This document shows positions 1 through 64,000 of a stretch of DNA of 64,000 nucleotides, piece by piece. Origin of the DNA: Terriglobia bacterium (GTDB lineage Bacteria > Acidobacteriota > Terriglobia > JAJPHL01 > JAPKYU01); NCBI GenBank assembly GCA_965206645.1, contig CBDBKE010000001.1, positions 32,001 to 96,000 of the forward strand. The letters are read 5' to 3'. The notes under the pieces are model-generated. The model was given only the letters and a program-made list of their open reading frames with translations. It was not told where the DNA came from and did no database searches. Positions within the stretch are counted from its first letter, which is position 1. Every line of letters begins with the position of its first letter. The translations under genes and the position numbers were made by a program.

Positions 1-437
1 GTGAATTTGACGAGCGCCGTGGGATCGTCGCGCTGCACAAACACAGTGGCTAGGAAGTGATAGGGGTAGCGGGGAGTCAAATAGCTGTGCACGGCATTGA
101 GCTTCAGCACCGGGAACAGGTCCTTTCCTTCCAAGGGCGGGTCTGCCTTGACATGCAAGGGGCGCCGAAAATCCTCCTTCACGACGATGAACACCGCTTG
201 ATAGGACTCCAGCTGCCCGTACTGGGGCCGGCGGGCGTCGTACAGGGCTACTTCAGCCTGGCCGTCATCCCAGATTGGATCACGCGCCCAAGCGTGGTCA
301 TAGAAACGGGCCGCATCTTCCTGTAACCCCTTGTACTTCGCAGGCTCCGGCTCCGGCGCCGCCGGGCCAGAGGACGTCGAGCAGGCGGCCCACAATGCCG
401 CCATCAAGGCAAGCAATAGAATCGGACTCCGCATCAT
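1..437 (-). CDS. Hypothetical lipoprotein, runs off the window's left edge (not in ORF track)
   Basis: Manual translation from ATG at 437 after GGAG: MMRSPILLLALMAALWAAC-STSSGPAAPEP...WDDGQAEVALY...VVKEDF...VLKLN...YPY; open to position 1; lipobox-like WAAC. Confidence 0.75.
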   Translation of the reverse strand, partial: MMRSPILLLALMAALWAACSTSSGPAAPEPEPAKYKGLQEDAARFYDHAWARDPIWDDGQAEVALYDARRPQYGQLESYQAVFIVVKEDFRRPLHVKADPPLEGKDLFPVLKLNAVHSYLTPRYPYHFLATVFVQRDDPTALVKF

Positions 438-687
438 GGCGCTCCTGGAACAATAGTCTGAACCGGATTGTAGCTGACATTAAGTCTTTCTTGGCCAGGG
501 CTTGGCCGAGGACTACACCACATGATATGAAACTTGAGACTTTACATGTAAGATGTTGGACACTTTGTCATCCATGGGCTCGAATGCGAAAGTCATCGGA
601 CCGTGCAGGGTGCCTCGGTATGGTCGGGCATATCCTCGCTTTGTTGAAGGCCGCTTTCCTCAAGAAACCACCAGAGGCAGATAAATA

Positions 688-1776
688 ATGTTTACATTCT
701 CGGCGGAACAATTACGAGAGATCGGAATGCGCCTGTTCCCCGCGGCAGGTGTGCAACAGCATGTAGCCCAAGAGGTGGTCGACTCGCTGGTGCTGAGCAA
801 CCTAATGGGTGTGGATTCGCACGGTATCGTGCGAATCCACAATTACGTCAACTCGATCAACGCGGGAGCGATTCTCCCCAGCGCGGAACCGGAGGTCGTG
901 CGGGATAACGGGGTGGCCGTGCTGATGGACGGACGGAAGGCCTTCGGGCAGATCGTGGCCAACAGAGCGACAAAACTGGCCATCGAGAAATCTCGAGAAC
1001 GAGCTATTGGCGCGGTGAGCTTCACCGACGTGTATCACATTGGGCGCCTGGGCGAGTACGTAGCCCTGGCTGCCGAGGAAGGGCTTATCGGGTTAATGGT
1101 GGCGAACGGATCCACCCCAGGAGGCCTGGTGGCGCCCTTCGGAGCACGGCAGCGGACACTGGGGACGAATCCGATCGCCTTTGCCATCCCGGCGGGCAGT
1201 CATCCGTCTCTGGTCGCCGACTTTTCCACTGCGGCGATTGCGGAAGGCCGCGTCCGGATTGCTCTGCGGCACGGGAAGAAGTTGCCGCCGGAATGGTTAA
1301 TCGACCGGGAAGGAAACCCGAGCGCCGAACCTTCCAGCCTCTACGACGGTGGCGCCATCATGACTTTCGGAGGTTACAAAGGCTTCGCTCTTTCGCTGCT
1401 GGTCGAGATCCTGGGCGGCATTCTCAGCGGGGGCGAAACGCCGGTTTCCCCCAGCTACAAATATATGCACAATGGCGTATTCGTCCTGGTGATCGATCCG
1501 GTATTTTTCCGCCCGCGGGACAGCTACAAGGAAGCCGTCGATTTTCTTTTTACGGCGGTAAAGGAGGCGTTGCCGGGACTGGGTTTCGACGGAGCCCTGA
1601 TCCCCGGAGAGCCGGAACGGCGCGCCAAAGCCGTCCGCGAAAAGGAAGGGATTCCCATGGACGAAAACACTTGGGCGGAGCTTCTCGGAGTGGCCAGCAA
1701 GCTAAACGTCTCGCTGTCCGATATCTCGCCGATATCGCAAGGCGCGGGTGGGAAGGTAGCGTCGGGAACCGCATGA
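688..1776 (+). CDS. Ldh2/Mdh2-family (type 2 malate/L-lactate dehydrogenase-like) oxidoreductase
   Basis: GVDSHG, HIGRLGEY, GTNPIAFA, GGYKGFAL, IPGEPE motifs. Confidence 0.9.
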   Translation: MFTFSAEQLREIGMRLFPAAGVQQHVAQEVVDSLVLSNLMGVDSHGIVRIHNYVNSINAGAILPSAEPEVVRDNGVAVLMDGRKAFGQIVANRATKLAIEKSRERAIGAVSFTDVYHIGRLGEYVALAAEEGLIGLMVANGSTPGGLVAPFGARQRTLGTNPIAFAIPAGSHPSLVADFSTAAIAEGRVRIALRHGKKLPPEWLIDREGNPSAEPSSLYDGGAIMTFGGYKGFALSLLVEILGGILSGGETPVSPSYKYMHNGVFVLVIDPVFFRPRDSYKEAVDFLFTAVKEALPGLGFDGALIPGEPERRAKAVREKEGIPMDENTWAELLGVASKLNVSLSDISPISQGAGGKVASGTA

Positions 1777-1924
1777 GATCACGCCGCGGCAGGAGCGCAT
1801 CCTGGCGAGCAGGGGTTGAGGCAAAGCTAGCTGTCCATGTGCTGGTGGACGGCTTCTGAACAACACTGAATCAGGGAAAAACGCTGCACCCTGCGGTGCA
1901 GACACAGTCGGAGGACATCGCGAC

Positions 1925-2614
1925 ATGAGCAGCGCACAGACAAGTCAATCGGCTTTGGTCGAATATTTACTGACGGTGGATACACCGACGCTCTGCAACG
2001 CCATCGAACAACTGACACTGCGTCCGCGTCACGAGGGCTTCACGCCCCGGGGAATTCGTTCTCTGTTCCCCGAGATGGGCCGGATCTGCGGCTGGGCAGT
2101 AACGGCCCAAGTGGAGACGGTTAGCGAATCCTGGCTCGCTGGGCGCGAGGTGTTCGGCGAACTTTTCCGGGCGGCGTCTGCCTCTTCGAAGCCTGTCGTC
2201 GTGGCTTTTCAGGAGGTCGGCGCGCATGCCGAGCTGTCGGCTCATTGTGGAGAAGTGATGGCCACAATCTTCAAGCGGCTGGGGGCAGTGGGCCTGGTGA
2301 CCGACGGAGGCGTGCGCGATATGGACGAGGTCCGGGCGCTGGGTTTCCAATACTTTGCTCGCGGGACAGTAGCCAGTCATGCCAACTTCCGCATCGTGCG
2401 GGCGAATGTGCCCATTCAAGTCGGGGGCATGATGGTCCGCCCGGGTGCCCTGCTGCATGGAGACATTAACGGATTGGTCGAGGTCCCCGAGCAGAAGCGG
2501 GACCAGTTGGCCGCAGCGGTGGAGAAGGTCCGGACCACCGAAGGGCCGCTGATGGAATACGTGCGCAGCGCCGAGTTTGATCTGGAACAGCTAATTCGCC
2601 GATTCTTTCACTAG
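1925..2614 (+). CDS. RraA-like / HMG-aldolase family protein
   Basis: DTPTLCNAIE N-terminus, GEVMAT, VTDGGVRD, GD.NG; SD GGAGG upstream. Confidence 0.85.
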   Translation: MSSAQTSQSALVEYLLTVDTPTLCNAIEQLTLRPRHEGFTPRGIRSLFPEMGRICGWAVTAQVETVSESWLAGREVFGELFRAASASSKPVVVAFQEVGAHAELSAHCGEVMATIFKRLGAVGLVTDGGVRDMDEVRALGFQYFARGTVASHANFRIVRANVPIQVGGMMVRPGALLHGDINGLVEVPEQKRDQLAAAVEKVRTTEGPLMEYVRSAEFDLEQLIRRFFH

Positions 2615-2624
2615 CAATGGGGAA

Positions 2625-3722
2625 GTGCTGCAAGCGGTGAGGCGACGTGCAACCCGCATCTGTCATCAAGATGCCGTAGTGGTGAAGACCGCCCCGGAAC
2701 TGCGCGGCGTGGTGCAGAGGGTCTTGAAGGCAGCCGGAGCCGATGCCCGGAACGCGGAACGCGTCGCCGATGCCCTAGTTTCCGCCAACCTCGCTGGCGT
2801 GGACACCCACGGCGTCTGGCAACTGGCCGGCTATGTCGAAAGAATTGGGATAGGAGGAATCAACCCGACGGCATGGCCGGAAATCCTGGCGGAGACTCCC
2901 AGCAGTGCTCTGGTCAGCGGCAACTGGACCTTCGGTCATGTCACGGCAAAATATGCGACGGAGACTGCTATTGAGAAGGCCCGCCAGCAGAACGTGGGTG
3001 TGGTCGGCATGGTCCGGGTTAACCATATCGGCCGCCTGGGCGAATACGTCGAACTGGCCGCCGCGCAAGACGTGATTTCAGTGTTGCTTGCAGGAGGCCT
3101 TGGCGTGGAAGTGCCCACCGCGGTTCCCTATGGAGGATCCAGGCCAGTGCTCCACACCAATCCCATTGCCATGGGCTTTCCTGCGGGCCAGGAAACCCCA
3201 GTGATTCTCGATATCGCCACCACTGCTCTCTCCGGCGTGAAGGTTGACATGGCGCGCGAGAAAAACCGACCCCTTCCTCCCGGCTCTATCGTAGACCGGG
3301 ACGGGAATCCAACTACTGATCCTGCGGCGTTTTTCGAGGGCGGCGCCTTCCTGCCTTTTGGCGGGCACAAGGGCTATGGCCTCATGCTGGCGGCCGAATT
3401 CTTGGGTCGCATTCTTACAGGTGCGGATGCGTTCGCGGCTAAGCCGTGGGGCGCTAAGATTTTTAGCCATAGCGGGGCAACGATCGTTGCCATCCGGGCT
3501 GACCTGTTCGGGTCGTTGGATCAATATTCGAAGTATGCGGAGGAGATGGGGCGCAAGATCCGAGCGGTGCCTCCGGCACCGGGCTTTCGGGAAGTGCTGG
3601 TGCCGGGCGATCCAGAAGCTAGAACTCGGCAGACGCGCCTTCGAGACGGGATCCCGATTCCGCAGCAGCTATGGCGGCAGATTACTGACCTGGCGGCATC
3701 GTTGGGTGTGCAGGAGACCTGA
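2625..3722 (+). CDS. Second Ldh2/Mdh2-family oxidoreductase (true start may be GTG near 2679)
   Basis: GVDTHG, HIGRLGEY, HTNPIAMG, GGHKGYGL, VPGDPE. Confidence 0.9.
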   Translation: MLQAVRRRATRICHQDAVVVKTAPELRGVVQRVLKAAGADARNAERVADALVSANLAGVDTHGVWQLAGYVERIGIGGINPTAWPEILAETPSSALVSGNWTFGHVTAKYATETAIEKARQQNVGVVGMVRVNHIGRLGEYVELAAAQDVISVLLAGGLGVEVPTAVPYGGSRPVLHTNPIAMGFPAGQETPVILDIATTALSGVKVDMAREKNRPLPPGSIVDRDGNPTTDPAAFFEGGAFLPFGGHKGYGLMLAAEFLGRILTGADAFAAKPWGAKIFSHSGATIVAIRADLFGSLDQYSKYAEEMGRKIRAVPPAPGFREVLVPGDPEARTRQTRLRDGIPIPQQLWRQITDLAASLGVQET

Positions 3723-3888
3723 GAAGCAGCAATCGCACCTCGCCGGAGAAGCTCCCGCCAGCAGATGTGCCTGGTCCGCTATAATGTTTGCCGCAAGCGA
3801 AGGGGTGGTATCGATTTCAGTTCCGTAGCCGCTTCTTAGTGCAATTCTATGTGGCGCGGTGAAGAAGAGGTCTTCGCGGGGAACTGCT

Positions 3889-4899
3889 ATGCAGGTGACC
3901 TTTTGGGGTGTGCGGGGTTCCACGCCATCTCCGGGCCCGAGCACCTTTAAGTACGGCGGGAACACGCCCTGCGTGGAAATCCGCACGCCACAGGGAAATA
4001 CCATCATTCTGGACTGCGGCACCGGCGTCACCCACCTGGGTAAATTGCTGGCCGAGAAGACTCCCCCCGACGGCCAGCACCTGATGGTGTTCCTGACCCA
4101 CTTTCATTGGGACCACATCCAGGGATTGCCCTTCTTCACACCACTTTACGATGCCCGCAATCAGGTGTCCTTCCATTGTTTCCAGGCCCAGGGGATGACT
4201 GCCAGAGATGCGCTGGGCGGGGCCATGCTCAGTCCTTACTTTCCAGTGAGCATGAACCTGATAAAGAGCCAGAAGCACTTCCATATTATTGGCGAAGGAC
4301 GCTTGAAGTTGTTCGATGTGGAAATCGTCTCCCGTTACCTGAACCACCCGCAGGGCTGCCTGGGCTTCCGGATAGAGGTGGAAACTGGCGTGTTTGTCTA
4401 CGCCACCGATCACGAGCAGGGCAATCCCGATTTGGACGCGAGTGTCCGCAAACTGGCAGAAGGAGCCGACCTGCTGGTTTACGATGGCCAGTACACCCCG
4501 GCAGAATACCAATCGCGCCTCGGTTGGGGGCACAGCACCTGGGAGGAGGGCATCCAGATCGCCCGCGACGCCGGGGTGAAAGAGCTGGTGCTTTTCCACC
4601 ACGATCCCGATCATTCGGACCTGTTTCTGGACAAGATGCTGCTCGAAGCGCGGGCCTGCTTTCCGCTCGTGCACGCGGCAATGGAAGGGACCACGGTCAG
4701 CATCAAGCGGCAGGAGGCAGGCGCTGCCTTTCGCAGCTGCATGGAGCGAAGATATTGCGAACGCCGGAGGTTGGCACAGCCCCTCGGCATCCGCCTACAG
4801 CGCATCGGCCACGACGAGACGGAAAGGACTCTACTGCGTGGTCTGAGCTTGGATGGCTCTTCTTTCCTCGTGGATTACGATTGGGATATCGGCACGTGA
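3889..4899 (+). pseudogene. MBL-fold metallo-hydrolase with C-terminal PilZ-like domain, truncated by the IS3 element
   Basis: FWGVRGS, YGGNTPCV, THFHWDHIQG, WGHS, LFHHDP; then ERRYCERR and GLSLDG (PilZ-like); the stop TGA is the first three bases of the IS left end. Confidence 0.8.
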
Positions 4900-4963
4900 C
4901 CTGACCGGCACTTTTTGTACCAAGTGGAAAGAGAGAGAATCCACTTGAGGAGGAAGTGAGGTC

Positions 4964-5242
4964 ATGCCGACAAGGAGTTACAAGCCGGAGCGGATTGTAG
5001 CGGTGCTACGGCAGATAGAAGTGCAGATGGGGAACGGGAAGACTGCGCCCCAAGCCTGCAAAGAAGCTGGAATCCACACCCAAACCTACTACCGGTGGCG
5101 GAAGGAATACGGCGGGCTGAAGGTGGTGCAGGCAAAACGGCTAAAGGAGTTGGAGAAGGAAAACACGCGGCTGAAGCGGTTGGTAGCGGAGCTTTCTCTG
5201 GAGAAGCAGGTGCTGCGGGATGTGGCACAGGGAAACTTCTGA
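4964..5242 (+). CDS. IS3 transposase OrfA (HTH plus leucine zipper)
   Basis: TYYRWRKEYGG...KRLKELEKENTRLKRLVAEL; ends at slippery GGGAAAC followed by TTCTGA. Confidence 0.93.
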   Translation: MPTRSYKPERIVAVLRQIEVQMGNGKTAPQACKEAGIHTQTYYRWRKEYGGLKVVQAKRLKELEKENTRLKRLVAELSLEKQVLRDVAQGNF

Positions 5243-6108
5243 GCCCTGAGCGGCGGCGTTGTGCGGTGGAGCGTGCGTGGGAGCAACACGGGTTGTCGGA
5301 ACGGCATGCCTGCCGGCTGCTGGGGCAATGGCGAGGGACACAACGATACGAGCCGATTCATCGGGTGGACGAGGATGCTCTGACCCGAGCGATCATTGCC
5401 CTGGGAGCGAAGTACGGGCGATATGGCTACCGGAGGATCACAGCGTTGCTGCGGAGTGCGGGCTGGGAAGTGGGCAAGGACCGGGTGCAGCGGATTTGGC
5501 GGCGGGAAGGGCTAAAAGTGCCGCAAAAACAAAGGCCGCGAGGACGGCTGTGGCTGAACGACGGTTCCTGTGTACGACTGAGGCCGGAGCGACCGAACCA
5601 CGTGTGGAGCTACGACTTCATGAGTGCCAGAACGCACGAGGGGAGAACGCTGCGGCTGCTGACCTTGCTGGATGAGTACACGCGGGAATGCCTGGCGATC
5701 CGGGTGGAGCGGAGGATGGGCAGCCAACAAATCATTGAGGCGTTGTCGGACGTGATGTTGTGGCGAGGGATACCGGAACAGATTCGATCCGACAATGGTC
5801 CCGAGTTCATCGCCAAACAACTGCGCCAGTGGTTGGCAAATCTAGGGACCGGGACACTGTACATCGAACCGGGCAGTCCCTGGGAGAACGGGTACTGCGA
5901 GAGTTTCAATGGGAAGCTGCGGGACGAATGCCTGAATGGAGAGATCTTCTACTCGTTGAAGGAGGCACAGGTGGTGATTGAACAGTGGAGGGTGCAATAC
6001 AACACGGTGCGGCCGCACTCGGCGCTCGGCTATAGGCCCCCGGCGCCGGGGGCCTATAGCCCTCCCCTGTCACTGAAACCAGTTTCACAGCCCCAGGCTG
6101 CGATGTGA
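5239..6108 (+). CDS. IS3 transposase OrfB (DDE integrase core), expressed by -1 frameshift
   Basis: YGYRRI, WSYDF, LDEYTRE, SDNGPEF, PWENGYCESFNG, RPHSALGY. Confidence 0.93.
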   Translation: MSPERRRCAVERAWEQHGLSERHACRLLGQWRGTQRYEPIHRVDEDALTRAIIALGAKYGRYGYRRITALLRSAGWEVGKDRVQRIWRREGLKVPQKQRPRGRLWLNDGSCVRLRPERPNHVWSYDFMSARTHEGRTLRLLTLLDEYTRECLAIRVERRMGSQQIIEALSDVMLWRGIPEQIRSDNGPEFIAKQLRQWLANLGTGTLYIEPGSPWENGYCESFNGKLRDECLNGEIFYSLKEAQVVIEQWRVQYNTVRPHSALGYRPPAPGAYSPPLSLKPVSQPQAAM

Positions 6109-6145
6109 ACTCTCACTACGGTTGGTACAAAAATCGGTCTGGTCA

Positions 6146-6330
6146 CTGGAAAAGCTACCTGAGGCGAGTGCGCCATTAGCAGTCAGACCAGCGTGCAAGG
6201 AGTCCGCGGCTGTTTCATGCTCACCCATCTGAAGGTAGGCAACGGCCAGTCCATCCCAGTTCGCGCGGTCAGGATGATTTGGTGACAATTGGCCCGTAGA
6301 TAGGCATCCGCGGCTTGGCGTTGCTCAGAA
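6146..6330 (-). pseudogene. TPR-like gene fragment cut by the IS right end
   Basis: QAADAYLRA then, frameshifted, LSPNHPDRANWDGLAVAYLQMGEHETAADSL resembles a TPR helix pair. Confidence 0.4.
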
Positions 6331-6889
6331 CCATCGGGGGCGAAAAATCGGTGCTGGGCATATCGAGTTCAGAGCAACGGGGTTCCCGGACTCCAGCGTA
6401 GGGCCCCGACTGAGATTCTCCCGAGTTGGAAGATTCAAGGACCATTGGCCGCCGAAATCGCGGGCGCTCGCTGTCGAATAGTCAATCCCGGCTGCTAACA
6501 GGAATAGACGGAAGGAAGTGTACTTCAGTCCCTCCTCGCCCCACGTTCTGAACGGAAATCAATCTCAAGACCGCTGGTTACAGAAGGAGAAACTTTTCCG
6601 CACAAGCGGCTGGACCGTCAGGTAGTGGGATTTGGCTTTTGCATCTACCGGCCACTATGAGCATCGCCACGGTAAAGCACCACTACCGACCGTCATGTTT
6701 CGCTTGCGTATCCGCAGGCCGGTCCCTAGAATGAGTGGGCGCAATAGGAGCCATTCATTGGTTGACCGGGGGAGAGTATGAAGCTGGGTGTTCTGGCAGC
6801 TCTCGTCCTTGTCGGTTTTACTGCCTCCCCGGCGCAGCAGGTCCTCCCCCCCCAAAGAGTCTGGCATTACTGTCCGTGAATTCAACGAG

Positions 6890-7210
6890 CGTCTGTTGTC
6901 GACTTTTCTGTCGACTTCCGGCCGGCCACCTCGTGTCGTCCTCACTACCAGCGAAGAGCCCGGCGAGGCCAAGGCTACCGCGGTCGTAAACTTGGCGATT
7001 GCCTCGGCACAGTTGGGCAACCGGGTACTAGTGGTGGATCCGTCAACGGCGCCAGGCTGCATCTGCAACAGGTGAATGCGAATGTGATTGGAGTGGCACT
7101 GAACAACGTAGATTTTTCCGCGTTTGGCTACGATTACTATTATCGCCATTACAGAGGGTACGCATACGGCTCTTGCGGCCGTGAAAACGAGCAGCAGGGA
7201 GAGTCAGTGA
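6890..7210 (+). pseudogene. Remnant of CpsD/CapB (Wzc-type) tyrosine kinase
   Basis: RPPRVVLTTSEEPGEAKAT..VNLAIASAQLGNRVLVVD (degenerate Walker A); after an internal deletion, VIGVALNNVD and a Tyr-rich tail DYYYYRHYRGYAYG. Confidence 0.7.
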
Positions 7211-7388
7211 AATCCTAGTACGCTTGTGAATCCTGTCGACTCACGCCGCAGAGTCTTCCACTGATTCTTCGAAAATCGCCCTCTTGCTGTGGCTCCATTG
7301 TGTTGCCGCCCCGGTCCAACTGCGTAGCCAGCTCCTTGACAGAAGTTGTGTGGGCCCTACGAAGCCCCAAGGAAAGAGAAGGCTGAGA

Positions 7389-7870
7389 ATGTCGGCCGGA
7401 CGCGAAACTCAGGGCAGGAGCCTCAGCCAGCAAGCACCAACCGGGGTGGGGGGAATCAGCCTTGGCTTGGCGTTGGTGGCGATCTTCACCGTCTTGGCCT
7501 TCGGCGGCAGGTACTCTCTGGCGATTTCCATCATGCAAACCAGCATCTGCGCGCTGAGCATATTTACCCTGTGGAGATTCGGATGGCCGGCGGTTCCGCG
7601 AGCCGCTCTAGCTGTTCTCGGTATCTTGCTGGCGATTCCGCTGGTGCAAATGCTGCCCCTGTGGGAGGAAATTGTGGCTGCCCTTTCTCCTGCCCGGGTG
7701 GCGATTGCGCGCGAGGTCTTGTCGCCGGTTGTGGGTCCCTCCAAGGTCCTCACACTTTCAGTCAACCCACACGCCACGAGCGCAGCGACGCTCAATCTGG
7801 TGTGCTACGGTCTGGTATTCTTGCTGGCCTTCCATGTGTGTATCCACCGAAGGCAACAGCCAGCCCTGTT
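7389..7870 (+). pseudogene. N-terminal fragment of O-antigen ligase/polymerase-like membrane protein
   Basis: LAFGG, QMLPL..., LSPAR, LSVNPHAT hydrophobic N-terminus; similarity ends near 7870. Confidence 0.6.
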
Positions 7871-8045
7871 CCTCCCCTCCGGGGTTAGAGTGGCGAAGAG
7901 AAAGCGAAGCTGGCCACAGACTTGTGGTTTCTGCAACCTGGTTGCACGGCTGCATAGTCTGCTAAGGAGGCCTCTGGCAAATTGCAGATCCATACCGCGC
8001 GCAGGTGCTGGATTCTCGACGATTCTTCCTGATCCCGAGCATGGC

Positions 8046-8094
8046 TTGACGAGCCGAAGGAGTACTTGTACAATTTAATTGGTCAGTTTAATTG
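8046..8094 (+). promoter_or_regulatory. Sigma70 promoter of the TA operon with possible operator repeats
   Basis: TTGACG(8046)-17 nt-TACAAT(8069); two TTTAATTG repeats follow; SD AAGGA before 8111. Confidence 0.7.
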
Positions 8095-8110
8095 AACTAA
8101 AGGAAGAGCA

Positions 8111-8422
8111 ATGGCGAAGGCCGTCACCGCCTACACACTTAAGACGCAATTGGGCCGCATTCTTCGGGAGCTTCAGGAGAATGAGCGTTTCGTCGTTCTG
8201 CGCCGCAACCGCCCGATCGGAGTTTTCCTTAGCATTCAGGACTACGTGAGAGAGCATCCGGATCAGTATGAGGATGTCCAGGACTTCGTAGACACGATGC
8301 TAGAAGAAACGGACCCCGAGTTCCAGCGCAGCCTGCAGAAGGGAGCCACTGAGGCCAGGCGAGGTCATTACCTAACCCACCAAGAGCTCAAGCTCGCCCT
8401 GGCCGGCAAGAAGCTGCGTTGA
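8111..8422 (+). CDS. Type II antitoxin, Phd/YefM family
   Basis: TAYTLKTQLGRIL...FVVLRRNRPIGV N-terminus; acidic C-terminal half; TGATG overlap with toxin. Confidence 0.8.
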   Translation: MAKAVTAYTLKTQLGRILRELQENERFVVLRRNRPIGVFLSIQDYVREHPDQYEDVQDFVDTMLEETDPEFQRSLQKGATEARRGHYLTHQELKLALAGKKLR

Positions 8423-8685
8423 TGGTCGGAGGCTTCGAGGCTAGATATAGCCAGCAATTTCTCAGGGATCTGAAAAAGTTCAACCCGCCCCTCCAACGGC
8501 GAATTCTGCGGGCTATCGAGACTAAGCTTTTGACCGATCCATGGAAACACGGCAAGAAACTGGCAGGTAAGATAGGACCTGGAGGATGGCGGTTTCGGGT
8601 CGGTGACTATCGAATTCGCTTCGATGTGGAGGGTTCGGTGCTGTTCTTCTACCGAGTGCGCCACAGGCGAGAGATTTATGAATGA
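8422..8685 (+). CDS. Type II toxin, RelE/ParE family
   Basis: GKKLAG...WRFRVGDYRI...HRREIY. Confidence 0.9.
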   Translation: MVGGFEARYSQQFLRDLKKFNPPLQRRILRAIETKLLTDPWKHGKKLAGKIGPGGWRFRVGDYRIRFDVEGSVLFFYRVRHRREIYE

Positions 8686-8971
8686 AAGGTGTCGTCATCG
8701 TATCCCAGAGCAGATGTGGCTTACTTCAATGCTTCAACACCTTGATTAACAAAACATTTCGGTGTATTCTTGATTTATTGGAGTGGGTGGCCATGTACAA
8801 GTCTCCGAGAATACAAACCCCGCCAGCTTGGACCTGCCGTGTTTGTGTGATCGGCGCTGAGTTTCCATCAAGAATCCCGGACAGCGCGAACCCCCTTTTC
8901 TTGTGGCGACATCGGCTCGTGGATAACTCAACACTCACCGCGAAGGTTCAGTGTAAGGAGGTTAGAACAGA

Positions 8972-9442
8972 ATGATGAAGACTCGAGAGAAGAAACCCGC
9001 TACAGCGGAAGCTCAGTCCACTCCAGGGCGTGGCCGGAGCGGCAGATTCCTGCCGCAGTCGAGCGGCAACCCTGCGGGAAGGCCCAAGGGGAGCCAAAAC
9101 AAAACGACCTTGGCCGCCCAGGCATTGTTGGAGGGAGAGGCCGAGTCTTTAACACGCAAGGCGATCGAATTGGCAATGTCCGGTGACCCGGTTGCACTGC
9201 GTCTGTGCCTCGAGCGTATCCTTCCTCGCCGCGAGGGACGATTGGTCGAATTGTCTCTCCCCAAGGTGAAGACCGCCACCGAAATTGCTTCGGGCTTGGC
9301 CACGGTGATCCATGCAGTGGGAGCTGGGATGCTGACGCCTGGTGAGGGTGAAACAATCTCTCGGATGCTGGAGACGCACGGAAGATTAACCGAAGCAGCC
9401 GAGCGGGAGCAGGACGAGGTGCAACCGAGGAACTTGCGCTGA
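8972..9442 (+). CDS. DUF5681-like protein
   Basis: SGNPAGRPKGS motif, ALRLCLERILP. Confidence 0.7.
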   Translation: MMKTREKKPATAEAQSTPGRGRSGRFLPQSSGNPAGRPKGSQNKTTLAAQALLEGEAESLTRKAIELAMSGDPVALRLCLERILPRREGRLVELSLPKVKTATEIASGLATVIHAVGAGMLTPGEGETISRMLETHGRLTEAAEREQDEVQPRNLR

Positions 9443-9697
9443 GGGTTAGGCGAGCTGCCGTCCTCTGCCGATCAACGGTCCATCCTGTTCCTGACCTGTT
9501 TTTTCAGGTGGCGTCCTCCCGGAACGCCTCCTCGGCGCTCACTAGTATGGTAGGCCCGCCCCACGGACAGCCAAATGTCGGGCTCGAAAGTCTCATGAGT
9601 CAGGACACTGGTTTACTGCCACATAAATCGAGGACGTTAGAGAGCGCCCTGGGATAAGATCTGCTTTGTCCAACCAGCGAATGGACCAGGGGTTGAG

Positions 9698-10020
9698 GTG
9701 GTCTTCTGTCCCAAGTGCTTTAGTCCGAGGTGAGGCGCTCCCATCGGCGGGGCTGGGAGCAGCGGGTCCCATTCCTGCGTGCCCACAGCTGGCGGGCCTG
9801 TGGCGATCGCTTCCTACGAGGGGGAAGACCACACCTTGCTTGCTGCCCCAGGTGTAGTAGCGCCGAAGTCCAGCTGACTTCGCGAAACCGTGCGCCGAAA
9901 GGGATGGCCATCACCCTCCGGTGTCTGTTGGGAAGTCGTAGCTACCGGTGTTCCAGCTGCCGGCACCATTTTCTGGACTTCCGGCATGCACGCTCGAAGA
10001 TCGAATCCCAGGTTGGATAG
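9698..10020 (+). pseudogene. Small tandem zinc-ribbon protein, frameshifted near 9728
   Basis: VVFCPKCFSP in one frame continues as EVRRSHRRGWE...CGDRF...CPRC...YRCSSCRHHF in another. Confidence 0.5.
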
Positions 10021-10072
10021 TCCGGACAGGAGTTCCAACACGGAATCCTCCCATTGAGCGCATTTAGCTTCT

Positions 10073-11215
10073 TTGTTAACAACGGGCAACATGAGTCGAC
10101 TTCACCAAGTCAGTGTGGAAGGAGCTATGCAACGCGAGGCGGTGGGCGATTTTACTAGTGAGACCGAACTGGTGAATTACTGTCGAGGTAAACGTATCCT
10201 GATCACGGGCGCCGGAGGGTCAATTGGTTCCGAAATCGCGCAACAGCTGGCGCAGCTTGAGGCCGGGTATCTCCTTCTGGTGGATAAGGACGAGAACGGA
10301 CTTTATGAATTACAAGTTCGATTTGCGGCACAAGTTCAACCATGCCGCTATGAACTGCTGGTAGCCGACATTCGGTTTACTGAAAGAATCCGGAGTATTT
10401 TTGAGCAGTTTCGTCCGGAGGCTGTCTTTCATGCCGCCGCCCACAAGCATGTTTCTCTGATGGAAATAAACCCAACCGAAGCGGTTCTGAACAACGTCTT
10501 TGGGACAAGGACTCTGATCGAACAGGCAATCGCACACAAAACTTCCGTGTTTGTGTTTGTCTCTACTGATAAGGCGGCGGAGCCCTCCAGCATCATGGGT
10601 GCGACGAAGCGCCTGGGAGAATTGATGGTCGACAGCAAGCGCGGTCATTCCAACACGCGTTTCGCTTGTGTTCGGTTCGGAAACGTGATCGGCAGTCGTG
10701 GCAGCGTGATTCCTTTGTTTCAGAAGCAGATTGCGGAAGGCGGGCCAATCACGCTTACACACCCAGAGGTCTATCGTTATTTCATGACCATACCAGAAGC
10801 AGCTAACCTAGTGATTCGGGTTGGTATCCTGGATGGATATGAGGAAGGCATCTATGTGCTGGACATGGGAGATCCCATTCGGATTGCTGACCTCGCGCAC
10901 GATCTGATCGAGTTGTCTGGATTGCGTCCCGGTCGTGACATCCGCATCGAGACGATTGGCCTGCGACCCGGCGACAAGTTGCGTGAGCAGCTGGTCGGAG
11001 AGGGTGCGTATTTGAAACCCACGAAGCATCCCCGGATCTTTGTAGTTGTCACAAGGACCCAGCCCAAGCCTCATGAGCTTGAAGCGATGTTAGCCCGGTT
11101 GTGGGAGGCGACCCGGCGGAACGACGCGGCGCAGATCCGTCGATTGTTCAATGAATTCGATTTCAGATTCCAAAAACCAAAGGCCAATTTGACGTTGGCA
11201 TCTGCCCGTGAGTAA
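10073..11215 (+). CDS. Polysaccharide biosynthesis nucleotide-sugar 4,6-dehydratase (CapD/PglF-like catalytic domain only)
   Basis: TGAGGSIGSE, HAAAHKHV, STDKA, MGATKR, VRFGNVIGSRGSV, RYFMTIPEA, GLRPGDKL. Confidence 0.88.
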   Translation: MLTTGNMSRLHQVSVEGAMQREAVGDFTSETELVNYCRGKRILITGAGGSIGSEIAQQLAQLEAGYLLLVDKDENGLYELQVRFAAQVQPCRYELLVADIRFTERIRSIFEQFRPEAVFHAAAHKHVSLMEINPTEAVLNNVFGTRTLIEQAIAHKTSVFVFVSTDKAAEPSSIMGATKRLGELMVDSKRGHSNTRFACVRFGNVIGSRGSVIPLFQKQIAEGGPITLTHPEVYRYFMTIPEAANLVIRVGILDGYEEGIYVLDMGDPIRIADLAHDLIELSGLRPGRDIRIETIGLRPGDKLREQLVGEGAYLKPTKHPRIFVVVTRTQPKPHELEAMLARLWEATRRNDAAQIRRLFNEFDFRFQKPKANLTLASARE

Positions 11216-11481
11216 AATGAACAGTCAACGAGCGCTCGTGGGACGGCCGGTTGAGCATAATTGTCACAGCGCCGGGCGAGTCAACTTGGTGGCCGACTTT
11301 GGGAGGCCGCCAAAGTGATCAAGAAATCGCTGGAGCGGCACGCCGCCGACAGGCCTGTTCACCAGGCAACGGTTCGGCCTTGACCTCATAGACCCGAATG
11401 CAAGTCAGAGCCAAGCGGGCGGCTTCTGGCTTCCCGCCGGCGCGGCAGCAGTTCAAATCAAGGCCAGGAAAGGAGCCGCAG

Positions 11482-12096
11482 ATGGAAGGGCCAACTGCAC
11501 GCGAGCGCGCTCGGGACCACCTGACCGCCAGCGCCGAAACCAAACGCCGGATAGAGGAAACATGCCTTGACGAGATACTTCAGGCTGCGGAGCTGGTGGC
11601 GGCAGCGCTCCGCACGGGCGGCAAGGTGATGACCTGCGGCAACGGTGGCAGCGCAGCCGACTCTCAGCATATCTCGGCTGAGTTCACCAATCGCCTTAGC
11701 GCCGAATTCGACCGGCCTGCTTTGGCAGCAATGGCATTGACTACTGACACTTCCTTTCTGACCGCTAATGCGAACGATTTCGGCTTTGGGTACGTCTTTG
11801 AGCGACAGGTCCAGGCATTGGGCCGCGAGGGGGACATACTTATCGGGATCAGCACCAGCGGCAACTCCGACAATGTCGTGCGCGCGGTTCGGCTTTGCCG
11901 TGAGCGTGGAATCAAGACGATCGGCCTGTTGGGGGGCAACGGCGGCCGGCTTCGTGACCTGGTTGATGTTGCCGTGATTGTGCCCAGTGCTAGTACGCAG
12001 CACGTTCAGGAAGCGCACATTGCCATTGGCCACATCCTCTGCAATTTAGTAGAGATGGCCATCTTTAAACCCGGCGCGCAGGACACTGCAGGATAA
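11482..12096 (+). CDS. gmhA: D-sedoheptulose 7-phosphate isomerase
   Basis: CGNGGSAADSQH, ANDFG, ISTSGNS, VQEAH; SD AAGGAG before ATG 11482. Confidence 0.93.
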   Translation: MEGPTARERARDHLTASAETKRRIEETCLDEILQAAELVAAALRTGGKVMTCGNGGSAADSQHISAEFTNRLSAEFDRPALAAMALTTDTSFLTANANDFGFGYVFERQVQALGREGDILIGISTSGNSDNVVRAVRLCRERGIKTIGLLGGNGGRLRDLVDVAVIVPSASTQHVQEAHIAIGHILCNLVEMAIFKPGAQDTAG

Positions 12097-12231
12097 GATG
12101 GGGGCTTATTGATTTGATCGACCTGGGCGCTACATTCCAGCTCACGTCGTTCTTCCCTCTTTGTACAGCCAGGGCCATTTCCGCCTGCTGGAGGCCTTCC
12201 ACGGGTTCGGCTAGGAAGGTCCGAAGGCAGC

Positions 12232-13861
12232 TTAACCTTCGAACTTGACTCCGTAGGAATAACGGTCGCCTTTGGCCGCCGGGGCTGACGCGGACGATGC
12301 GGCTGGGCGTCTCCAGATGCTCTGCGTCTTCGCGGAAGTGCATGGCTACCCAAACTACCTCGTCCAGCTCATACGAAGCGCGGCTTTCGAAGCAGATTCC
12401 GCCGCGGGAGACGTCGACCGGCGCGACGACCTCAGAGGAACTGGGACGGCGGATGCGGGCCTGGGTGCGGACGAAGATGCGACGAGCGGTGCGGCGTTCG
12501 CTCCGGGGAACCTCAGGCTCAGCCGATGGGGCGGCTTCTGCCTCTGCCGCCGGCTGGGCAGCGACCTCCGGAGAAGGCCACAGCAGCGCCTCCAATTCGG
12601 TGCCCACCAGCAGGCGTGCGGCAGCGGCGGCTTCCAGCCTGGTCGTGGTCTCTTCGGCTTGCTCGCGCGCCGCCCCGGCTACCTGAGCCGCTTTGGAGAG
12701 TTCCGCAGCTCGCTTCGCCGCTGCCTTCCCGCTCTCTTTGAAACTTTTCAGAGCAGCTGCTTTTGCCTGGGCAGCGGCCTCCAGCTTCCGCAGGTTCTGC
12801 GTGATCTCGCGTTCGGCGGCTTCCTGATTGCTCCGGGCCTGATCGATTGACTGGCGGGCAGTTTCGGCCATGTTTCGGGCCTGTTCGCGCTTTTCGGCCA
12901 GCTCTTGGGCCCGCTGCCGAACCTGCTCGGCCCGCTGTGCGGCCTCCTCAGCTTCTCGCCGCAGTTTTTCTGACTTGGCTTCGGCCTCACCGGCTTCCTT
13001 GGTGGCTTTGATGAGTGCCTTGGCCGCTGCCTCGGCCTTCGATTCCGCTTCCGGGATTTGAGTTGCGGCTTCTTGCGCTTTCCGCTCGACTGCCGTGCGG
13101 GCGCCGGTGAGCTCTGTTAACTCCGCTTCCGCGCGGTTTGTCGCCTCTATGGCGTTGCGCTGCGCGGCCTGAGCTTCAACGTGGCGGGTGGCTTCGGCTG
13201 CTTCGCTCGCGGCGGCTTCCTCCGCCGCCTGGCGTGCCTGTTCGGCCACGGCTTGCGCTTCCTCTTCAGCTCGCTGTGTCACCTCCGCCTGTTCGTTCAG
13301 CTGTCCCCCCCGTTCCTCGCGGGAGCGGCGCTCCTGTTCTGTTTTCTCGCGCCCTGCCGCTTCGGAGCGCGCCTGCGCCACCGACTCCTTTTCCCAATCG
13401 GTCTCGGCAGCGCAATTCGGGCAGTTCCGCGTCAGGCGCTCGGTCCGTTCCAGTTTTTCGATCTCGTATTCTTCCAGCGGCACCGTCTCGCGCGTCTGGC
13501 AGGCAATGCAGACTAGGTTCATGCGCCGGCGCAGGTCAGGCGCGAGCTTTGGTGGGAGGCCAAAATCGAGCTGCCAGATGTTCACCGAATGATCGCGGAG
13601 AAGCAGCTTCGCTTCATTGGGCACCGGCCTGCTGTCCATCAGAAACTCGGCCTGATACCCGCTCTGCTTGTTGAAGATCATCACGTCGGCACCGGGGTCC
13701 AGGTTATGCCGCAGGCGCACCTGCACCCAGGTCCGGGCCACCATCGTGGTTACGGTGTCCTCTTGGAACCCTCGCTGGGGGTCGTCCCTCAATACCAGGA
13801 TTGGGATTCGTTGCTGGTGCTCTTTTTCGGCCATGCGCTTGATCCCATCATCTTGATCCAT
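12232..13861 (-). CDS. PilZ-domain protein with zinc ribbon and long Ala/Glu coiled coil; one-base frameshift near 12281
   Basis: CIAC...CPNC, about 250 aa coiled coil, RRTARR and DVSRGG PilZ motifs; natural end YSYGVKFEG* lies in a different frame (TAA at 12232-12234). Confidence 0.75.
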
Positions 13862-13981
13862 CGTGGGGAAGCATTATGGCACTGCTTCCGTTAAACAGAC
13901 AAGATGCCGGCCACTTTCGAGAACAAAAAAGAGGCGAGAAACAAAAGAGGGCGCCAGAAATCAGTTCAGACCAGAAATCAG

Positions 13982-15811
13982 TCAGAAAGGTTTAGGGCCC
14001 AAAGTGAAAGGAATCTGGACCAGGGCTTCCAGCTTCACTGGATGCCCATCGCGCGTGGCGGGTCGGAACTGCCAGCGAAGCAGCGCCTGGACTGCGTTTT
14101 CGTCCAGGCGCGGATGCAAGCTCCGCACCACGCGTACCGAATCCACCTTCCCGTCCTGGTGGATGACGGCGTACAACACCACGGTGCCTTCTACCCCCTC
14201 GCGGACGGCACCCGGGTCGTAGCCGGGGTCTACCTTGCGCAAGGCCACTGGAGCAGTCAGCTCCGGTTCATCGACCCTTAGCACTGGAGCGCCGAGTTCC
14301 GAGAAACGCATGATCCAGCTTCCGCTCTGGCTGCTCAAGTTGGGCATGTTGATGTAAACCGTGTAAACCCTCTTGCTGTAGAGAAAACCTTGCGCGGCGC
14401 GGCGATCCCCAGTCCCCCACTCCGGCAGACCCACCGTGGGACGCGTGGCCCGGGCCACCAGGGCAGCGATGACATTGGGGTTGGCGAGTCTCGCTGGCGC
14501 GGGTGTTGAGGGGGAGGGCGGAGCTGGCGGGGGACCGCTCACGATCGGCCCCAAACTGGCGGAAGGGGGCTGGATGCCCCCGCTGATGGAGATGCCAGGT
14601 ACGCGAATGTCGGCCAACTGACGTGCCGGACCCTGGCCAGTGCCCTCGCCTGCGGGCGCTGGGCCGCCCGCCCCGCCTCCCTCCAGTCCGGCCGGTGAGC
14701 CCGCGGGAGTGCCCGCCACCTTCCCCGAGGGACCGATGCTGAAGCTGCCAGCCCGGTTCCCCGGCGGTACGGAAATCTCACCGCTTGGCGGTGCCGGGTC
14801 AATGCCCAGAGCAATCAGCCGCTCCAGTGCTCCGCTGTCGGCAGCAGCGGCCAGCTGGGGAGGCGAGGGCGGCGCCGCGCGCTCCCTGTCGGCGCTTGCC
14901 GGCTTCGCCTGCGTGACCGGGGCGGTCGTTGCAGGTGGCACCGCCAGCTGTGGCTTCCGCACCAGGGCTTCACTGGCGGCGATCTTCAGGTCTGAAACCG
15001 GTCGCTCCATGTTGGGCACTTCCGGAACCGGGTTGGGCATTTCCGGAACCGGGGGTTTGATCGCGGCCACACCCAGTTGTGGCAGTTTCAACTTGGACAA
15101 ATCGCGCCTGGCCAGGTCCACCGGCGGGATCGGAGGCGCGATATCGGTCGGCAGCAACAGGCGCGGTGCCTGCTGGGCGCGCACCTTGGGTGCTAGCAAG
15201 TATTGCAACGTGGGCTTTTGTGGCTGGCTCGCCCACATCACGACATTAGGCAGAGGCACGTCCTCGGAAATGCGAATGTTGGGCGACTCCGGCTGCACGA
15301 TCGTTTGCCGCGCGTTGTCAGGCCGTGAGGGATTGGAAGTGATGACTTGCCGGGATGTCCGGGCCGTGACGCCCAGCGGCGAGGCAGCGGGGGGTTGCCC
15401 GCCGCGCTCGGAGGGTTTTTCCCCGCCGTCCGGCGCTTCCGGGGAGATGGAGGGGAGCTCGTGGTCGTAATAATACCAGGTGATCTTTTGCTTCCGCAGA
15501 GCCGCCAATTCCTCCGCACTGGGCTGCCCCAGCAGCGGCAACAGATTTCCCAACACCACCAGCGCCGCCAGATGGAACAACCATGAGGAGGCCAGCGAGC
15601 GCGGCCGCACCGAGCCACGCCGCAGTGGCACCGTGAACCCCTCAAGCATGGCCGGCGTGACCCGGCTCGGAGCCAGAGCTGCCGCCAGGTTGCCCAGTAA
15701 CTCGGCCAGCCGCGACGACCGCTCCACCAGCAGCCGAGGGGCCGGATACAAGACCAGAGCATCGCGCCCCCCCAGCTTACGCCGGCTGACCAGCCGCAAG
15801 AAAATCCGCAT
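13982..15811 (-). CDS. TonB-family energy transducer (TM anchor, long Pro-rich linker, TonB C-terminal domain)
   Basis: DPGYDPGAVREGVEGTVVLYAVIHQDGKV...LDENAVQALLRWQFRPA. Confidence 0.88.
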   Translation of the reverse strand: MRIFLRLVSRRKLGGRDALVLYPAPRLLVERSSRLAELLGNLAAALAPSRVTPAMLEGFTVPLRRGSVRPRSLASSWLFHLAALVVLGNLLPLLGQPSAEELAALRKQKITWYYYDHELPSISPEAPDGGEKPSERGGQPPAASPLGVTARTSRQVITSNPSRPDNARQTIVQPESPNIRISEDVPLPNVVMWASQPQKPTLQYLLAPKVRAQQAPRLLLPTDIAPPIPPVDLARRDLSKLKLPQLGVAAIKPPVPEMPNPVPEVPNMERPVSDLKIAASEALVRKPQLAVPPATTAPVTQAKPASADRERAAPPSPPQLAAAADSGALERLIALGIDPAPPSGEISVPPGNRAGSFSIGPSGKVAGTPAGSPAGLEGGGAGGPAPAGEGTGQGPARQLADIRVPGISISGGIQPPSASLGPIVSGPPPAPPSPSTPAPARLANPNVIAALVARATRPTVGLPEWGTGDRRAAQGFLYSKRVYTVYINMPNLSSQSGSWIMRFSELGAPVLRVDEPELTAPVALRKVDPGYDPGAVREGVEGTVVLYAVIHQDGKVDSVRVVRSLHPRLDENAVQALLRWQFRPATRDGHPVKLEALVQIPFTLGPKPF

Positions 15812-15893
15812 GACTTTGTTTCTGTATTATAGCGCGGGATGTTCTGTCGCAAAGGACAGGGATTCAGAGTTCGGAATGCAGGTTCCAGACTCT

Positions 15894-15929
15894 CCACTGC
15901 ATCGGCCACTGCTTCGGCCACTGCTTCGG
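15894..15929. repeat. Three tandem 12-bp repeats CCACTGC(A/T)TCGG
   Basis: ccactgcatcgg-ccactgcttcgg-ccactgcttcgg. Confidence 0.7.
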
Positions 15930-15957
15930 AAAGCTGCTGGGCAGTATTCTTGTCTAA

Positions 15958-16266
15958 TTAGTATCTCTCCACGGCTCGCGAAATGCCCGGAAGAGCTCTG
16001 GTGAACTCGTCCTGATTCATGGCCGGCATGGCCTCGATATTCGCCTTCAAGGAGAGCCAGAGCGGCTCGGCTATCGCGGATATCTGGTGGGTCTCCTCAA
16101 CGTTCAATACAAAGTAGATCGTCCTCTGGCCGTGCTCCACGCAGTAGTAGACGGCCTCAGGCTTCAGGTCGGACAGGATGTCCTCCATTACCTTGCCGAA
16201 GTTGGGATCGCGCACCAGCGCGTTGCCGGCCTCCACAGGACTCGTTGCCCTTACTAAGAACCGCAT
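15958..16266 (-). CDS. Small hypothetical protein (probable dimeric alpha/beta-barrel type)
   Basis: MRFLVRAT...KPEAVYY...GQRT...IAEPLW; SD AAGGAGG upstream. Confidence 0.75.
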   Translation of the reverse strand: MRFLVRATSPVEAGNALVRDPNFGKVMEDILSDLKPEAVYYCVEHGQRTIYFVLNVEETHQISAIAEPLWLSLKANIEAMPAMNQDEFTRALPGISRAVERY

Positions 16267-16339
16267 ACGGTACCTCCTTTTCCGAAGATTCGAGCATTCT
16301 ACCCTCAGGGGCCGGGATCTCATAACTCACCGCTCAGGA

Positions 16340-17573
16340 GGTAGTGGGTCAGTTTCCGGGAAGCCGACTACACGGGAGTTGGCAGTCAGGCCGACCGGTC
16401 GGCCTAAAGCTGGCAGCATAGTTGTTGGATATGGAAGAGGGCGTTACAATTACAGGGATGCCGCAGGAGTTCGGCTTTTCGGTGAGCCATTCGGAGGAAG
16501 GTGAGGTTCGCATTCCGCTTCATGGATACCATCTGATTGCACTTCGGCAGATTAGCTACGAGCTACTGAACAGCCCTGCGCTTCTGGATCTGTTGTCGAA
16601 AAGGTGAACTATATGGGCGGAGGAACGAAGCCGGCACCAGGGGCAGCAGCGGCGCCAGAGATGGACCTGAAAAAGTTCCTGGAGTCTGTCCCGCCCGGGC
16701 GGTGGGTCAAAGTAAAAAACCTGGCGAGACAGACGACTCGCTTCGGGGCAACAAACCTTGAAGCGACCCTGCAGGCTCTGGAACTATTTTGCCCGGCCGA
16801 ATCACGCGACGGGATTCGTTTTTTTGCGCCGACCGACTCCCTAGACTGGCTCAAGTCGCAAGTACTAAGGGAGACCTTCGTCGAGTTCCGCTGCCGAAAC
16901 TGCCAAGGGTCCAGGAAGACTTTTGCGCTATGGCTATTGTTAGGCAAGGACGGGGAAAAGGGCGAAGTCTTCAAATTAGGCGAAGTTCCAGCGTTCGGCC
17001 CTCCGACACCGGCCCGCTTGATCTCGCTGATTGGCCCCGAAAAGGATTACTACCTGAAGGGACGACATGCTGAGAATCAAGGGCTAGGGATCGGGGCGTT
17101 CGTCTACTACCGCCGTGTCGTTGAAAACCAGAAGGACCGAATCTTCGACGATATCCTCAAAGTCTCAGAGAAAATCGGTGCGCCCAAAGAGCTACTCGCG
17201 CAACTGACTGCAGCGAAGGCCGAAACGCAATTCAGCAAGGCGGTCGAGACCATAAAGCAAGCTATTCCGCAGGCACTCCTCATCAACGGACACCACAACC
17301 CGCTGATGCTGCTCCACTCGGCATTGAGCGAAGGATTGCACGATAAAACAGACGATCAGTGCTTGGAGCTGGCCACAAGTATTCGTGTTGTGCTAACGGA
17401 ACTGGTCGAGCGCATGGCGAACGCGTTGCAGGGAAAGGCTGAGCTCAATGCTGCTGTTGGCAAATTGTTCAAAGGGAATGTGCCGAAGCCGCAGGACTCG
17501 AACAACGGCGGCTAATTCCCGTCGGCGGGCGCAACTTCCGAAAAACGTGCTACTTGGAAACTGACCCACTACC
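16340..17573. mobile_element. Non-autonomous IR-bounded cassette 1 (no transposase)
   Basis: Perfect 18-bp IRs GGTAGTGGGTCAGTTTCC (16340-16357) / GGAAACTGACCCACTACC (17556-17573); flanks GCTCAGGA / GCTCAGAG. Confidence 0.8.
16604..17515 (+). CDS. Hypothetical cargo protein: CxxC zinc-finger region plus DUF4145/HEPN-like helical domain
   Basis: FRCRNC, GLGIGAFVYYRRVVE, NPLMLLHSALSEGLH. Confidence 0.65.
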   Translation: MNYMGGGTKPAPGAAAAPEMDLKKFLESVPPGRWVKVKNLARQTTRFGATNLEATLQALELFCPAESRDGIRFFAPTDSLDWLKSQVLRETFVEFRCRNCQGSRKTFALWLLLGKDGEKGEVFKLGEVPAFGPPTPARLISLIGPEKDYYLKGRHAENQGLGIGAFVYYRRVVENQKDRIFDDILKVSEKIGAPKELLAQLTAAKAETQFSKAVETIKQAIPQALLINGHHNPLMLLHSALSEGLHDKTDDQCLELATSIRVVLTELVERMANALQGKAELNAAVGKLFKGNVPKPQDSNNGG

Positions 17574-17712
17574 GCTCAGAGGTCGAAAACGGACAGCAAA
17601 GCGGTTCAGATCGGTTATTCTTGCGGGTGATTCCGGGAGGAGCGGAGTACGAGAACGAGGGTCCTCAGGCCTGGTAAAATAGAGGCCTACAAATTGTACG
17701 GCGTGAAGGAGG

Positions 17713-18531
17713 TTGGTGGTGAGCGGAACTCGGCTGGGTCGGTGGTCACGCAAGAGGGAACCCGAGGAGCAGGCGCCCCGGGCAGTGCCGGAGGGTCCCT
17801 TACCCGGAACGCTGCTCAATGAGATGGATGGGTCGGAGTTGCTCCTGGTGCCGGCAGGCAGCTGCCTCCAGGGCAGTCTTGAGAGTCAGGGCGACCCCGA
17901 CGAGCGCCCGCAGCGAGAGATTTACCTGGACGCCTTCTACGTTGCCAAGTACCCGGTGACCAACCGGCAGTACCGCAAGTTTCTCGAGCAGACCGGATAC
18001 AAGGTCCCGCTGCTTTGGAACGATCCGCAATTCAACCAGGACGAGCAGCCGGTTGCCGGGGTCAGTTGGGACGACGCGCAGGCCTACTGTCAATGGGCAG
18101 GGTTGCGCCTAGCCTCCGAAGCAGAGTGGGAAAAGGCGGCCAGCTGGGACGAGTCCAACAAACTGAAGAGGTGGTGGCCCTGGGGTGACACCGAGCCCGA
18201 TCCTGAACGCCTCAATTACGCCAACAACGTGAGCCACACCACTCCGGTGAACGGCTATCCGCGCGGCGCTTCCTCCCACGGCTGCCATGACATGGCCGGT
18301 AACGTCTGGGAATGGGTCGAGGACTGGTACCTGTACAACTACTACGCGAAAGGCCCGGCGGAAAATCCGCGCGGCCCGGCGACCTCTCCCGAGAAGACTC
18401 CCTATAAAGTTCTGCGCGGCGGCTCGTTCCGCAGTCCTGCCGGCTACGTGAGCACCACCTACCGCTACTGGCACAGCCCCGATTACACCGATACGGAAAT
18501 CGGCTTTCGCTGTGCCAAGAGCATCCCCTGA
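17713..18531 (+). CDS. FGE-sulfatase (SUMF1/EgtB/PvdO) domain protein
   Basis: YPVTNRQY, PVAGVSWDDA, RLASEAEWEKAA, DMAGNVWEW, RGGS, GFRC; no FGE catalytic cysteine pair evident. Confidence 0.88.
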   Translation: MVVSGTRLGRWSRKREPEEQAPRAVPEGPLPGTLLNEMDGSELLLVPAGSCLQGSLESQGDPDERPQREIYLDAFYVAKYPVTNRQYRKFLEQTGYKVPLLWNDPQFNQDEQPVAGVSWDDAQAYCQWAGLRLASEAEWEKAASWDESNKLKRWWPWGDTEPDPERLNYANNVSHTTPVNGYPRGASSHGCHDMAGNVWEWVEDWYLYNYYAKGPAENPRGPATSPEKTPYKVLRGGSFRSPAGYVSTTYRYWHSPDYTDTEIGFRCAKSIP

Positions 18532-18550
18532 GCGGCCTGGCTAGCCCTGA

Positions 18551-20377
18551 TCAAGCCTCCCTACTGTTCCGCCAATTGCGCAGCCTGGCAACCAACGCCT
18601 TGAGGGTCAGGCGCAACAGTTGCCACCAAGCGGGCCGCCGGGCGCGAGTGAGTTCACCAGCCAGATAAAGACGGCGACAGGCATCGCGGCGCAGCTTGCC
18701 ACTGGGGGTCTTGGGAATGGTCTGGGGTGGGACCAACACCAGTTTGTCGGGCGGATGGCCCAGACGGGCCAGTCGGCGCATGATTTCGGCGCGCACCTCA
18801 GCCCGCGGACCCGGACGAGTCTCGCGAGTCTCGGCCACCAGCACAATCCGCTCGGTGCCGTGTTCGGGGTCGGTGACGGCAAAGGCAGCAACACACCCTT
18901 TTCGCACGCCCCTGACTTCGCTGGCCACTTCTTCAAGCTCCTGGGGGTAGATGTTGTGGCCGGCCTTAATGATGACGTCCTTGATGCGCCCGGTGATGTG
19001 CAGTTCGCCGTCGGCTAGGTAGGCCAGGTCTCCTGAATCGAGCCATCTATTAACCAGGCCATCACCCAGGCCATCGCACCGGATGGCCTGGGTTGCGTCC
19101 GGGTTGCGGTAGTAGCCGCGCATGGCCGAGGGTCCCTGGAATTGCAGTCGCCCCTCCACCCTCTCCGGCACGGGTTGGCCGACGGCGTCAACGATGCGGG
19201 CTTCGTGGCCGGGCAAGGGTTGGCCTACGGAGACAAAACGCAGCGGCGCCGGATCGCGGGCATCGCTGGGCACGGCCCGTTGCTGCCGGACGAACGGCTC
19301 TCGCTGGATGGCATCGACACGCGGCGGGCGTCCCAGAGGCGAAAAACTGAGAGCCACGGCGCATTCGGCCAGCCCGTACACCGGCATCAGGGCTTCCGGC
19401 CGGAACCCGTACGGGGCAAAGCGGGCCGTGAACCGCGCCAGGGTCTCGGGGCTGATGGGCTCGGCGCCGTTCATGGCCACGCGCCACGAGCTGAGGTCGA
19501 GTCCGTCCAGCGCCCGGTCGTCCACCCTGCGCACGCACATCTCATAAGCGAAGTTGGGCGCTGGCGACAGCGTGCCGCGGTGCTCATGGATCATCTGCAG
19601 CCAGCGTTGCGGCCGGCGCAAGAAAGCGATCGGCGAGGTGACGGCGACGGGCAGGCCGTAATAAAGGCAAAAGAGCCAGCAGCCGATCAGCCCCATGTCG
19701 TGATACAGCGGAAGCCAGCAGACGCCGACGTCGTCCGGACGCACCTCGACGCCCTGGCCGATGGCGCGCACATTGCTGAGGACGTTGGCATGGGTCAGCA
19801 CCACACCTTTTGGCTCCCCGGTGCTGCCGGAGGTGTACTGGATAAGGGCGATGTCGGTGGGCTGCAAGGCGTTTCGGGACGGCTTGGCTGTTGCCGCGGC
19901 CAGCGCCTCCACCGTGGTAACGCTACGCAGGCTGGGAATACTTGGCCCGAGCAGTCGTGCCAGAGTGCGCGCTTCCCGGACGGTGATCAGCACTCGGGCT
20001 TCGGCATTGCGCAACAGTTTCGTTTGACGCTGCACGTACTCCTCGATCCGATCGGCCCGCACCGGCGGGTAGATCGGCACTGGAATCCCTCCGGCCAAAG
20101 TCACTCCCAGAAACGCGAAGAAGAAGTCTGGGCTGGTTGGCAACATCAGGGCCACGGTCTGGGCCTGCTCGAGTCCCTGGGCAAGCAGTCCTCCGGCTAC
20201 CTCCGAGGCGGCACTCAGCAGTTCGCCGTAGCTGATCGTGCGCAGCCGGCCGTCGTCCTGCCGCAGATGGATGTGAGCGCGGTCAGGTGTCGCCTGGGCC
20301 CGGGCGCGAAGCACCTCGTCCAATGTCTCAACCGCTACTGCCGGCGCTGTCGCCGCTCCTGTGGCAGCTGTTCTCAT
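18551..20377 (-). CDS. Fatty acyl-AMP ligase (FAAL-type adenylation enzyme)
   Basis: QYTSGSTGEPKGV, WLPLYHDMGLIG, PNFAY, YGLAE, DSGDL, GRIKD, PKTPSGK. Confidence 0.9.
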   Translation of the reverse strand: MRTAATGAATAPAVAVETLDEVLRARAQATPDRAHIHLRQDDGRLRTISYGELLSAASEVAGGLLAQGLEQAQTVALMLPTSPDFFFAFLGVTLAGGIPVPIYPPVRADRIEEYVQRQTKLLRNAEARVLITVREARTLARLLGPSIPSLRSVTTVEALAAATAKPSRNALQPTDIALIQYTSGSTGEPKGVVLTHANVLSNVRAIGQGVEVRPDDVGVCWLPLYHDMGLIGCWLFCLYYGLPVAVTSPIAFLRRPQRWLQMIHEHRGTLSPAPNFAYEMCVRRVDDRALDGLDLSSWRVAMNGAEPISPETLARFTARFAPYGFRPEALMPVYGLAECAVALSFSPLGRPPRVDAIQREPFVRQQRAVPSDARDPAPLRFVSVGQPLPGHEARIVDAVGQPVPERVEGRLQFQGPSAMRGYYRNPDATQAIRCDGLGDGLVNRWLDSGDLAYLADGELHITGRIKDVIIKAGHNIYPQELEEVASEVRGVRKGCVAAFAVTDPEHGTERIVLVAETRETRPGPRAEVRAEIMRRLARLGHPPDKLVLVPPQTIPKTPSGKLRRDACRRLYLAGELTRARRPAWWQLLRLTLKALVARLRNWRNSREA

Positions 20378-20669
20378 CGTGACATGATCGAATAACTGTT
20401 AAATGTTAGGGCTGAAGGCGAAAGGTTTCAAGGCCCAACGCAGCTGCGTAGTGGGTCAATCTACGGTAAGGGCGTTACACATCCAGTGAGCGGCGTAGCA
20501 GCATCGGCAAATTACTAGCCGACTTGTGGGGACCTATCCACTGAATCTGAGGTAAGCGTCTTGTACTCAAAAACTTGGACTGACGCAAAGCAGGCTACTG
20601 CACGCCGATGGTGATGGATAAGAAGACGTCACACGTTTTCCATCCGGGGTCCAGGTGGCCTGGAGTGGC

Positions 20670-21686
20670 CTATTCGTCTGGGACGATGCAAACGGTATCC
20701 TCACCACGGATGGGGATACCGTCAAAGGTTTCCGCCTCTAACACCGCAACTGATTGGCCCACCTCGATCATGAACTGTGCAGTGTGGACCTGGCAGACCA
20801 GATCAATTAGCCCATTCCCATTGACGTCCTCTTCATGGCAGAGGAACTTATCGCTCGTGCCCACCATTTTGATGCTGGCCCCTGCAAGAGCAATGGTGTC
20901 CAGATCGACCTCCTCGGGCGCATTGAAATTCGGCGTGCTTAGAATCGCCACAGGGATCACGCCAGCGGAGCCGAGGTCGATGCTATTGGGATCGCTACCC
21001 GGCTTGATGTCGATGGTCACGGTCAAGGCCCCAAACTTGAATTGGGTCACGAGTCCCTGGGTGTCATTATCACCAGTTGTTGCATTAACACTATCGGGGC
21101 CACCAGGAAACAGACGAGAAACCCCATCCGCTCCCTAGGAATGCACATCAAAAAAAGTTGTGAAGACGGGCGAAAAGTTTCTCACATCGAGCAACAGGTT
21201 GCCCTGAGCCTTGTCATAAAGGAATGGAGTCGTCAAGTTTACCAGGATATCAAAATCTTTTGGCCCTCCGGTAGGTCCTGTGAAGGAACTAGAAAGGGCA
21301 AGGGCGCCATTAAAGGCCACGGTATTGTCGGCCCCGACGTTATTTGCAAGCGTAGTGTCTAATCCGTCCACTGGCAGTGTCGTTGTGGACAGGTCGATTT
21401 GAATGTTCGGGATCGTCGAGGAGAACGCGATACCAAAGGTCGCATCAGGGCGAAAGCCAAGCTGCGTGATAAGAATAGGACCCGCAGGAAACTCGGAGCT
21501 GCTGTAAACTTGCTGATAGCGCATCGAAATCCAGAACAGGCTAAATGGAATAGCGTTATTACTATTGCCCTCTACCGTCGCCAGGGAATTGGGGACAACG
21601 ATAGGCTCAGCCTGCGCTACCCCCGAGAGCAGACCTAGCACGAGAATCCAAACAAAAACTCCTAACCTGCTCCGCCGGAATTTCAT
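20670..21686 (-). pseudogene. Secreted two-domain protein interrupted by a single in-frame TAG (21135-21137)
   Basis: Signal peptide, IVVPNSLATVEGNSNN...RYQQVY domain, DVHS*GADGVSR continuing in frame into TIDIKPGSDPNSI...IPVAILS domain. Confidence 0.75.
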
Positions 21687-21744
21687 CTATTTCCCCTTTC
21701 TGGGTTTGCCGCTTCCTTCCAAAGCCAGCTAGCCCGGCCAAGCC

Positions 21745-21822
21745 GAGGTTTCCCAGGTTATAGGCAATGATGGTCAGCCACAGTCGCACCTCGTTGGACC
21801 GGGACCGATGACAAGTCAGCAT
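21745..21822 (-). pseudogene. IS1380-family transposase C-terminal remnant
   Basis: LTCHRSRSNEVRLWLTIIAYNLGNL resembles the SCHRF.ANE.RL....AYNL motif. Confidence 0.7.
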
Positions 21823-22009
21823 ACGACGCCGGCCAGGAGCGTTGTCAGTAGGGCAAAAGTCTTATTAGCACCATAGGGACTTCTTCTGGATAGCATCGCG
21901 GCTCGCTTGCTCTGTTCCGCTGACTGGTCTGCTCTGTTCCTGCCTCCCGCCTCGGATAGGTCCCCAGAAACGGGCTAGCGTTTATCAATCCCGTTTCAGT
22001 TGTGCCATA

Positions 22010-22229
22010 TAGTCGGCTTATCGGAAACTGACCCATTATCCGCAACTGCGGCCCTGGACTATAATCAGCTGGGGATGCAGGTTAGCGAGATTTTCTTCTC
22101 CATTCAGGAAGAACCCACCTTTGCCGGCGCGCCCTGCGTGTTCGCGCGGCTCACCGCATGCAACCTGCGCTGCTCCTGGTGCGATACGGAGTACGCCTTT
22201 TACGACGGCCAGCTCATGAAGCTGGACGA
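22010..22229 (+). repeat. Direct repeat copy 1 (IR end, promoter and queE 5' end); copy 2 at 25081-25300
   Basis: 220 bp gapless alignment, 19 mismatches by manual count. Confidence 0.95.
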
Positions 22230-22248
22230 CGGCATAGGAAAACACTAA
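22075..22248 (+). pseudogene. queE: Truncated decayed copy of queE 5' end
   Basis: MQVSEIFFSIQEEPTFAG...CNLRCSWCDT, with QGE mutated to QEE; stops after 57 codons. Confidence 0.9.
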
Positions 22249-22473
22249 CCGACTACGGAGGACTAATCTGCCAAGTCTGAGCCAACTCTTGCCGTTTCAG
22301 AGAATTATTGAGGAAAATCTGAAACGGCAGAATCCGCGCAGGCGCAGTAACGCGTCCCTACCCGCCGGCGAGTTTCCCGCCGAGATAACCGCTGGGCGCC
22401 GCCGGGTTATGCCGGCTGTCCGGGTTCTTCGAGCACCGGTTGCCTTCTTATTACGTATCGCAGCTTCCATCGG

Positions 22474-22502
22474 TTGACAGATATGAATGGTTTTGGTAGC
22501 AT
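22474..22502 (+). promoter_or_regulatory. Sigma70 promoter giving a probable leaderless transcript
   Basis: TTGACA(22474)-17 nt-TAGCAT(22497) with TGn extension; ATG 22509 lies 6 nt after the -10 box. Confidence 0.8.
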
Positions 22503-22508
22503 CAACTC

Positions 22509-22832
22509 ATGTTCCACAGCGTAATGCGGTGGGCATTTGCGGGGGTCTTCTTCGCCACAGCCTCCTGTGCTCAGGTCTGTTCGGAGATTGGTTTGCAAGG
22601 GCAGTCCGCGTCTGCTTGCTCGCATGAGCAGTCAGGGAAAGAGCAGCCGGGAGACAATCAGTGCAAAGCTTGCATGCAAGGGCACTTTTTCCAAGAATCA
22701 AAGGTGAAGATGGATTGTCCGACCGGGACATCATTGGAGCCGGCGGATAGCATCACTGCGCTTCTCGCGCCGGCGAGGAAGTTACCCGCCAACGAACCCG
22801 CGTTATTCACGCCTCTCGTCTTGCGCATTTAG
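22509..22832 (+). CDS. Small secreted Cys/His-rich protein, candidate metal-responsive leader
   Basis: Signal-like N-terminus, CAQVC, CSH, CKACMQGH, Pro-rich tail ending PLVLRI. Confidence 0.7.
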   Translation: MFHSVMRWAFAGVFFATASCAQVCSEIGLQGQSASACSHEQSGKEQPGDNQCKACMQGHFFQESKVKMDCPTGTSLEPADSITALLAPARKLPANEPALFTPLVLRI

Positions 22833-22931
22833 CGATTCGCTTCCTTTCTGCGTTCGTTTTCTAGAAAAAGGTTCCGGTTTAACGGCCGGAGTCGTTCGTC
22901 TCTTCTAGGCTTTCTTTTCGGGAGGAGTGCG

Positions 22932-23918
22932 ATGACTCTTCTGTATGCAGATCATCTGGATCAAGCGGGTTCCTTCGCGCGTCATCGGCCTCCGCGGCAG
23001 CGCCTAATCCTGCTGGCGTTTCTCGCGGCTGGAATAGCGCCCTGCGCGTTCTCGCAAGGACCGATGCCGGAAGAAGGAGCTACCCTGTTCCCGAGCGGCG
23101 CGTTCATTTCCTACAGTTCGATCTTTACGACGGGCAGGTTCGAACCGGGCACAGACTCGGATACCCCCGGAGCGAGAACCCGTCCCACTTTCCAGCACGA
23201 GGTCCCGCTCACCTTCAGCATGTCCTTACGCCGGGACGTCCAATTCACCGCCGTTGTGCCGATCGTGACGAAGCGGGTGAAGTTGCCCGATACCGAATTC
23301 GGCGGTACGGGGCTGGGAGACGCCCTGGTATCGCTGAAGTACCGTTTCCTCCGGCGGGATTCGGAGCGCGGCACTACGCAAGCGGCCGTGACCGTTGGCC
23401 CCAAGCTGCCGACGGGAGCAACCGGCCAGCGGGATTCCCAAGGCAGCCTGCTGCCCATTCAACTCCAGCCGGGCTCTGGCTCGACCGATTTTTTCGTCAA
23501 GGTAAACGGCACCCACACGGGTCTTTTCAATCTTCGTCGCCTCGTTGCGGATGCTTCCTTTAGCTATTTGTTTCGAACGGAAGGAAGCCGGGATACCCGG
23601 CTCGGAAACGCGATGGTAGCGCGCCTTTGGTTGCCTTACCGCCCGTACCAAGCCAAAACTCTGGGGGCTGAATGGTTCCTCGGTCCCTCTCTGACCTGGC
23701 AGCATCGGGATCGAGACCGGCAGTCAGGCGTCCGGCAGCTTTTTACGGGGGGAGACTCCCTGACTCTGGGATTCACATCGTACGTGAGCCCCGTGGAAGG
23801 GTTGGTTTTCTGGGTCGGCCTGGAGTTTCCAATCTACCAAAACAGCAATGGGGCGCCGCATGAGCTGTCGCGACGGATCAATGTGGGCGTGACCAAACAA
23901 TTCGTTCTGCGTCCCTGA
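22932..23918 (+). CDS. Outer-membrane beta-barrel 'transporter' (Phenol_MetA_deg-like)
   Basis: Signal peptide; GLGD...LKYRF, KLPTG, QPGSGSTD; amphipathic strands; SD GGAGGAG. Confidence 0.75.
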   Translation: MTLLYADHLDQAGSFARHRPPRQRLILLAFLAAGIAPCAFSQGPMPEEGATLFPSGAFISYSSIFTTGRFEPGTDSDTPGARTRPTFQHEVPLTFSMSLRRDVQFTAVVPIVTKRVKLPDTEFGGTGLGDALVSLKYRFLRRDSERGTTQAAVTVGPKLPTGATGQRDSQGSLLPIQLQPGSGSTDFFVKVNGTHTGLFNLRRLVADASFSYLFRTEGSRDTRLGNAMVARLWLPYRPYQAKTLGAEWFLGPSLTWQHRDRDRQSGVRQLFTGGDSLTLGFTSYVSPVEGLVFWVGLEFPIYQNSNGAPHELSRRINVGVTKQFVLRP

Positions 23919-23942
23919 GGATGCAGGTACAGGAGGCAAACA

Positions 23943-24476
23943 ATGAAACGGAAGAGTTTCCTTTGGGCTGTGATGCTCGTGAGCGCTTGGATCCCGGCCC
24001 TATCCGCCGGAATTGACCGCGTGGAAATGCGCGTGCAAGGGATGACCTGAAATTTCTGAGCCTACGGGGTGCAACAGCACCTTCAACGCCTGGATGGCGT
24101 TGCGAAAGCCGAAGTCAGTTTGCTCGACGGGCGTGTTACTGTTTTTCCCAAGCCAGGCGCCGCGCTCGATCCCTCTCGAATTTTGAAGGCCGCTTACGAC
24201 AGCGGGGTCTCCGTTGTAGAAATGGAAATGACAGCCTCCGGGTCCTTGCAGGACTCGGGGCAAGGCCTGGTTTTCCGCCCGACCTCGCAGCAGTCGTTCG
24301 CGGTCAACCCCAATGCGCTCACGGAGAAATTTAAGCCTCTGGGAAGCTCCGGCCGGGACGTTTCGATCCGGGCGCGGCTTTACCAGGCTCCCCCCGGCGG
24401 GGCGAAATCAAAGGATCCTCCGAAGGGCCTGAAGCCGGCGAAGGACCTGAAGCTGGAAGTCCTGGAGATCCACTAG
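23943..24476 (+). CDS. Periplasmic HMA-domain protein with two in-frame UGA codons (putative UxxU selenoprotein), 177 aa
   Basis: SD AGGAGG; MKRKSFLWAVMLVSAWIPALSA-GIDRVEMRVQGMT*NF*AYGVQQHLQRLDGVAKAEVSL; TGA at 24048 and 24057 occupy both Cys positions of GMTCxxC. Confidence 0.85.
24060..24108 (+). promoter_or_regulatory. Candidate SECIS element(s): two tandem hairpins after the UGAs
   Basis: GGGGTGC-AACA-GCACCTT (24066-24083) and CAACGCC-TGGAT-GGCGTTG (24084-24102). Confidence 0.55.
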
Positions 24477-24488
24477 GAGAGTTGCCCC

Positions 24489-25025
24489 ATGGCGGTTGCA
24501 AAGATGCTCGTCCTTCTTCTGCCTGCCTTCCTGTTGCAGCTTGCCTTCGCTGCATGCAGCCGGTCCCCTCCCTCCCCGCAATTGGGGCACGGCACGATGA
24601 ATATGGAAATTCAGCCCAAAGAGCTATCGCGCCTACCCTCGTTCGCATTCAAGGACCTCTCGGGGCATGTAGTTTCTTCGGATCAGTTTTCCGGAAAGGT
24701 GCTACTCGTGGATGTCTGGGCCACTTGGTGCCCGCCCTGCAAGCAGGAGATGCCGTGGTTCCAGGAGCTTTACGAACAGTACCGCGACCAGGGACTCGAA
24801 GTGATCGGGATTTCCATTGACCCGAATCCTGCCGATGCCCGCCGATTTACCCAGGAACTCGGAATCACCTACACGCTGCTTCACCATCCCGAGGTAATGC
24901 AGGAATGGGGGTTGCTGGGCCTCCCGACGACCCTCGTCGTGGACCGCGAGGGAAGCATCCGCGGGAAGATTGTGGGTTTTGATTACAAGGAAACGTTCGA
25001 AGCGGCTTTGAAGGAGTTGCTCTAG
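24489..25025 (+). CDS. TlpA-family thiol-disulfide reductase, lipoprotein
   Basis: Lipobox-like FAAC; VWATWCPPCKQEMP; GLPTT. Confidence 0.9.
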   Translation: MAVAKMLVLLLPAFLLQLAFAACSRSPPSPQLGHGTMNMEIQPKELSRLPSFAFKDLSGHVVSSDQFSGKVLLVDVWATWCPPCKQEMPWFQELYEQYRDQGLEVIGISIDPNPADARRFTQELGITYTLLHHPEVMQEWGLLGLPTTLVVDREGSIRGKIVGFDYKETFEAALKELL

Positions 25026-25080
25026 ATCGGTGGTAGCGACAATTCTGTTCTGAACTAGTTGGCAATTTCAGTTGGACGAG

Positions 25081-25300
25081 TAGTCGGCTTACCGGAAACT
25101 GAGCCGTTATCCGCAACGGCGGCCCTGGGCTATAATCAGCTTGGGATGCAGGTTGCCGAGATTTTCTTCTCCATCCAGGGAGAATCCACCTTTGCCGGCG
25201 AGCCCTGCGTGTTCGTGCGGCTCACCGCGTGCAACCTGCGCTGCTCCTGGTGCGACACCGAGTACGCTTTTTACGACGGCCAGCCCATGGAGCTGGACGA
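25081..25300 (+). repeat. Direct repeat copy 2 (degenerate IR end, TATAAT and intact queE start)
   Basis: Matches 22010-22229. Confidence 0.95.
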
Positions 25301-25787
25301 GGTGCTCCGTCGGGTGAGCACCTATCCGGCGCGACTGGTGGAAATCACCGGCGGCGAGCCCATGCTTCAGGAGGGAGAAGTGCTGCCCCTGATGGCGCGC
25401 CTGCTGGAGCAGGGCTACCGGGTGCTGCTGGAAACCAGCGGGGAACGCTTCCTGGGCCGGGTCCCGCCCGAGGTCGTCAAGGTGATGGACGTCAAGTGCC
25501 CCGGCTCGGGCGAAGCGGAAAAATTCTGCTTCGAGAATCTGCAAGTACTGTCACCAAGTGACGAAGTGAAATTCGTGCTGGCGGACCGTCCCGATTACGA
25601 GTTCGCTTGCCAGTTCCTCCAGCGTCACGGGTTATGCGGCAAAGTGCGGGCCGTGATCTTCTCGCCGGTCTTCGGGCAACTGGAGCCACGCCAGCTCGCC
25701 GAATGGATCCTGGCCGATGGCTTAGACGTTCGCCTCGGACTCCAATTGCACAAATTCATCTGGGACCCGGCGATGCGGGGAGTTTAA
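25146..25787 (+). CDS. queE: 7-carboxy-7-deazaguanine synthase (radical SAM)
   Basis: EIFFSIQGE, CNLRCSWCDT, ITGGEP, LQLHKFIW; adjacent to queC. Confidence 0.93.
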   Translation: MQVAEIFFSIQGESTFAGEPCVFVRLTACNLRCSWCDTEYAFYDGQPMELDEVLRRVSTYPARLVEITGGEPMLQEGEVLPLMARLLEQGYRVLLETSGERFLGRVPPEVVKVMDVKCPGSGEAEKFCFENLQVLSPSDEVKFVLADRPDYEFACQFLQRHGLCGKVRAVIFSPVFGQLEPRQLAEWILADGLDVRLGLQLHKFIWDPAMRGV

Positions 25788-25905
25788 CGAGCGCGACGTG
25801 CTGAATGCACCATGCGGCATAGCAGCGCGCTGGATAGCAGTGCCGGCCGGGCCAGCAATGGCCAGGAAAGCGGATGCGGGGAAGTCTCGCGGAGGAGCTT
25901 AAGCC

Positions 25906-26646
25906 TTGGCCACACCGAAAGCGGCCAGACCTAAAGCGGTCGTCTTACTCAGCGGCGGGATGGATAGCTGCGTGACGGCCGCCGTCGCACGGGCCGAGGG
26001 CTACCGCCTGGCGCTGCTGCACAGCAGTTACGGGCAACGGACTGAGGCCCGCGAACGTCTCACGTTTGAACAGATGGCAGATTTTTATTCTTCATTGGAG
26101 CATGAGGAGGTCCCCCGCCTAGTCATCGAGCAGCGCTACTTGGCGCGGATCGGCGGCTCAAGCCTGACCGAGGCCGGCATCCCGGTCAGCCCGGCCAAGC
26201 TCGACTCGGCTGAAATTCCCACCAGCTACGTTCCCTTCCGCAACGCGCATTTCCTGGCGGTGGCAGTCTCCTGGGCCGAGGTTCTCGAGGCAACGCGCAT
26301 CTATGTCGGGGCAGTCGCCGCCGACAGTTCTGGGTATCCCGACTGCCGCCCGGAGTATTACCGCGCCTTTCAGCAGGTGGCGGAGCTCGGCACGCGGCCG
26401 GAAACGAAGCTGGAAATCGTCGTTCCACTCGTCCGGCTGCACAAGCACGAGATTGTGAAGAAGGGGATTGAATTAGGCGCACCTCTTCATCTAAGCTGGT
26501 CTTGTTACCAAGGTAGCGACAGAGCTTGCGGTGTGTGCGATAGCTGCGCGTTGCGCCTGAGGGCTTTCGAACAGGCCGGGGTGGAAGACCCGATCCCGTA
26601 CGAGCGGAAGCCTTCTTACTCAACTGCCCCGCAGGTGCCTCACTAA
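25906..26646 (+). CDS. queC: 7-cyano-7-deazaguanine synthase
   Basis: LLSGGMDS, YVPFRN, GYPDCRPE, WSCY...CGVCDSC. Confidence 0.95.
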   Translation: MATPKAARPKAVVLLSGGMDSCVTAAVARAEGYRLALLHSSYGQRTEARERLTFEQMADFYSSLEHEEVPRLVIEQRYLARIGGSSLTEAGIPVSPAKLDSAEIPTSYVPFRNAHFLAVAVSWAEVLEATRIYVGAVAADSSGYPDCRPEYYRAFQQVAELGTRPETKLEIVVPLVRLHKHEIVKKGIELGAPLHLSWSCYQGSDRACGVCDSCALRLRAFEQAGVEDPIPYERKPSYSTAPQVPH

Positions 26647-26703
26647 GGCCTGTCCCGCACCACAGGCGGTTCGCTAGCCTGACGGAACAGCAACGGAGGA
26701 ATT

Positions 26704-27831
26704 ATGCGGAAGCGTGATCTTCTGATCTTGTTGGCTGTGCTTGGCTGGGCGGTCAGTTTTTGTGTTCCCGCACACGCCCAGTTCGCCAGGATGACGGGCG
26801 TAGTGAAGGGGAGTGATGGCCAGCCCGTCGCCGGCGCTCAGATCCTCATCGAGAACATCGACAGGAATTTAACTGCCAAGGTTAAGACCAACAAGAATGG
26901 CCGTTTTCTCCATGCCGGACTCACAGCCTTCAACCGCCATAACGTGACCCTCTTCGTCAATGGGCGGAAACGGAGCACGCGGCCAGGCATAGCGCTGGGA
27001 GGGCCGGGCTCCGAGACGACAGTTGATTTCGACTTGCAGGCGTCCCGCAGGCGGGCAGGCGGCCGAGCAGGCGGAAGTACGGCCCTCACCGCGAAACAGC
27101 GTAAGGAACTCGAGAAGCAACTCGACAAGGAGAATGTTGAGCGGGGCAAGATGGGGCAGCTCAATAAGGCCTTCGGCGATGGAGTGGCAGCGCTGAGGAT
27201 CCGAAATTACGACTTGGCCATCGCCCAGTTGGAAGAAGCGGCACAGTTGGGCCCCCGGCAACCCCCCGTGCTTGCGCATCTGGGGGAAGCCTACTTGGAA
27301 GCGGGCAAAGCCAGGCGCGGCACGGAATCCCGGGAGCTTTTTCAAAAGTCCGTCGAGGCTTACGGGAAGGCTGTTGCCTTGAAGCCGGAGGAGCCTGGCT
27401 ATCACAACAACTTTGGATTGGCCCTGGCTTTTTCGGGTGACTTGGAGCGGGCCGAGGAGGAACTGAGCAAATCCGCTGAGCTTGACCCCTCTAATGGCGG
27501 CCGTTACTTTTTCAACCTGGGCGCCGTGCTGACCAACAATGCCCAGATCAAGGGGGCTGTCCTGGCCTTCCGCAAGGCCACCGAGCTCGACCCCAAATAC
27601 TCGATGGCCTGGTATCAGCTTGGCGTGTCGTTGAGCGCTGAAGCCACTCTGGATGAGAAGACCGGCAAGATCACCCCGGTCCCCGGCACGGTGGAAGCCC
27701 TGCAGAAGTACATCGAATTGGAGCCGACTGGGGCCTACGCCGCAGGCGCCAAGTCCTTGATTGAATCGTTTGACGCCAAGATTGAGACCCAGTTCAAGAA
27801 GGAGAAGAAAAAGAGGCGCCGGCGGCGGTAG
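26704..27831 (+). CDS. Secreted TPR protein with N-terminal carboxypeptidase-regulatory-like domain
   Basis: Signal peptide; GVVKGSDGQPVAGA; several TPR repeats; basic tail. Confidence 0.85.
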   Translation: MRKRDLLILLAVLGWAVSFCVPAHAQFARMTGVVKGSDGQPVAGAQILIENIDRNLTAKVKTNKNGRFLHAGLTAFNRHNVTLFVNGRKRSTRPGIALGGPGSETTVDFDLQASRRRAGGRAGGSTALTAKQRKELEKQLDKENVERGKMGQLNKAFGDGVAALRIRNYDLAIAQLEEAAQLGPRQPPVLAHLGEAYLEAGKARRGTESRELFQKSVEAYGKAVALKPEEPGYHNNFGLALAFSGDLERAEEELSKSAELDPSNGGRYFFNLGAVLTNNAQIKGAVLAFRKATELDPKYSMAWYQLGVSLSAEATLDEKTGKITPVPGTVEALQKYIELEPTGAYAAGAKSLIESFDAKIETQFKKEKKKRRRRR

Positions 27832-27918
27832 GCGGGTTCGGGATTCTCCGTTTCGAGGGACAGCCGGGCGCCCGACCGGGACCGAAAGGGAAGGTCTGGC
27901 GCTTGGCATGTTGGTTTT

Positions 27919-28176
27919 ATGGGATTGTTGCTTCGGGTTGTCTTCTTTGGCCTTTTACTGTTCTTCCTCTTCTATCTCTACAGGAAGTTGGTGGGCTTCC
28001 TGCGCCTGTCTTCCGCTTCCTCCAGTTCGCCCCCTCCGATCACCGGGCAGGTCCACAAGGACCCGCAGTGCGGCATCTACGTAGCCGAGGAGTTGGCGCT
28101 GAAAGCGCCAGTCCGCGGTCAGCAATACTACTTCTGCTCTGCCGAATGCCGCGATCGCTTCCGGGCGGAAGGGTAG
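27919..28176 (+). CDS. Small membrane protein with YHS/TRASH domain
   Basis: TM helix then KDPQCG...YYFCSAECRDRF. Confidence 0.8.
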   Translation: MGLLLRVVFFGLLLFFLFYLYRKLVGFLRLSSASSSSPPPITGQVHKDPQCGIYVAEELALKAPVRGQQYYFCSAECRDRFRAEG

Positions 28177-28304
28177 CGCCCCCTGCAGCTATCAGAATTC
28201 CGCTCTTAGAGCGGGATATCCAACGCCCCCCCACACATCAAGCGCCGGCCACGGAACGCCGCATTGACGGGCTGGCGGTGGGGCACGTAACATAGCAGCA
28301 GCCC

Positions 28305-28715
28305 ATGGCGGAGCGACGGCAAGCGGTCGCAATTCCCGACAAGCTTTACTTCCGTATTGGAGAAGTTTGCAAGCTGACCCGTACGCACGCCTACGTCCTT
28401 CGCTTTTGGGAAAAGGAATTCCCGATGCTGAAGCCGGTGAAGAGTTCCACTGGACATCGCATGTACCGGCGCAAGGACGTGGAACTGGTATTGGAAATCA
28501 AAAAGCTCCTCTACCAGGAAGGCTTTACCATCGAGGGCGCCCGCAAAAAGCTGCGTACGGAAACTAAGCAGCAGAAGATTGCCTTTCCGGGCCCTGACCT
28601 GGCGCGACCAAAACCGGATCAACAAAAGCTGCGGCAAATCCGGCAGGAACTCGACGAATTGCTGCACCTGCTGAAGCGTCCGCAAACGGCGTTGGATACG
28701 GGCAACAGATCCTGA
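28305..28715 (+). CDS. MerR-family transcriptional regulator
   Basis: [12 protein letters not shown]...[10 protein letters not shown]...GFTIEGAR. Confidence 0.9.
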
Positions 28716-28786
28716 CTAGGTGACCGCCAGACGCTATGACTTCTTGCGTTTGCTTTTTCTTTTCTTTCTAAAGAACACTCCAAAGG

Positions 28787-29140
28787 CTAAGGAATACTCC
28801 ACAGGAAATAGCCCGCAAGAGTTGTTCCAATAATTGCGGCGCCATAGCAGAGGGGGTTGATCATTTCACTCAGGTGTTTGATCTGCAACCCATCGTAGAG
28901 GGTGTAGCGGAACCGATGCGCCCAGTGGAAAAGCAGCAACGAGCAGAGAACGAATAAATAGATTCGCCCCAAGGGATGTCCGGCCAAAGCCAGCGCTCTT
29001 TCGTAGCTCGGTGTCTCCAGCCAACCCAGCGGAAACGCAATGCCAGAGAGGAGCAGGTGGACCGGAATCAGAAATGCAGCTACCACGCCGCCGGCGCTGA
29101 ACAGGGTCCACAGAAACGGTTCCAGCGGTCTTTTCGGCAT
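28787..29140 (-). CDS. frdD: Fumarate reductase membrane anchor subunit D
   Basis: EPFLWTLFSAGG...HRFR; position in operon. Confidence 0.88.
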   Translation of the reverse strand: MPKRPLEPFLWTLFSAGGVVAAFLIPVHLLLSGIAFPLGWLETPSYERALALAGHPLGRIYLFVLCSLLLFHWAHRFRYTLYDGLQIKHLSEMINPLCYGAAIIGTTLAGYFLWSIP

Positions 29141-29602
29141 TTACCCTCGCAGAAGCAACCAGGCCAGAATGCCTGAGACGACCAGCCAGGCCACGTAGTT
29201 CGGTGCGGTTACCAGGAAATCAGGAATCCGCTTGCCGCGAACGCGCACCACCATCGCCCGGGGCGTTAAGTTAAACCAGGTAATGGTGTGAAACAGCACG
29301 AAGAAGAAGCTGAGCACGTGCAGCGCCAGCAGCACGGGCGACTGCAAGCAGACCTGGAAGTTTGCGTAAGCTTCCCGCCCCTGGCTCAAGGCACGGATTT
29401 GTAGCAGGGTCATCACGACGAAAAACGCAACAAAGACGCTGCTGATTTCGCGGAGCATGAATGTGAAGAAAGACCATTGCCCTAGCCACCAAAACGTGGG
29501 GAGGCGCTTTCGATACCAGCGGGGCTGGTATTCCGAGTACGGAACACCAGGAGCTTCACCGTGTTGCTTGCCGGAGGCGACGGGTTGGTGGGCTTCGCTC
29601 AT
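29141..29602 (-). CDS. frdC: Fumarate reductase membrane anchor subunit C
   Basis: WW...FMLRE...[10 protein letters not shown]. Confidence 0.88.
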
Positions 29603-30378
29603 CGTTTTTCTGTGTCCCCGGCTCCTGTGTCCTCGGCTTTCGCGCTCCAGGGCATCAGAAAGGATTTAAACCAGTCCTTGGCTACCGCCAATTTGTATTG
29701 CTGAATCGCTCCGGCTGGATCCACATTCTTCGGACACACCTTGGTGCACTCGCCAACAAACGTGCAGGCCCAGATGCCATCATGGTCGGAAAGAATCTGG
29801 AGGCGCTCGGCGGTGCCTTGGTCCCGGTTGTCCAGGTTATAGCGCTGCGCCAGAGCAAGAGCCGCCGGTCCAACAAAGATGGGGTCCAGCCCGTAGACCG
29901 GGCAGGCAGCGTAGCAGAGCATGCAATTGATGCACATGCTGAACTGCTTGTAGGTTTCCAGCTCGGCCGGGGTCTGCAGGTATTCTCCTTCCGAAAGGGG
30001 CTTCTCCTGTTCGCGGACGATCCATGGCTTGACCTTCGTCAGCTTGGTCATGAACTCCGACATTTCACTGACTAAATCCCGCGCAACCGGAAAATAGCGA
30101 AGCGGCTCCACCCGTATCGGCCCGGGCGTGTACTGCGTCAGGAAGGTAGCGCAAGTCAGCTTCGGCTCCCCGTTCACCATCATCCCGCAACTGCCGCAAA
30201 TCCCCATGTGGCAGGACCAGCGGAAGGCGAGTGAGCCGTCCAGACGGTCCTTGATGTGGTTCAGGGCATCCAGGACCACCCAATCCTTATGCAGGGGCAC
30301 TGTGTAGCTTTGCAAAGAAGGTTCCCGGTCCCGTTCGGGGGAATACCGGGTCACCTCCAGGGTAATCGTCTCCGCCAT
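29599..30378 (-). CDS. frdB: Fumarate reductase iron-sulfur subunit
   Basis: [34 protein letters not shown]. Confidence 0.95.
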
Positions 30379-30411
30379 GTTTATTCGCCTTCCTGGCGTT
30401 GGTTTTTAGCG

Positions 30412-32163
30412 TTAGTTTTTAGCGTTGTTCTTATCTGCGGCCTGCCGGAGCATCTGCTCGCGCCGGGCTTTGAACTCCGTTCCCGGCTTCCATTCCGGGT
30501 ACTTGTTTCCCTGCGCCAGGCTGTAGCCGACCTGGAAAAAGAGTTGGAGGTCTTCGATGGCGCCTGACAGGTCCCAATCCGGCTTCACTTCATCAGAAAC
30601 CTTGTGATAGTCGCGCTTGGTGTATTCCTTCCGTTTTTGTGCTCCGTACCCCTCCGGCTTGCCGATGAATTCGGTGCCCGAGTCCGGACTCAGGGCTGGC
30701 ACGCCCTGCTTGGCGAACTCGAAGTGATCCGAGCGATAGAAGTACCCCTTCTCCGGTTCTGCATCTGGCTTGACCGTGCGCCCCTGTGTCGCGGCGGCAT
30801 CGCGCAGCAGGTCGTCCAGCGTCGTGTTGCCATAGCCGATGCTGACGATGTCCCGGGTCCGTCCCCACTGGTTCATGCCGTCCATATTGATGTTGGCGAG
30901 CGTCCGGTGGAGCGGGTAGAGCGGGTTATGAGCGTAGAACTTGGTGCCCAGCAGGCCCTGCTCTTCCGCGGTCACCGCAAGAAACAAGATGGAGCGCTTC
31001 GGCGGTACCGCAAGCTTCGTGAACGCCTCAGCGATCTCGAGCAGCCCCGCAGTGCCGGAGGCGTTATCCAGCGCGCCGTTGAAAATCTGGTCGCCCTGCC
31101 GTTTCTCATCCCGCCCCAGGTGGTCCCAGTGCGCGGTGTAAATCACGTACTCGTCTTTGAGTTGCGGGTCGGATCCTTCCAGCTTGGCGATGACGTTGCG
31201 CGACTCAATCTCGCGAAGCCGGTTCTGGACGTGAAAGCTGGCGCGGGCCTTGAGCGGAACGGGCTGAAAGTCCCGGCTCAATGCGGCCTTCTTCAGGGCA
31301 TCAAAGTCCAGACCGCTGGCGGCGAGCAGTCGCTTGGCCTGGCGCAGGTGGATCCAGGCTTCTACGGCGACCCAGTCCAGATTCTTGCCCGGGGTTTTGA
31401 TATCGAAGTTTTCGCCTCCCCAGCTACTGGAGACCACCTCGTAGGGATAGCCGGCAGGACCAGTCTCGTGAATGATGAGGGCGGCGGCCGCGCCTTTCTT
31501 GGACGCAATCTCGTACTTATAGGTCCAGCGCCCGTAGTAGGTCATCGCCCGGCCTTTAAAGATGTTGTCGTCGAGCCGGCCAGGGTCGCGCGGGTCCGGA
31601 ACCGCGGGATCGTTGATCAGGATCAGAAGTGTTTTACCCTTGACGTCCACGCCCTTGTAGTCGTCCCAATCATACTCCGGCGCCACCACTCCGTAGCCGA
31701 CAAAGACGATCTCGGAGTCCTCAACCTTCACCTGCGGCACGAACCGGCGGGTGACCGCGACATAATCATCCGGAAAGCGCAGATTCAGCTTCTTGCCGCC
31801 GACGGCAAACGAAGCCGTGGATTTGGCAGTGAGGCCGACCAGCGGCACCCGCTGCTCGAAGGTGCCATCGGGGTTGCCCGGTTGGAGGCCGAGCTGCTGG
31901 AACTGGTGGGAGAGATAGCTCACCGTCAGCTCTTCCCCCTTGCTGCCCGGCGCGCGCCCTTCGTATTCGTCCGAGGCCATCACACGGATGTGCCGAAGCA
32001 GATCGCCGCTGGTGATCGTCCCCAGGGCGGGTCTGATTTCCGGAGCCACCAGTGAGGCACCGCTGCGCTCCGCGGGTTTCCTGGCGTCGCAGCCTAGGTG
32101 AAGCAGGCCAAGAGCGATTGTCAATCCGCAGACCAAAAGCCGCCTGAGTCTCCTCCGTGTCAT
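30412..32163 (-). CDS. M28-family peptidase with PA domain, lipoprotein
   Basis: Lipobox-like HLGC; [31 protein letters not shown]. Confidence 0.9.
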
Positions 32164-32272
32164 GGTGCCGCAGATGTCAAGCCGCGGAGGCCAAAGTGAC
32201 TCCGCTCATTCCCCTTGTCCGCCCCGCCCGGCCTCCCCCTATTGGGTCAATAGAGACCTCTACCATCCATTA

Positions 32273-34012
32273 CTATCCGTAGACGCGCTCGCCGGGCGCC
32301 CAGCGGGTGATGGTGACCGGCAGATGCTCCACGCGCGCTGAACCGTCCGCATTTCGAAACACCAGCGAGTGCACCAGGTACTTCTCGTTATCCCGAGCCG
32401 GGAAGTCGGTGCGCTGGTGCGCTCCGCGGGATTCCTTCCGGTTCAAAGCGCTCTCGACGATCGCTTCGGCCACGTCCAGCATGAAGCCAAGCTCGAGCGC
32501 AGTCGTCAACTCGGTGTTGAAGGTGCGGCTGCGGTCGTCGAGGTTGATATCCAGAAACCGCTCCTGCAACGTCCGCAGAGTTTGCGCGGCAGCGCTCAGC
32601 TCCGTCCCCGTCCGGTAAATGCCGGCGCTGCTCTCCGTGGTCTGCTGCATCTCCTCCCGGATGGTGGCGATGCGCTCCCGGCCTCCCGTCTTGCGCAGAA
32701 ACTGCTCTTCCAGTCGGCGCTGCTCCTCAGCCGCCTGCGCCAGAACGTGCGCACCGGGCCCGCGCTGCTCGGAGGCGAACACAGCCGCCGCCTGTCCTGC
32801 TCGCGCCCCGAAGACCAGCAGTTCCGGCAGGGAATTGGAACCCAGGCGGTTGGCCCCGTTGATGCTGACACAAGCGACCTCGCCAGCGGCATACAGTCCC
32901 GCCAGCGGCGTTGCGCCGTTCATGTCGGTGTGCACCCCGCCCATCATGTAGTGCACCACGGGGCGCACCGGGATCAGCTCCCGGACCGGGTCAATGTTCT
33001 GGTATTTCTGGCACAGCTCGCGCACGAACGGCAGCTTGGCGTTGATGAGCTTCTCTCCCAGATGCCGCAGGTCTAGGTGGACGACCGGGCCGTAGGGAGT
33101 GTCAATGGTGCGGCCTTTCTGTTGCTCTTTGACGAAGGCCTGCGACAGCCGGTCGCGGGGTCCCAGTTCCATGGAGCGCAGCACCGGCTTGGGCTGCGGC
33201 GTTCCCAGGTTGTAGTCCTGCAGGTAGCGATAACCATCCTTGTTCAGCATGTAGCCGCCCTCGGCGCGGGAGGCTTCGGTGATCAGGATGCCCGTGAAGG
33301 GCAAGCCGGTCGGATGGTACTGAACGAATTCCATGTCCTTCAGCGGAGCACCGGCCCGGTAGGCCAGCGCCATGCCGTCGCCGTTCTTGATGCTGCCGTT
33401 GGTGGTGAACGGATAGACCCGGCCACAGCCTCCCGTGCACAGGATCACGGCCTTGGCGGTGATGGCCTGCACCTGTCCCGTCATCAGCTCCAGTGCGACC
33501 ACCCCCTGCACTCGGCCGTCGTCGACCAGCAGCTTGGTGGCAAACCACTCGTCGTAGCGGATCAGGGTGCTGTATTTCAGGCAGGTCTGAAACAGAGTGT
33601 GCAACATGTGGAAGCCGGTCTTGTCGGCGGCAAACCAGGTGCGCATCTTTTTCATTCCGCCAAACGCCCGCACGGCAATATGCCCGTCCGGGTCCCGGCT
33701 CCAGGGACAGCCCCAGTGCTCCATCCGAAGCAGCTCTTCGGGAGCTTCCTTGATGAAGGCCTCCACGGCATCCTGGTCGCACAGCCAGTCGCCCCCGGAG
33801 ATGGTGTCGTAAGCGTGCTCATCCAGGCTGTCGTTGGGCTTGACGACGGCTGCGGCGCCCCCCTCGGCGGAGACGGTGTGGCTCCGCATGGGGTAAACCT
33901 TGGAGACGACCGCGATGCTGAGTCGGGGATTGACTTCCGCCACGGCAATGGCCGCGCGCAGACCCGCGCCTCCACCCCCAACAATCAGAACGTCGTGAGA
34001 TGAACTTTCCAT
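32273..34012 (-). CDS. frdA: Fumarate reductase flavoprotein subunit
   Basis: [36 protein letters not shown]. Confidence 0.95.
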
Positions 34013-34109
34013 GCCGGTTGAACGTTCGAGAATTTACGCGGTGGATGGTGAGGTTGTCAATGTGCAAAACCGGTCGGAGCGGCCAGGGGTCCCAGAGGGC
34101 AGATCCACT

Positions 34110-34583
34110 CTACACGACGGCCCGCTCCTGCACAGCGTCGCCGACCCGAATTTCACCCTGGGTGAGAATCTGCGCCCGCAGGCCGCCCCGGTGGATCAGG
34201 CCGCGCAGGACTCCGGGCCGGGTGAGCTTTTCTACATGGGAACAGGGTTCGCACAGCCGAATGCCGCGCAGCGTTACTTCGCCGACCTGAAACTCCTGGC
34301 CCGCTAGGTGATTCAGAGGGACCTGGCGGGTGACGATATTGCGGCGGGACTGGCCCGCATCCAGCTCCACTCCTGATTCGTGTTTCAAAGCTTCAATGGT
34401 TTCGATCTCGATCAGCGTCACCTCGCTATCCGGACGGGGCTTGTCGGAGTAGGTCCCAACTCCGTGGAAGTAGCGGTCACCCTCCAGCCCGCGACCGGGC
34501 ACGGCACGCGCCTGGGGAACCGAGCGCATGGACGTGCTGGCCTCTGGGGCGATGTGCAGGGAAACTACCACGCCTTTCCACAT
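34110..34583 (-). CDS. MOSC-domain protein
   Basis: GLEGDRY, RRNIVT, CEPC, RGGLRA; SD AAGGAG before ATG 34583. Confidence 0.88.
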   Translation of the reverse strand: MWKGVVVSLHIAPEASTSMRSVPQARAVPGRGLEGDRYFHGVGTYSDKPRPDSEVTLIEIETIEALKHESGVELDAGQSRRNIVTRQVPLNHLAGQEFQVGEVTLRGIRLCEPCSHVEKLTRPGVLRGLIHRGGLRAQILTQGEIRVGDAVQERAVV

Positions 34584-34762
34584 TTCTGTCAGGCTCCTTT
34601 CCTGGCTTAGGGGCATGGCGGAAGCTGCAGCCTTGGGCGATCCTGCCCTCGGAGGGCGGGTGCCCAATGCTGGCCTCTACTCGCAAACCTGTTGTACCGG
34701 GCTGCAGTGGATCGGCCGCTCCACTGCCAGCGCCGGGTTTGCCCGTACGAGATCACGACTCG

Positions 34763-34813
34763 TTAGCAGCAATCGTCACACGGACACGGTACGGAGCATG
34801 GACACTGGCACAT
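34763..34813 (-). CDS. 16-aa Cys-rich micropeptide MCQCPCSVPCPCDDCC (metallothionein-like)
   Basis: SD AAAGGAGG 6 nt before ATG; 7 of 16 residues are Cys; overlaps the ArsR 3' end. Confidence 0.65.
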   Translation of the reverse strand: MCQCPCSVPCPCDDCC

Positions 34814-35228
34814 GGCTGGCCTCCTTTCCCGGCGTGTTCGCACGCCGTTTTCTAGGTTGAACTCCCACCACGCATTTGCCACTCTGACGCAGCTTCAGCC
34901 GCGCCTCCAGCCGCTTCAGATCGGTCTGGACGTCGTGGCAGCAGCACACCGTCTCCAGGCAACAACGGATCTGCTCAAAGAAGGGATGCTTAGCATCCTT
35001 CAGTCGCACATAGACCCAGCGCCCTTCGCGTCGCTCTTCGACCAAGTCGGCGGTTTTCATCAGCTTCAGGTGGCGACTGACGTTGGGTTGCGAAACCTGG
35101 AGCGCGTCTACCAACTCGCAGACGCACAGCCCCCCTTCTACCGCGGTCAGGCAACAGGTCAGGCGCAGGCGGAGCGGATCGCCGAGGGCCGCGAAGAGCT
35201 CCTGAGGATGGGCCAGATTCACATTCAT
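34776..35228 (-). CDS. ArsR/SmtB-family metalloregulator
   Basis: LFAALGDPLRL, LCVCEL, SQPNVSRHL; additional CC and CCC. Confidence 0.92.
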   Translation of the reverse strand: MNVNLAHPQELFAALGDPLRLRLTCCLTAVEGGLCVCELVDALQVSQPNVSRHLKLMKTADLVEERREGRWVYVRLKDAKHPFFEQIRCCLETVCCCHDVQTDLKRLEARLKLRQSGKCVVGVQPRKRRANTPGKEASHVPVSMLRTVSV

Positions 35229-35248
35229 ATATTCACGTCTTTGAATAT
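35229..35248. promoter_or_regulatory. Probable ArsR autoregulatory operator
   Basis: ATATTCA-cgtctt-TGAATAT palindrome abutting the start codon; TTGACA on the minus strand at 35261-35266. Confidence 0.65.
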
Positions 35249-35532
35249 GTTGCGCCCTTGTGTCAAGCCTTTTCTGCGACGCCTCAACAACCCACCGGGA
35301 GCTAAGCGCGGCACGTGCCGCCCGCCCGCCGGTCGTGGGGGGTGGGTCGTTGGGCGTCGGTCGCTGTGGGGGCGCGGCCGTTCCTGGCCATGCGACCCAC
35401 CGGAAACGTTCGGAAAAGGATTTTCAGCGGCCTGCTGGGATGAGACGGTATGCCACCGTTTGGGGCGGGAACCGCTTGCAAACGGCGATATAATAGAAGT
35501 CGGGGTCCGCGACGGTCCCGCAGAAGGAGGGT

Positions 35533-36027
35533 GTGCCTGTGTCTGGTCGAATCCCGAAAGAGCGTTGGAAAATTGGCGCAGGAATCCTGTTGATTCTGGC
35601 CACGATTACCTGGCTGGCAGTCAGCGGCATTCAGGAAAGCAAGACCTACTATGTCACCGTCCCGGAGCTGCAGGCCATGGGCGATGAGGCATACGGCAAG
35701 CGGCTGCGCGTAGGCGGCGATGTCACCGTCGGTTCCATTCACCGGGACCACGACCGCGTCTCGTTCACCCTGGAGCAAGAGAGCAACACGCTTCCAGTCC
35801 TGTATGTAGGGACCGAGCCACTGCCGGACACCTTCCGCGACCGCGCGCAGGCGCTGGCCGACGGCTCCTACGGGCCCGACGGGGTTTTCGTAGCCAAGCG
35901 GATTCAGGCCAAGTGCGCCTCCAAGTATGAGGCCCAGAAGCCGAGTGCAACGCATGAGGCGCAAGAACCGGGTGAGACCGGCGTTGTGCCGGAGGCCCCA
36001 GCCCAGCAAGGTTCGAGGACGTACTAA
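35533..36027 (+). CDS. ccmE: Cytochrome c maturation heme chaperone, CxxxY type
   Basis: YYVTV, PDTF, AKCASKY. Confidence 0.9.
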   Translation: MPVSGRIPKERWKIGAGILLILATITWLAVSGIQESKTYYVTVPELQAMGDEAYGKRLRVGGDVTVGSIHRDHDRVSFTLEQESNTLPVLYVGTEPLPDTFRDRAQALADGSYGPDGVFVAKRIQAKCASKYEAQKPSATHEAQEPGETGVVPEAPAQQGSRTY

Positions 36028-36030
36028 TCC

Positions 36031-38097
36031 ATGGAGCACATAGGGGCATTCGCCCTAGTTCTGGCGTTCGGGTTGTGTCTGTACGCCCTGGTGGTGGCGC
36101 TGGCCGGGCACTGGTCGCATCGGCCGACGCTGGTGGCCAGCGCGGGGCGCTCCGTCACCGCCCTGTGGGTGTCCTTGACGGTGGCCATCGGCGCACTGGT
36201 GGTGTTGTTTCAGCAGGACAGTTTCCACGTCGCGAACGTGGCCGCGCACAGCAACATCACGATGCCGGCCATCTACAAGCTCAGCGCGCTATGGTCGGGC
36301 CAGGAAGGCTCGCTGCTGTTCTGGAGCTGGCTGCTGGCCTGCTACAGCGTGATTGCAGTCCGGCTGAACCGGCGGCATCTGCCCGAGCTGCAACCCTACG
36401 TCATTGCCACCTTGATGGTGGTGCAAGGCTTCTTCCTGGTGCTGAACTTGTTTGTCGTCCACCCGTTCACCCTGTTGGGGTTCGAGACTTCCGAGGGCTT
36501 CGCTCGGTTCGTCCCCCCTGACGGCAGCGGGATGAACCCACTGCTGCAGTACTGGATGATGGCCATCCACCCGCCGATGCTTTACCTGGGCTACATCGGC
36601 TTCTCGGTGCCCTTCGCCTTCGCCATGGCCGCCCTGATCACCCGCGCTCCCGGCGAGGGTTGGATCCGGGCCACCCGCAACTGGACCATGATCGCCTGGC
36701 TGTTCCAGACGGTTGGCGTCTTGCTCGGCGCACGCTGGGCCTACGCCGTGCTGGGCTGGGGCGGGTACTGGGGGTGGGACCCGGTGGAGAACGCCTCGCT
36801 ACTGCCCTGGCTGACTGGCACCGCCTTCCTGCACTCGGTCATGATGCAGGAAAAGAAAGGAATGATGAAGGTGTGGAACATGGTTCTGGTGTTCACCACT
36901 TTCTTCTTGTGCATCTTCGGCACCTTCTTGACGCGTAGCGGCATTGTCAGCTCGGTCCACACTTTTGCCCTGTCGCCCATCGGCCCCTACTTTGTTGCTT
37001 TCCTGCTGGCCGGCATCGCCTTCTCGGTCGTGCTGATCCTGATCCGGCGGGGACTACGACTCCGCCCATGGCCACATTTCCTGCCGCATGACTACTTGAC
37101 GAGCGAGAATCAGCTCGAATCAGTGGTCTCCCGTGAGTCCAGTTTCCTGTTCAACAACCTGATTTTGCTCGCTGCCTGCTTTGCGGTGCTGTGGGGCACC
37201 CTGTTTCCGGTGATCACCGAATACATTCAGGGTACCAAGATCACCGTGGGCCCGCCGTTTTTCAACAAAGTAAACATCCCCATAGGACTGTTTCTCCTGT
37301 TCCTGACCGGCGTGGGGCCGCTGATCGCCTGGCGGCGCAGTTCCCTCAAGAGCCTGGAGAAGAGCCTGTTTCCACCGGCGTTGTTTGGTGTGGCGTTCGG
37401 GGCTTTGACCTTTTGGCTCGGCGCCCGCGGTTTCTACCCGCTGGTCTCGTTCACCCTGTGTGGCTTTGTGGCCGCCACGGTGATCTCGGAATTCTACCGG
37501 GGGGCGTGGGCCATCCGGCGCAAGACAGCCGTGTCGCTGCCCAGAGCGGCCGTGCATCTCACCCTGCGGAACACGCGCCGCTACGGCGGCTACATCGTCC
37601 ACCTGGGAATCGTGTTCGTCTTCATTGGCTTCACGGGCGCTGCCTTTAACGTCGAGAAGCAGGGCCAGTTGAAGCCCGGCGAGCCGCTGGTGGTCCACAA
37701 TTTCACGCTCGCACTGGAACGCATCGAGATGGGTGAGACCGACAACTATGCTTTCCAGCGAGCTTACGTCCGCACCGAAAAGAACGGTCGGCCCATCGCC
37801 ACCATGATGCCGGAAAAGCGCATGTACAAGACCAGCCAGCAGCCGACCAGTGAGGTGGCTATCCGCTCGCGCATGAGCGAGGACCTGTACGTAGTGCTGG
37901 CCGAGGCCGGCGCCGACGGCGGCGCCTTCCTCCAGGTGTTCCTGAACCCCCTGGTGAACTGGATCTGGCTGGGAGGGTTTGTGATGGCGCTGGGAACCGG
38001 CATTGCCTTGGTGCCCAATCGCCCGCCGCCGCCGGCGCGCGTGGCCCTCAAGGTCACGTCTCAAAGGACCAAACAAAAGGATGAAGTCCTGGCATAA
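36031..38097 (+). CDS. ccmF: Cytochrome c heme lyase subunit
   Basis: WSGQEGSLL, IHPP, WGGYWGWDPVEN, SVH. Confidence 0.95.
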   Translation: MEHIGAFALVLAFGLCLYALVVALAGHWSHRPTLVASAGRSVTALWVSLTVAIGALVVLFQQDSFHVANVAAHSNITMPAIYKLSALWSGQEGSLLFWSWLLACYSVIAVRLNRRHLPELQPYVIATLMVVQGFFLVLNLFVVHPFTLLGFETSEGFARFVPPDGSGMNPLLQYWMMAIHPPMLYLGYIGFSVPFAFAMAALITRAPGEGWIRATRNWTMIAWLFQTVGVLLGARWAYAVLGWGGYWGWDPVENASLLPWLTGTAFLHSVMMQEKKGMMKVWNMVLVFTTFFLCIFGTFLTRSGIVSSVHTFALSPIGPYFVAFLLAGIAFSVVLILIRRGLRLRPWPHFLPHDYLTSENQLESVVSRESSFLFNNLILLAACFAVLWGTLFPVITEYIQGTKITVGPPFFNKVNIPIGLFLLFLTGVGPLIAWRRSSLKSLEKSLFPPALFGVAFGALTFWLGARGFYPLVSFTLCGFVAATVISEFYRGAWAIRRKTAVSLPRAAVHLTLRNTRRYGGYIVHLGIVFVFIGFTGAAFNVEKQGQLKPGEPLVVHNFTLALERIEMGETDNYAFQRAYVRTEKNGRPIATMMPEKRMYKTSQQPTSEVAIRSRMSEDLYVVLAEAGADGGAFLQVFLNPLVNWIWLGGFVMALGTGIALVPNRPPPPARVALKVTSQRTKQKDEVLA

Positions 38098-38614
38098 GAT
38101 CGCCGCCGTGAGCCTGGCCGTAGTAGGCCTGGTGATCGCGGGTGCCCTCAGTCCACGCCGCGCCAGCTCTTCGGAGGAGGCGTTCAACAGCCTCTCGGAC
38201 CGGCTACTGTGCCAGTGCGGGTGCGGGCAGCACCTGCAGGGATGCAATATGCATCCCTGTGGCACCGCCTACCCCATGCGGGATCAGGTCCGCGCCTCGA
38301 TCGCCGCGGGGAAGAGCGAAGAAGGGATCGTCGAGGAGTTCGTCCAGCAGATGGGCGCCGGCGTCCTGGCGACGCCGCCTGCCCGGGGCATCGGCCTGGT
38401 GGCCTGGATCATGCCTGTGGCCGCGCTGTTGTTGGGCCTGGCAGTGATTTTCCGGGTCGTGAAGCGCTGGCGGCCGCAGCCTGCGGCCGAACGTGCCGGC
38501 CCACCGGCCTCGAACGCGGCTCCCAGCGGTACCCCCGCCAGCGATACCCTCCCCAGCGGTACTCTCCAACGCTACACTGCCTCGATTGACGAAGAGCTGG
38601 AGCGCGAGGCATGA
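38081..38614 (+). CDS. ccmH: Cytochrome c biogenesis protein CcmH
   Basis: LLCQCGC...C...C, VLATPP, following TM. Confidence 0.8.
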   Translation: MKSWHKIAAVSLAVVGLVIAGALSPRRASSSEEAFNSLSDRLLCQCGCGQHLQGCNMHPCGTAYPMRDQVRASIAAGKSEEGIVEEFVQQMGAGVLATPPARGIGLVAWIMPVAALLLGLAVIFRVVKRWRPQPAAERAGPPASNAAPSGTPASDTLPSGTLQRYTASIDEELEREA

Positions 38615-40086
38615 GCGTGGTCCTGGTCTGTGCTGCACTGGCCGGGTTCGTGCTCCTGTACACGCTGTGGGTTCCCCGGCAGGAAATCCACGTCCCCCAG
38701 CCGCCTACTCGGCTGGATCATCTGCAGGAGAAGAAGAAGGTCCTTTATGACAACCTGAAGGACCTGCACTTTGAGTACCGCACCGGCAAGTTCTCCGACG
38801 AAGATTACCAGCAGTTAAAAACCTCCCTGCAATACGAACTGGCACTGGTGATGAAGCAGATTGAGGAGTTGGAAACTCGTCGGGAGCCGGCAGGCAAGCG
38901 CAAGGCAGCCGACACGGCCGAGCCGGCAGTGGAGACGGCAAGCGGTGGTGAGGCCCCTCTTTGCCCTTCCTGCGGACATCCGAACCCGGCGAAGCACAAG
39001 CACTGCTCGGAGTGCGGCGCCCGCCTGCAGATGGTGGTGGTTTTGCTGCTGCTCGCTGGGGTGAGTATCGCCGCACTGCCCGCAGTTGCCGAGCAGGTGG
39101 CAGTGGAGGGAGTCGTGCGCAATGGCACCACGGGTAATCCGGCCACCGGCGCGCTAGTGGCGCTGATCCGCGCCGGCGAAAGTAAAGAGTCGCTGGAGCA
39201 GGTGATCAGCGACCGTGGGGGGCGCTTTCACTTTCAATCCGTCGAGGTGCCTGCGCCGCCAGCGATGTTGCTGGTGCAGGTTGAGCATGGCGGCGTGCGC
39301 TACACCGAACCTACAGTGGGCACTGCGCCCGTAGAGTTGGCAATTTATGAAGCCGGAGCGCCGGCTTCCGCCATTCGTGTGGCTGAGCGCGCGGTGATTT
39401 TGCACCCTACGAGGGGCAAGCTATTGGTGATCGAATCCTACCGCCTGTGGAATGGATCGGACCCGCCGGCCACCTATGCCCCGGCGGGCAACACGTTCCG
39501 GTTTTTTGTCCCGGAGGGGGGCAGCCGTAGCGTGCAGGTCAGCCTCCGAGGCGCGGCTGGTATGTCGATTCCGTTGGAGCCGCGGCCGTACGCCGCTCAG
39601 TCCGGCGTGCTGGCCGTTAGCCATCCGCTTAAGCCTGGCGAGAACCGAATCGGGGTCAACTACCACCTGGATTATCCTGGCTCGCTGAAGTTTGAGTCGC
39701 AGGCGATCGAGGAGGTAGAGCGCACGCTGCTGGCTGTCCCCGAAGGTGTCACTCTGGAAGGCGAAGGGGTGCGCTTCTTGAGTACCGAGCCGGAGACTGG
39801 ATTTCGAATCCACGACCTGGCGCGCAACGATCGCTGGACGGTGCGGCTGGCGGGCGAAGGGCGGCCAGCATTGGGTGCGACGGGTGAGGGGGGCGGCGCG
39901 GCCGAGAACGATTCCGACGTCGTTTCCCGGCTGGGCCCGGTCGGGGAGCAACGCGAGCTGCTGCTGGCGGTGGTGATGGCTGCGCTGGGGATGGGCTTCC
40001 TGCGTCTGTGGCGTCAGCAGAAGCCTGTTACCCTGCCCAGGCAGGTTGCCCGCGGCGGAGCCCCCTCCCGCAAGCGCCGGTCTTGA
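38611..40086 (+). CDS. ccm-associated protein: CcmI-like N-terminus, zinc ribbon, periplasmic domain, C-terminal TM
   Basis: LKDLHFEYRTGKFSDEDY; CPSCG...CSECG; VRNGTTG. Confidence 0.7.
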   Translation: MSVVLVCAALAGFVLLYTLWVPRQEIHVPQPPTRLDHLQEKKKVLYDNLKDLHFEYRTGKFSDEDYQQLKTSLQYELALVMKQIEELETRREPAGKRKAADTAEPAVETASGGEAPLCPSCGHPNPAKHKHCSECGARLQMVVVLLLLAGVSIAALPAVAEQVAVEGVVRNGTTGNPATGALVALIRAGESKESLEQVISDRGGRFHFQSVEVPAPPAMLLVQVEHGGVRYTEPTVGTAPVELAIYEAGAPASAIRVAERAVILHPTRGKLLVIESYRLWNGSDPPATYAPAGNTFRFFVPEGGSRSVQVSLRGAAGMSIPLEPRPYAAQSGVLAVSHPLKPGENRIGVNYHLDYPGSLKFESQAIEEVERTLLAVPEGVTLEGEGVRFLSTEPETGFRIHDLARNDRWTVRLAGEGRPALGATGEGGGAAENDSDVVSRLGPVGEQRELLLAVVMAALGMGFLRLWRQQKPVTLPRQVARGGAPSRKRRS

Positions 40087-40104
40087 CCACGGGCGCCGAT
40101 CATC

Positions 40105-40824
40105 GTGTCTCTCTTCGCTCTCGAGGCTATCCAGCTGAGCAAATCCTACGGCGAGCAGCCTGCGTTGCGGAAGGTGGAGTTCGGGCTGCGGCCCGGGGAA
40201 GTGCTGGCCCTGCTCGGTCCCAATGGAGCCGGCAAGACCACGCTGCTTCACCTGCTGGCGTTGCTGACGCAACCCACCAGCGGCAGCGTGCGCATTAGCG
40301 GGGTGGAGATGGCCGGAGCCGCGCGGCTGGCCGCCAAAGCGTCCATCGGTCTGCTCAGCCACCAGACGTTCCTCTACGAGGAATTGACGGCGAGAGAGAA
40401 CCTGGAGTTCTTCGCGCGCCTCTACGAACTCAGCGACCGCGCCGCGCGCGTCGAGCGCCAACTGGAAGCGGCCGGTCTGGCTGAGGTTGGCGACCAACTG
40501 GTCCGGCACTTTTCCCGCGGCATGCGGCAGCGGTTGGCTCTGGGCCGCGCCTTTCTGCACGAACCGCGCCTGGCGCTGCTGGACGAGCCCTTCACGGGGC
40601 TGGACGAGTCGGCGGCGCAGACACTGCGCGATCTGCTGGCGGGCTGGCGCACCGCCGGCCGCACTGTCGTCTTCAGCTCTCACAACCGGGAGCAGGCGCT
40701 GGAGCTGGCCACCACGGTGCTGGTATTGGAACGCGGACGGATGACCCACTTCGGCGAGAGCACTCCGTATTCGGCGCGCCGCGCGTCAATCTCGGAATCG
40801 GGCTCGGAAACGGGGAGAACCTGA
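40105..40824 (+). CDS. ccmA: Heme ABC exporter ATP-binding subunit
   Basis: GPNGAGKT, FSRGMRQR, LLDEP; cluster context. Confidence 0.88.
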   Translation: MSLFALEAIQLSKSYGEQPALRKVEFGLRPGEVLALLGPNGAGKTTLLHLLALLTQPTSGSVRISGVEMAGAARLAAKASIGLLSHQTFLYEELTARENLEFFARLYELSDRAARVERQLEAAGLAEVGDQLVRHFSRGMRQRLALGRAFLHEPRLALLDEPFTGLDESAAQTLRDLLAGWRTAGRTVVFSSHNREQALELATTVLVLERGRMTHFGESTPYSARRASISESGSETGRT

Positions 40825-40825
40825 G

Positions 40826-41506
40826 GTGGGGTTCTGGAGAGCATCCATTGCGGTGCTGGGCAAAGACGCACGCGCCGAGCGCCGCACCAAGGAGGTGCTG
40901 AACACCAGCCTGCTGTTTGCGCTCATCGTGCTGGTGACCTTCAGTTTCTCGTTCGAGCCCACGGCGGAGGAGACCCGGCAGATTTCCGGCGGCCTGCTCT
41001 GGGTGGCCATCACCTTTGCCGGGATTCTGGCCTTGAACCGCAGCTTTGCCCGCGAACTGCCCAACGACGCGCTGCTCGGGCTGCTGGCGGCGCCGGTTTC
41101 TCCGGCGGCGCTTTACCTGGGGAAGGTGCTGGGCAACGTTGGCTTCCTGTTCCTGATGGAGCTGCTGATGCTGCCGCTGTTCACGGTATTTTACAACGTG
41201 AGCGTGCTCGAGCACGCGGCGCCGCTGGCGGCGATCCTGCTGCTCGGCACGTGGGGATTCGCCGTACTGGGCACCCTGCTGGCCGCCATGACCATCACTA
41301 TCCGCACCCGCGAGATGATGCTGCCCGTGCTGCTGTTTCCCCTTCTGACGCCCCTGCTGCTCGCCGTAGTACAAGCCACCACTGCGGTGCTGGCGGCGCA
41401 GCCCTGGCGCGCCTACCAGCTATGGATGAAGCTCATGTTGGGCTTCGATATTATCTTCACGGTGGCCGCGCTGCTGCTGGTGGAATATGTGTTGGCGGAA
41501 CCGTAA
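40826..41506 (+). CDS. ccmB: Heme exporter protein B
   Basis: LNRSFARE, LPVLLFPL; six TM segments. Confidence 0.9.
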   Translation: MGFWRASIAVLGKDARAERRTKEVLNTSLLFALIVLVTFSFSFEPTAEETRQISGGLLWVAITFAGILALNRSFARELPNDALLGLLAAPVSPAALYLGKVLGNVGFLFLMELLMLPLFTVFYNVSVLEHAAPLAAILLLGTWGFAVLGTLLAAMTITIRTREMMLPVLLFPLLTPLLLAVVQATTAVLAAQPWRAYQLWMKLMLGFDIIFTVAALLLVEYVLAEP

Positions 41507-41569
41507 GGGAGCTGGCAACAGACCAGCGGTTGGCCTGCTATACCTTTGGCTATACCCTGGGGAGAAGCC

Positions 41570-42256
41570 GTGAACCAACGTCCAATCACCGCTTTGATCC
41601 TGTTCGCCGTCACGGTGGGGGCCATGGCCAAAGCGCTGCACGCCATCTTCCTGGAAGTGCCCATGGAAGTCACCATGGGCGCGGTGCAGCGCATCTTCTA
41701 CTTTCATTTGCCGTCGGCGGCGGTGGCCTTTCTCGCCTTCGCTGTTTCAGCCGGGGCTAGCGTCGCCTATCTGATCAACCGAAACCTGAGGTGGGACCGC
41801 TGGGCGGTTTCGGCGGCCGAAATTGGGGTGGTCTTTTGCTCGGTGGTGCTGGTGACGGGGCCCATTTGGGCGAAGCCGGTGTGGGGCATCTGGTGGACGT
41901 GGGACGCCCGGCTGACTGCCACCTTCGTGCTGTGGCTGATCTATGTCTCCTACCTGGTGCTGCGGGGTTTCCTGGAGGAGCCGACGCGGCGGGCCACCAT
42001 CTCCGCCGTACTCAGCATCCTCGGTTTCCTGGACGTGCCCCTGGTGTACATGGCCAACCGCTGGTGGCGGACCCAGCACCCGCAGCCGGTGATCGCCGGT
42101 GGCTCCGATTCGGGCCTCGATCCGCAGATGTGGCTGGGGCTGTTGCAAGCATTTGGGGCCCTGCTGCTGCTGTTTGCTTTCCTTATGTACCAGCGCCTGC
42201 AACTTGAACAAGCGCGCCAGGAAGTGGAGGCGTTGCGCCGGGAGGCCCTCTCATGA
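41570..42256 (+). CDS. ccmC: Heme exporter protein C
   Basis: RIFYFHLP, WAKPVWGIWWTWDARL, RTQHP. Confidence 0.93.
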   Translation: MNQRPITALILFAVTVGAMAKALHAIFLEVPMEVTMGAVQRIFYFHLPSAAVAFLAFAVSAGASVAYLINRNLRWDRWAVSAAEIGVVFCSVVLVTGPIWAKPVWGIWWTWDARLTATFVLWLIYVSYLVLRGFLEEPTRRATISAVLSILGFLDVPLVYMANRWWRTQHPQPVIAGGSDSGLDPQMWLGLLQAFGALLLLFAFLMYQRLQLEQARQEVEALRREALS

Positions 42257-42396
42257 ACTGGCTCTTCTATGGATTCCTCGCCGCCTGGCTGGTGCACCTG
42301 GGCTACCTGTTCAGCATCGCGATGCGCCAGCGCCAGCTCCGCCGCGACCTGGACAGCCTCCGCCGCCTGCTGGAATCGCGCAAGCAGCAGGTTTAA
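42253..42396 (+). CDS. ccmD: Heme exporter protein D, 47 aa (below ORF-track cutoff)
   Basis: MNWLFYGFLAAWLVHLGYLFSIAMRQRQLRRDLDSLRRLLESRKQQV; ATGA overlap with ccmC. Confidence 0.85.
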   Translation: MNWLFYGFLAAWLVHLGYLFSIAMRQRQLRRDLDSLRRLLESRKQQV

Positions 42397-42557
42397 GGTT
42401 CCAGGTTTCAGGTGCCGGGTTCCAAGCTGTAGTCTGAAGCCGACACCTGAAACCCGGGTAGTGAGTTGCAGCCGTATCCCGTCTGCGGCGCGCCTAACGG
42501 AGGCGTTGCCCTTCTATCGCCGACTCAAACTGATCTGCTGCTCCGTGGGGATCAGTC

Positions 42558-43784
42558 TCAGACCGCTAACTGATCCTTCCCATCGGTAAGCCACTCTAAG
42601 TTGAAGCGCGCAAAGGTAATCCTCTCGTACGGCTCGTTCCTGCCGTTTTCGTAAAGCAGGCCGATGCTCCCATCTGGAAGAGCTGCCAGACACGAATAGG
42701 CCGAAGGTCCGGGATAGATGACTTTCGAGAGTAGCCAAGTCCTGCCCTCGTCATAGCTGAGCCGAACCGTCATGTTGACGCGGTCTTTTTTGTGGGCCGG
42801 ATTAGAGAATAAAAGCCGATTCTTGGCGTAGACACCCCTCCGATCCGTATAGCGAATGAAGCTTGCCTGACAACGTGGTTCGATCAATGCATACTCGTGA
42901 CTCAGCTCAGACCAGGTTTTGCCTCCGTCCATGGATGTGGCAACGGCGCGGCATCCTTTTTTGTGGTAGCTGCGCATGTTCAGCATCAAGCTGCCGTCCG
43001 CTAATTCCACCACCTGGCATTCATTCGTCGCAGGGCCGGCTCCGGCCCCCAGTTGCCACGTCTTACCATGGTCGTCGCTGTAGGCTACCGTGGAGTGATC
43101 TCTTTCATTCGTCGCTGGCTTTCCGCGGCTGAAGTAGCATGGAACGATCAGACGACCATTTCGCATCTGGATACCCATGCCCGGTGCAGCCATCACCCCG
43201 GTCCAGCCCGGCTTCGTGAGCATGCTGGTGATATCCCTCGGCTGAGACCAGGTTTGTCCGTCGTCGTCACTGACGATGGCATGAAGCATGATGATCCGGC
43301 CTCGTCCGTCGGGCTGGAGGCCCTCGGGAAGAGTTCTTTGGGCCTTTTTCAGAGCCTCCAGGGTGGGCCAGATGTGGTCGTAGATGATCCAGATGTGACC
43401 CGTCTGCCGGTCGACCAGCATGCAGGGATCGCAGGCCGCTTGATAGCCGGGGAAATCAATGAGAATCTTCATTCGCTCCCAGGTTTCGCCGTTATCGACA
43501 CTGCGCTTCAAGGCCAGGTCGATGTTGTTGGGGGCATCACCGGGCTTCTCGACCCGGGCGTCACAAAGCGCCAGCAACGTACCCTTGTTGGTGGTGACCA
43601 TGGCGGGGATCCTATACTCGCGAATTCCGTCCAGGCCTGCGGTGAAGACGTCCTTCGACTGGAAAAGCGGATCTGTTTTTGAGCCAAAGGCCAAAGGGGA
43701 AACAAATAGACCCGTCGTTCCCACCCCGACCGTTCCCACTCCAACCAGGTTAAGAAAATCTCTGCGTCTCAATGATTGACTCAT
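42558..43784 (-). CDS. Exo-alpha-sialidase (GH33-like), Tat-exported
   Basis: RRRDFL; YRIP; four Asp boxes (SVDNGETW, SDDDGQTW, SDDHGKTW, SMDGGKTW). Confidence 0.9.
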   Translation of the reverse strand: MSQSLRRRDFLNLVGVGTVGVGTTGLFVSPLAFGSKTDPLFQSKDVFTAGLDGIREYRIPAMVTTNKGTLLALCDARVEKPGDAPNNIDLALKRSVDNGETWERMKILIDFPGYQAACDPCMLVDRQTGHIWIIYDHIWPTLEALKKAQRTLPEGLQPDGRGRIIMLHAIVSDDDGQTWSQPRDITSMLTKPGWTGVMAAPGMGIQMRNGRLIVPCYFSRGKPATNERDHSTVAYSDDHGKTWQLGAGAGPATNECQVVELADGSLMLNMRSYHKKGCRAVATSMDGGKTWSELSHEYALIEPRCQASFIRYTDRRGVYAKNRLLFSNPAHKKDRVNMTVRLSYDEGRTWLLSKVIYPGPSAYSCLAALPDGSIGLLYENGRNEPYERITFARFNLEWLTDGKDQLAV

Positions 43785-43934
43785 TGTGAAAACCTCCTGT
43801 TGAGCTTGAGGATCAGCCCCAGGCGACCTGAATTCAGTCTTTTTCTTACCAGCGGTTGCTAGCCGGAATTTCCGATTTGAGCTTCCCCTTCGCCCAAAAC
43901 CATACGCCCACCCCTCTTTCGATTCAAGCTCAGA

Positions 43935-44963
43935 TCACCACGGTCCCTTTGGGGGTGGCATCTCGGCCGGTTTTGGCCCTGACACCTGCCTTCGCACCAA
44001 ATCGGCCAGGCAGGCAATGAAGGTGGGTGAATCGTTGAGCGCCGGCATCACCTGGAAGCCGGTGATGCCGGCCCGGCGGGCCTCCTCGCGTGCTTCAATG
44101 TTGATCTCGTTCAGCGTCTCGACATGGTCGGTGACGAAGGAAATGGGAACCACCAGCACATTGGCAACGCCGCACCGGCCTAACCCGCGCAGGGTAGCCA
44201 GCAACGAGGGCTGCACCCAACGGCCTGACCCCACCTTGCTCTGATAGCAGAGCAGGTGGGGATGGTGCCACCTGCCTGCTTCCATGACCAGTCGCACCGT
44301 TTCCTCCGTCTGTCGTGTGTAGGGGTCGCCGGCTTTCACGACGCTGACGGGCACGCCATGCGCGCTGAACACCAGGTGCAGGTTGGCCGGAGCTGAGAAG
44401 CGCTCCAGACCCTGGTTGATTCTCTCTACCAGCGCCCGAATGTAGCCCGGGTGGTCGTAGAAGTGGGGAATGGTGTGGACCCGCACGCCCGACCGGTCCG
44501 TGTACTTGCGCTTCCACTCGTTGAGGCTGCTGCCGGTGGTTGTCTTCGAGTATTGCGGATAAAGCGGCAGCAACACCAGCTCGCCCGGCACCTCGCCTGG
44601 CCCGGCCGACTCCAGTTTCGCCACTGCTTCCTCAGTCAATGGGTGCCAGTAGCGCATGGCAAGGACGACGCGGGCCCGCATCGACTTCAATAATTCAGCT
44701 TGCAGGGCGCTCACCTGCTGCTCCGTTAATTCGCGGATGGGCGAGCGACCGCCAATGGCCGCGTAGTGGTGTTGAACCTTGCTAGCGCGCTTGGAAGCCA
44801 ACAGGCGGGCTATCGACGCGCGCACGCGTCCCAGCGGCAGTTGGATGATGTCGGGATCACAGAACAGGTTGTATAGAAACGGCTCAACCGCTTCGGGCGA
44901 ATCTGGCCCTCCAAGCTGAAACAACACTACGCCGATTGTCTTTTCTTTCCGCAGCTCGGTCAT
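43935..44963 (-). CDS. hemH: Ferrochelatase
   Basis: LGGP, GGRSP, PLYPQYS, FSAHG, YQSKVG, DHVETL.EI. Confidence 0.95.
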   Translation of the reverse strand: MTELRKEKTIGVVLFQLGGPDSPEAVEPFLYNLFCDPDIIQLPLGRVRASIARLLASKRASKVQHHYAAIGGRSPIRELTEQQVSALQAELLKSMRARVVLAMRYWHPLTEEAVAKLESAGPGEVPGELVLLPLYPQYSKTTTGSSLNEWKRKYTDRSGVRVHTIPHFYDHPGYIRALVERINQGLERFSAPANLHLVFSAHGVPVSVVKAGDPYTRQTEETVRLVMEAGRWHHPHLLCYQSKVGSGRWVQPSLLATLRGLGRCGVANVLVVPISFVTDHVETLNEINIEAREEARRAGITGFQVMPALNDSPTFIACLADLVRRQVSGPKPAEMPPPKGPW

Positions 44964-45264
44964 CAGTCGTCGCTTTTCCTGATCTTAACCTTAGGCCCAC
45001 CAAAGCTCCTAGAGGGGCGTAGCGCTTGTCCCCTTTCAGGAATCATTCGCATCTGGGACTCGAACCGCCTGAGCTGTATTCCCCTTGCGGCTTTCGGTTG
45101 ACCTGATCTGGCCCGGATTTGATATACTCCATCGGAAGTGGGGCAGTCGTTTCGCATCGAAGTGGGAATGATGCCGAAAAGGGAACAGAGGGCCACCCGA
45201 TGCGGTTCTGATGTGAAACACAGGGCGCCTAGATTGTCGGCTGCTCCCTAAAGTTGCCCAAACG

Positions 45265-46143
45265 ATGAACCTTAGCCCAATGCAAATCGCGTCCCGGGCT
45301 AATGGACACGCCAAAGTCCGCATCCTAGCCTACCATGCAGTGCGGGAGGATTCCTCTGGGGTTGCGACTGCTTCGATTTCGCTGGCCCGGCTGGACCGGC
45401 AGTTGAAGTTGCTTCGCTGGCTGGGCTTTTCGTTCATCTCTTTGGACGATTGGCTGAACTACTTGCAGCAAGGCAAGCCGGTGCCTCGCAAGGCAGTGGC
45501 TGTGACCTTCGATGATGGCTACGAGGAGATGGCTGAGCCGCTCAAGCAGTTGCTTCACCGGAGGGAGATTCCCGCCACTATGTTTGTTGTCAGCTCCTTG
45601 CTGGGTGACTTGAACTGCTGGGACCTGCCAACCGGCAAGCCCCTGAAGCTGTCGGGTCCGCAAGGCTTGCGTAACCTGGCGCCGGTCATCAGCTTGGGGT
45701 CTCACAGTCGGTCGCATGCGTCCTTAGCCCAGCTTGACCCTGGGGCACTTTACGAAGAGCTTACCCTCAGCAAGAAGGAACTAGAGCAAAAGCTTGGCCT
45801 TCCCGTTCGGTACGTGGCCTACCCGTACGGGGACTACCACGAGCGTGTCGGTTTGGCGGCGCGCGAGGCTGGCTACCAGCTTGGCCTTGGCGTTCAGCCC
45901 GGCCTGAATGATGCGGGCTCGGACCGCTTCCACCTGCACCGCATTTGCATCCTCTCCCACGACACCGTCGCACGGTTCTTCGGCAAGGTGGTTTTTCCGC
46001 GCGGTTGGCTGGTCCTGGCCGGCGCTCGAGCTTCCCTGCGGCGCGGCTGGAATGCCGGAATGGATCGCTGGATGCCGCCTCGGAGCTGGCCTCGGTTCTG
46101 GAAGGTTACCGTTGCCCGCTTGCTCACCCGCGCGAGTTCCTAA
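45265..46143 (+). CDS. Polysaccharide deacetylase (CE4)
   Basis: ILAYH, TFDDGY, GSHSRSH, AYPYG. Confidence 0.9.
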   Translation: MNLSPMQIASRANGHAKVRILAYHAVREDSSGVATASISLARLDRQLKLLRWLGFSFISLDDWLNYLQQGKPVPRKAVAVTFDDGYEEMAEPLKQLLHRREIPATMFVVSSLLGDLNCWDLPTGKPLKLSGPQGLRNLAPVISLGSHSRSHASLAQLDPGALYEELTLSKKELEQKLGLPVRYVAYPYGDYHERVGLAAREAGYQLGLGVQPGLNDAGSDRFHLHRICILSHDTVARFFGKVVFPRGWLVLAGARASLRRGWNAGMDRWMPPRSWPRFWKVTVARLLTRASS

Positions 46144-46144
46144 C

Positions 46145-46567
46145 CTACATCTCAGGTGAGGGGCTCCAGCGCCACGCCAACCCCGCCGCCAGCGTGCCGC
46201 TGGTGGCGTTCAGCAGCACATCGGCGAGCGTCGCTTGGCGTCCTGGAAACAGTAGCTGAAAGGCTTCCGAGCCAAGTCCCGCCAGCAGGCAGATTCCGGC
46301 GGTTGCCAAGAATTTCTGCAGCGGCGGGCATTTCAGGCTGTGGGAGAGCCAGCTGCCCAGCGAGAAGAAGAGCACGAAATGAAGGCCCTTCTGGGCCATG
46401 GGCCGCGCGCCCCAGTCCATCCCCAACATTCCGAACAGAGCCAAATGAAAGCTGTAGGCGTACTGCGCGGCTTTGCCGGCCAGTGGGGTAGAAGAAAAAA
46501 GGATCAGCGCCAGGTGGGCGAACGTTCCCCAAAGCCGTCTGCAGCTCATTGCCCAGGGCCGTTTCAT
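46145..46567 (-). CDS. VanZ-family membrane protein
   Basis: KGLHF...SEAFQ...PGR...DVLLN. Confidence 0.8.
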   Translation of the reverse strand: MKRPWAMSCRRLWGTFAHLALILFSSTPLAGKAAQYAYSFHLALFGMLGMDWGARPMAQKGLHFVLFFSLGSWLSHSLKCPPLQKFLATAGICLLAGLGSEAFQLLFPGRQATLADVLLNATSGTLAAGLAWRWSPSPEM

Positions 46568-46744
46568 GGCCAAGGTCGCAACGATCCGCGGAGTTACTGG
46601 CGGCGGAACCGCTGGCATTGCTCGATTCTATCGGGGACCGCCAGGACCGGCCAACCATTTCGTCAGCGTCAGCGGGCAAACACTACCCAAAGGCGTGCGC
46701 CGACGGTCCGGTTGGCCGCGGCGGCATGATAATATTGTTCGTTC

Positions 46745-47683
46745 ATGACGGTTGCCATCCGCTGCACCTCCCTCTTCAAGAGCTACGACGGCAAGGTGGA
46801 GGCAGTGCGCGGCCTGGACCTGGCCGTCGAGCAGGGCGAGTGTTTCGGACTGTTGGGGCCCAACGGCGCCGGAAAGACCACCACTATCGAGATTCTCGAA
46901 GGCCTGCTGAAGCCCACCTCCGGTGAGGTGGAAATCCTGGGCAAGCGATGGGGTATCGAGGACCAGCAGCTACGCGAATTGCTGGGGATCTCGCTGCAGG
47001 ACACCCGGCTCTCGGAAAAGCTTACCGTCAAAGAGACGCTGGCGTTGTTTGCCAGCTTCTACCGGCAGCCGGCCGACCCATTTCAGGTGATGCAGCAAGT
47101 AGCGCTCACCGAAAAGACCGACAGCCGGGCAGGCAAGCTGTCGGGCGGGCAGAAGCAGCGACTGGCGGTCGCCTGCGCCCTGGTGGGCAATCCGAGCGTT
47201 TTGTTTCTCGATGAGCCAACCACCGGACTGGATCCGCAGTCGCGCCGCCAGCTCTGGGAGATCGTCCGCAACTTCCAGCAGAACGGCGGCACCGTCCTGC
47301 TGACCACTCACTACATGGACGAGGCCGAGCGGTTGTGCGACCGGGTGGCGATCATTGACTACGGCCGCATCATCGCCCTGGGCACGCCTGCCGAATTGGT
47401 TGCTTCGCTGGGCGCCGACCACGTAGTGGAATTCGCACTGGCCGAGGCGGCTGCTTCAGCCGGTTTGGCGCAGGACGGGCTGGCTACGCTGCCCGCGGTG
47501 CGCGCTGTCCGCGAGGAAAACGGCAACTACCTGCTGACCGTTGCCGCGCCGCACCTGGCTTTGCCCGGCCTGTGCAACTGGCTGGAGAATCAGGGACTGG
47601 AGCTGGCGCGGCTGACCACGCGCCACGCCAGCCTGGAGGACGTATTCGTAAAGCTGACCGGCCGGCACCTTCGTGATGAGTAG
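46745..47683 (+). CDS. ABC-2 exporter ATP-binding protein
   Basis: GPNGAGKT, LSGGQ, DEPTTGLDP, TTHYMDEA. Confidence 0.93.
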   Translation: MTVAIRCTSLFKSYDGKVEAVRGLDLAVEQGECFGLLGPNGAGKTTTIEILEGLLKPTSGEVEILGKRWGIEDQQLRELLGISLQDTRLSEKLTVKETLALFASFYRQPADPFQVMQQVALTEKTDSRAGKLSGGQKQRLAVACALVGNPSVLFLDEPTTGLDPQSRRQLWEIVRNFQQNGGTVLLTTHYMDEAERLCDRVAIIDYGRIIALGTPAELVASLGADHVVEFALAEAAASAGLAQDGLATLPAVRAVREENGNYLLTVAAPHLALPGLCNWLENQGLELARLTTRHASLEDVFVKLTGRHLRDE

Positions 47684-47717
47684 GCGTGATGATTAGGGAT
47701 GCAGCCTGGAGTGCGGG

Positions 47718-48752
47718 ATGATTCACTGGCAAGCCTACGGGCAGCTGCTACTGGCTCGGCTGCGGGAATTGAAGCGGGAGCCGGAAGTTGTCTTCTGGGT
47801 GTTCTTCTTTCCCGTCCTGCTGGCGCTGGCTCTGGGCCTCGCCTTCCGGGACGGCCCACAGGAAACGATTCTTGTGGCCGTGGTCGAACATGCGGAGGCG
47901 CAGCGGCTGGTGCGCACGCTCAACGCGGCCCCCTCGCTCCGGGCCAAGGTCACCAGCACTCAGGAGGCGGCTCGGCAGCTCCGGCTGGGCAAGGTCTCGC
48001 TGGTGGTCTTCCCCGGCGAGAGTTTCCGCTACCGCTACGACCCCAGCCGGCCTGGCAGCTTGTTGGCCCGCTCTCTGGTGGATGCGGCATTGCAGCAGGC
48101 CGCCGGTCGCACCGACCCGTTGCCCACTCGCCAGGAGCCGGTCAGCGAACCCGGAGCGCGCTACATTGATTTCCTGATTCCCGGCTTGCTAGGGATGAAC
48201 CTGCTGGGCGGCGGGATGTGGGGAGTGGGCTTCGCCCTGGTGGACATGCGGGCCAAGAAGCTGCTGAAGCGCCTGATCGCTACCCCGATGCGCCGCCCAG
48301 ACTTCCTACTCGCGATGATTTCCAGCCGGCTGCTGCTGATGTTATTTGAGGCGGCGCTGCTGCTGGGCCTGGGCTGGGTCGTCTTCGACATGGTGGTCCA
48401 GGGGAGCATTTCCAGCGTGCTGGTGCTGGGCGCGGCCGGCTCCCTCTGCTTCGCCGGAATGGGACTGCTGGTGGCCAGCCGAGCCCAGAAGATCGAAACC
48501 GTTTCCGGCCTAATGAACCTGGTGATGCTGCCCATGTTCGTCTTGTCCGGGGTTTTCTTTTCCGCAGACCGATTCCCGGAGGTCGTGCAGCCGCTAATCC
48601 GCCTGCTGCCGCTCACGGCCCTCAACGATGCCTTGCGGTCGGTGATTCTGGAAGGTGCTAGCTTGGCGGCCCAGTCCACGCGGTTGCTGATCCTGGCTGC
48701 CTGGGGCAGCCTCAGCTTCCTGCTGGCCTTGCGCCGGTTCCGCTGGACCTAG
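47718..48752 (+). CDS. ABC-2 exporter permease
   Basis: RYIDFLIPG, LSGVFF, LPLT. Confidence 0.9.
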   Translation: MIHWQAYGQLLLARLRELKREPEVVFWVFFFPVLLALALGLAFRDGPQETILVAVVEHAEAQRLVRTLNAAPSLRAKVTSTQEAARQLRLGKVSLVVFPGESFRYRYDPSRPGSLLARSLVDAALQQAAGRTDPLPTRQEPVSEPGARYIDFLIPGLLGMNLLGGGMWGVGFALVDMRAKKLLKRLIATPMRRPDFLLAMISSRLLLMLFEAALLLGLGWVVFDMVVQGSISSVLVLGAAGSLCFAGMGLLVASRAQKIETVSGLMNLVMLPMFVLSGVFFSADRFPEVVQPLIRLLPLTALNDALRSVILEGASLAAQSTRLLILAAWGSLSFLLALRRFRWT

Positions 48753-50148
48753 CTTGCGCCGCCTCCAAGAGCAACTCTACTGCCCGCTGTATCTGTGGGT
48801 CGCCCGAGGCGGCGACTTCGTCGCCCCGCGCCACGCCGAAAGTTAGGTTAAAAATCTCCGTCTTCAGCCGGGTCCGGATGAACCTCTGGTTTTCAGACCA
48901 CAGTCTCTCGGTGACAGGAATGTCTCGCTGGTGAAGGAAACCACGAAACCCGTCAAGCAGCTTTGGGGAGACTTCGAACTCGGGCGGGATAGGGTGCTCG
49001 TCGGCGCGCAGGTGCCGCGCAAACTCCAAGAACACTAACCGGCTTTCCAGAAATGCCTGATAGTTCGTGTAGCCGGAAGGCGCGACAACAACATCTGGGG
49101 TGATGCCGCCGGTGTCGCTCCGGGTCCGTTCCAGGGAGCGGCCGGAAGGCGTGAGGTACAACGCGGTGGCCAACGCCAAGCCTGTATCTCCACTCAGCGG
49201 ATAGACTGTCTGCACCGTTCCTTTGCCGAAAGTGGTTTGCCCCACGAGCCGTGCGCGGCCATGGTCCTGCAGCGCCCCAGCCAGAATCTCGGCAGCGCTG
49301 GCGGTGCGGCCGCTGACCAGCACGACCAGCGGCAGTTCTTGTGCCAGCGGCTCGGCCTTCTCCACGGTGAAGCGCTGGGCCTCGCCTGTGCGACCGCGAG
49401 CGGTTAGCACCAGCTCACCCTCCGGCAGAAACAGCCCGGCCGTTTCCACCGCCGCCTGCAGCAGGCCACCGCCGTTCTTGCGAAGGTCGAGCACCAGCCC
49501 ATCCAGCGCCGGGCCCCATCGCTGCAACGCCTGCCTCAGCTCGGCCACCGTGGTGCTTTCGAAGGCGGTGACGTGCAGGTAGCCGATCCCCTCGCGCAGC
49601 CAGAAAGCACGGTCCACGGTGGATTCGGAAAGCTCGGCGGGGCTCACGGTGATGCTCTCCACCTTGCTGCTGTTGGGGCGCAGCACCAGCATGTGAGTAC
49701 GCTGTTGCGAGCGCGCAGCATTGAGCACCCGCACGATCTGCGCCATGGTGAGGCGCCCGATGCGGTGGTTATTGACTTCCAGAATTTCATCCCCCGCCTG
49801 GAGGCCGGCGCGGGCCGCCGGAGAGCCGACAAATGCCTCCAGCACCACTACCCGCCCGGGCATCACCGTGACGATCGTGCCAAAGCCCTCGCTCTTGGCT
49901 TGCTGGTGCTTTTGGAGGAGGCGAAACTGATCGGCGTCGAAAAACACCGAGTAGGGGTCCAGCCGCCGAAGCATTCCAGGAATCGCGCCCCGGTAGATCT
50001 GCGTTTCGGGATCGATCGGGTCGGCGTACTGTTCCTCGACGACGCTGTAAACGGCAGTGAGCCGGCGCAGGGATTCCTCCACCGGGTCCGGAGCCGAAGG
50101 GGCTTGCAGTAGAACGAGCAACAGCAGGGCCGCTAGCGCGATGCGCAC
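48712..50148 (-). CDS. S41 (CtpA-like) C-terminal processing protease with PDZ domain
   Basis: LDPYS, LDLRKNGGG, ASAAEI, TFGKG. Confidence 0.92.
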   Translation of the reverse strand: MRIALAALLLLVLLQAPSAPDPVEESLRRLTAVYSVVEEQYADPIDPETQIYRGAIPGMLRRLDPYSVFFDADQFRLLQKHQQAKSEGFGTIVTVMPGRVVVLEAFVGSPAARAGLQAGDEILEVNNHRIGRLTMAQIVRVLNAARSQQRTHMLVLRPNSSKVESITVSPAELSESTVDRAFWLREGIGYLHVTAFESTTVAELRQALQRWGPALDGLVLDLRKNGGGLLQAAVETAGLFLPEGELVLTARGRTGEAQRFTVEKAEPLAQELPLVVLVSGRTASAAEILAGALQDHGRARLVGQTTFGKGTVQTVYPLSGDTGLALATALYLTPSGRSLERTRSDTGGITPDVVVAPSGYTNYQAFLESRLVFLEFARHLRADEHPIPPEFEVSPKLLDGFRGFLHQRDIPVTERLWSENQRFIRTRLKTEIFNLTFGVARGDEVAASGDPQIQRAVELLLEAAQARSSGTGARPAGS

Positions 50149-50263
50149 TACTTCATTCTACCGCAGGCCGCAGACCGGCTCGGTGCGGGCCGGGGAAAGC
50201 GTGCGGCGTGCAGGAGAAGCCGGCGTGCTAAGATCCCGATTATCGTCGTGCTAAGATAAAGCT

Positions 50264-51205
50264 GTGCGCAGGGCGGCAACCAGCGTGCGTTTCTGGCGGC
50301 AACTTGCCGTCGCGCTCCGCCAGCTGAGCCCCGAGTCCATCCAACAGGATGCGGACCGGCCGTTCTCGCTAGCCCTGGTGGGCGCTGAAGCAGAGCTCCA
50401 GTACTGGACTGAGAAGCTCGTCCCGGCCGAGTTGGGCGAGCGGAAGCGCGATCAGGGGCTGAAGCGCCTGTTCCCCATCCCCGTGCCCATCCCTCCGACG
50501 TACACGCAGCTGATACCGCGCTTCGATCTGTGCCTGGTGCCAGCCGCCAGCGCCGCCGAAGTGCGTCCGTTCATCCGCGACTACTTGCTGCTTGAGGATG
50601 TGGCCGACGACCGCTGGGCAGAGCTACTCCTGGAAGACGTCCAGGAAAGGCGCCCGGACTGGTCGTTGGCCCTGGCCCGCTGCTATTGGCCGTTGCGCCA
50701 GCCGGTGGTGGACCGGATCATCCGAGCCGTCGCCCGCGAGAATGCCGGCTTCGCCATTCTCAGCGCGCTGCCGAACCTGCTACCCAGCCCGCTCCAGTTG
50801 CCCTGGATTTTCGGCGAATTCGCCTCGGACACAGCGTTTCTCACTGCGAACCAGTTTCGCATGGCCTTTCTAGTGGCAGCGGCCAGCGATGCTCCGGTAG
50901 GCTGGCGCCAGCAGAAGGCGCAACTGGCCTCCATTGCTGGCACAGCCTTCGGCTGGCGCGCTCTGGCGCGGGAACTGGCCGGCAAGGTGCCGGCCGGCGG
51001 GGGCCTGGTCGCCAAGGGGTTGGTAGCCTACTCGGCCACCTATGTCGTGGGACGCGGCCTGGAGCATTTCCATCGCCTCGGCCAGCGTTTTACCCGCGCC
51101 GAAAAACAGAAGGCGTACCAGGACGCGTGGCGCGGCGGTCGTAAAGTCGTCGAAGACGTGGCGCGACAGCTCGTCCATCGGCGTGCGCGGCCTGCACTGC
51201 CATAG
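50264..51205 (+). CDS. Hypothetical protein (DUF697-like C-terminal region)
   Basis: Long ORF; DTAFLTANQ...KGLVAYSATYVVG. Confidence 0.65.
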   Translation: MRRAATSVRFWRQLAVALRQLSPESIQQDADRPFSLALVGAEAELQYWTEKLVPAELGERKRDQGLKRLFPIPVPIPPTYTQLIPRFDLCLVPAASAAEVRPFIRDYLLLEDVADDRWAELLLEDVQERRPDWSLALARCYWPLRQPVVDRIIRAVARENAGFAILSALPNLLPSPLQLPWIFGEFASDTAFLTANQFRMAFLVAAASDAPVGWRQQKAQLASIAGTAFGWRALARELAGKVPAGGGLVAKGLVAYSATYVVGRGLEHFHRLGQRFTRAEKQKAYQDAWRGGRKVVEDVARQLVHRRARPALP

Positions 51206-51207
51206 GC

Positions 51208-51263
51208 GTAGCGGCAGGCTTCAGCCTGCCAAGACCCAATGGCGGCCTAAAGGCCGCCACTAC
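51208..51263. repeat. GTAG-type REP doublet
   Basis: GTAGCGGCAGGCTTCAGCCTGCC ... GGCGGCCTAAAGGCCGCCACTAC. Confidence 0.75.
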
Positions 51264-51378
51264 GACATCTCCTGCGGATTCAAAGTAGCCCACTAGCAGC
51301 CTCTGGCTGCGCTTTGCAGCGCTACAGATTTTCGGTTATAATAGATGTTTAGCGCAAAAATGTTCGACTGAGGTTCTC

Positions 51379-51621
51379 GTGAAGCCAGAAATCCATCCTC
51401 CCTACCATCATGTGACGGTGAAGTGCGCCTGCGGGCACAGCTTCAGCACACGGTCCACCCATAAGGGTGACATCCGCGTGGAGATCTGCTCCAACTGCCA
51501 CCCCTTCTTCACCGGCAAGCAGAAGCTGATCGATACCGCCGGGCGGGTAGAGCGCTTCAACAGGAAGTACAGGCGCGCCAAGAAGGCCGACGAGCCTGCC
51601 CCAGCTTCCAAGTCGCCCTAG
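51379..51621 (+). CDS. rpmE: 50S ribosomal protein L31 (zinc-binding form)
   Basis: [26 protein letters not shown]. Confidence 0.97.
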
Positions 51622-51750
51622 AGCTAATATCCGGCAGCGCCGCCGTTTGTCCCACCGCAACGGGAGAGAGAGAAGACAACGGTGAAAGCGCAGAGAAGAC
51701 TGACTGTCGGGCTTCAGGCGAGCAAAGTTGTTTCTTCCAACCAACCGACT

Positions 51751-52254
51751 TCACTCCGATTTTTTCCGTTCGTAGACCAGAAAACTGTACGGGTACGGGT
51801 TATTGGCGTCGGCTGGATAATGTTCCTGCGATACAAGCTGCCAGTCAGCCTCGTCAAATTCTGGAAAGTAGGTGTCGCCTTCCAAGGTTGCCTGGACGAG
51901 GGTTAGGTAGAGCCGCTCTACACGGGGAAGGGTCTGGCGGTAGATGTCTGCGCCGCCGGCGACAAACACCTCGTCCCCGGTGGCCATCGCCAACGCTTCC
52001 TCCAGGGAATGAGCCACGCGCACGCCGGGCAGGGCGCCGGGCGGGGCATAGTCGCGTTGCCGCGTCACGACCACCGTTGTGCGGCCCGGCAGCGGGCGGC
52101 CAATCGACTCAAGAGTTTTCCGTCCCATCAGTAAGCAGTGTCCCATGGTCAACCCTTTGAAGTGCGCCCAATCGGCGGGGAGGTGCCAAGGAAGCCGGGT
52201 ATCGCACCCGATGACTCGGTTCTGTGACATCGCGACGATGATGGAAAGCCTCAT
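51751..52254 (-). CDS. folA: Dihydrofolate reductase
   Basis: [23 protein letters not shown]. Confidence 0.95.
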
Positions 52255-53045
52255 ACCGCGATTGCCGCGGGAATGCCGGGGTGCGGGAAGTAATTGCTCA
52301 GCGAGAAATCTTCATACTGGAAGTCGAAGATGGACTTGACCCTCGGATTTAGCTTCATCTGCGGCAGCGGCTTCGGTTCACGCGTCAGTTGCAACCGGGC
52401 CTGTTCGAGGTGGTTCTTGTAGAGGTGAGCATCGCCGAACGTGTGGATAAACTCGCCGGCCTCCAATTCGCAAACCTGGGCGACCATCTGCGTCAGCAGC
52501 GCGTAGGAGGCAATGTTGAACGGAACCCCCAGGAAGACGTCGGCGCTGCGCTGGTAGAGCTGGCAGGAAAGGCGTCGCTTGGCTACGTAAAACTGGAAGA
52601 GCACGTGGCAAGGTGGTAGCGCCATCTTGTCGACGTCGGCCACGTTCCAGGCGCTGACGAGGTGGCGCCGGGAGTCGGGATTGGCGCGAATCTGCTCCAT
52701 GACCCGGGTGATCTGGTCAATGTGTCCGCCCCCCGTCGCGGGCCAGGAGCGCCACTGGTAGCCGTAGATGGGTCCCAGCTCGCCGGTCGGGTCAGCCCAC
52801 TCATCCCAGATGGTGACTCCGTGTTTCTGCAAATCCCGAACGTTGGTGCTGCCCGAGAGGAACCAAAGCAGCTCGTGGATGATCGAGCGCAGGTGCAGTT
52901 TCTTAGTGGTGAGCAACGGGTAGCCCTGGGCCAGGTCGAAGCGCATCTGGCAGCCGAAAATGCTCAGCGTGCCCGTCCCGGTCCGATCTGGCTTCTCCAC
53001 CCCCTCGTCCAGGATGTGCCGGAGCAATTCCAGGTACTGCCTCAT
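52251..53045 (-). CDS. thyA: Thymidylate synthase
   Basis: DRTGTG, ALPPCH, YQRSAD.FLGVPFN. Confidence 0.97.
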
Positions 53046-53218
53046 CGTCTTGAAACTACGAAGAAGCGGCCGTCCAGCCGCGCCAAGTTCTCATGTCGGC
53101 GCAAATTCCTGCTCGAGGGCAAATGGGAATCGCGCCGGGCACAGTATACACCCGACAGCCGTGGCGACCTCCGAGCCGCACCCAGCACACCAGCTATAGC
53201 TCGGGGTTTCCCGTGGCC

Positions 53219-53905
53219 TCATCGTCTTAGGACGAATTCTGTGGCCTGGTTTCGGTCTTCGACATGCACATGCAACTTCTTGCCCTTAGGATGAATCCAA
53301 AGAGCCTGTCCTGCCTGCGGCACCGGGATTTCGCCCGGCCCGTTTGTACTCCGGGCAAGGTTGCCGGGCGCGACAGCCCCCGTGGGGGTCAACGACGCCT
53401 CATGTTGTGCGGCGTGCTCCAACAACTTTCCGATGTGCACATGAGCGTGGCACTGGGTGCGCACGTTGTCTCCGTTGATCGCCAGGCCCCATTGGTCACC
53501 CCACAGCGCACGTGCCTTGCGAATCGTCGCTTTCCAGAACTCGGCCCTCTGCCGCGCATTGAGGTGCGCGATATCGTGCATCCCCTGGCTGTGCGGCCGG
53601 GGCAGGGCCAGCCAGCGGTTGGGCTTGCGGGGGTGGTTGTCTTTCAGGAAAAACAGCATCACACCGGGCGGCTGTTTTTCTGCCTCCCGGCAGAGGCTAC
53701 ACTCGCGAGCCTCCAGTGTCTCCGGTTGCGCCGGATCGCAGGCACAATGGCTGGCTTGGGAAACCCCGTGTGGGTTGGGAGATCCTCCCGACAGCATCTC
53801 CGCTTCCACACACCAGCCCGCTACCGTGAACGTCACCAGTAGGACCGCGTTGTTGGGGAACGCCCGCAACGTCCGATTTCCTGGGCTACGAGTACCGAAA
53901 GCCAC
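53219..53905 (-). CDS. HIT-like protein resembling CDP-diacylglycerol diphosphatase
   Basis: WGLAING...RTQCHAHVHIG. Confidence 0.55.
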   Translation of the reverse strand: MAFGTRSPGNRTLRAFPNNAVLLVTFTVAGWCVEAEMLSGGSPNPHGVSQASHCACDPAQPETLEARECSLCREAEKQPPGVMLFFLKDNHPRKPNRWLALPRPHSQGMHDIAHLNARQRAEFWKATIRKARALWGDQWGLAINGDNVRTQCHAHVHIGKLLEHAAQHEASLTPTGAVAPGNLARSTNGPGEIPVPQAGQALWIHPKGKKLHVHVEDRNQATEFVLRR

Positions 53906-54079
53906 GATGCATCACTGTCCGTCTTCTCCAGCCGAAAGAACTCTACTCCATGTTCCCAGCACGCCTAGCATGCAAGTATAATGTACGTCCTCGGAGGAGG
54001 CACCGGCGGCCGTCGGAGCGCTCAGTATCTACCACGCTCGCTGGCCGCGGGAATCCCGGCTTGAGAAGGAGACCGAAGT

Positions 54080-55249
54080 ATGCCACGCGCAACTTCACTG
54101 GATACGGAAAAGGCGGTGCGGCAGCGCTACAGCCAGGCTGCCCGCGCCAAAGAGCCGGCGCTTTGTTGTCCGGTCAGCTACGACCCGCGCTACCTGGAGC
54201 TTATCCCGACCGAGATCTTGGAGAGAGATTACGGCTGCGGCGACCCCTCCCTGTTTGTACGGCCTGGCGACACGGTACTCGACCTGGGCTCCGGCGCCGG
54301 CAAGATTTGTTACATCGCGGCACAACTGGTCGGCCCCACCGGCAGAGTGATCGGGGTGGACTTCAACGCCGAAATGTTGGCGCTGGCGCGGAAACACCAG
54401 CCGACCATTGCGCGACGGTTGGGGTACGACAACGTAGAGTTTCACCGCGCCCGCATCCAGGACCCGCGACTGTCGCTGGACGAGGTGGACGCCTACCTGA
54501 AAGCTCATCCGGTGCGCACCACTGAGCAGTTGGCGGACTTCGACGCCTTCGCCGCGCGCCTGCGCTCCTCGGCGCCGCTCCTCCCCGATGAATCGGTAGA
54601 CATCGTCATCTCCAGTTGCGTGCTCAACCTGGTGCCAGACGCCGAAAAGGAAAAGCTGTTCCGCGAGATGTACCGGGTAGTCAAGCGCGGCGGCCGGGTG
54701 GCCGTCAGCGACATCGTCTCAGATGAAGATGTACCGCGCGAGATGAAGCGCGACGCCAAGCTGTGGAGCGGCTGCCTGGCGGGCGCGCTCCGCGAAGACC
54801 GGTTCCTGCAGGCCTTCGAGCGCGCCGGCTTCCACGGCATCCAGTTGGCCAAGTACGACGAAAAGCCCTGGCAGACGGTGCGGGGCATCCAGTTCCGCTC
54901 AGCCACCGTGACAGCCTCCAAGGGCAAGGAAGGGCCTTGCCTGGAGCGTTACCAGGCGGTCGTCTACAAGGGACCGTGGAAGGAGGTTCGCGATGACGAC
55001 GGTCACGTCCTGCGCCGAGGCCAGCGCATGGCCGTTTGTGACAAAACCTACCATCTGCTCACCCGCGCGCCCTACGCAAGTGACATCCTTCCCGTGCCGC
55101 CTTTGCGGAACGTCCCGTTGCGGAAGGCGCGGGTATTCGCCTGCAACGGGGCCGCGGTGCGCGATCCGCGGGAGACCAAAGGGAAGCGGTACCGCAAGAC
55201 CGTCGCTCCCACCAATGGCGCCCGTTGCGGTCCGGAAGGCTGCTGCTGA
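54080..55249 (+). CDS. ArsM-like SAM-dependent methyltransferase with C-terminal extension
   Basis: LCCP, YGCGDP, LDLGSGAG, SSCVLNL, WSGC, C-terminal CC. Confidence 0.8.
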   Translation: MPRATSLDTEKAVRQRYSQAARAKEPALCCPVSYDPRYLELIPTEILERDYGCGDPSLFVRPGDTVLDLGSGAGKICYIAAQLVGPTGRVIGVDFNAEMLALARKHQPTIARRLGYDNVEFHRARIQDPRLSLDEVDAYLKAHPVRTTEQLADFDAFAARLRSSAPLLPDESVDIVISSCVLNLVPDAEKEKLFREMYRVVKRGGRVAVSDIVSDEDVPREMKRDAKLWSGCLAGALREDRFLQAFERAGFHGIQLAKYDEKPWQTVRGIQFRSATVTASKGKEGPCLERYQAVVYKGPWKEVRDDDGHVLRRGQRMAVCDKTYHLLTRAPYASDILPVPPLRNVPLRKARVFACNGAAVRDPRETKGKRYRKTVAPTNGARCGPEGCC

Positions 55250-55319
55250 GCGAGGAGGCTTGAGGCCTCACGAGTCCCCTAGCGGAATGGCTCAGCTGAA
55301 CGTCTCTTGAGAGTGCACG

Positions 55320-57167
55320 ATGCATGGGATACGAATGGCTTTGGTCTTGGGATTGGCCTTGATGCTGGCCCTTCCGGTATTTGCGCCGGAAAAATCCAAG
55401 ACCGAGCAATCAGCGAGGATTACTCATGGGCCGATCCTCGGCCGACCCGGCGCGCACCAGATCGGCGTTTGGGTGCGAACCTCCCAGCCGGGCACCTTTC
55501 AGGTCCGTTACGGACTCAAACCTGAAAAACTTGACAACTTATCTCCGTCGGCCACCACCCGGCTCGAACACGACAACACCGGTTGGTTGCTAATCCAGGG
55601 TCTCCAGTCCAACACCAAGTACTACTACCAAGTAGCGGCAGGTGCCCCGGATGCTGGCCCTCGCGGCTCGTTCCGAACCCTTCCTGACCCCGATGATTTT
55701 CGCCATCCCGAGCTCAATCCACGCGGTCTGTTCAACTTTCGCTTTGAGTTTGCTTGCGGAAACAACCAGGATCGCGGTGGAGGGGCCGGCCCCGATGGCC
55801 CAGCCTTCAAGACCATGCTCGACCAGCTCAGGGACAAAATCCACTTCGCAATCCAGAACGGCGACTGGCTCTATGAGGATCGCCGAGACTATTCCTCCCA
55901 GCAATGGCTCCGGCAGGTTCAGCGCACGCGCGAGGAGATGCCTGCGGTCGTTCGCTACGCTCCCACCATCGTCGGCGTATGGGAAAACTACAAGATCTAT
56001 TTAGAACGGGGCAAAAACCTTGCCGCATGGCATCGGCAGATCCCCTCCTTCTTCACTTTCGACGATCACGAGATTCTTAACGACGTTTGGGGAGCAGGCT
56101 CAGCGGGTTTACGAGACCGCCGCGCCGCCTTCCGGGATATAGGCGTACAGGCGTGGTATGACTACCTGGGCTGGAGCAACCCGGTGCCACACACCCAGGG
56201 GATCTATTTTGGGCAGGCTGAGCTGAAGGCGGATAGTGAAGTCCTCACCGATCCGCGCGCCGATTTCACTCGTGTGGACCTCGCCCAGGCAGCTAATCTC
56301 CACATCCACTGGGGTGGGCCGACGGCAGGGGTGAACGACAACCGTCTCGACGCGATCGGCGGTGATCCCAACGCCGGCGTCTACGACATCGTCGAAGTGC
56401 TCGACAAGCATCGTCTTCGCATCCGACCTGTCCCCAAGCACGACGGTCATCCCTCTTATTCCATCGGTCGTCGCTCCTACTACCATCTGCGCGTCAGCAA
56501 CTCCGATTTCTTCGTGCTCGACACCCGGACCCACCGCCAGATGCATGATGTCCGCCACCCCGACAAACCGGGCCTCTCGATGCTCGGCCGGCGTCAAAAG
56601 GCCTGGCTGAGGGAGGGGATGTCGCGCAGTGATGCCGACTTTTTCTTCGTGGTCTCCTCAGTGAACTTTATGATTCCGCATGTGGGCGGTGGAGGAGTCC
56701 GCCCTTCCAACAAGGACGATGCGTGGACAGTCTTCCTTGAGGAACGTGAGGAACTTATCCGTTTCTGGGATTCATTGGGTAAGCCCGTGTTTGTTCTCAC
56801 CGGCGACCTCCACAACAGCTTTGCGATCAAGATCACCGACCGCGTGTGGGAGTTTGCTTCCGGACCGCACAACTCCGGGAATCACCGCGCCAGCGATGAA
56901 AGCGGGCGCCCGCCCAGCGGATGGTTCGACTCCCGCGGACGCCGATGCCAAATCCGCTGGTCCAGCTACTTCCTGGACGATATCCCCCGCCAGGACCTCC
57001 AGTACCCTCTGTACTGCGTGGTGCAGATCAATAACGTTTTTAATAACCCTCTCCGACCGGGTGAAGATCGCTGGGTGGCTTTCCCCGTTCCCCAGGTAGT
57101 CTTCCAATATTACGATGGCCTCACGGGAGAACTCCGCTACGCTGAAGCGATAACGGCCAGCCAGTAG
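55320..57167 (+). CDS. PhoD-family alkaline phosphatase/phosphodiesterase
   Basis: Signal peptide; GDWLYED, DDHE, LDTR, LTGDLH. Confidence 0.88.
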   Translation: MHGIRMALVLGLALMLALPVFAPEKSKTEQSARITHGPILGRPGAHQIGVWVRTSQPGTFQVRYGLKPEKLDNLSPSATTRLEHDNTGWLLIQGLQSNTKYYYQVAAGAPDAGPRGSFRTLPDPDDFRHPELNPRGLFNFRFEFACGNNQDRGGGAGPDGPAFKTMLDQLRDKIHFAIQNGDWLYEDRRDYSSQQWLRQVQRTREEMPAVVRYAPTIVGVWENYKIYLERGKNLAAWHRQIPSFFTFDDHEILNDVWGAGSAGLRDRRAAFRDIGVQAWYDYLGWSNPVPHTQGIYFGQAELKADSEVLTDPRADFTRVDLAQAANLHIHWGGPTAGVNDNRLDAIGGDPNAGVYDIVEVLDKHRLRIRPVPKHDGHPSYSIGRRSYYHLRVSNSDFFVLDTRTHRQMHDVRHPDKPGLSMLGRRQKAWLREGMSRSDADFFFVVSSVNFMIPHVGGGGVRPSNKDDAWTVFLEEREELIRFWDSLGKPVFVLTGDLHNSFAIKITDRVWEFASGPHNSGNHRASDESGRPPSGWFDSRGRRCQIRWSSYFLDDIPRQDLQYPLYCVVQINNVFNNPLRPGEDRWVAFPVPQVVFQYYDGLTGELRYAEAITASQ

Positions 57168-57286
57168 GATGTTGTTCGCCGGCTGGGCGGCTCCTCCTTC
57201 CAGCGCCGTACCGCATCGTCCATCCCTCGCGGACACCTATGCCGACGCTCGCACACAAGTCGCGCTGCCCGGGTTGTGTGAGAGCA

Positions 57287-57319
57287 CAAGAATGCCGGAG
57301 CGAAGCTCCGGCATTCTTG
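57287..57319. terminator. Strong hairpin between convergent genes
   Basis: CAAGAATGCCGGAGC-GAA-GCTCCGGCATTCTTG. Confidence 0.7.
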
Positions 57320-57341
57320 CTGCAGATTGGCAGGTTGAACC

Positions 57342-58649
57342 CTAGTCGAAGCTGCCCGAGACGCCCTGGAAACCATGCCGCGCCTGCTTGATGAACCAGC
57401 GCAAGACTCGGGCATCGTTATAGCAGAACCCCAGATTGTGGTTCAGGGTCGAAAAGCAATGCGTCTGGCAGGACTGTTTCATGTGGTCGAGCTGGGGGAC
57501 CTGGAACTTGTGATTCTCAATGGTTCCCCAGTCGTAGGTGGCGGAATACATGGGGAAGCAGGGGGCCAGCGTGCCGTCCACCCGGATGATCATCGAGTTC
57601 TGACCAGCACGGCAGTTCCACGGCTTCACTTTGCCGCGCATGAACTCCTTCATGCCCTGCAAGCGCTGGGCAGAGTTCACCATCTTGTAGCCTTGCTGGT
57701 TCTTCTCGATGAGCCAATCCACCAGCGCGTCCACTTTCGGGAAATCTTCCGGAGTGATAAAGGTGCTGTTCTCGTCCAGGTGCTTAAAGTGGTCCTGCTC
57801 GACCATCGGCGACTCGTTGATGTGGTAATCGGTGATGATCGCGTTGTCATGCGCGATTTCCGTGAGCTGCTTGACGTCCTCGTGATTGTTGCGGCAGATG
57901 TTGATGTTGAAGGCGGTCGTGATGCCGTACCGGTATTGTTTTTTGATCAGGTAATCAAAATACTTGCGCACCGGCGTCAGCGCCTTGGGCAGCCCGGGTT
58001 TTTCGTCCACGACGTCCACCGCAAAGTTGATCGTGGCAAGTCCCGCATCGCCCAGCCAGTCGAGCACTTCGGGCCGCAGCAGACGGGCGTTGGTGGGCAG
58101 GTAAACCCAGAAACCTTTCTTAGCGGCGTAGGACACCACCTTGTGTACAAACTGGGGACGCAGCAGCGGCTCGCCGCCCATCAGCGCCAGCACCCGGCAG
58201 GTGGTGGAGTGCAACCAGTCAATGGAGCGCTTGGCTGTGTCTTCGCTCATGCCTTTCACGTTGTTGTCGAAGGACCAGCAGTAATGGCAGTCCAGGTTGC
58301 ACTTCCATTCAGTGAACAGGTAGGCGATGATCGGGTGGAAGTCTCCTGGCAGGATGCGCGACTTGAAGTAGGGAACCGCCCAGCCCCGCAGCGCCCGAGC
58401 AACGAGAGGCCCGCTCCAGGGCCGGCGGCCATTGAGAGCCTTGCGCTCCATCTCGATAATGTCGGAGTCATCCTCGCGGAACAGTTCCGGGTGCTCCGGA
58501 AATGCGGGCACCGGCAACACTTGGGGCTCTGCCCCAGGGGGCGGCGGCACCAGCGACTGGGGCTTTGGTTTCATCAACAGGTCATGCACCTGCACGTCCA
58601 ACCGGAACGGCGGAGGGGAGCTGGCTGTCTCTGGCTGCTGCTCTAGCAT
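57342..58649 (-). CDS. Radical SAM protein with C-terminal SPASM/Twitch-like cysteines
   Basis: CNLDCHYC, MGGEPLL, CRAG...DGTLAPC, CQTHC. Confidence 0.88.
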   Translation of the reverse strand: MLEQQPETASSPPPFRLDVQVHDLLMKPKPQSLVPPPPGAEPQVLPVPAFPEHPELFREDDSDIIEMERKALNGRRPWSGPLVARALRGWAVPYFKSRILPGDFHPIIAYLFTEWKCNLDCHYCWSFDNNVKGMSEDTAKRSIDWLHSTTCRVLALMGGEPLLRPQFVHKVVSYAAKKGFWVYLPTNARLLRPEVLDWLGDAGLATINFAVDVVDEKPGLPKALTPVRKYFDYLIKKQYRYGITTAFNINICRNNHEDVKQLTEIAHDNAIITDYHINESPMVEQDHFKHLDENSTFITPEDFPKVDALVDWLIEKNQQGYKMVNSAQRLQGMKEFMRGKVKPWNCRAGQNSMIIRVDGTLAPCFPMYSATYDWGTIENHKFQVPQLDHMKQSCQTHCFSTLNHNLGFCYNDARVLRWFIKQARHGFQGVSGSFD

Positions 58650-59052
58650 CTACAATCTCCTTCTTTAGTTCAGTGGCAGGTTTCCTTCAATGCTCAATCA
58701 TCCCCCCTGACGGCGGGGGCCTTCCTGCCTAATTTTCGCCCGGTTAATATACCACGGTGTCGGCTGGAGCGTAGATCGCAGGTCGAATAAATTTGTGGTC
58801 ACCGGCAGAGGCGTGCCCTCCCGGACGGTCCGCGGTGGCTGCCTGGTGGATTGGAATTGCCTTTGCTTAGAGAAAGCTAGCCGTTGGTCAAGGTACTGTG
58901 GGCTCGTGGACGCAGCGCCAGCTTCGCCCCACCGCTCGCTGTTGATTGAAATAGACACTGCGCGGCTGGACTGCTATCTTGCACGCTGTCGTTGCATTCT
59001 GCTGTCGTTGCATTCTAAGGATCGAGCCAATCCGGGGAGCGGAGGAGGAGTC

Positions 59053-59799
59053 ATGAAGATCGCGCAGGCAACATCGGCAGTCCTTGCAGAACTCTGGGGT
59101 CAGGTTGAGGCAAAGGTGCGGCAGGCGACATCGCTGGAGGAAGCTGCCCAGGAGTTGGCCTGCGGGTTGCACGCGAAGTTCAGTGAATCGTCTGCGCTGG
59201 CCCGGGTGTTTCTCACTGTTCCATTCGACTCCCTGCCGAAGAGGAATCAAGAGTTTGTGCGGAAGCTGGCCGAGTCGGCCGGGGCGGGAGGTCAGTTAAA
59301 AGGCGATACCCTGGTTCTGTCGCTGCTGGGGACTCACGGCCAGGAGGCGGACTGGAAGGATCGTCGCAATTCCAAAGGCCATATGGGGATCCCGTTGATT
59401 TCCTCAGCCTTCGTGGACGCCATTCCGATGATCTCCCGCCTGCTGAAGGAACTCGGCGTCCCCCTGGAGTGGGTCGACACCCGCGACTCGGAAATCCTTC
59501 AGAAAACCGTGGGCCGTTCGGCGGGCTTGTTTTTCGTGGACAACGCCGCCCAGGCGAAAGATCATCAGGGCAGAAACATCATCGCTTCACAAGAGTTTGT
59601 TTCCGCCTATCAGGTGAAAAGCGTGTTCGGGACCGGGGGCGTGTATTCCGGTAACCAGGTCCTGGTCATCGTCTTGTTCTGTCGTGACCAGTTCGCGCGG
59701 GCCGTGGGAGAGCTTTTCCTGCCCCTGATCGATTCGTTCAAAGGCAGGACCGCCTCACTCGCGGGAGCCGGAAAAATATTCTCAGACGGGAAGGGATAA
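59053..59799 (+). CDS. Hypothetical protein, possibly a GAF-like sensor fold
   Basis: Strong SD GGAGGAG; LLGTHG...WKDRRNSKGH.GIPL. Confidence 0.7.
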   Translation: MKIAQATSAVLAELWGQVEAKVRQATSLEEAAQELACGLHAKFSESSALARVFLTVPFDSLPKRNQEFVRKLAESAGAGGQLKGDTLVLSLLGTHGQEADWKDRRNSKGHMGIPLISSAFVDAIPMISRLLKELGVPLEWVDTRDSEILQKTVGRSAGLFFVDNAAQAKDHQGRNIIASQEFVSAYQVKSVFGTGGVYSGNQVLVIVLFCRDQFARAVGELFLPLIDSFKGRTASLAGAGKIFSDGKG

Positions 59800-59855
59800 C
59801 CCCTGCGGGTTCGCGCTTCAGACACAACGACTGGAACCGAAAGTTTCTGCCCCGG

Positions 59856-60968
59856 CTATTTGCCGTCGATCCAGCCGCCGCCCAGCAGCAGGTCGTCGTG
59901 GTAGAAAACCGCTGCTTGGCCGGGGGTGACTGCGCGCTGGGGTACGTCGAAGTCCACCCGCGCGTGGTCGTCATCCAGCGGCGTGACGGTCGCAGGCGCG
60001 GGCTGATGTCGGTAGCGAATCTTTACCTCAGCCCGGACGGGCCCGTCGGGCGAAGCCAGCGAAACCCAGTTGAGGCGGGAGACCAGTGCCGTGGTGCCAA
60101 ACAACTCAGCGTCCTCGCCCACAGTGACCTCGGCAGTGGCCGGCTCAATGTGTAGAACGTAGAGCGGGCGTCCTGCGGCCACTCCTAATCCCTTGCGCTG
60201 CCCTACGGTGAATCGCTGGATGCCGTTGTGCTGGCCCAGCCGGCGTCCCTGGCTGTCCACCACCGGGCCCGGCGCGGCGGGCACGGGCTGCCCGCGCTCG
60301 GCGAAGTAGGCCTCGATAAAGCGTGTGTAGTCGTTGCCGGGCACGAAGCACAGCTCGTGCGAATCGGGCTTGTCGGCCACGGGCAGGCCCGCGCCACGGG
60401 CGCGCTCGCGCACTTGGTGCTTGGTCAGCTCTCCCAGCGGAAATAGCGTCCGGCTCAACTGCTCCTGCGTCAGGCCGAAAAGGAAATAGGATTGGTCCTT
60501 GGAGGGGTCCACCGCGCGGCGCAGCCGGTAGCGGTCTGAAGCCGGGTCGCGCTCCAGCCGCGCGTAGTGCCCGGTAGCCACCATCTCGGCGCCGATCTGT
60601 CGCGCCGTCCGCAGCAACTCGTCGAACTTCAGCGAATTGTTACACAACGTGCAGGGAATGGGCGTGCGCCCCGCCAGGTAGTCCTCGATGAAGGGCCGCA
60701 CCACGTCCTGCTCGAAGCGGGCCTCGTGGTTCACGACGTAGTAGGGCAACCCCAGGTGCTGAGCGACACGGCGGGCGTCGTAGACGTCCTCCAGCGAACA
60801 GCAGCGCCCGTGGCTGCTCTCCGGCATCCCGGGAAAGCCGGCCAGGCGCCGCTGGTTCCAGAGCTGCATCGTCAGCCCGATCACGTTGTACTGCTGGCCA
60901 CTAAGCAGCGCGGCGACGGTGGAGCTGTCTACGCCGCCGCTCATAGCCACGGCTACGGTTGGCTTCAT
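59856..60968 (-). CDS. mnmA: tRNA 2-thiouridine(34) synthase
   Basis: AMSGGVDS, TPIPC, ATGHYA, KDQSYFL, LCF, TPGQ. Confidence 0.96.
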   Translation of the reverse strand: MKPTVAVAMSGGVDSSTVAALLSGQQYNVIGLTMQLWNQRRLAGFPGMPESSHGRCCSLEDVYDARRVAQHLGLPYYVVNHEARFEQDVVRPFIEDYLAGRTPIPCTLCNNSLKFDELLRTARQIGAEMVATGHYARLERDPASDRYRLRRAVDPSKDQSYFLFGLTQEQLSRTLFPLGELTKHQVRERARGAGLPVADKPDSHELCFVPGNDYTRFIEAYFAERGQPVPAAPGPVVDSQGRRLGQHNGIQRFTVGQRKGLGVAAGRPLYVLHIEPATAEVTVGEDAELFGTTALVSRLNWVSLASPDGPVRAEVKIRYRHQPAPATVTPLDDDHARVDFDVPQRAVTPGQAAVFYHDDLLLGGGWIDGK

Positions 60969-61035
60969 AAAAGCACCGAACAGTTATGAGTGAAGAATTT
61001 CTCCCCTCTACTTTTCATTTCTTCACTCTTAATTC

Positions 61036-62226
<1,191 letters not shown>

Positions 62227-62442
62227 TCACTCCGGCACCCGCTCCGTCACATACTCCAGCAACGCTGCATCAAATTCCTATTCTAGCATTACCCGGTATC
62301 TCGCTAGTACCCAAGGCGCAAACAGCTCGGCCGGGTGCTGTGGCCTTGACTCGCAGGTTGAGAGGGAAAGACACCGGCACCTCCCGCACTGGAGAGCTGG
62401 ATTGACTCACCTATAACAGTGAGAGAATATATGGGGTGAATT

Positions 62443-64000
62443 ATGGAAGGGGTGAATCCTGTGCACAGTAGCCAGCCTTTGCGTCTTGCCTCGGGGCTCA
62501 TTGCCGCGTTGCTGGTCGCTAGCTCGCTGCACTCCCAGCAGCCAACGCCTGCTTCGGTCACCTTACCCGCAAGCATTAAGGCCGTCGAAGTTACAGAACC
62601 GGGCGGACAGATCCTCAGCTTCCGCCATCTCACGGGATCTACCGTGGTCGAGATGAAGGGTACGAAGCTCGAACCTTCTGCTTCGACGCGCATGAAAATC
62701 GGAAGTCGCCCGGGTTTCATCGAGATCGATATTAACCGTGGTGACATCAAGAAACTTCGACCCGCGCGATACTTTGGCAAAGACTTCCTTACCTATGTCC
62801 TTTGGGCTGTCTCGGTGGATGGCGAAGCAATGAATCTGGGTGAGATCACGTTTGAGAGCGGCAGGCCCGTGAGCATCAACGTCACCACTCCCTACCAAAC
62901 CTTCTGGCTGATGCTCACCGCCGAGCCCGACTTTGCGGTCAACGACCCCAGCCCTGTCGTCGTCCTCTACAGCGTCAACCAGGATGACAGCCAAACAGGC
63001 AACAAGGCCCTGCCTGTTCCCGGCAAGCTCCTCTACTACACCTACTACAGCCGCTACGATACCTCGCCAGCTTCCCCTAAAGCTTCCGTCCCCAACGAGC
63101 TCCTGCAGGCACGCAAAGCCGTTGAACTGGCTTCCAAAGCGGGAATCCTGGCAACCCCGACCCCGAAGGGGGAGGAGCCGCTCCCCGACGAAGCCCGCAC
63201 ACGCGAGACCTTCGAGCGGGCGCGCGCGTATTTGGACCAGGCCGAAGAGGCATTCCGTGCCGGGGGGAGCAGCCGTGAGGCGGTTCAATTTGCCCGCACT
63301 GCAGCCCAAATTGCAGAAAACGCGCGTGCCCTTGCCCTAGGCGCTGTCGGCGGCATCTACGTCCGGAAACTTGCCCGCGAACTGGACAAGCTCCGCGCCG
63401 AGGCCGAAGAATGCCGGAAGGAGCTGGCTAGTCTCCGCGCCGAGGCCGAAGAATGCCGGAAGGAACTGGCTGCCCTCCGTGACGAGGTGAAGAAACTGGA
63501 AGCTGCGCTCGCCGCTGAGCGGCAACTTCGCGCCGAGGCCGAAGACAAACTCCGTGCCCTGCAGGAGTCACTCGATGAGGCCCGCGCCCAGAATGCGCGC
63601 CTCCGTGAGGACCGGGAGGCGATCTGTGCCGAACTCCGTCGTCAGCTTGCCTCCCTCGGCCAGTTGACCGAACAGGGCGGTAGCATGGTGCTCACACTGG
63701 CTTCCGACATTCTTTTCGACTTCGGCAGTTATAAACTGCGTCCTACCGCGCGGGAGAATCTCTCCAAGCTGACCGTGCTGCGCATGCTGCTCTTCCCCAA
63801 TGCTGAAGTCCGCTACGAAGGCCACACGGACCGCGTTGGGAAGGACGACTATAACCAGTGGCTCTCCGAGCAGCGCGCCCTCGCCGTCCAGCACTATTTC
63901 CTCGAAGAGGAGCTCAGCAACGAAACTGAAGACTTCGCCCGCGAGAACCTCGAGCAGCGCCTTGCGACGGTGAAAAAACTTTCCGGGATGAGCTACGCGT
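62443..64000 (+). CDS. OmpA-family protein (N-terminal domain, coiled coil, OmpA C-terminal domain), runs off the right edge; not in ORF track
   Basis: Manual translation: TYVLWAVS.DG.A.NLGEI; ILFDFGSYKL...EGHTDRVG.DDYNQWLSEQRA. Confidence 0.85.
   Translation, partial: MEGVNPVHSSQPLRLASGLIAALLVASSLHSQQPTPASVTLPASIKAVEVTEPGGQILSFRHLTGSTVVEMKGTKLEPSASTRMKIGSRPGFIEIDINRGDIKKLRPARYFGKDFLTYVLWAVSVDGEAMNLGEITFESGRPVSINVTTPYQTFWLMLTAEPDFAVNDPSPVVVLYSVNQDDSQTGNKALPVPGKLLYYTYYSRYDTSPASPKASVPNELLQARKAVELASKAGILATPTPKGEEPLPDEARTRETFERARAYLDQAEEAFRAGGSSREAVQFARTAAQIAENARALALGAVGGIYVRKLARELDKLRAEAEECRKELASLRAEAEECRKELAALRDEVKKLEAALAAERQLRAEAEDKLRALQESLDEARAQNARLREDREAICAELRRQLASLGQLTEQGGSMVLTLASDILFDFGSYKLRPTARENLSKLTVLRMLLFPNAEVRYEGHTDRVGKDDYNQWLSEQRALAVQHYFLEEELSNETEDFARENLEQRLATVKKLSGMSYA
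63391..63474 (+). repeat. 42-bp in-frame tandem duplication (LRAEAEECRKELA[S/A]) in the coiled coil
   Basis: ctccgcgccgaggccgaagaatgccggaagga[g/a]ctggct occurs twice. Confidence 0.85.

Follow-up and report, generated by a model that had tools for sequence, protein, structure and literature searches.

Within the window, i.e., the whole stretch of 64,000 nucleotides analyzed here, we have identified four co-oriented genes (22509-25025, forward strand), the third of which is predicted to encode a secreted HMA-fold protein with selenocysteines at both metal-ligand positions. The decoding of these residues is apparently helped by a conserved hairpin located just downstream, a putative SECIS element. 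Judging from sequence comparisons, the four-gene cluster, which comprises the genes for a small Cys-rich protein, an outer-membrane β-barrel, the HMA selenoprotein and a TlpA-like lipoprotein (Table 1), is conserved in many soil Acidobacteria. We hold with moderate confidence that it is an expressed operon through which the cell envelope deals with a thiophilic metal or metalloid, by the relay set out below.

Table 1. Features of the cassette and of its surroundings (positions of the window).
Feature	Position	Strand	Details
Left copy of the 236-nt duplication of the queE 5' end	21994..22229	+	89.8% identity over 236 nt
Promoter-like site	22474..22502	+	TTGACA 22474-22479, 17-nt spacer, TAGCAT 22497-22502; read from sequence
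Small secreted Cys-rich protein gene ("leader ORF" of an earlier note)	22509..22832	+	107 aa
12-stranded outer-membrane β-barrel, COG4313/FapF (Phenol_MetA_deg-like) class	22932..23918	+	328 aa
Secreted two-domain HMA selenoprotein	23943..24479	+	177 aa with TGA=U
First in-frame TGA, Sec36	24048..24050	+	TGA in 155/160 loci, TGT/TGC in 4
Second in-frame TGA, Sec39	24057..24059	+	TGA in 158/160 loci, Cys in 1
Hairpin 1, 3' of the UGAs	24066..24083	+	Fold; 88.5% of cells paired, no compensatory pair
Hairpin 2, candidate SECIS	24084..24102	+	7-8 bp stem, G in the apical loop
TlpA/ResA-like thiol:disulfide oxidoreductase lipoprotein	24489..25025	+	178 aa; WCPPC
Right copy of the queE-end duplication	25066-25300		Inside intact queE (25059-25787)

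An earlier note on this DNA had placed the four genes at these positions and on this strand, with spacings of 24 and 12 nt between the last three, in agreement with our reading: 24 nt separate the stop of the barrel gene from the HMA start, and 9 nt follow the HMA stop codon (12 nt if that stop is counted). It had also recognized an outer-membrane β-barrel, a periplasmic UxxU-HMA protein and a TlpA lipoprotein, three assignments which have been borne out in the form given below. The neighborhood check with UGA-aware reading that it proposed revealed widespread co-occurrence of all four genes, in a fixed order. Indeed, among related loci with enough room to judge, the barrel gene lies directly upstream of the HMA gene in 123 of 125 and the TlpA-like gene directly downstream in 131 of 131, while the small gene, searched as an ORF ending in [LIVM]R[IVL] with a CC doublet, is found just 5' of the barrel gene in 99 of 107. 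The presence of the TGA pair at the same two codons (155/160), combined with the recurrent order of the HMA gene and its two flanking genes, goes far beyond chance. The selenoprotein has three fixed partners, two of which are without known function.

Translation table 11 splits the third gene into two reading frames (23943-24050 and 24069-24476), and reading TGA as selenocysteine joins them into one protein containing the motif GMTUNFU, with U36 and U39 exactly at the CxxC position of the HMA fold. Over 160 related loci, this motif is UxxU in 155, CxxU in three and CxxC in one, the sequence being cut in one further locus. Full-length Cys homologues with CxxC and the same two-domain architecture exist, and residues invariant before and after the UGAs in the alignment reveal coding conservation on both sides. 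Regarding the decoding machinery, selA, selB and selD score over their cut-offs in the genome, a tRNA-Sec was found by aragorn, and SelB is over cut-off in all five other cassette genomes tested. Conserved UGA codons, Cys homologues, a downstream stem-loop and the selA/selB/selD/tRNA-Sec set, by which bacterial selenoproteins are recognized, are all present.

The best candidate for a SECIS element is hairpin 2, for which 98.0% of the cells are paired over 136 distinct sequences, with one compensatory pair, the closing one (GC 90 times, CG 34 times); as a control, sliding the structure by 1-3 columns left just 30-52% paired. Hairpin 1 is less well supported. The loop of hairpin 2 lies 41 nt from the first UGA, a spacing that we take to be longer than usual in bacterial SECIS elements, and no Rfam family was found over chance in 22300-25200 or 21500-22500. 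Gene callers give only the downstream ORF, of 127-138 aa, in all 38 database entries; the 37 database homologues are without exception ORFs cut at one and the same Val/Met, which follows the second UGA, and every database entry seen for the HMA selenoprotein is a truncated hypothetical protein.

The protein encoded by the third gene comprises a signal peptide, an HMA domain and a C-terminal beta domain of ~80 aa. Its match to Pfam HMA (PF00403; E 1.5e-8) reaches 35.3 bits for a cut-off of 24.8, and its AF2 model (pLDDT 87.9) contains an HMA fold (residues 23-94) followed by a five-strand beta domain (95-177). The HMA fold matches CopZ, MerP, Atx1 and P-type ATPase domains, the PDB matches being confined to this part of the protein. 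Both the motif context (GMTxxxC/U) and the beta-alpha-beta-beta-alpha-beta fold are of the metal-chaperone type, and the top-scoring NCBIfam names are metal chaperones throughout. The top fold and profile matches, CopZ and Atx1, are themselves cytoplasmic, single-domain and Cys-based proteins. With the MerP model (TIGR02052), the window protein scores 32.1 bits and its relatives 33.8-44.6 bits, short of the 92.55 needed; the scores with CopZ models are equal or higher.

A UxxU HMA-type selenoprotein is already known as NCBIfam family NF041115 (UxxU_metal_bind), with which the window protein shares an HMA-type fold and the replacement of both CxxC cysteines by selenocysteine. It scores 45.4 bits with this model (34.9, 37.5 and 44.3 for three relatives; cut-off 95), over model positions 1-57 of 74 only, and in addition possesses a signal peptide, the C-terminal domain and a fixed four-gene cassette. 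In the consulted portions of two reviews, the family appears as a "putative mercuric reductase" with a UxxU motif and 2 Sec, attributed to Zhang & Gladyshev 2007, and neither review mentions Acidobacteria (PMC13188914, PMC9312934). Our literature search returned no paper on the cassette or on HMA-fold selenoproteins of Acidobacteria. Hence, the earlier suggestion that this combination is not a described pathway stands for the cassette itself, for which we found no description, and not for the UxxU HMA-type family, already covered by NCBIfam and, in the portions cited, by the two reviews, with the window protein lying below the NCBIfam cut-off.

Among the partners, the barrel is 12-stranded and matches the COG4313 channel Pput2725 (4RL8) and FapF (5O65) equally well, at 12-16% sequence identity, which makes it an outer-membrane channel of the COG4313/FapF structural class. 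Pfam Phenol_MetA_deg (PF13557) does not match the window barrel at E <= 0.01, and it is found in its homologue P0047 (34.1 bits for a cut-off of 22) as well as in several database homologues. The known members of this class handle hydrophobic molecules or amyloid subunits, none of them being tied to an HMA protein in the parts of the literature examined; the excerpts on COG4313 channels link them to hydrophobic molecules and not to metal ions (PMC4493636).

The fourth protein has a thioredoxin fold, for which the Pfam families AhpC-TSA (85.7 bits) and Redoxin (83.7 bits) pass their cut-offs, and is of the TlpA/ResA type, i.e., WCxxC-containing and exported or anchored: WCxPC is present in 146 of 147 loci and a lipobox-like sequence in 119 of 147. 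Its NCBIfam scores are below the cut-offs for both the ResA subfamily model (99.8 bits; cut-off 170) and the TlpA equivalog (85.1 bits; cut-off 230), and it is therefore named TlpA-like rather than TlpA. CcdA/DsbD_TM is present in the genome.

The first gene had been taken for a leader ORF that senses metal. It proved instead to be a conserved protein-coding gene, the window's small protein being a divergent member of a secreted family of ~118 aa. Its members carry a signal peptide and CC...C...CC motifs and end in LRI, a tail that even distant subfamilies retain. The residues C24, C36, C37, M40, C42, C52, C53, P105 and R117 are invariant in the alignment, which includes six invariant cysteines and does not fit a leader peptide. 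Small-gene homologues cluster in 69 of 77 long loci. The absence of any tblastn match to the window's small protein in 160 loci at E 1e-5 is a false negative, since this protein has diverged; clustering and the tail motif retrieved the family. No Pfam or NCBIfam family matches it, and ESM Atlas returned only Acidobacteriota hypotheticals. Cys-rich CC motifs are linked to heavy-metal binding in the available part of a preprint (10.1101/2022.07.06.499078).

The promoter also argues against metal sensing by this ORF. The promoter-like site and the ATG at 22509 are 6 nt apart, implying a leaderless or near-leaderless mRNA, and the pattern TTGACN-N17/18-TANNNT followed by a start codon 3-10 nt further on was seen in 85 of the 96 unique upstream regions, shuffled sets yielding 0.05 each; at this distance, there is no leader. 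No conserved operator was seen upstream of the operon in k-mer counts, and together with the 17-18 nt spacer this gives no indication of metal induction. Metatranscriptome contigs from four runs of one study start at 22525-22532 and do not cover 22300-22493, which, being contigs only, is a weak hint. RNA-library contigs bridge the small gene to the barrel gene, and the barrel gene to the HMA and TlpA-like genes, although such assembled contigs from one study cannot prove transcription.

The HMA selenoprotein occurs in at least 153 species-level genomes and at least 492 metagenome stretches, and 77 of the 80 genomes listed with it carry the label Acidobacteriota. The cassette of this window contains no metal transporter or metal-sensing regulator. 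Among 77 long loci, a minority have neighboring genes for a CDF protein (10), a MerR-family regulator (8), ArsC (5) or ArsM (5), and transposase and resolvase genes also adjoin cassette loci. Assignment of the MerR-family neighbors to MerR, CueR or ZntR was attempted and failed, all scores being under the cut-offs. In the window, the two queE-end copies bracket the cassette, and three same-genus genomes match queE-queC from 25073-25077 on, with nothing cassette-like at the site. No tRNA genes were found in 20000-27000, so the multi-copy short repeats are not tRNAs.

More distant relatives, whether based on Cys or Sec, keep the small-protein/barrel/HMA core. Two of these cassettes (L192, L193) have a MerR-family regulator alongside, and in three others (L201-L203) the fourth gene encodes a MerT-like protein with three transmembrane segments (TM) and a CC pair in TM1, presumably the MerT motif. 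Its likeness to MerT comes from ESM Atlas cluster names (0.96-0.99) and from this CC pair, and it matches neither Pfam PF02411 nor NCBIfam MerT. In the genome that contains the window, tblastn found no MerT-like gene, and no MerA reached its cut-off.

In the metal relay that we favor, the barrel would give the metal, free or in a complex, passage through the outer membrane, and the di-selenolate site of the HMA protein would capture it in the periplasm, where selenols would still be ionized despite the low pH in acid soils and would hold soft metals with greater affinity than thiols. The small Cys-rich protein would be a further metal-binding partner, and its Cys pairs, as well as the Se-Se or Se-S bond, would be re-reduced by the CcdA-fed TlpA-like protein, in the way that ScoI and CoxB are reduced by TlpA. 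Copper(I) seems the most likely metal, followed by mercury(II), then by arsenic(III) or others. An inward direction is slightly favored, because the last product of the distant cassettes is a MerT-like inner-membrane protein and uptake is the function of COG4313 channels. Against metal handling, metal-related neighbors are found in a minority of loci only. Moreover, diselenides have very low redox potentials, and their reduction by a TlpA-type protein may thus be unfavorable. There is a precedent for reductive maintenance in the TlpA-ScoI-PcuC-CoxB system of Bradyrhizobium, in which, in the portion of the study consulted, a periplasmic thioredoxin-like reductase keeps the Cys pair of a copper chaperone reduced, ScoI and CoxB being maintained in this state before metal binding (PMC6669012). 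Here, an HMA-fold selenoprotein takes the place of Sco as the presumed client, the gene of the reductase, a lipoprotein, adjoins that of the client, and no oxidase genes are nearby.

A possible, though unlikely, alternative is that the system works outward: a FapF-like barrel would secrete the small Cys-rich protein in an unfolded state, with LRI as targeting signal, so that toxic metal is bound outside the cell or carried out; metal in the periplasm would be scavenged by the UxxU protein, and the cysteines of the cargo would be kept reduced by TlpA until export. The signal peptide, the six invariant cysteines and the persistence of LRI in distant subfamilies suit such a cargo, and the CDF, ArsC, ArsM, transposase and resolvase neighbors, together with the missing cassette in the three same-genus genomes, suggest resistance islands. 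However, no FapF-type accessory genes are present, a COG4313 uptake channel fits the barrel equally well, the distant cassettes have a MerT-like importer, and thiols would have to take the metal from a di-selenolate, an uphill transfer. We also consider, as a speculation of rather low probability, a hitherto unrecognized trans-envelope ligand-exchange pathway for acid soils that would dispense with an energized pump. The small protein would go out through the FapF/COG4313-type barrel by virtue of LRI and catch soft metal at the surface; the di-selenolate HMA protein, ionized at pH 4-5 unlike thiols, would draw the metal inward by its higher affinity, and the TlpA-type lipoprotein would reset both, selenocysteine in place of cysteine being an adaptation to low pH and oxidizing conditions and not to catalysis.

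It is quite improbable, in our opinion, that the cassette serves redox chemistry and not metal trafficking, with UxxU as a diselenide/diselenol center in an electron relay of the periplasm that would run from CcdA through TlpA and the HMA-like protein, with the small Cys-rich protein or some other substrate in the envelope as final acceptor. The sole enzyme-like member of the cassette is indeed a thioredoxin-fold reductase, a Pyr_redox_2 gene lies near one distant locus and an AhpC/TSA-TPR gene near another, and of the bacterial selenoproteins in the consulted portions of the reviews, most have a redox function and a UxxC or CxxU motif (PMC13188914, PMC9312934). Yet the HMA fold and motif context are those of metal chaperones, the partners found in relatives are MerR- and MerT-like, and the Cys-rich CC motifs are of the kind that the preprint excerpt associates with heavy metals (10.1101/2022.07.06.499078).

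Very doubtful, too, is a mercury-specific role as a MerP analogue, i.e., a periplasmic trap for Hg(II) or organomercury in acid organic soils, the channel admitting neutral Hg complexes. Selenium has an extreme affinity for mercury, and as in mer operons, the HMA protein is secreted and has two ligands at its site (32-45 bits with MerP models), and distant cassettes add MerT-like and MerR-family partners; the passage of hydrophobic molecules through COG4313 channels, as reported in the excerpts cited above (PMC4493636), is compatible with this role. In contrast to MerP/MerT/MerR systems, the cassette has Sec for Cys, a C-terminal domain, a barrel, a small Cys-rich protein and a TlpA-like reductase, and is without MerA. 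The MerP score is far below its cut-off with CopZ models equal or better, the genome lacks a MerT-like gene and a MerA over cut-off, the MerR-family regulators are not assignable among MerR, CueR and ZntR, and the broad distribution among soil MAGs is more in keeping with an everyday metal. Finally, that the TGAs are true stops, and the locus either a pseudogene or the source of two separate products, a peptide of 35 aa and a protein of 135 aa, is hardly credible: gene callers do give only the downstream ORF in all database entries, but the HMA fold spans both TGAs, codons are conserved on either side, Cys replaces Sec in four loci and in distant homologues, and a conserved hairpin accompanies complete Sec machinery.

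Bacterial selenoproteins are known mostly as cytoplasmic redox enzymes of anaerobes; the HMA selenoprotein appears to be a secreted, non-enzymatic metal-binding protein with two selenocysteines. The practical gain is, for now, the correct annotation of four gene families. If the metal role proves true, the cassette would offer a natural test of what is gained by selenolate ligands at the classic CxxC metal site, and the supply of selenium in soils would be tied to the handling of copper, mercury or arsenic in a highly abundant soil phylum.

The four genes described in the earlier note were recovered as a cassette present in single copy in this genome, with the spacing that it had given: 24 nt separate the barrel gene from the HMA gene, and 9 nt, or 12 nt counting the stop codon, separate the latter from the TlpA-like gene. 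With TGA translated as selenocysteine (U), the HMA gene yields a 177-aa protein in which U36 and U39 lie within a GMTUNFU motif, at the position of the GMTCxxC loop of heavy-metal-associated domains, and which scores as a Pfam HMA member (35.3 bits vs a cut-off of 24.8). The TlpA-like lipoprotein combines AhpC-TSA and Redoxin domains with a WCPPC site, its top matches being the ResA and TlpA models, both below their cut-offs, while the small Cys-rich protein and the barrel of the window match no family in Pfam or NCBIfam.

Coordinates of the cassette and of features discussed with it (window positions unless a locus, L, or the own genome, G000, is named)
Feature	Position	Strand	Basis
Small Cys-rich protein gene	22509-22832	+	ORF, 107 aa
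Barrel gene	22932-23918	+	ORF, 328 aa
HMA gene	23943-24050 plus 24069-24476	+	ORF pair, one frame once TGA is read through
TlpA-like gene	24489-25025	+	ORF, 178 aa
Promoter pattern	TTGACA 22474, TAGCAT 22497, ATG 22509	+	Sequence pattern
Hairpin 2	24084-24102		Folding
Duplicated queE 5' end	21994-22229 and 25066-25300		Direct duplication
Short repeated stretches	21746-21820, 21953-22041, 22232-22310
Two small Cys-rich gene copies	L097:208-618	-
	L097:775-1197	+
MerT-like membrane protein genes	L201:6504-6935, L202:5563-5976, L203:5488-5898
selD	G000:C2:761488-762411		One in-frame TGA
CcdA/DsbD_TM gene and TlpA paralogue	G000:C3:398036-399372

Selenocysteine decoding at both TGAs of the HMA gene, nine bases apart, is well supported. 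The comparison drew on the DNA of 160 loci, 80 from genomes (where 153 relatives were found) and 80 from metagenomes (where there are at least 492). Of these 160, 155 carry TGA at both positions, three Cys then Sec and one Cys at both, and one ends before the UxxU motif. The signal peptide and first strand, N-terminal of the TGAs, are conserved among homologues (alignment A2). All 38 database matches to the protein are 127-138 aa long, with a query coverage of no more than 76%, and every one of the 37 aligned homologues starts at the same Val/Met, four residues past the second TGA, as expected of ORFs from gene callers that stop at UGA. When 1.84 billion representatives were searched with a profile, the best matches were once more truncated ORFs of this kind; at lower rank stood full-length proteins (167-187 aa) that combine a signal peptide and a CxxC HMA domain with the same C-terminal domain. 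Selenocysteine machinery is present in the genome (4.4 Mb, 61% G+C, four contigs): selB, selA and selD, all three above curated cut-offs, and a tRNA-SeC. SelB also exceeds its cut-off in the five other cassette-bearing genomes tested. Of note, selD carries an in-frame TGA itself and is hence probably a selenoprotein gene too. Regarding RNA structure, folding predicts two hairpins 3' of the TGAs. Across 136 distinct sequences, 98.0% of the cells of hairpin 2 are paired, its closing pair being G-C in 90 sequences and C-G in 34, a swap which accompanies a paired amino-acid change (G...Q to Q...A); as a sliding control, moving the partners by 1-3 columns left the whole structure only 30-52% paired. 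Hairpin 1 is weaker (88.5% in the same set), without compensatory change.

Co-occurrence of the four genes elsewhere, implied by the earlier note, was strongly borne out. Where at least 1 kb of room is available, the HMA gene is immediately preceded by the barrel gene in 123 of 125 loci, and the TlpA-like gene immediately follows it in all 131 loci with room. When the ORFs of every locus of at least 9 kb (77 loci) were clustered, four families held fixed positions, HMA (77), barrel (77), TlpA-like (76) and a pre-barrel gene of about 119 codons (69), and no other family occurred in more than 14 loci, antisense shadows aside. These comparisons show the four proteins to be inherited together, with a putative common promoter. 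The pre-barrel gene, formerly read as a leader ORF sensing metal, encodes a conserved secreted Cys-rich family, and that reading is wrong. A signal peptide, a ...LRI end and invariant C24, C36, C37, M40, C42, C52, C53, P105 and R117 characterise its members; the window's divergent protein still aligns with them and ends in LVLRI. In 99 of 107 loci with room, the barrel gene is preceded by an ORF that has a CC doublet and an LRI-type tail. Of the eight exceptions, two show variant tails, and four (L042, L049, L089, L093) form a single subclade without the small gene. These four, the only ones of the 160 loci in which Cys replaces one or both Sec residues, also share an extra barrel loop and a second large barrel gene downstream; loss of Sec and of the small protein, known from this single lineage, may be linked. 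L097 has two divergent copies of the small gene upstream of its barrel, on opposite strands.

The pattern TTGACN-N17/18-TANNNT, followed by a start codon 3-10 nt on, occurs in 85 of 96 unique upstream regions, the figure for shuffled sets being 0.05. The operon is therefore probably transcribed as a leaderless mRNA, with no space for a regulatory leader, and no conserved operator was seen in the upstream regions. Metatranscriptome contigs from four runs, all in a single study, match the locus at 99% or more, start at 22525-22532 with no cover at 22300-22493, and bridge the small gene and barrel, the barrel, HMA and TlpA-like genes, and the TlpA-like gene and queE; being assembled, they are compatible with a single transcript but cannot prove it. 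The strain in these libraries lacks 6 nt at 25057, between the TlpA-like gene and queE, and shows seven single-base differences across the cassette.

The cassette is bracketed by a 236-nt direct duplication of the queE 5' end (89.8% identity). In three same-genus genomes, queE-queC aligns at 86-95% identity from window position 25073-25077 onward and no cassette-like sequence is present at that site, so that the cassette has the look of a module that was gained or lost. The queE fragment is flanked by stretches of about 75-90 nt, which occur in many copies (82-93% identity) both here and in genomes from other families within the class, with nine in one genome among the matches listed. They are neither tRNAs nor Rfam RNAs, matching none, and may be miniature mobile or REP-like elements.

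The UxxU HMA selenoprotein is a known kind of protein, represented in NCBIfam by NF041115 ('UxxU_metal_bind'); its cut-off is 95 bits, so that the window protein and three relatives, which reach 35-45, are not members. In their accessible text, two selenoprotein reviews (PMC13188914, PMC9312934) do not mention Acidobacteria, and a 2022 preprint on another selenoprotein system, in which CC and CU motifs are argued to be signs of contact with heavy metals, mentions neither UxxU nor TlpA (10.1101/2022.07.06.499078). No description of the cassette was found in the literature searched. This HMA family appears to be undescribed, as do its C-terminal domain, its three fixed partners and its broad distribution among soil Acidobacteriota. 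The model of the HMA protein (pLDDT 87.9) comprises a ferredoxin-like HMA fold (23-94) and a five-stranded beta domain (95-177); solved structures (CopZ, MerP, Atx1, CCS, P-type ATPase domains) match the HMA part only, and the C-terminal domain gives weak OB-like hints.

Among 401 sampled genomes of the phylum, this genome and one other are the only ones with the strong form of the HMA protein, whereas 27 further genomes have weaker relatives (E <= 1e-10) that contain two TGAs, one or none. Distant two-domain HMA proteins carry motifs such as GMTUPLU, GITUALU or CPFC. Their loci encode Phenol_MetA_deg barrels (L193, L197, L198, with tblastn barrel matches in others), small CC...LRI proteins (L201, L202), MerR-family metal regulators (L192, L193) and TlpA-like or AhpC/TSA proteins (L199, L193). 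Since these relatives, with Cys or Sec, keep the core partners, the core, made up of the small protein, the barrel and the secreted HMA protein, is older than the Sec form. Further two-Sec HMA subfamilies of the same phylum (L185, L187, L188, L190 and L191, in genomes G156, G423, G108, G217 and G333) show GMTUPLU, GLTUPLU or GITUALU motifs, and some members adjoin NHL-repeat propeller genes. In L201-L203, the HMA gene is followed by that of a three-helix membrane protein (137-144 aa) whose helix 1 contains a CC pair; the L201 protein (P0307) falls in ESM Atlas clusters auto-named MerT, the three proteins of L201-L203 share 56-66% pairwise identity, and none matches MerT in Pfam or NCBIfam. Around the 77 long loci, annotated by one representative per ORF cluster, minority neighbours include a Ser/Thr kinase (14 loci), a CDF transporter (10), a MerR-family regulator (8), ArsC-type reductase and ArsM-type methyltransferase (5 each), and IS110 transposase and resolvase (4 each). 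The variable partners of the core are, as annotated, those of heavy-metal systems.

The interpretation given in the earlier note is supported in part, its envelope metal-handling module being plausible, its sensing leader excepted. Regarding direction, the MerT-like partners and the kinship of the barrel with COG4313 would point to inward transport; the COG4313 channel Pput2725, a 12-stranded barrel with its lumen occluded by an N-terminal segment, is thought to take up hydrophobic molecules (PMC4493636, accessible text). Resistance-type neighbours and kinship with FapF would point to outward transport. CopZ-type and MerP-type models score the HMA protein alike, and MerA and MerT-like genes were not found in this genome. 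The barrel would provide the route through the outer membrane and the TlpA-like protein would maintain the selenols and the partner's thiols reduced, drawing on CcdA. The genome has a CcdA/DsbD_TM gene beside a TlpA paralogue that is 37% identical to the TlpA-like protein of the cassette, probably a housekeeping pair, and a precedent for the reductase step is TlpA acting on ScoI and CoxB ahead of copper binding (PMC6669012, accessible text). Within the periplasm, the UxxU site would hold a soft metal. At acid pH selenols are in ionised form, and their binding of soft metals is tighter than that of thiols, properties that would suit the periplasm of acid-soil bacteria.

Follow-up and report, generated by a model that had tools for sequence, protein, structure and literature searches.

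A two-domain secreted HMA protein with a probable selenocysteine pair (UxxU) in its metal-binding loop, encoded in a conserved gene neighbourhood of Acidobacteriota

Very probably, the frame at positions 23943-24476 of the window (the whole stretch of DNA that was analysed, 64,000 nucleotides) is a genuine gene whose secreted, metal-binding product has selenocysteine (Sec) in place of both metal-ligand cysteines. We place at about 0.8 the probability of the complete reading, i.e. a functional gene, readthrough with Sec at two UGA codons, an exported metal site made of an HMA domain and an OB-like domain, and flanking partner genes. On the mRNA, SelB and tRNA-Sec would read two UGA codons 9 nt apart, guided by RNA structure within the coding sequence (hairpin H2, possibly together with hairpin H1). 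The signal peptide would export the product to the periplasm, and the mature protein would carry the HMA loop GMT-Sec-N-F-Sec followed by an OB-like beta-barrel without conserved ligand residues. We infer from the gene that both UGAs yield Sec and, by analogy with the Cys pair of CopZ and MerP, that the two selenolates would bind a soft metal ion, e.g. Cu(I) or Hg(II). The adjacent TlpA-like lipoprotein may keep the Sec pair in its reduced state within the oxidising periplasm, and the upstream outer-membrane-barrel-like protein may pass the metal in or out. The coordinates of all features are collected in Table 1.

Table 1. Features of the selenoprotein candidate and its surroundings (positions in the window).
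Feature	Positions	Strand	Basis
Left copy of 220-nt direct repeat, truncated queE-like 5' fragment	22010..22229	+	91% identical to 25081-25300
Possible fourth cassette gene, 107-aa secreted Cys-rich ORF	22509..22832	+	Position
Upstream gene, 328 aa, secreted, outer-membrane beta-barrel-like, ends with TGA	22932..23918	+	Position, Atlas lead
Shine-Dalgarno AGGAGG	23931..23936	+	6 nt 5' of ATG; read directly
Full coding sequence, 177 codons + TAG, HMA(UxxU)+OB-like selenoprotein candidate	23943..24476	+	Sequence, orthologs, codon-level conservation
Predicted Sec-type signal peptide (MKRK, hydrophobic core, ALSA/G cleavage)	23943..24008	+	Sequence and model
HMA domain, ferredoxin-like beta-alpha-beta-beta-alpha-beta, ligand loop GMT-U-N-F-U	24009..24218	+	Pfam PF00403, structure model
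First in-frame TGA, codon 36, probably read as Sec	24048..24050	+	TGC or TGT aligned in 4/79 orthologs
Second in-frame TGA, codon 39, probably read as Sec	24057..24059	+	TGC aligned in 1/79 orthologs
Hairpin H1, GGGGUGC-AACA-GCACCUU, -9.2 kcal/mol	24066..24083	+	Folding, comparative pairing, synonymous constraint
Hairpin H2, best SECIS candidate, CAACGCC-UGGAU-GGCGUUG, 7 bp, -10.7 kcal/mol	24084..24102	+	Folding, comparative pairing, bSECIS criteria
C-terminal five-stranded beta-barrel, OB-fold topology, Lys-rich low-confidence loop	24219..24473	+	Structure model, invariant columns
Downstream gene, 178 aa, TlpA/ResA-like thioredoxin-fold lipoprotein, WCPPC	24489..25025	+	Pfam AhpC-TSA, Redoxin, Thioredoxin_8
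Right copy of direct repeat, inside intact queE-like radical SAM gene 25059-25787	25081..25300	+	Repeat alignment, Pfam

A single frame leads from the ATG at 23943 to the TAG at 24474-24476, and the only in-frame stops within it are the TGAs of codons 36 and 39. The DNA of the motif, GMT-TGA-AAT-TTC-TGA-AYG, thus reads RVQGMT-U-NF-U-AYGV with TGA as U. The first-pass annotation, which had described a strong Shine-Dalgarno sequence, an ATG, a signal peptide and the stretch RVQGMT-TGA-AAT-TTC-TGA-AYGV in one frame with no other lesions, is confirmed from the letters on every one of these points. The cleavage site of the signal peptide was placed from the sequence itself, without a predictor; residues 4-14 form a low-confidence helix in the structure model, and the orthologs too have a hydrophobic N-terminal leader.

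With C standing for U in the query, the protein passes the Pfam HMA model (PF00403) at 35.3 bits for a gathering cut-off of 24.8, over residues 29-82. The structure model has a pLDDT of 87 overall and of 93-98 over the HMA stretch, whose elements follow the expected order (E23-32, H37-48, E53-59, E64-69, H77-86, E90-) with the ligand loop just before helix 1. It matches the solved structures of CopZ (6ff2_A, TM 0.91, rmsd 1.5 Å) and MerP (1osd_A, TM 0.83; 1afi, TM 0.74); 26 PDB matches were obtained at E <=1e-3, and those listed are HMA domains or HMA-containing proteins. Likeness to the human SOD1 copper chaperone CCS (6fp6), to which the top matches of the full model belong, was rejected: these matches had an rmsd of 8-9 Å and concerned the HMA domain only. 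The unbroken HMA fold and second domain announced by the first-pass annotation are both found in the model, as an HMA domain and an OB-like barrel. The latter has no conserved Cys, His or Met among the invariant columns across relatives, no solved relative at E <=1e-3 in the structure search and no match in Pfam.

In NCBIfam the best match is NF041115 (E 6.5e-12), at 45.4 bits for a cut-off of 95 and over positions 1-50 of 74 (32.9 bits when the DNA is searched). The UxxU motif that marks this family in the metal-binding loop is present. The CopZ models NF047957 (41.9 vs 85 bits) and NF033795 (41.2 vs 91 bits; E ~1e-10 for CopZ) and the MerP model TIGR02052 (32.1 vs 92.55 bits) also stay below their cut-offs. 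The best family matches, NF041115, CopZ and MerP, are all metal binders.

The flanking genes are nearly constant among the relatives. Directly upstream, in 79 of 82 loci, lies a gene for an outer-membrane-barrel-like protein, which here ends 24 nt upstream of the selenoprotein start codon. This 328-aa protein has no Pfam match even at E up to 10 and no NCBIfam match; the assignment comes from a feature-similarity lead of the Atlas (score 0.99), which points to clusters with PF13557 (Phenol_MetA_deg) in 11-24% of their members, a model that the protein itself does not match. Directly downstream, in 80 of 82 loci, is the gene for the TlpA-like protein, which begins 12 nt past the TAG. It passes Pfam AhpC-TSA (85.7 bits) and Redoxin (83.7 bits), remains below the NCBIfam cut-offs for ResA (99.8 vs 170 bits) and for the TlpA equivalog (85.1 vs 230 bits), and its W-C-x-P-C motif is invariant in 39/39 sequences. 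The slot of the ORF 22509-22832 is taken by a small Cys/His/Met-rich protein in 55 of 62 related loci; compared with the main clade's small Cys/His-rich protein, this ORF gave E = 0.45, and a second search found no match. Two further ORFs, 20608-21138 and 21135-21686, have no Pfam match. The two copies of the direct repeat bracket the cassette.

The alternative that survives best accepts two Sec residues but makes the pair a redox centre, a selenol/diselenide relay working with the TlpA-like reductase, the HMA fold being a mere scaffold. We consider it improbable. The constant partner is indeed a thioredoxin-fold protein, and MerP can itself form an oxidised disulfide, as stated in the title of 1osd. 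In the accessible portions of PMC2398784 and PMC13188914, most predicted bacterial UxxC/CxxU selenoproteins are thiol-type oxidoreductases, and UxxU is known there from Prx-like oxidoreductases. Against this reading stand the GMT-x-x-x-x loop and the fold, both close to those of the metal chaperones, and the metal-binding nature of all best family matches. The Cys/His/Met-rich secreted protein of the main clade and the outer-membrane channel-like gene also suit metal traffic. A metal site thus appears the better reading of the Sec pair. Diselenides resist reduction more than disulfides do, which weakens the idea that the TlpA-like protein acts as reductant. The TlpA of Bradyrhizobium is reportedly a membrane-tethered periplasmic thioredoxin-fold reductase whose copper-chaperone clients, ScoI and PCuAC, have a CxxxC or CxxC site; that system shares with the present one a periplasmic reductase encoded beside, or acting on, a metal-handling protein. 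It differs by the low score of the neighbour against the TlpA equivalog and by the client, which would here be an HMA selenoprotein.

That the two TGAs stand for Sec is suggested by the homologs, for which the first-pass annotation had proposed a search for CxxC, UxxC and UxxU forms. In the 79 orthologous loci that contain the motif region, codons 36/39 are TGA/TGA in 75 (UxxU), TGC/TGA in 3 (CxxU) and TGT/TGC in 1 (CxxC), at exactly these positions; two further sequences beyond these genome_contigs loci (G057 and G001) are also TGA/TGA. The four Cys-bearing orthologs form one clade (SH-aLRT 100) amid the UxxU forms in a quick tree, and more distant paralogs comprise UxxC and CxxC forms. The gene thus displays two marks of a bacterial selenoprotein: an in-frame UGA at codons where some homologs have Cys, and UGA-containing homologs in other organisms.

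We then consider the RNA signal. Codon choice hardly varies over codons 42-54, the stretch that holds the two hairpins (CGC 81/81, CAG 79/79, TCT 71/71, GGC 80/81, GTG 80/81, CAC 73/73), and the four- to six-fold codons elsewhere mostly have an entropy of 1.1-1.9 bits. The bSECIS model, in the part of PMC13188914 available, asks for a loop of 3-9 nt, a stem of 4-16 bp, a G in the first two loop positions, an MFE <= -7.5 kcal/mol and, for most elements, a distance of 16-37 nt from the UGA. H2 agrees with this model in all respects for the second UGA: its 5-nt loop (24091-24095), UGGAU, has G at position 2 followed by G or U, and lies 31 nt downstream. From the first UGA the distance is 40 nt, outside the consensus range. 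H2 is paired in 98.8% of cells, versus 31-53% when the two-hairpin structure is slid along as a control; one base pair is exchanged from G-C to C-G (70 vs 7), and the codons CGC and GGC within it are invariant or nearly so. The HMA peptide R-L/Q-x-G-V, itself conserved, is encoded across H2, and some of the hairpin's conservation is therefore at the protein level; the argument for constraint rests on the synonymous sites.

At a protein identity of only 21-25%, five UxxC paralogs still carry a hairpin of the H2 type (CGCC-UGGAN-GGCG), located 40 nt downstream of the single UGA; it is absent from both CxxC paralogs examined (n = 2). Since these UxxC paralogs use such a hairpin at 40 nt, a single hairpin could, from the sequence comparison, serve both UGA codons. 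The CxxC ortholog, L116, keeps H1 and H2 intact, so the Sec and Cys forms within the family are alike in structure. Another HMA selenoprotein gene of the same genome carries, 23 nt downstream of its UGA, a 7-bp stem-loop with GUC in the loop.

H1 has its loop 22 nt after the first UGA and 13 nt after the second. This loop, AACA here and AAACAA in most orthologs, is without G in its first two positions. The hairpin is paired in 91.9% of cells and shows compensatory changes in paralog L017, with a pairing register that is ambiguous across orthologs. In the strict six-pair register the outer pair fails in 20/82 sequences and another pair in 10/82, and RNAalifold favours a different register with an internal loop; for these reasons H1 is not put forward here as a SECIS. 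When the sequence was folded on its own, no significant signal emerged (z = -0.58 and -1.70), and we therefore relied on the comparative evidence.

The genome has the full set of genes for Sec insertion whose presence the first-pass annotation had wanted confirmed: selA (441 bits), selB (72.8 bits), selC (tRNA-Sec, 78.5 bits in Rfam, anticodon TCA) and selD (354 bits), the last with an in-frame TGA of its own. In the part of PMC4513850 consulted, Sec insertion in E. coli amounts to 30-40% per UGA, so two successive recodings should cost yield.

A less probable possibility, to which we give little weight, is that one or both UGAs are recoded as Cys, by a SelC*-type tRNA-ReC acting via SelB at the SECIS or as Cys/Sec mixtures when selenium is scarce, so that the site would be CxxC, CxxU or UxxC. 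In the accessible text of PMC13582414, tRNA-ReC-like genes are much commoner in genomes that have UXXU hydrogenases (about 56% vs 2.3%), and either or both UGAs of these hydrogenases are considered as maybe read as Cys. The four Cys-bearing orthologs, moreover, indicate that Cys is tolerated at both positions. But among the 50 tRNA genes found by ARAGORN, the sole one with a TCA anticodon is tRNA-Sec, and both tRNA-Cys(GCA) genes have the normal size of 75 nt. Above the six weakest Rfam tRNA-Sec matches, typing showed the eight best to be tRNA-Sec itself and Ser, Leu, Trp and Gly tRNAs. Finally, TGC or TGT would be a cheaper way to obtain Cys, yet 75/79 orthologs retain TGA at the two codons. 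Insertion of Sec at both UGAs is thus better in accord with the tRNA genes and the orthologs.

There is hardly any room for a dead gene, i.e. an HMA gene killed by two nonsense mutations from which at most the 135-aa ORF beginning at GTG 24069 would be made. This ORF does have a start codon, and the public annotation takes its side: all 38 database proteins found for the family are fragments of 127-138 aa that begin at codon 43, just past the second TGA. The latter is also what the first-pass annotation had predicted of standard gene callers. However, such a piece would be without signal peptide, strand 1 and ligand loop, whereas a pLDDT >90 is predicted only for the whole fold; a Shine-Dalgarno sequence and ATG occupy 23931-23945, and GTG 24069 has no Shine-Dalgarno sequence. 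The same two TGAs are conserved in 78/82 related sequences, down to about 30% protein identity; a chance origin, which had been called improbable, is therefore excluded. In addition, the stretch 5' of the TGAs is, judging from its codons, under protein-level selection: Thr35 is kept in 81/81 sequences through four codons used 29, 28, 15 and 9 times. Independent assemblies and public-run contigs give TGA and not TGC or TGT, and in the contigs of four further public runs of near-identical strains neither TGA differs (contigs from RNA libraries are no proof of transcription). The four SNPs that other runs show within the gene are all synonymous and leave both TGAs untouched, including the one at 23960, 5' of both.

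That TGA is a sense codon throughout the genome (code 4- or 25-like) has nothing in its favour beyond the open frame itself and is refuted, since RF2 is present above its cut-off and tRNA-Trp has the anticodon CCA, so TGA is still a stop, as it is at the end of the directly upstream gene, of 634/1443 open frames >=400 codons (a crude proxy) and of relatives' paralogs that themselves have TGA in frame in place of the Cys codon. The first-pass annotation was right to dismiss such a code change; its argument that many neighbouring genes end in TGA holds in part, for two of the six flanking ORFs checked (18551-20377 and 22932-23918), the other four ending in TAG or TAA.

Several known systems resemble this protein. 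NF041115 (UxxU_metal_bind) has the HMA-type fold with both ligand Cys replaced by Sec, but it describes a single small domain of 74 positions, while here we find a signal peptide, an OB-like domain and a fixed neighbourhood. MerP shares the signal peptide, the periplasmic HMA domain and the GMTCxxC-type loop; it differs by its Cys ligands and the lack of the extra domain, and no mer genes were found among the neighbours examined here. Copper chaperones of the CopZ/Atx1 type have the same fold and the same ligand loop, but are cytoplasmic, single-domain and Cys-based. Outside the HMA fold, the Group 4 [NiFeSe] UXXU hydrogenases have, according to the portion of PMC13582414 at hand, two UGAs with two sense codons between them, within a CxxC motif that is metal- or redox-active, and one conserved downstream SECIS-like region, which raises the same decoding question. 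The UxxU Prx-like oxidoreductases, as described in the available parts of PMC2398784 and PMC13188914, also have the arrangement UGA, two codons, UGA in a CxxC-type motif. The folds and functions of both groups are unrelated to those of the HMA protein.

HMA-type selenoproteins with UxxU are thus not a new kind, being present in reviews and in NCBIfam as NF041115. The novelty lies in a separate family of secreted two-domain proteins whose gene neighbourhood is fixed. It counts at least 153 genome records, the best 80 of which are almost all from Acidobacteriota, and the 38 database entries found for it are without exception mis-annotated as fragments. Our literature search, with most subscription papers and supplements outside its scope, did not find this HMA-OB family.

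With correct gene calling, soil selenoproteomes would gain a frequent selenoprotein. The orthologs of UxxU, CxxU and CxxC type, together with the UxxC paralogs, form a natural series with a common hairpin, which could show how UGAs 9 nt apart are decoded and why selenium is favoured over sulfur at a metal site in the periplasm. More speculatively, soil Acidobacteriota might possess an envelope metal module that combines a bis-selenolate chaperone of the HMA-OB type and a dedicated reductase resembling TlpA with a channel in the outer membrane and, in the main clade, a small Cys/His-rich protein, with either a tandem two-hairpin signal or one SECIS at 31-40 nt, an unusually long range. If true, this so far unannotated module, with two Sec only three codons apart, would be a test case for the reloading of SelB on closely spaced UGAs and for the comparison of Se-Se and S-S metal sites in an oxidising compartment.

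The frame opens at an ATG placed 6 nt downstream of a Shine-Dalgarno AGGAGG, and its only in-frame stops are the TGAs at 24048-24050 (UGA1) and 24057-24059 (UGA2); it is otherwise unbroken, as the first-pass annotation had it. The candidate protein reads MKRKSFLWAVMLVSAWIPALSA|GIDRVEMRVQGMT-U-NF-U-AYGVQQHLQRLDGV... (U, Sec) and, with C substituted for U, scores above the cut-off for Pfam HMA (35.3 vs 24.8 bits). The table-11 ORF listing of the locus holds only a 135-aa piece from GTG 24069. The protein database yielded 38 relatives, counting the window's truncated ORF as the first entry; their lengths are 127-138 aa and their coverage of the query is no more than 62-76%, and the aligned start of the other 37 (37/37) is codon V/M43, the first start codon past UGA2. 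This uniform start is a systematic gene-calling artefact, i.e. standard callers truncate the gene, as had been anticipated. The UxxU gene is very probably a genuine hidden selenoprotein gene.

Features of the candidate gene and its surroundings (window positions)
Feature	Position	Strand	Description
Weak DDE transposase remnant	21607-21822	-	PF13701, E 0.0024, under cut-off
queE-like fragment at left repeat copy	22000-22248		truncated 5' queE-like fragment, 83% aa identity to intact gene
220-nt direct repeat flanking cassette	22010-22229 and 25081-25300		91% identity
Cys-rich ORF	22509-22832		107 aa, ends LRI; same place as ~118-aa protein of relatives
Barrel-like gene	22932-23918		cassette
Candidate selenoprotein gene	23943-24476	+	one 177-codon frame, terminal TAG; cassette
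Hairpin H1	24066-24083	+	-9.2 kcal/mol; 22 nt from UGA1
Near-fixed codons within 42-54	24066-24104		GGG 71 / GGT 10; GTG 80/81; CAC 73/73; CGC 81/81; CAG 79/79; TCT 71/71; GGC 80/81; GTT 74/81; CAA 68/69
Hairpin H2	24084-24102	+	CAACGCC-UGGAU-GGCGUUG, -10.7 kcal/mol, RNAalifold prediction
TlpA-like gene	24489-25025		cassette
Intact queE-like gene	25059-25787		after cassette

Among 60 relatives' genomes, an ortholog from another family of the same class is 57% identical and carries MT-TGA-AAC-TTC-TGA (G057), and a paralog from the same genus is ~30% identical and carries MV-TGA-CCG-CTT-TGA (G001). A one-genome-per-species scan gave 153 relatives, of which the best 80, nearly all Acidobacteriota MAGs, were kept; L105 is cut at a contig end, so the codon counts use the other 79 loci. 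Both codons are TGA in 75/79, which bears out the expectation that homologs retain them; the rest have Cys codons, TGC/TGA in three (L065, L072, L112) and TGT/TGC in one (L116). These four form one clade (SH-aLRT 100) amid UxxU forms in a quick ML tree rooted by the long L017 branch or by midpoint only, and this tree suggests, without proving, that their Sec-to-Cys replacement is secondary. Three loci (L049, L101, L104), whose bins bear the names Binatus, Limnocylindrales and Dormiibacterota, nest amid Acidobacteriota sequences in that tree, through either a binning error or recent transfer.

We then aligned the codons of 81 orthologs (the window, L016 and the 79 loci; paralog L017 excluded). 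Residues 5' of UGA1 are preserved through synonymous change, e.g. the invariant Thr35 (ACC 29, ACT 28, ACG 15, ACA 9), which indicates that the region 5' of the TGAs is coding. The gene is intact and selected, with two conserved UGAs at HMA ligand positions. Contigs from four further public runs (three studies) cover it at >=99% identity. They show no difference at either TGA; TGC or TGT, named beforehand as contrary evidence, was not seen there. Their in-gene differences (23960, 24146, 24155, 24332) are all third-position and synonymous by hand derivation. Two of the runs are metatranscriptome libraries, and one contig spans 23600-24844, which is not proof of transcription or of a single transcript.

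Synonymous variation collapses at codons 42-54 of the 81-ortholog alignment, while the entropy of four- and six-fold codons outside them is mostly 1.1-1.9 bits. The predicted two-hairpin structure pairs 95.6% of alignment cells vs 31-53% for slid controls, and H2 alone pairs 98.8%; its base pair exchanges G-C for C-G (70 vs 7) and the next pair varies (G-U, A-U, G-C). Paralog L017 preserves H1 by two double changes (GUG/CAC to GCC/GGC). An RNA element is under selection here. Three caveats apply: H2 shares sequence with the codons for the conserved peptide R-x-x-G-V, L116 retains both hairpins although it is the one CxxC ortholog, and single-sequence folding of the region gave no significance. 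By the bSECIS model outlined in PMC13188914, where most elements lie 16-37 nt from the UGA, H2 qualifies for UGA2 (loop N-G-[G/U]-N-N, 7-bp stem, 31 nt spacing) and lies outside that range for UGA1 (40 nt). Five UxxC paralogs, 21-25% identical to the window's protein, share this hairpin (CGCC-UGGAN-GGCG), placed 40 nt past their sole UGA, and both CxxC paralogs are without it. Thus a 40-nt spacing is apparently usable, and UGA1 and UGA2 may share a single hairpin.

Among relatives, the more distant paralogs with two domains are UxxC (L018-L021, L023), U-x4-C (L027) or CxxC (L022, L029), and TGA is the terminal stop in 6/9 paralogs. They outline a wider secreted HMA + beta-barrel superfamily, within the same class, with one Sec or none (G025, G017, G033, G041, G014, G049, G010, G058). 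L023 has a different hairpin ~18 nt past its UGA; L029, of the same subfamily, is without it. On a short contig, L026 (G006:C66:89-436, -) shows an HMA-like frame, ..AGYLCGF-TGA-VF.., with another TGA further on, possibly a CxxU form or a broken gene. The window's own genome has a second, single-domain HMA selenoprotein gene with a signal peptide (G000:C2:228261-228446, -; locus L035, 1457-1769). Its motif is GMT-TGA-AAC-GCC-TGC (UxxC; GMT-U-NAC), with a 7-bp hairpin (GUC loop) 23 nt past the UGA; it scores 63.9 bits against NF041115 (NCBIfam UxxU_metal_bind), under the cut-off of 95.

The genome (4 contigs, 4.41 Mb, 97.9% complete) encodes selA (441 bits), selB (SelB-wing_3 72.8 bits, 649-aa frame), selD (354 bits) and, for selC, one tRNA-Sec (78.5 bits vs cut-off 47, ARAGORN anticodon TCA), i.e. 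all the genes whose presence was to be confirmed. Its selD (G000:C2:761488-762411, +; locus L011) has one in-frame TGA and is probably itself a selenoprotein gene. TGA as a sense codon genome-wide is ruled out, as first proposed, by RF2 (494.8 vs 370 bits), a single tRNA-Trp gene with anticodon CCA, the tRNA-Sec being the sole TCA tRNA among 50 ARAGORN genes, and TGA ending 634/1443 open frames of >=400 codons as well as the gene directly 5' of the candidate; with the Sec machinery present, Sec recoding is available. One main rival is that Cys is inserted at one or both UGAs by a tRNA-ReC, a possibility that PMC13582414 considers for UXXU hydrogenases. But the tRNA-Sec search and ARAGORN revealed no tRNA of that type in this genome, whose two tRNA-Cys genes are of ordinary 75-nt size.

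The AlphaFold2 model (pLDDT 87.0, pTM 0.80) was built on a 65-row alignment that joins 55 orthologs (88%-identity filter, L046 excluded) and 9 paralogs to the window's protein. A low-confidence N-terminal helix, the predicted signal peptide, precedes an HMA fold (residues 23 to ~92) that matches CopZ (6ff2_A, TM 0.91, rmsd 1.5 A), MerP (1osd_A, TM 0.83) and also ATP7B/Atx1-type domains. The C-terminal part is a beta-barrel (b1-b2-b3-helix-b4-b5, disordered Lys-rich loop); modelled alone (pLDDT 79.4) it finds only weak OB-fold matches (E >=0.038, TM <=0.58). In the alignment no Cys, His or Met of this part is conserved, and G100 is the sole invariant residue past the HMA domain.

The three-gene order is fixed. 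In 82 loci, a 328-aa barrel-like gene lies immediately 5' of the ortholog in 79 and a TlpA/ResA-like thioredoxin-fold gene immediately 3' in 80; the misses include paralog L017 and contig-end-cut loci such as L045. The 328-aa protein has no Pfam or NCBIfam match. The Atlas offers a lead towards clusters of Acidobacteriota in which 11-24% of members carry the outer-membrane-barrel family Phenol_MetA_deg. The TlpA-like neighbour has an invariant WCxPC (39/39 sequences) and a lipoprotein-type leader. In the main clade, a ~118-aa secreted Cys/His/Met-rich protein without Pfam family is encoded 5' of the barrel gene in 55/62 loci >=6 kb (e.g. L037:1606-1962, ..QCCxSMPCSSHGHHGQDCCKTM.., end PLRI); the window's 107-aa ORF has no significant similarity to it. 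The direct repeat, with its truncated queE-like copy, and the nearby transposase remnant suggest that the cassette was inserted or acquired by recombination. The patchy presence in the genus fits this: G001 is alone among three congeners in having a comparable UxxU gene, and its copy looks paralogous.

HMA-type UxxU selenoproteins have been listed before. A UxxU 'putative mercuric reductase' (PRK13748) is in the list of PMC9312934. PMC2398784 lists UxxU proteins of the Prx-like type, together with MerP as a selenoprotein and a cation-transporting ATPase that contains Sec. In term searches of the main text of PMC1976440, 'UxxU' is absent and 'mercuric' occurs solely in 'putative mercuric transport protein'. 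The candidate's best NCBIfam match is NF041115, yet far under cut-off (45.4 vs 95 bits), and it misses the cut-offs of the MerP and CopZ models. Our searches of a literature library for the two-domain family, HMA selenoproteins or Acidobacteriota selenoproteins turned up no description of the family. The first-pass annotation was right on the identity of the gene and overrated how unprecedented it is.

We propose that Sec is inserted at both UGAs and that, in the exported protein, a soft metal would be bound between the two selenolates. Keeping the Sec pair reduced would fall to the TlpA-like lipoprotein, the barrel protein could be the metal's outer-membrane route, and the OB-like domain might be a docking module. 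The other main rival is a redox role of the Sec pair, not a metal one. The main value of the hidden selenoprotein gene is that it corrects the annotation of soil Acidobacteriota and offers a natural system for the decoding of closely spaced UGA codons.

Follow-up and report, generated by a model that had tools for sequence, protein, structure and literature searches.

Organization of the locus

The window analyzed here, a stretch of 64,000 nucleotides from a contig (CBDBKE010000001.1) of a Terriglobia bacterium of the phylum Acidobacteriota, contains an arsR gene whose 3' end is overlapped by a micro-ORF for a peptide of 16 residues, 7 of which are Cys (Table 1). The order claimed in a preliminary description, i.e., the Shine-Dalgarno (SD) sequence AAAGGAGG, 6 nt, ATG and then MCQCPCSVPCPCDDCC, is borne out by the coordinates on the minus strand, where the micro-ORF extends from an ATG at 34811-34813 to a TAA at 34763-34765 and the spacer behind the SD reads CCAGCC. 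The two genes share 38 nt, with the TGA of arsR lying inside the micro-ORF in another frame. The same description held that the overlap concerns a non-conserved ArsR tail, and this is true: residues ~123-150 form a lineage-specific read-on tail, and in most lineages ArsR ends 22-24 nt before the ATG of the short ORF (sORF).

Table 1. Features of the arsR-micro-ORF locus, in positions of the window
Feature	Position	Strand	Basis or remark
MOSC-domain gene	34110..34583	-	PF03473, E 2.6e-11; 114 nt after the hairpin
Stem-loop 3' of the micro-ORF, loop GCGGCCGA	34697..34737	-	Folding, conservation
Micro-ORF, 16 codons + TAA, product MCQCPCSVPCPCDDCC	34763..34813	-	ORF reading
arsR, 150-aa ArsR/SmtB-family repressor of the 10-cysteine clade	34776..35228	-	PF01022, NF033788
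Shine-Dalgarno sequence of the micro-ORF, AAAGGAGG	34820..34827	-	6 nt 5' of the ATG
Candidate palindromic operator, ATATTCA-N6-TGAATAT	35229..35248	.	Perfect 7+7 inverted repeat abutting the arsR ATG
-35-like hexamer TTGACA of the arsR-sORF promoter	35261..35266	-	Sequence reading

Judged from its sequence, the micro-ORF is a separate, real and unannotated gene that stands above chance, because it is the sole strong-SD Cys-rich sORF of its genome, because its conservation is restricted to one ArsR clade and because its substitutions are of coding type. A scan of both strands of the whole 4.4-Mb genome for Cys-rich sORFs (8-30 aa, no fewer than 5 Cys and a Cys content of 30% or more) returned 10 frames, only one of which, this micro-ORF, has a strong SD. 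The view that such a gene is invisible to gene callers fits the finding that five longer versions with alternative starts are absent from a collection of 15 billion proteins, in which sequences of at least 20 aa can be looked up. These longer starts (a 39-aa GTG form here, 28-35-aa forms elsewhere) were themselves rejected, since the SD stands 5-8 nt before the ATG of the short form and since in-frame stops occur 9-20 codons upstream in L004, L005, L035, L037 and L038. A frameshifted or fused ArsR tail was rejected as well, as ArsR ends before the sORF in most lineages; among 120 database homologs of the regulator, none of the 115 C-terminal tails that could be delimited contains Cys. The 39-aa frame holding the peptide matched no Pfam family (E values up to 0.01), a weak test with so short a query.

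The ArsR regulator

ArsR carries the winged-helix HTH of its family and matches the curated models PF01022 (E 2.1e-12; 47.1 bits against a cut-off of 22) and NF033788 (90.8 bits, cut-off 55), and its closest relatives in the PDB are the ArsR and SmtB chains 8qkf, 6j0e and 1r1t (E 1e-9 to 1e-11). The named subfamily models all score below their cut-offs, namely those of E. coli-type ArsR (NF007528; 62.5 bits vs 97), BigR (NF040642; 51.3 vs 155), CmtR (NF047906; 28.7 vs 150) and Rv2640c (NF041413; 43.6 vs 155), and by these scores the clade belongs to none of these subfamilies. The ten Cys residues are arranged as CC (25-26), CVC (35-37), CC (89-90), CCC (95-97) and C119, and are invariant in five aligned orthologs, including those of the GLCVCEL box, which ArsR and CadC classically use for metal(loid)s. 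By its motifs the sensor is of the thiolate type, with a putative release from DNA upon metal(loid) binding. Public data contain at least 130 clusters of the clade at the 90% identity level; a search of viral contigs found no member, only a single weak match of 35%.

Conservation of the short open reading frame

Comparison of 134 ArsR loci, which included 34 rows of the ten-cysteine clade (26 distinct lineages), 98 evaluable loci outside the clade and 2 without a stop codon, revealed that an SD-led Cys-rich sORF is present in 27 of the 34 clade rows and at none of the 98 non-clade loci. In 22 of the 26 lineages, distributed over Acidobacteriota and Gemmatimonadota, the regulator is followed by an SD and an ORF of 11-18 aa rich in Cys, Pro, Gly and Asp, and an SD resembling GGAAAGGAGG lies 5-8 nt before the start in 22 sORF-bearing loci. 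Failure to find the SD and ORF retained in related genomes had been named beforehand as grounds for refutation; the SD, the start codon and the pattern of Cys are all conserved in two phyla, and the substitutions are of the coding type. Pairwise differences at codon positions 1, 2 and 3 stand at 14:24:70, codon differences comprise 58 synonymous and 38 non-synonymous cases, the codons for Cys, Pro and Gly vary synonymously, indels remain in frame, and TAA, TAG and TGA are each used as stop. The sORF thus appears to be under coding-type selection and to be linked exclusively to one ArsR clade. Between the window and a 96%-identical relative (L002), the 51-nt sORF differs only in its stop (TAA to TAG), and the intergenic stretch 5' of the MOSC gene differs by 17.7%.

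The 20 distinct peptides follow the consensus MCPCCPxPCCPDDxCC and consist of 40% Cys, 22% Pro, 13% Gly and 12% Asp; they contain a single Arg, and Lys, His and an aromatic core are absent. Conservation extends to the non-Cys residues Pro, Gly and Asp and to the terminal CC. The commonest acidobacterial form contains CCPGPCC, and L004 has CCPGDCC. A search of 401 genomes of the phylum for the CCPGPCC-coding pattern, which represents only one peptide subtype and hence provides no census, returned two matches, one being the known G024 locus; the other, in G394, falls within a lengthy open frame that has neither an SD, an ATG nor an ArsR, and was dismissed as a chance match.

The relation between sORF and arsR varies among lineages. 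An overlap with the 3' end of arsR is seen in this genus and in Gemmatimonadales; in L004, L005, L031, L032, L040, L111-L113, L118-L120 and L124 the ArsR stop precedes the sORF, typically lying 22-24 nt before its ATG. In L036/L126 and L042 the start and cysteines of the sORF are lost together with the CCC of ArsR (in L042 also the CVC). In L122/L123/L127, which represent one lineage, the SD and sORF are cleanly deleted and an ArsR with all its cysteines and the hairpin are retained, so that a lineage can keep the regulator after losing the peptide. Three Gemmatimonadales lineages (L035, L037 and L038) keep the sORF with an ArsR that has CRC or CGC, not CCC, so that co-variation between sORF and ArsR cysteines is only partial.

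Promoter, operator and 3' stem-loop

The preliminary description had also placed the genes under a palindrome, and the perfect 7+7 repeat at the arsR ATG confirms this. In 23 of the 26 clade loci, an AT-rich inverted repeat (one mismatch at most) has its end no more than 8 nt from the arsR start, and we infer that ArsR binds and represses at this predicted operator. TTGAC is found 35-46 nt 5' of the arsR start codon in 21 of the 26 clade loci, mostly at -37/-38. A strict sigma-70 scan found no full consensus promoter at the arsR-sORF locus, which suggests that the -10 element is weak or non-canonical.

No SD-like motif precedes the arsR start in any of the 26 clade loci. Contigs bridging arsR and sORF occur in RNA libraries from two studies (X13 record 4, X17 record 5 and X9 record 8), these being metatranscriptome libraries with possible DNA carry-over and contigs without strand or true ends. 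Two of the bridging contigs have an end on the arsR ATG or 15 nt inward of it, a weak hint of a transcript start there that fits both the TTGAC at -37/-38 and the absent SD of arsR. Gaps in contig coverage, such as the one upstream of 35228, are given no weight as evidence of absence. The arsR transcript is probably leaderless, starting at or beside the arsR ATG.

The stem-loop (MFE -26.6 kcal/mol, z -2.2) is always present after the sORF, ~30-120 nt 3' of it, and occurs once as a hairpin in its own genome. Sixteen acidobacterial loci have the same hairpin, 15 of them with an identical GCGGCCGA loop; 3 Gemmatimonadales loci have a related hairpin whose loop reads ACGGCCG. RNAalifold supports the structure of the 16 hairpins mostly via sequence conservation; double changes affect only 4 of 11 pairs, so covariation gives no proof of RNA function. 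An Rfam scan of 34300-35500 at E values up to 10 yielded sub-threshold noise only and no match to the hairpin, no T-run follows the stem-loop, and an intrinsic-terminator scan predicted no minus-strand terminator 3' of the sORF. The element is probably the 3' end or a terminator element of the arsR-sORF unit. Among 151 genomes of the class, 13 matched the hairpin core with at most one mismatch, compared with 2 for a reversed control; three of them belong to this genus, and the other 11 matches, in 10 genomes, were rejected as hairpins, the complementary arm being missing by eye.

Gene neighborhood

The next gene downstream in the window is, as claimed, a MOSC gene, but it lies outside the conserved unit, since only the three genomes of this genus (L001-L003) have MOSC behind the module. 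Genes downstream of the module differ between lineages, and reading by eye gave a convergent orientation for the next gene at about 12 of the 19 loci with called neighbors. On these two grounds the sORF is assigned to the regulator and not to a downstream gene. With ArsR ending before the sORF in most lineages and the next gene usually convergent, the unit consists of an operator, an SD-less arsR, an SD-driven sORF and a conserved 3' hairpin. A same-strand gene follows the hairpin in a few lineages, namely MOSC here and methyltransferases in L032, L124 and L120.

In the window, the module is flanked by MOSC, flavoprotein and ccmE/F genes. A divergent arsR2-arsC(LMWP)(-MIP) cluster adjoins the module in L112 and L124, and likewise adjoins arsR in L122/L123, which have the sORF deletion; in L032 an arsenite-methyltransferase-like gene stands directly behind the module, with 257.6 bits against NF008823, just below the cut-off of 263. 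Arsenic genes adjoin only 4-5 of the 26 lineages, one of them without sORF, and the informative neighbors, where there are any, belong to arsenic systems or encode a CDF transporter. No recognizable maturase is present among 78 neighboring ORFs, apart from generic methyltransferases in three lineages, no neighbor is conserved, and no cysteine-metabolism genes were found among the neighbors scanned. The module also occurs beside IS and Mu-like phage genes.

Comparison with known systems

SmtA, a metallothionein of ~56 aa, has a zinc-finger-like fold and His ligands, whereas the peptides described here comprise 11-18 aa without His, have no sequence relationship with SmtA and, for the very short frame used as query, no Pfam match. 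Pairs of an ArsR/SmtB regulator and a metallothionein are represented by SmtB-SmtA of Synechococcus (PMC7387436) and AzuR-NmtA of Anabaena (PMC8790569). As outlined for SmtB-SmtA, an ArsR/SmtB repressor, a palindromic operator-promoter and a Cys-rich metal-sequestering product form a negative feedback loop through metal de-repression, and the present locus resembles this arrangement. However, smtA is transcribed divergently in that account, whereas the peptide gene here lies behind the repressor gene and is co-transcribed in the proposed model; moreover, the sensor carries thiolate motifs only, unlike SmtB. The features of SmtA/BmtA-type metallothioneins, i.e., a family-model match, ~50-60 aa and a Cys9His-type cluster, are not found in the peptide, the very short query making the model search a weak test.

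MymT of Mycobacterium tuberculosis, a protein of ~53 aa whose regulator is of the CsoR type and not of the ArsR type, is three to five times longer than the peptides here, and homology between them is not expected. This Cu(I) metallothionein, which PMC7387436 mentions, is small, rich in Cys with CxC motifs, initially unannotated and induced by a thiophilic metal, and in these respects resembles the present case.

No description of ArsR-linked bacterial Cys micropeptides was found in the literature searched, most subscription journals lying outside the search. Fungal copper metallothioneins, such as those of Neurospora and Agaricus, have ~25 residues with 7 Cys in CxC arrangements and are the shortest gene-encoded metallothioneins known to us. 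They are similar to the peptide in Cys number and CxC arrangement, but are eukaryotic, ~1.5-2 times longer, rich in Gly and Ser instead of Pro and Asp, and not known to be linked to a sensor gene.

Phytochelatins are short poly-thiol peptides produced on demand against As(III), Cd and similar ions, according to PMC8041291, and the peptide falls into the same size class with, by its composition, the same chemistry. The two differ in origin, as phytochelatins are described as enzymatic products of glutathione with gamma-Glu-Cys repeats, whereas the peptide is ribosomally encoded, in an ORF that has its own SD, ATG and stop and is free of Glu-Cys repeats, Glu making up only 7 of 287 residues across the peptides. 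A further likeness concerns the engineered tetracysteine tag CCPGCC, which binds biarsenical dyes and whose geometry is described as a laboratory-selected clamp for two As(III) atoms. The acidobacterial CCPGPCC likewise has two pairs of vicinal Cys across a Pro-Gly turn, but with one more residue between the pairs, and the peptide of the window uses CxC spacing; the likeness hints at As(III) binding by analogy only.

Proposed function

It is proposed, with somewhat better than even confidence, that the locus is a self-contained sense-and-sequester cassette that produces an ArsR-derepressed, metallothionein-like thiol peptide, with arsenite as the leading ligand candidate. In this model, the thiol-rich ArsR/SmtB repressor would sit on the palindrome covering its own promoter and leave the DNA once a thiophilic metal(loid) fills its cysteine sites; arsenite or antimonite would be the leading inducer candidates, and Cd, Cu(I) and Hg may also serve. 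A single transcript would run from at or near the arsR ATG through the micro-ORF, whose near-consensus SD would drive synthesis of an 11-18-residue peptide composed almost only of Cys, Pro, Gly and Asp, and the conserved stem-loop would end the unit. The peptide may then bind the inducer through its CxC and CC thiolates, as a minimal metallothionein, lowering the free ion so that the repressor would rebind.

Chelation of metal(loid)s by the peptide is suggested by its composition and by its linkage to a sensor gene, and control of the sORF by the sensor is suggested by gene arrangement. Further points in favor of the model are the thiolate-type sensor, the arsenic genes near the module in some lineages, the partial joint decay of sORF and ArsR cysteines and the RNA-library contigs that bridge the two genes; the small number of lineages with arsenic neighbors, the one that dropped the sORF, the three with a reduced set of ArsR cysteines and the missing consensus promoter speak against it. 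The trait shared with metallothioneins is the 40% Cys in CxC/CC peptides whose gene lies 22-24 nt behind, or overlaps, the sensor gene. A 16-residue peptide with 6-7 thiols holds few ions per molecule, and buffering would need high expression.

Alternative explanations

ArsD serves ArsA, and metallochaperones serve their own targets, in a manner comparable to a role of the peptide as an ArsR partner. As a metal(loid) relay, co-sensor or anti-repressor and not a bulk chelator, it would pass an ion to, or share a thiolate cluster with, the ten-cysteine repressor. The restriction of the sORF to one Cys-rich ArsR clade (22 of 26 lineages vs none of 98 loci), the joint decay of sORF and ArsR cysteines in L036/L126 and L042, and the absence of any other effector gene from the unit at most loci are in line with this role, which is nevertheless considered unlikely, as L122/L123/L127 retain the full-cysteine ArsR after a clean deletion of the sORF and L035, L037 and L038 hold the sORF with a reduced set of ArsR cysteines.

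It is rather unlikely that the peptide buffers something other than metals, serving as a sacrificial sink of thiols that takes up oxidants, electrophiles or reactive sulfur species, with ArsR acting as a thiol-based redox or persulfide sensor like BigR/SqrR. Persulfide sensors do exist in the ArsR family, ArsR gives a sub-threshold BigR match of 51.3 bits, and the many vicinal cysteines of both proteins could form di- or polysulfides; however, this score falls far under the BigR cut-off of 155, and the GLCVCEL box is classically one for metal(loid)s. The sulfur-carrier-type domain MOSC is encoded next in this genus but is not conserved with the module, whose informative neighbors are those of arsenic or of CDF transport.

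The sORF might also be regulatory, with ribosome stalling at its Cys codons reporting the supply of Cys-tRNA and, together with the hairpin, tuning termination or stability. Mycobacterial polycysteine sORFs that attenuate operons are described in bioRxiv 10.1101/834739 as also unannotated, very short, rich in Cys codons and conserved with their operons. They are presented there as first, leaderless ORFs upstream of cysteine-related operons that act via translation, whereas the sORF here is led by a strong SD, follows arsR as the last and not the first ORF of its unit, keeps its Pro, Gly, Asp and terminal CC, and has no conserved downstream gene. The constant stem-loop ~30-120 nt past the sORF would suit such a role, as would the same-strand genes behind it in a few lineages (MOSC here, methyltransferases in L032, L124 and L120). 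Nevertheless, reading by eye gives a convergent next gene in ~12 of 19 loci, an alternative pairing for an anti-terminator is not evident, deletion of the sORF leaves the hairpin in place and no cysteine-metabolism genes are linked, all of which makes this explanation improbable.

Several RiPP classes typically have short Cys-rich precursors, which the sORF resembles, but a RiPP precursor such as that of a chalkophore-like metal binder is highly improbable, given that the ORF, with only 11-18 codons in all, has no leader region, and that no adjacent maturase gene is recognizable among the 78 neighboring ORFs beyond the generic methyltransferases of three lineages, with no neighbor conserved. 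Equally improbable is an unexpressed ORF conserved through the overlapping ArsR tail or a DNA/RNA element, as the overlap seen in this genus and Gemmatimonadales is absent from at least 12 lineages that still keep frame, SD and ATG with synonymous variation, and the ArsR tails themselves are not conserved.

Significance

Beyond this locus, the sense-and-sequester reading extends, tentatively and at slightly less than even confidence, to the proposal that several phyla carry unannotated, phytochelatin-sized, gene-encoded poly-thiol peptides packaged with their own sensor, which would detect and sequester arsenite or other soft metals in a compact, horizontally mobile, three-part cassette, and that CCPGPCC would be a natural counterpart of the tetracysteine clamp. 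The three parts would be a leaderless Cys-rich ArsR, an SD-driven 11-18-aa Cys/Pro/Gly/Asp peptide and a 3' stem-loop.

ORFs below 20-30 codons go uncalled, and the micro-ORF would exemplify this systematic blind spot of annotation. The unusually Cys-rich ArsR clade is an uncharacterized type of sensor in its own right. The module, ~650 bp in size and, in the proposed model, self-regulating, looks portable from its occurrence in two phyla and beside IS and Mu-like phage genes, which would make it an attractive sense-and-sequester part for biosensing or bioremediation. To our knowledge, comparable buffering in bacteria is documented only for a small number of proteins, all far larger. Should the peptide be produced and take up arsenite or soft metals, no smaller gene-encoded molecule of metallothionein-like character would be known to us, and bacteria would have a ribosomal counterpart of phytochelatins.

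Organization of the arsR locus

All elements that the preliminary description had listed for the arsR locus were found on the minus strand, each in its described position, and the closest solved structures to the encoded protein are ArsR and SmtB chains. When the sensor was compared with named ArsR subfamily models, no cut-off was reached. Its cysteine motifs, a GLCVCEL box together with CC, CC, CCC and C, are invariant in five orthologues. The genes flanking this module (operator, arsR, the short Cys-rich frame or sORF, and a 3' hairpin) look ordinary. Immediately upstream of the sORF Shine-Dalgarno (SD) sequence lies a GC-rich hairpin that a terminator scan rates as terminator-like on the plus strand and of which L003, a locus of the same genus, keeps only a part; it may shield or process the SD region, or else be a chance structure.

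Features of the arsR module and its surroundings in the window
Feature	Position	Strand	Remarks
arsR, 150-aa ORF	34776-35228	minus	PF01022, E 2.1e-12; NF033788, 90.8 bits (cut-off 55)
arsR stop TGA	34776-34778	minus	inside the micro-ORF, in another frame
Perfect palindrome ATATTCA-N6-TGAATAT	35229-35248		abuts the arsR start codon
TTGACA	35261-35266		upstream of arsR
SD of the sORF, AAAGGAGG	34820-34827	minus	near the arsR 3' end; then six bases to the ATG (34813)
Micro-ORF (sORF) encoding MCQCPCSVPCPCDDCC	34763-34813	minus	ATG 34813 to TAA 34763
Stem-loop behind the sORF	34697-34737	minus	MFE -26.6 kcal/mol, z -2.2
MOSC-domain gene	34110-34583	minus	same strand, downstream; PF03473, E 2.6e-11
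7-bp hairpin CGGCGTG-loop-CACGCCG	34830-34847		immediately upstream of the sORF SD
579-aa flavoprotein, succinate dehydrogenase/fumarate reductase type	32273-34012	minus	FAD_binding_2 in the L003 orthologue
ccmE/ccmF-like cytochrome c maturation ORFs	35533-38097	plus	judged by eye; divergent from arsR

Conservation of the Cys-rich sORF

The sORF behind arsR is very likely a real gene. On both strands of the organism's own 4.4-Mb genome, ten ORFs of 8-30 codons have at least five Cys residues and at least 30% Cys, and a strong SD precedes only one of them, the sORF of the window. Two further frames, C1:106889 (minus) and C1:186816 (plus), which lie beyond the window or at its edge, carry 6-7 consecutive Cys codons without an SD and probably represent chance reading of TGC/GCA repeats. 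Across 134 ArsR loci from relatives, one genome per species, and metagenomes, tblastn cleanly separated a clade of ten-cysteine sensors around the window's ArsR (at least 147 bits) from the remaining loci (at most 97 bits). This clade comprises 34 rows, or 26 distinct lineages once identical or near-identical contigs are collapsed, and spans Terriglobia, other Acidobacteriota and Gemmatimonadales by record titles; its database homologues include one labelled Tepidiformaceae. The search covered start positions from -120 to +400 relative to the ArsR stop and required an SD, 8-30 codons, four or more Cys and a Cys content of 25% or higher. Such frames occur in 27 of the 34 rows (22 of the 26 lineages) and in none of 98 evaluable ArsR loci outside the clade, where two more had no stop. 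The proposed search for an SD and a short Cys-rich ORF behind ArsR homologues thus revealed conservation.

From these 22 sORFs come 20 different peptide sequences, 11-18 residues long, whose consensus is MCPCCPxPCCPDDxCC. Acidobacterial members mostly read M-x-P-CC-PGP-CC-P-(D/G)2-3-CC or are of the MCPC type seen in the window, and those of Gemmatimonadales read MC(S)DCP(W/L)C-x3-CC or MNPCCPWC-x4-CC. Cys codons are mixed (73 TGC, 49 TGT), Pro is encoded by each of its four codons, length varies in frame, and TAA, TAG and TGA all serve as stops. Pairwise differences within same-length groups fall 14:24:70 on the three codon positions, and of the codon differences 58 are synonymous and 38 non-synonymous; these figures are descriptive only since the pairs are related. 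Between the window and the 96%-identical L002 of the same genus, the 51-nt sORF differs by one change (TAA to TAG), the hairpin-to-MOSC stretch by 17.7% and the MOSC gene by 10.7%.

Two other accounts of the frame were rejected. The first is a broken ArsR tail: in 12 loci (L004, L005, L031, L032, L040, L111-L113, L118-L120, L124) ArsR stops ahead of the sORF with a conserved ...G-x-C-V-x-G and a few basic residues, typically 22-24 nt before the ATG, and in L115 the arsR stop and sORF start overlap as ATGA. Since ArsR ends earlier in those lineages, the last 28 residues of the window's protein, already described as a non-conserved-looking tail, are a lineage-specific read-on across the SD. Among 120 matches listed of 130 (E at most 1e-20), none of the 115 delimitable C-terminal tails contains Cys, and in many of the matches listed the tail has GKGG, GKEA or RKGGE at its end, a translation of the SD sequence. 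A leader peptide is contradicted by the genes downstream of the module, which are not conserved between lineages, and by the next gene being convergent in about 12 of 19 neighbour-called loci (read by eye). The MOSC gene reported behind the module is present in the window and follows only in this genus.

The pairing with the sensor has exceptions. In L122/L123/L127, the SD and sORF are cleanly deleted, and both the hairpin and an ArsR with all ten cysteines remain. L036/L126 and L042 have a decayed sORF (ATG changed to CTG or missing, cysteines lost) and an ArsR without CCC, in L042 also without CVC; L121 lacks the sORF, and CGC replaces CCC there. L035, L037 and L038 have the sORF although their ArsR carries CRC or CGC. 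Covariation between the cysteines of peptide and sensor is therefore partial.

Transcription and the 3' stem-loop

Upstream of arsR, 23 of the 26 clade loci carry an AT-rich inverted repeat of 7+7 nt with no more than one mismatch, whose end is 8 nt or less from the start codon; in 21 of 26, TTGAC lies 35-46 nt ahead of that start, mostly at -37/-38. None of the 26 has an SD-like motif before arsR, in contrast to the near-consensus SD of the micro-ORF within the same unit. The TTGAC spacing would place the transcription start at or beside the A of the arsR ATG, and the arsR mRNA is probably leaderless. In line with such a start, metatranscriptome contig X13 record 4 ends at the arsR ATG (counting 11 diverged end letters); X17 record 5, from another study, ends 15 nt inside it. 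Three RNA-library contigs bridge arsR and the sORF, which speaks to presence only, DNA carry-over being possible.

A stem-loop, CCGG...GGAGTGGA-GCGGCCGA-TCCACTCC...CCGG, is common to 16 acidobacterial loci, 30-120 nt behind the sORF; carriers include the window, L031, L111-L113, L115, L118-L120, L122, L124, L032, L005 and L040. The loop GCGGCCGA, identical in 15 of 16, includes the palindrome CGGCCG, and a related stem-loop occurs in three Gemmatimonadales loci. The element is single-copy in its own genome and has no Rfam match; of the 151 genomes searched in the class, only the three of this genus contained it as a hairpin. It is conserved mainly in sequence (double change in 4 of 11 pairs), is followed by no T-run and is kept where the sORF is deleted. 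It is tentatively read, with low confidence, as marking the 3' end of the unit or acting as its terminator-stabiliser, and may be an RNA element (terminator, stability, loop-loop pairing) or a DNA site.

Putative function and genomic neighbours

Over 287 residues, Cys makes up 40% of the peptides, followed by Pro (22%), Gly (13%) and Asp (12%); there is one Arg, no Lys and no His, and the Cys are spaced as CxC and CC. Methionine aminopeptidase removes Met before Cys, Gly, Ser or Ala, so many members would expose an N-terminal Cys. Composition and spacing amount to metallothionein-like chemistry, at the phytochelatin size proposed from sequence. A divergent arsR2-arsC(LMWP)(-MIP) cluster adjoins L112, L124 and L122/L123. 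In L032 the gene directly behind the module resembles arsenite methyltransferases (NF008823, 257.6 bits, cut-off 263), and in L113 a CDF transporter is beside the module. The CCPGPCC of the peptides also resembles the CCPGCC biarsenical tag, a likeness that serves as a lead only. Together, composition, sensor cysteines, arsenic neighbours and this likeness favour a metal(loid)-binding thiol peptide: relief of repression by ArsR would lead to its synthesis, and it would bind the inducing metal(loid). Chelation is the best-supported reading, held with moderate confidence, and arsenite is the leading, unproven candidate ligand. Weighed against chelation were a partner of the sensor, a redox or sulfur buffer, a Cys-sensing regulatory ORF, a RiPP, and a frame that is not expressed.

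Several neighbourhoods show further features. In L128 (855-1193), the C-terminus of an ArsR that is more distant, at 43% identity, reads ...GVCCLGFNTCG, and an ORF 4 nt past the stop of this gene lies in a region that matched a MIP (aquaporin-type) query; this ArsR is another Cys-tailed variant, linked to a putative arsenite channel. The radical-SAM gene thiC is a conserved divergent neighbour in Gemmatimonadales (L034, L035, L038, L039, L042, L125, L037), and several loci of that order encode another ArsR-like HTH protein, of greater length (224-241 aa), no more than 2 kb away. In genome G024 (L041/L005), the neighbours of the module include a Fic gene and genes of a Mu-like phage (terminase large subunit, Gp27); in G003 (L003), an IS1595-family transposase adjoins arsR. 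Such neighbours and the occurrence in two phyla hint at horizontal movement of the cassette.

The peptide is three to five times shorter than SmtA and MymT. Its ribosomal origin sets it apart from phytochelatins, and the last place of its SD-led ORF in the unit from polycysteine leader ORFs (10.1101/834739). The logic of sensor plus metallothionein is shared with SmtB-SmtA (PMC7387436; PMC8790569); the peptide itself is unrelated to SmtA, is without His, and its gene is probably co-transcribed with the sensor. In a literature search that reached few subscription journals, no bacterial Cys micropeptide linked to ArsR was described.
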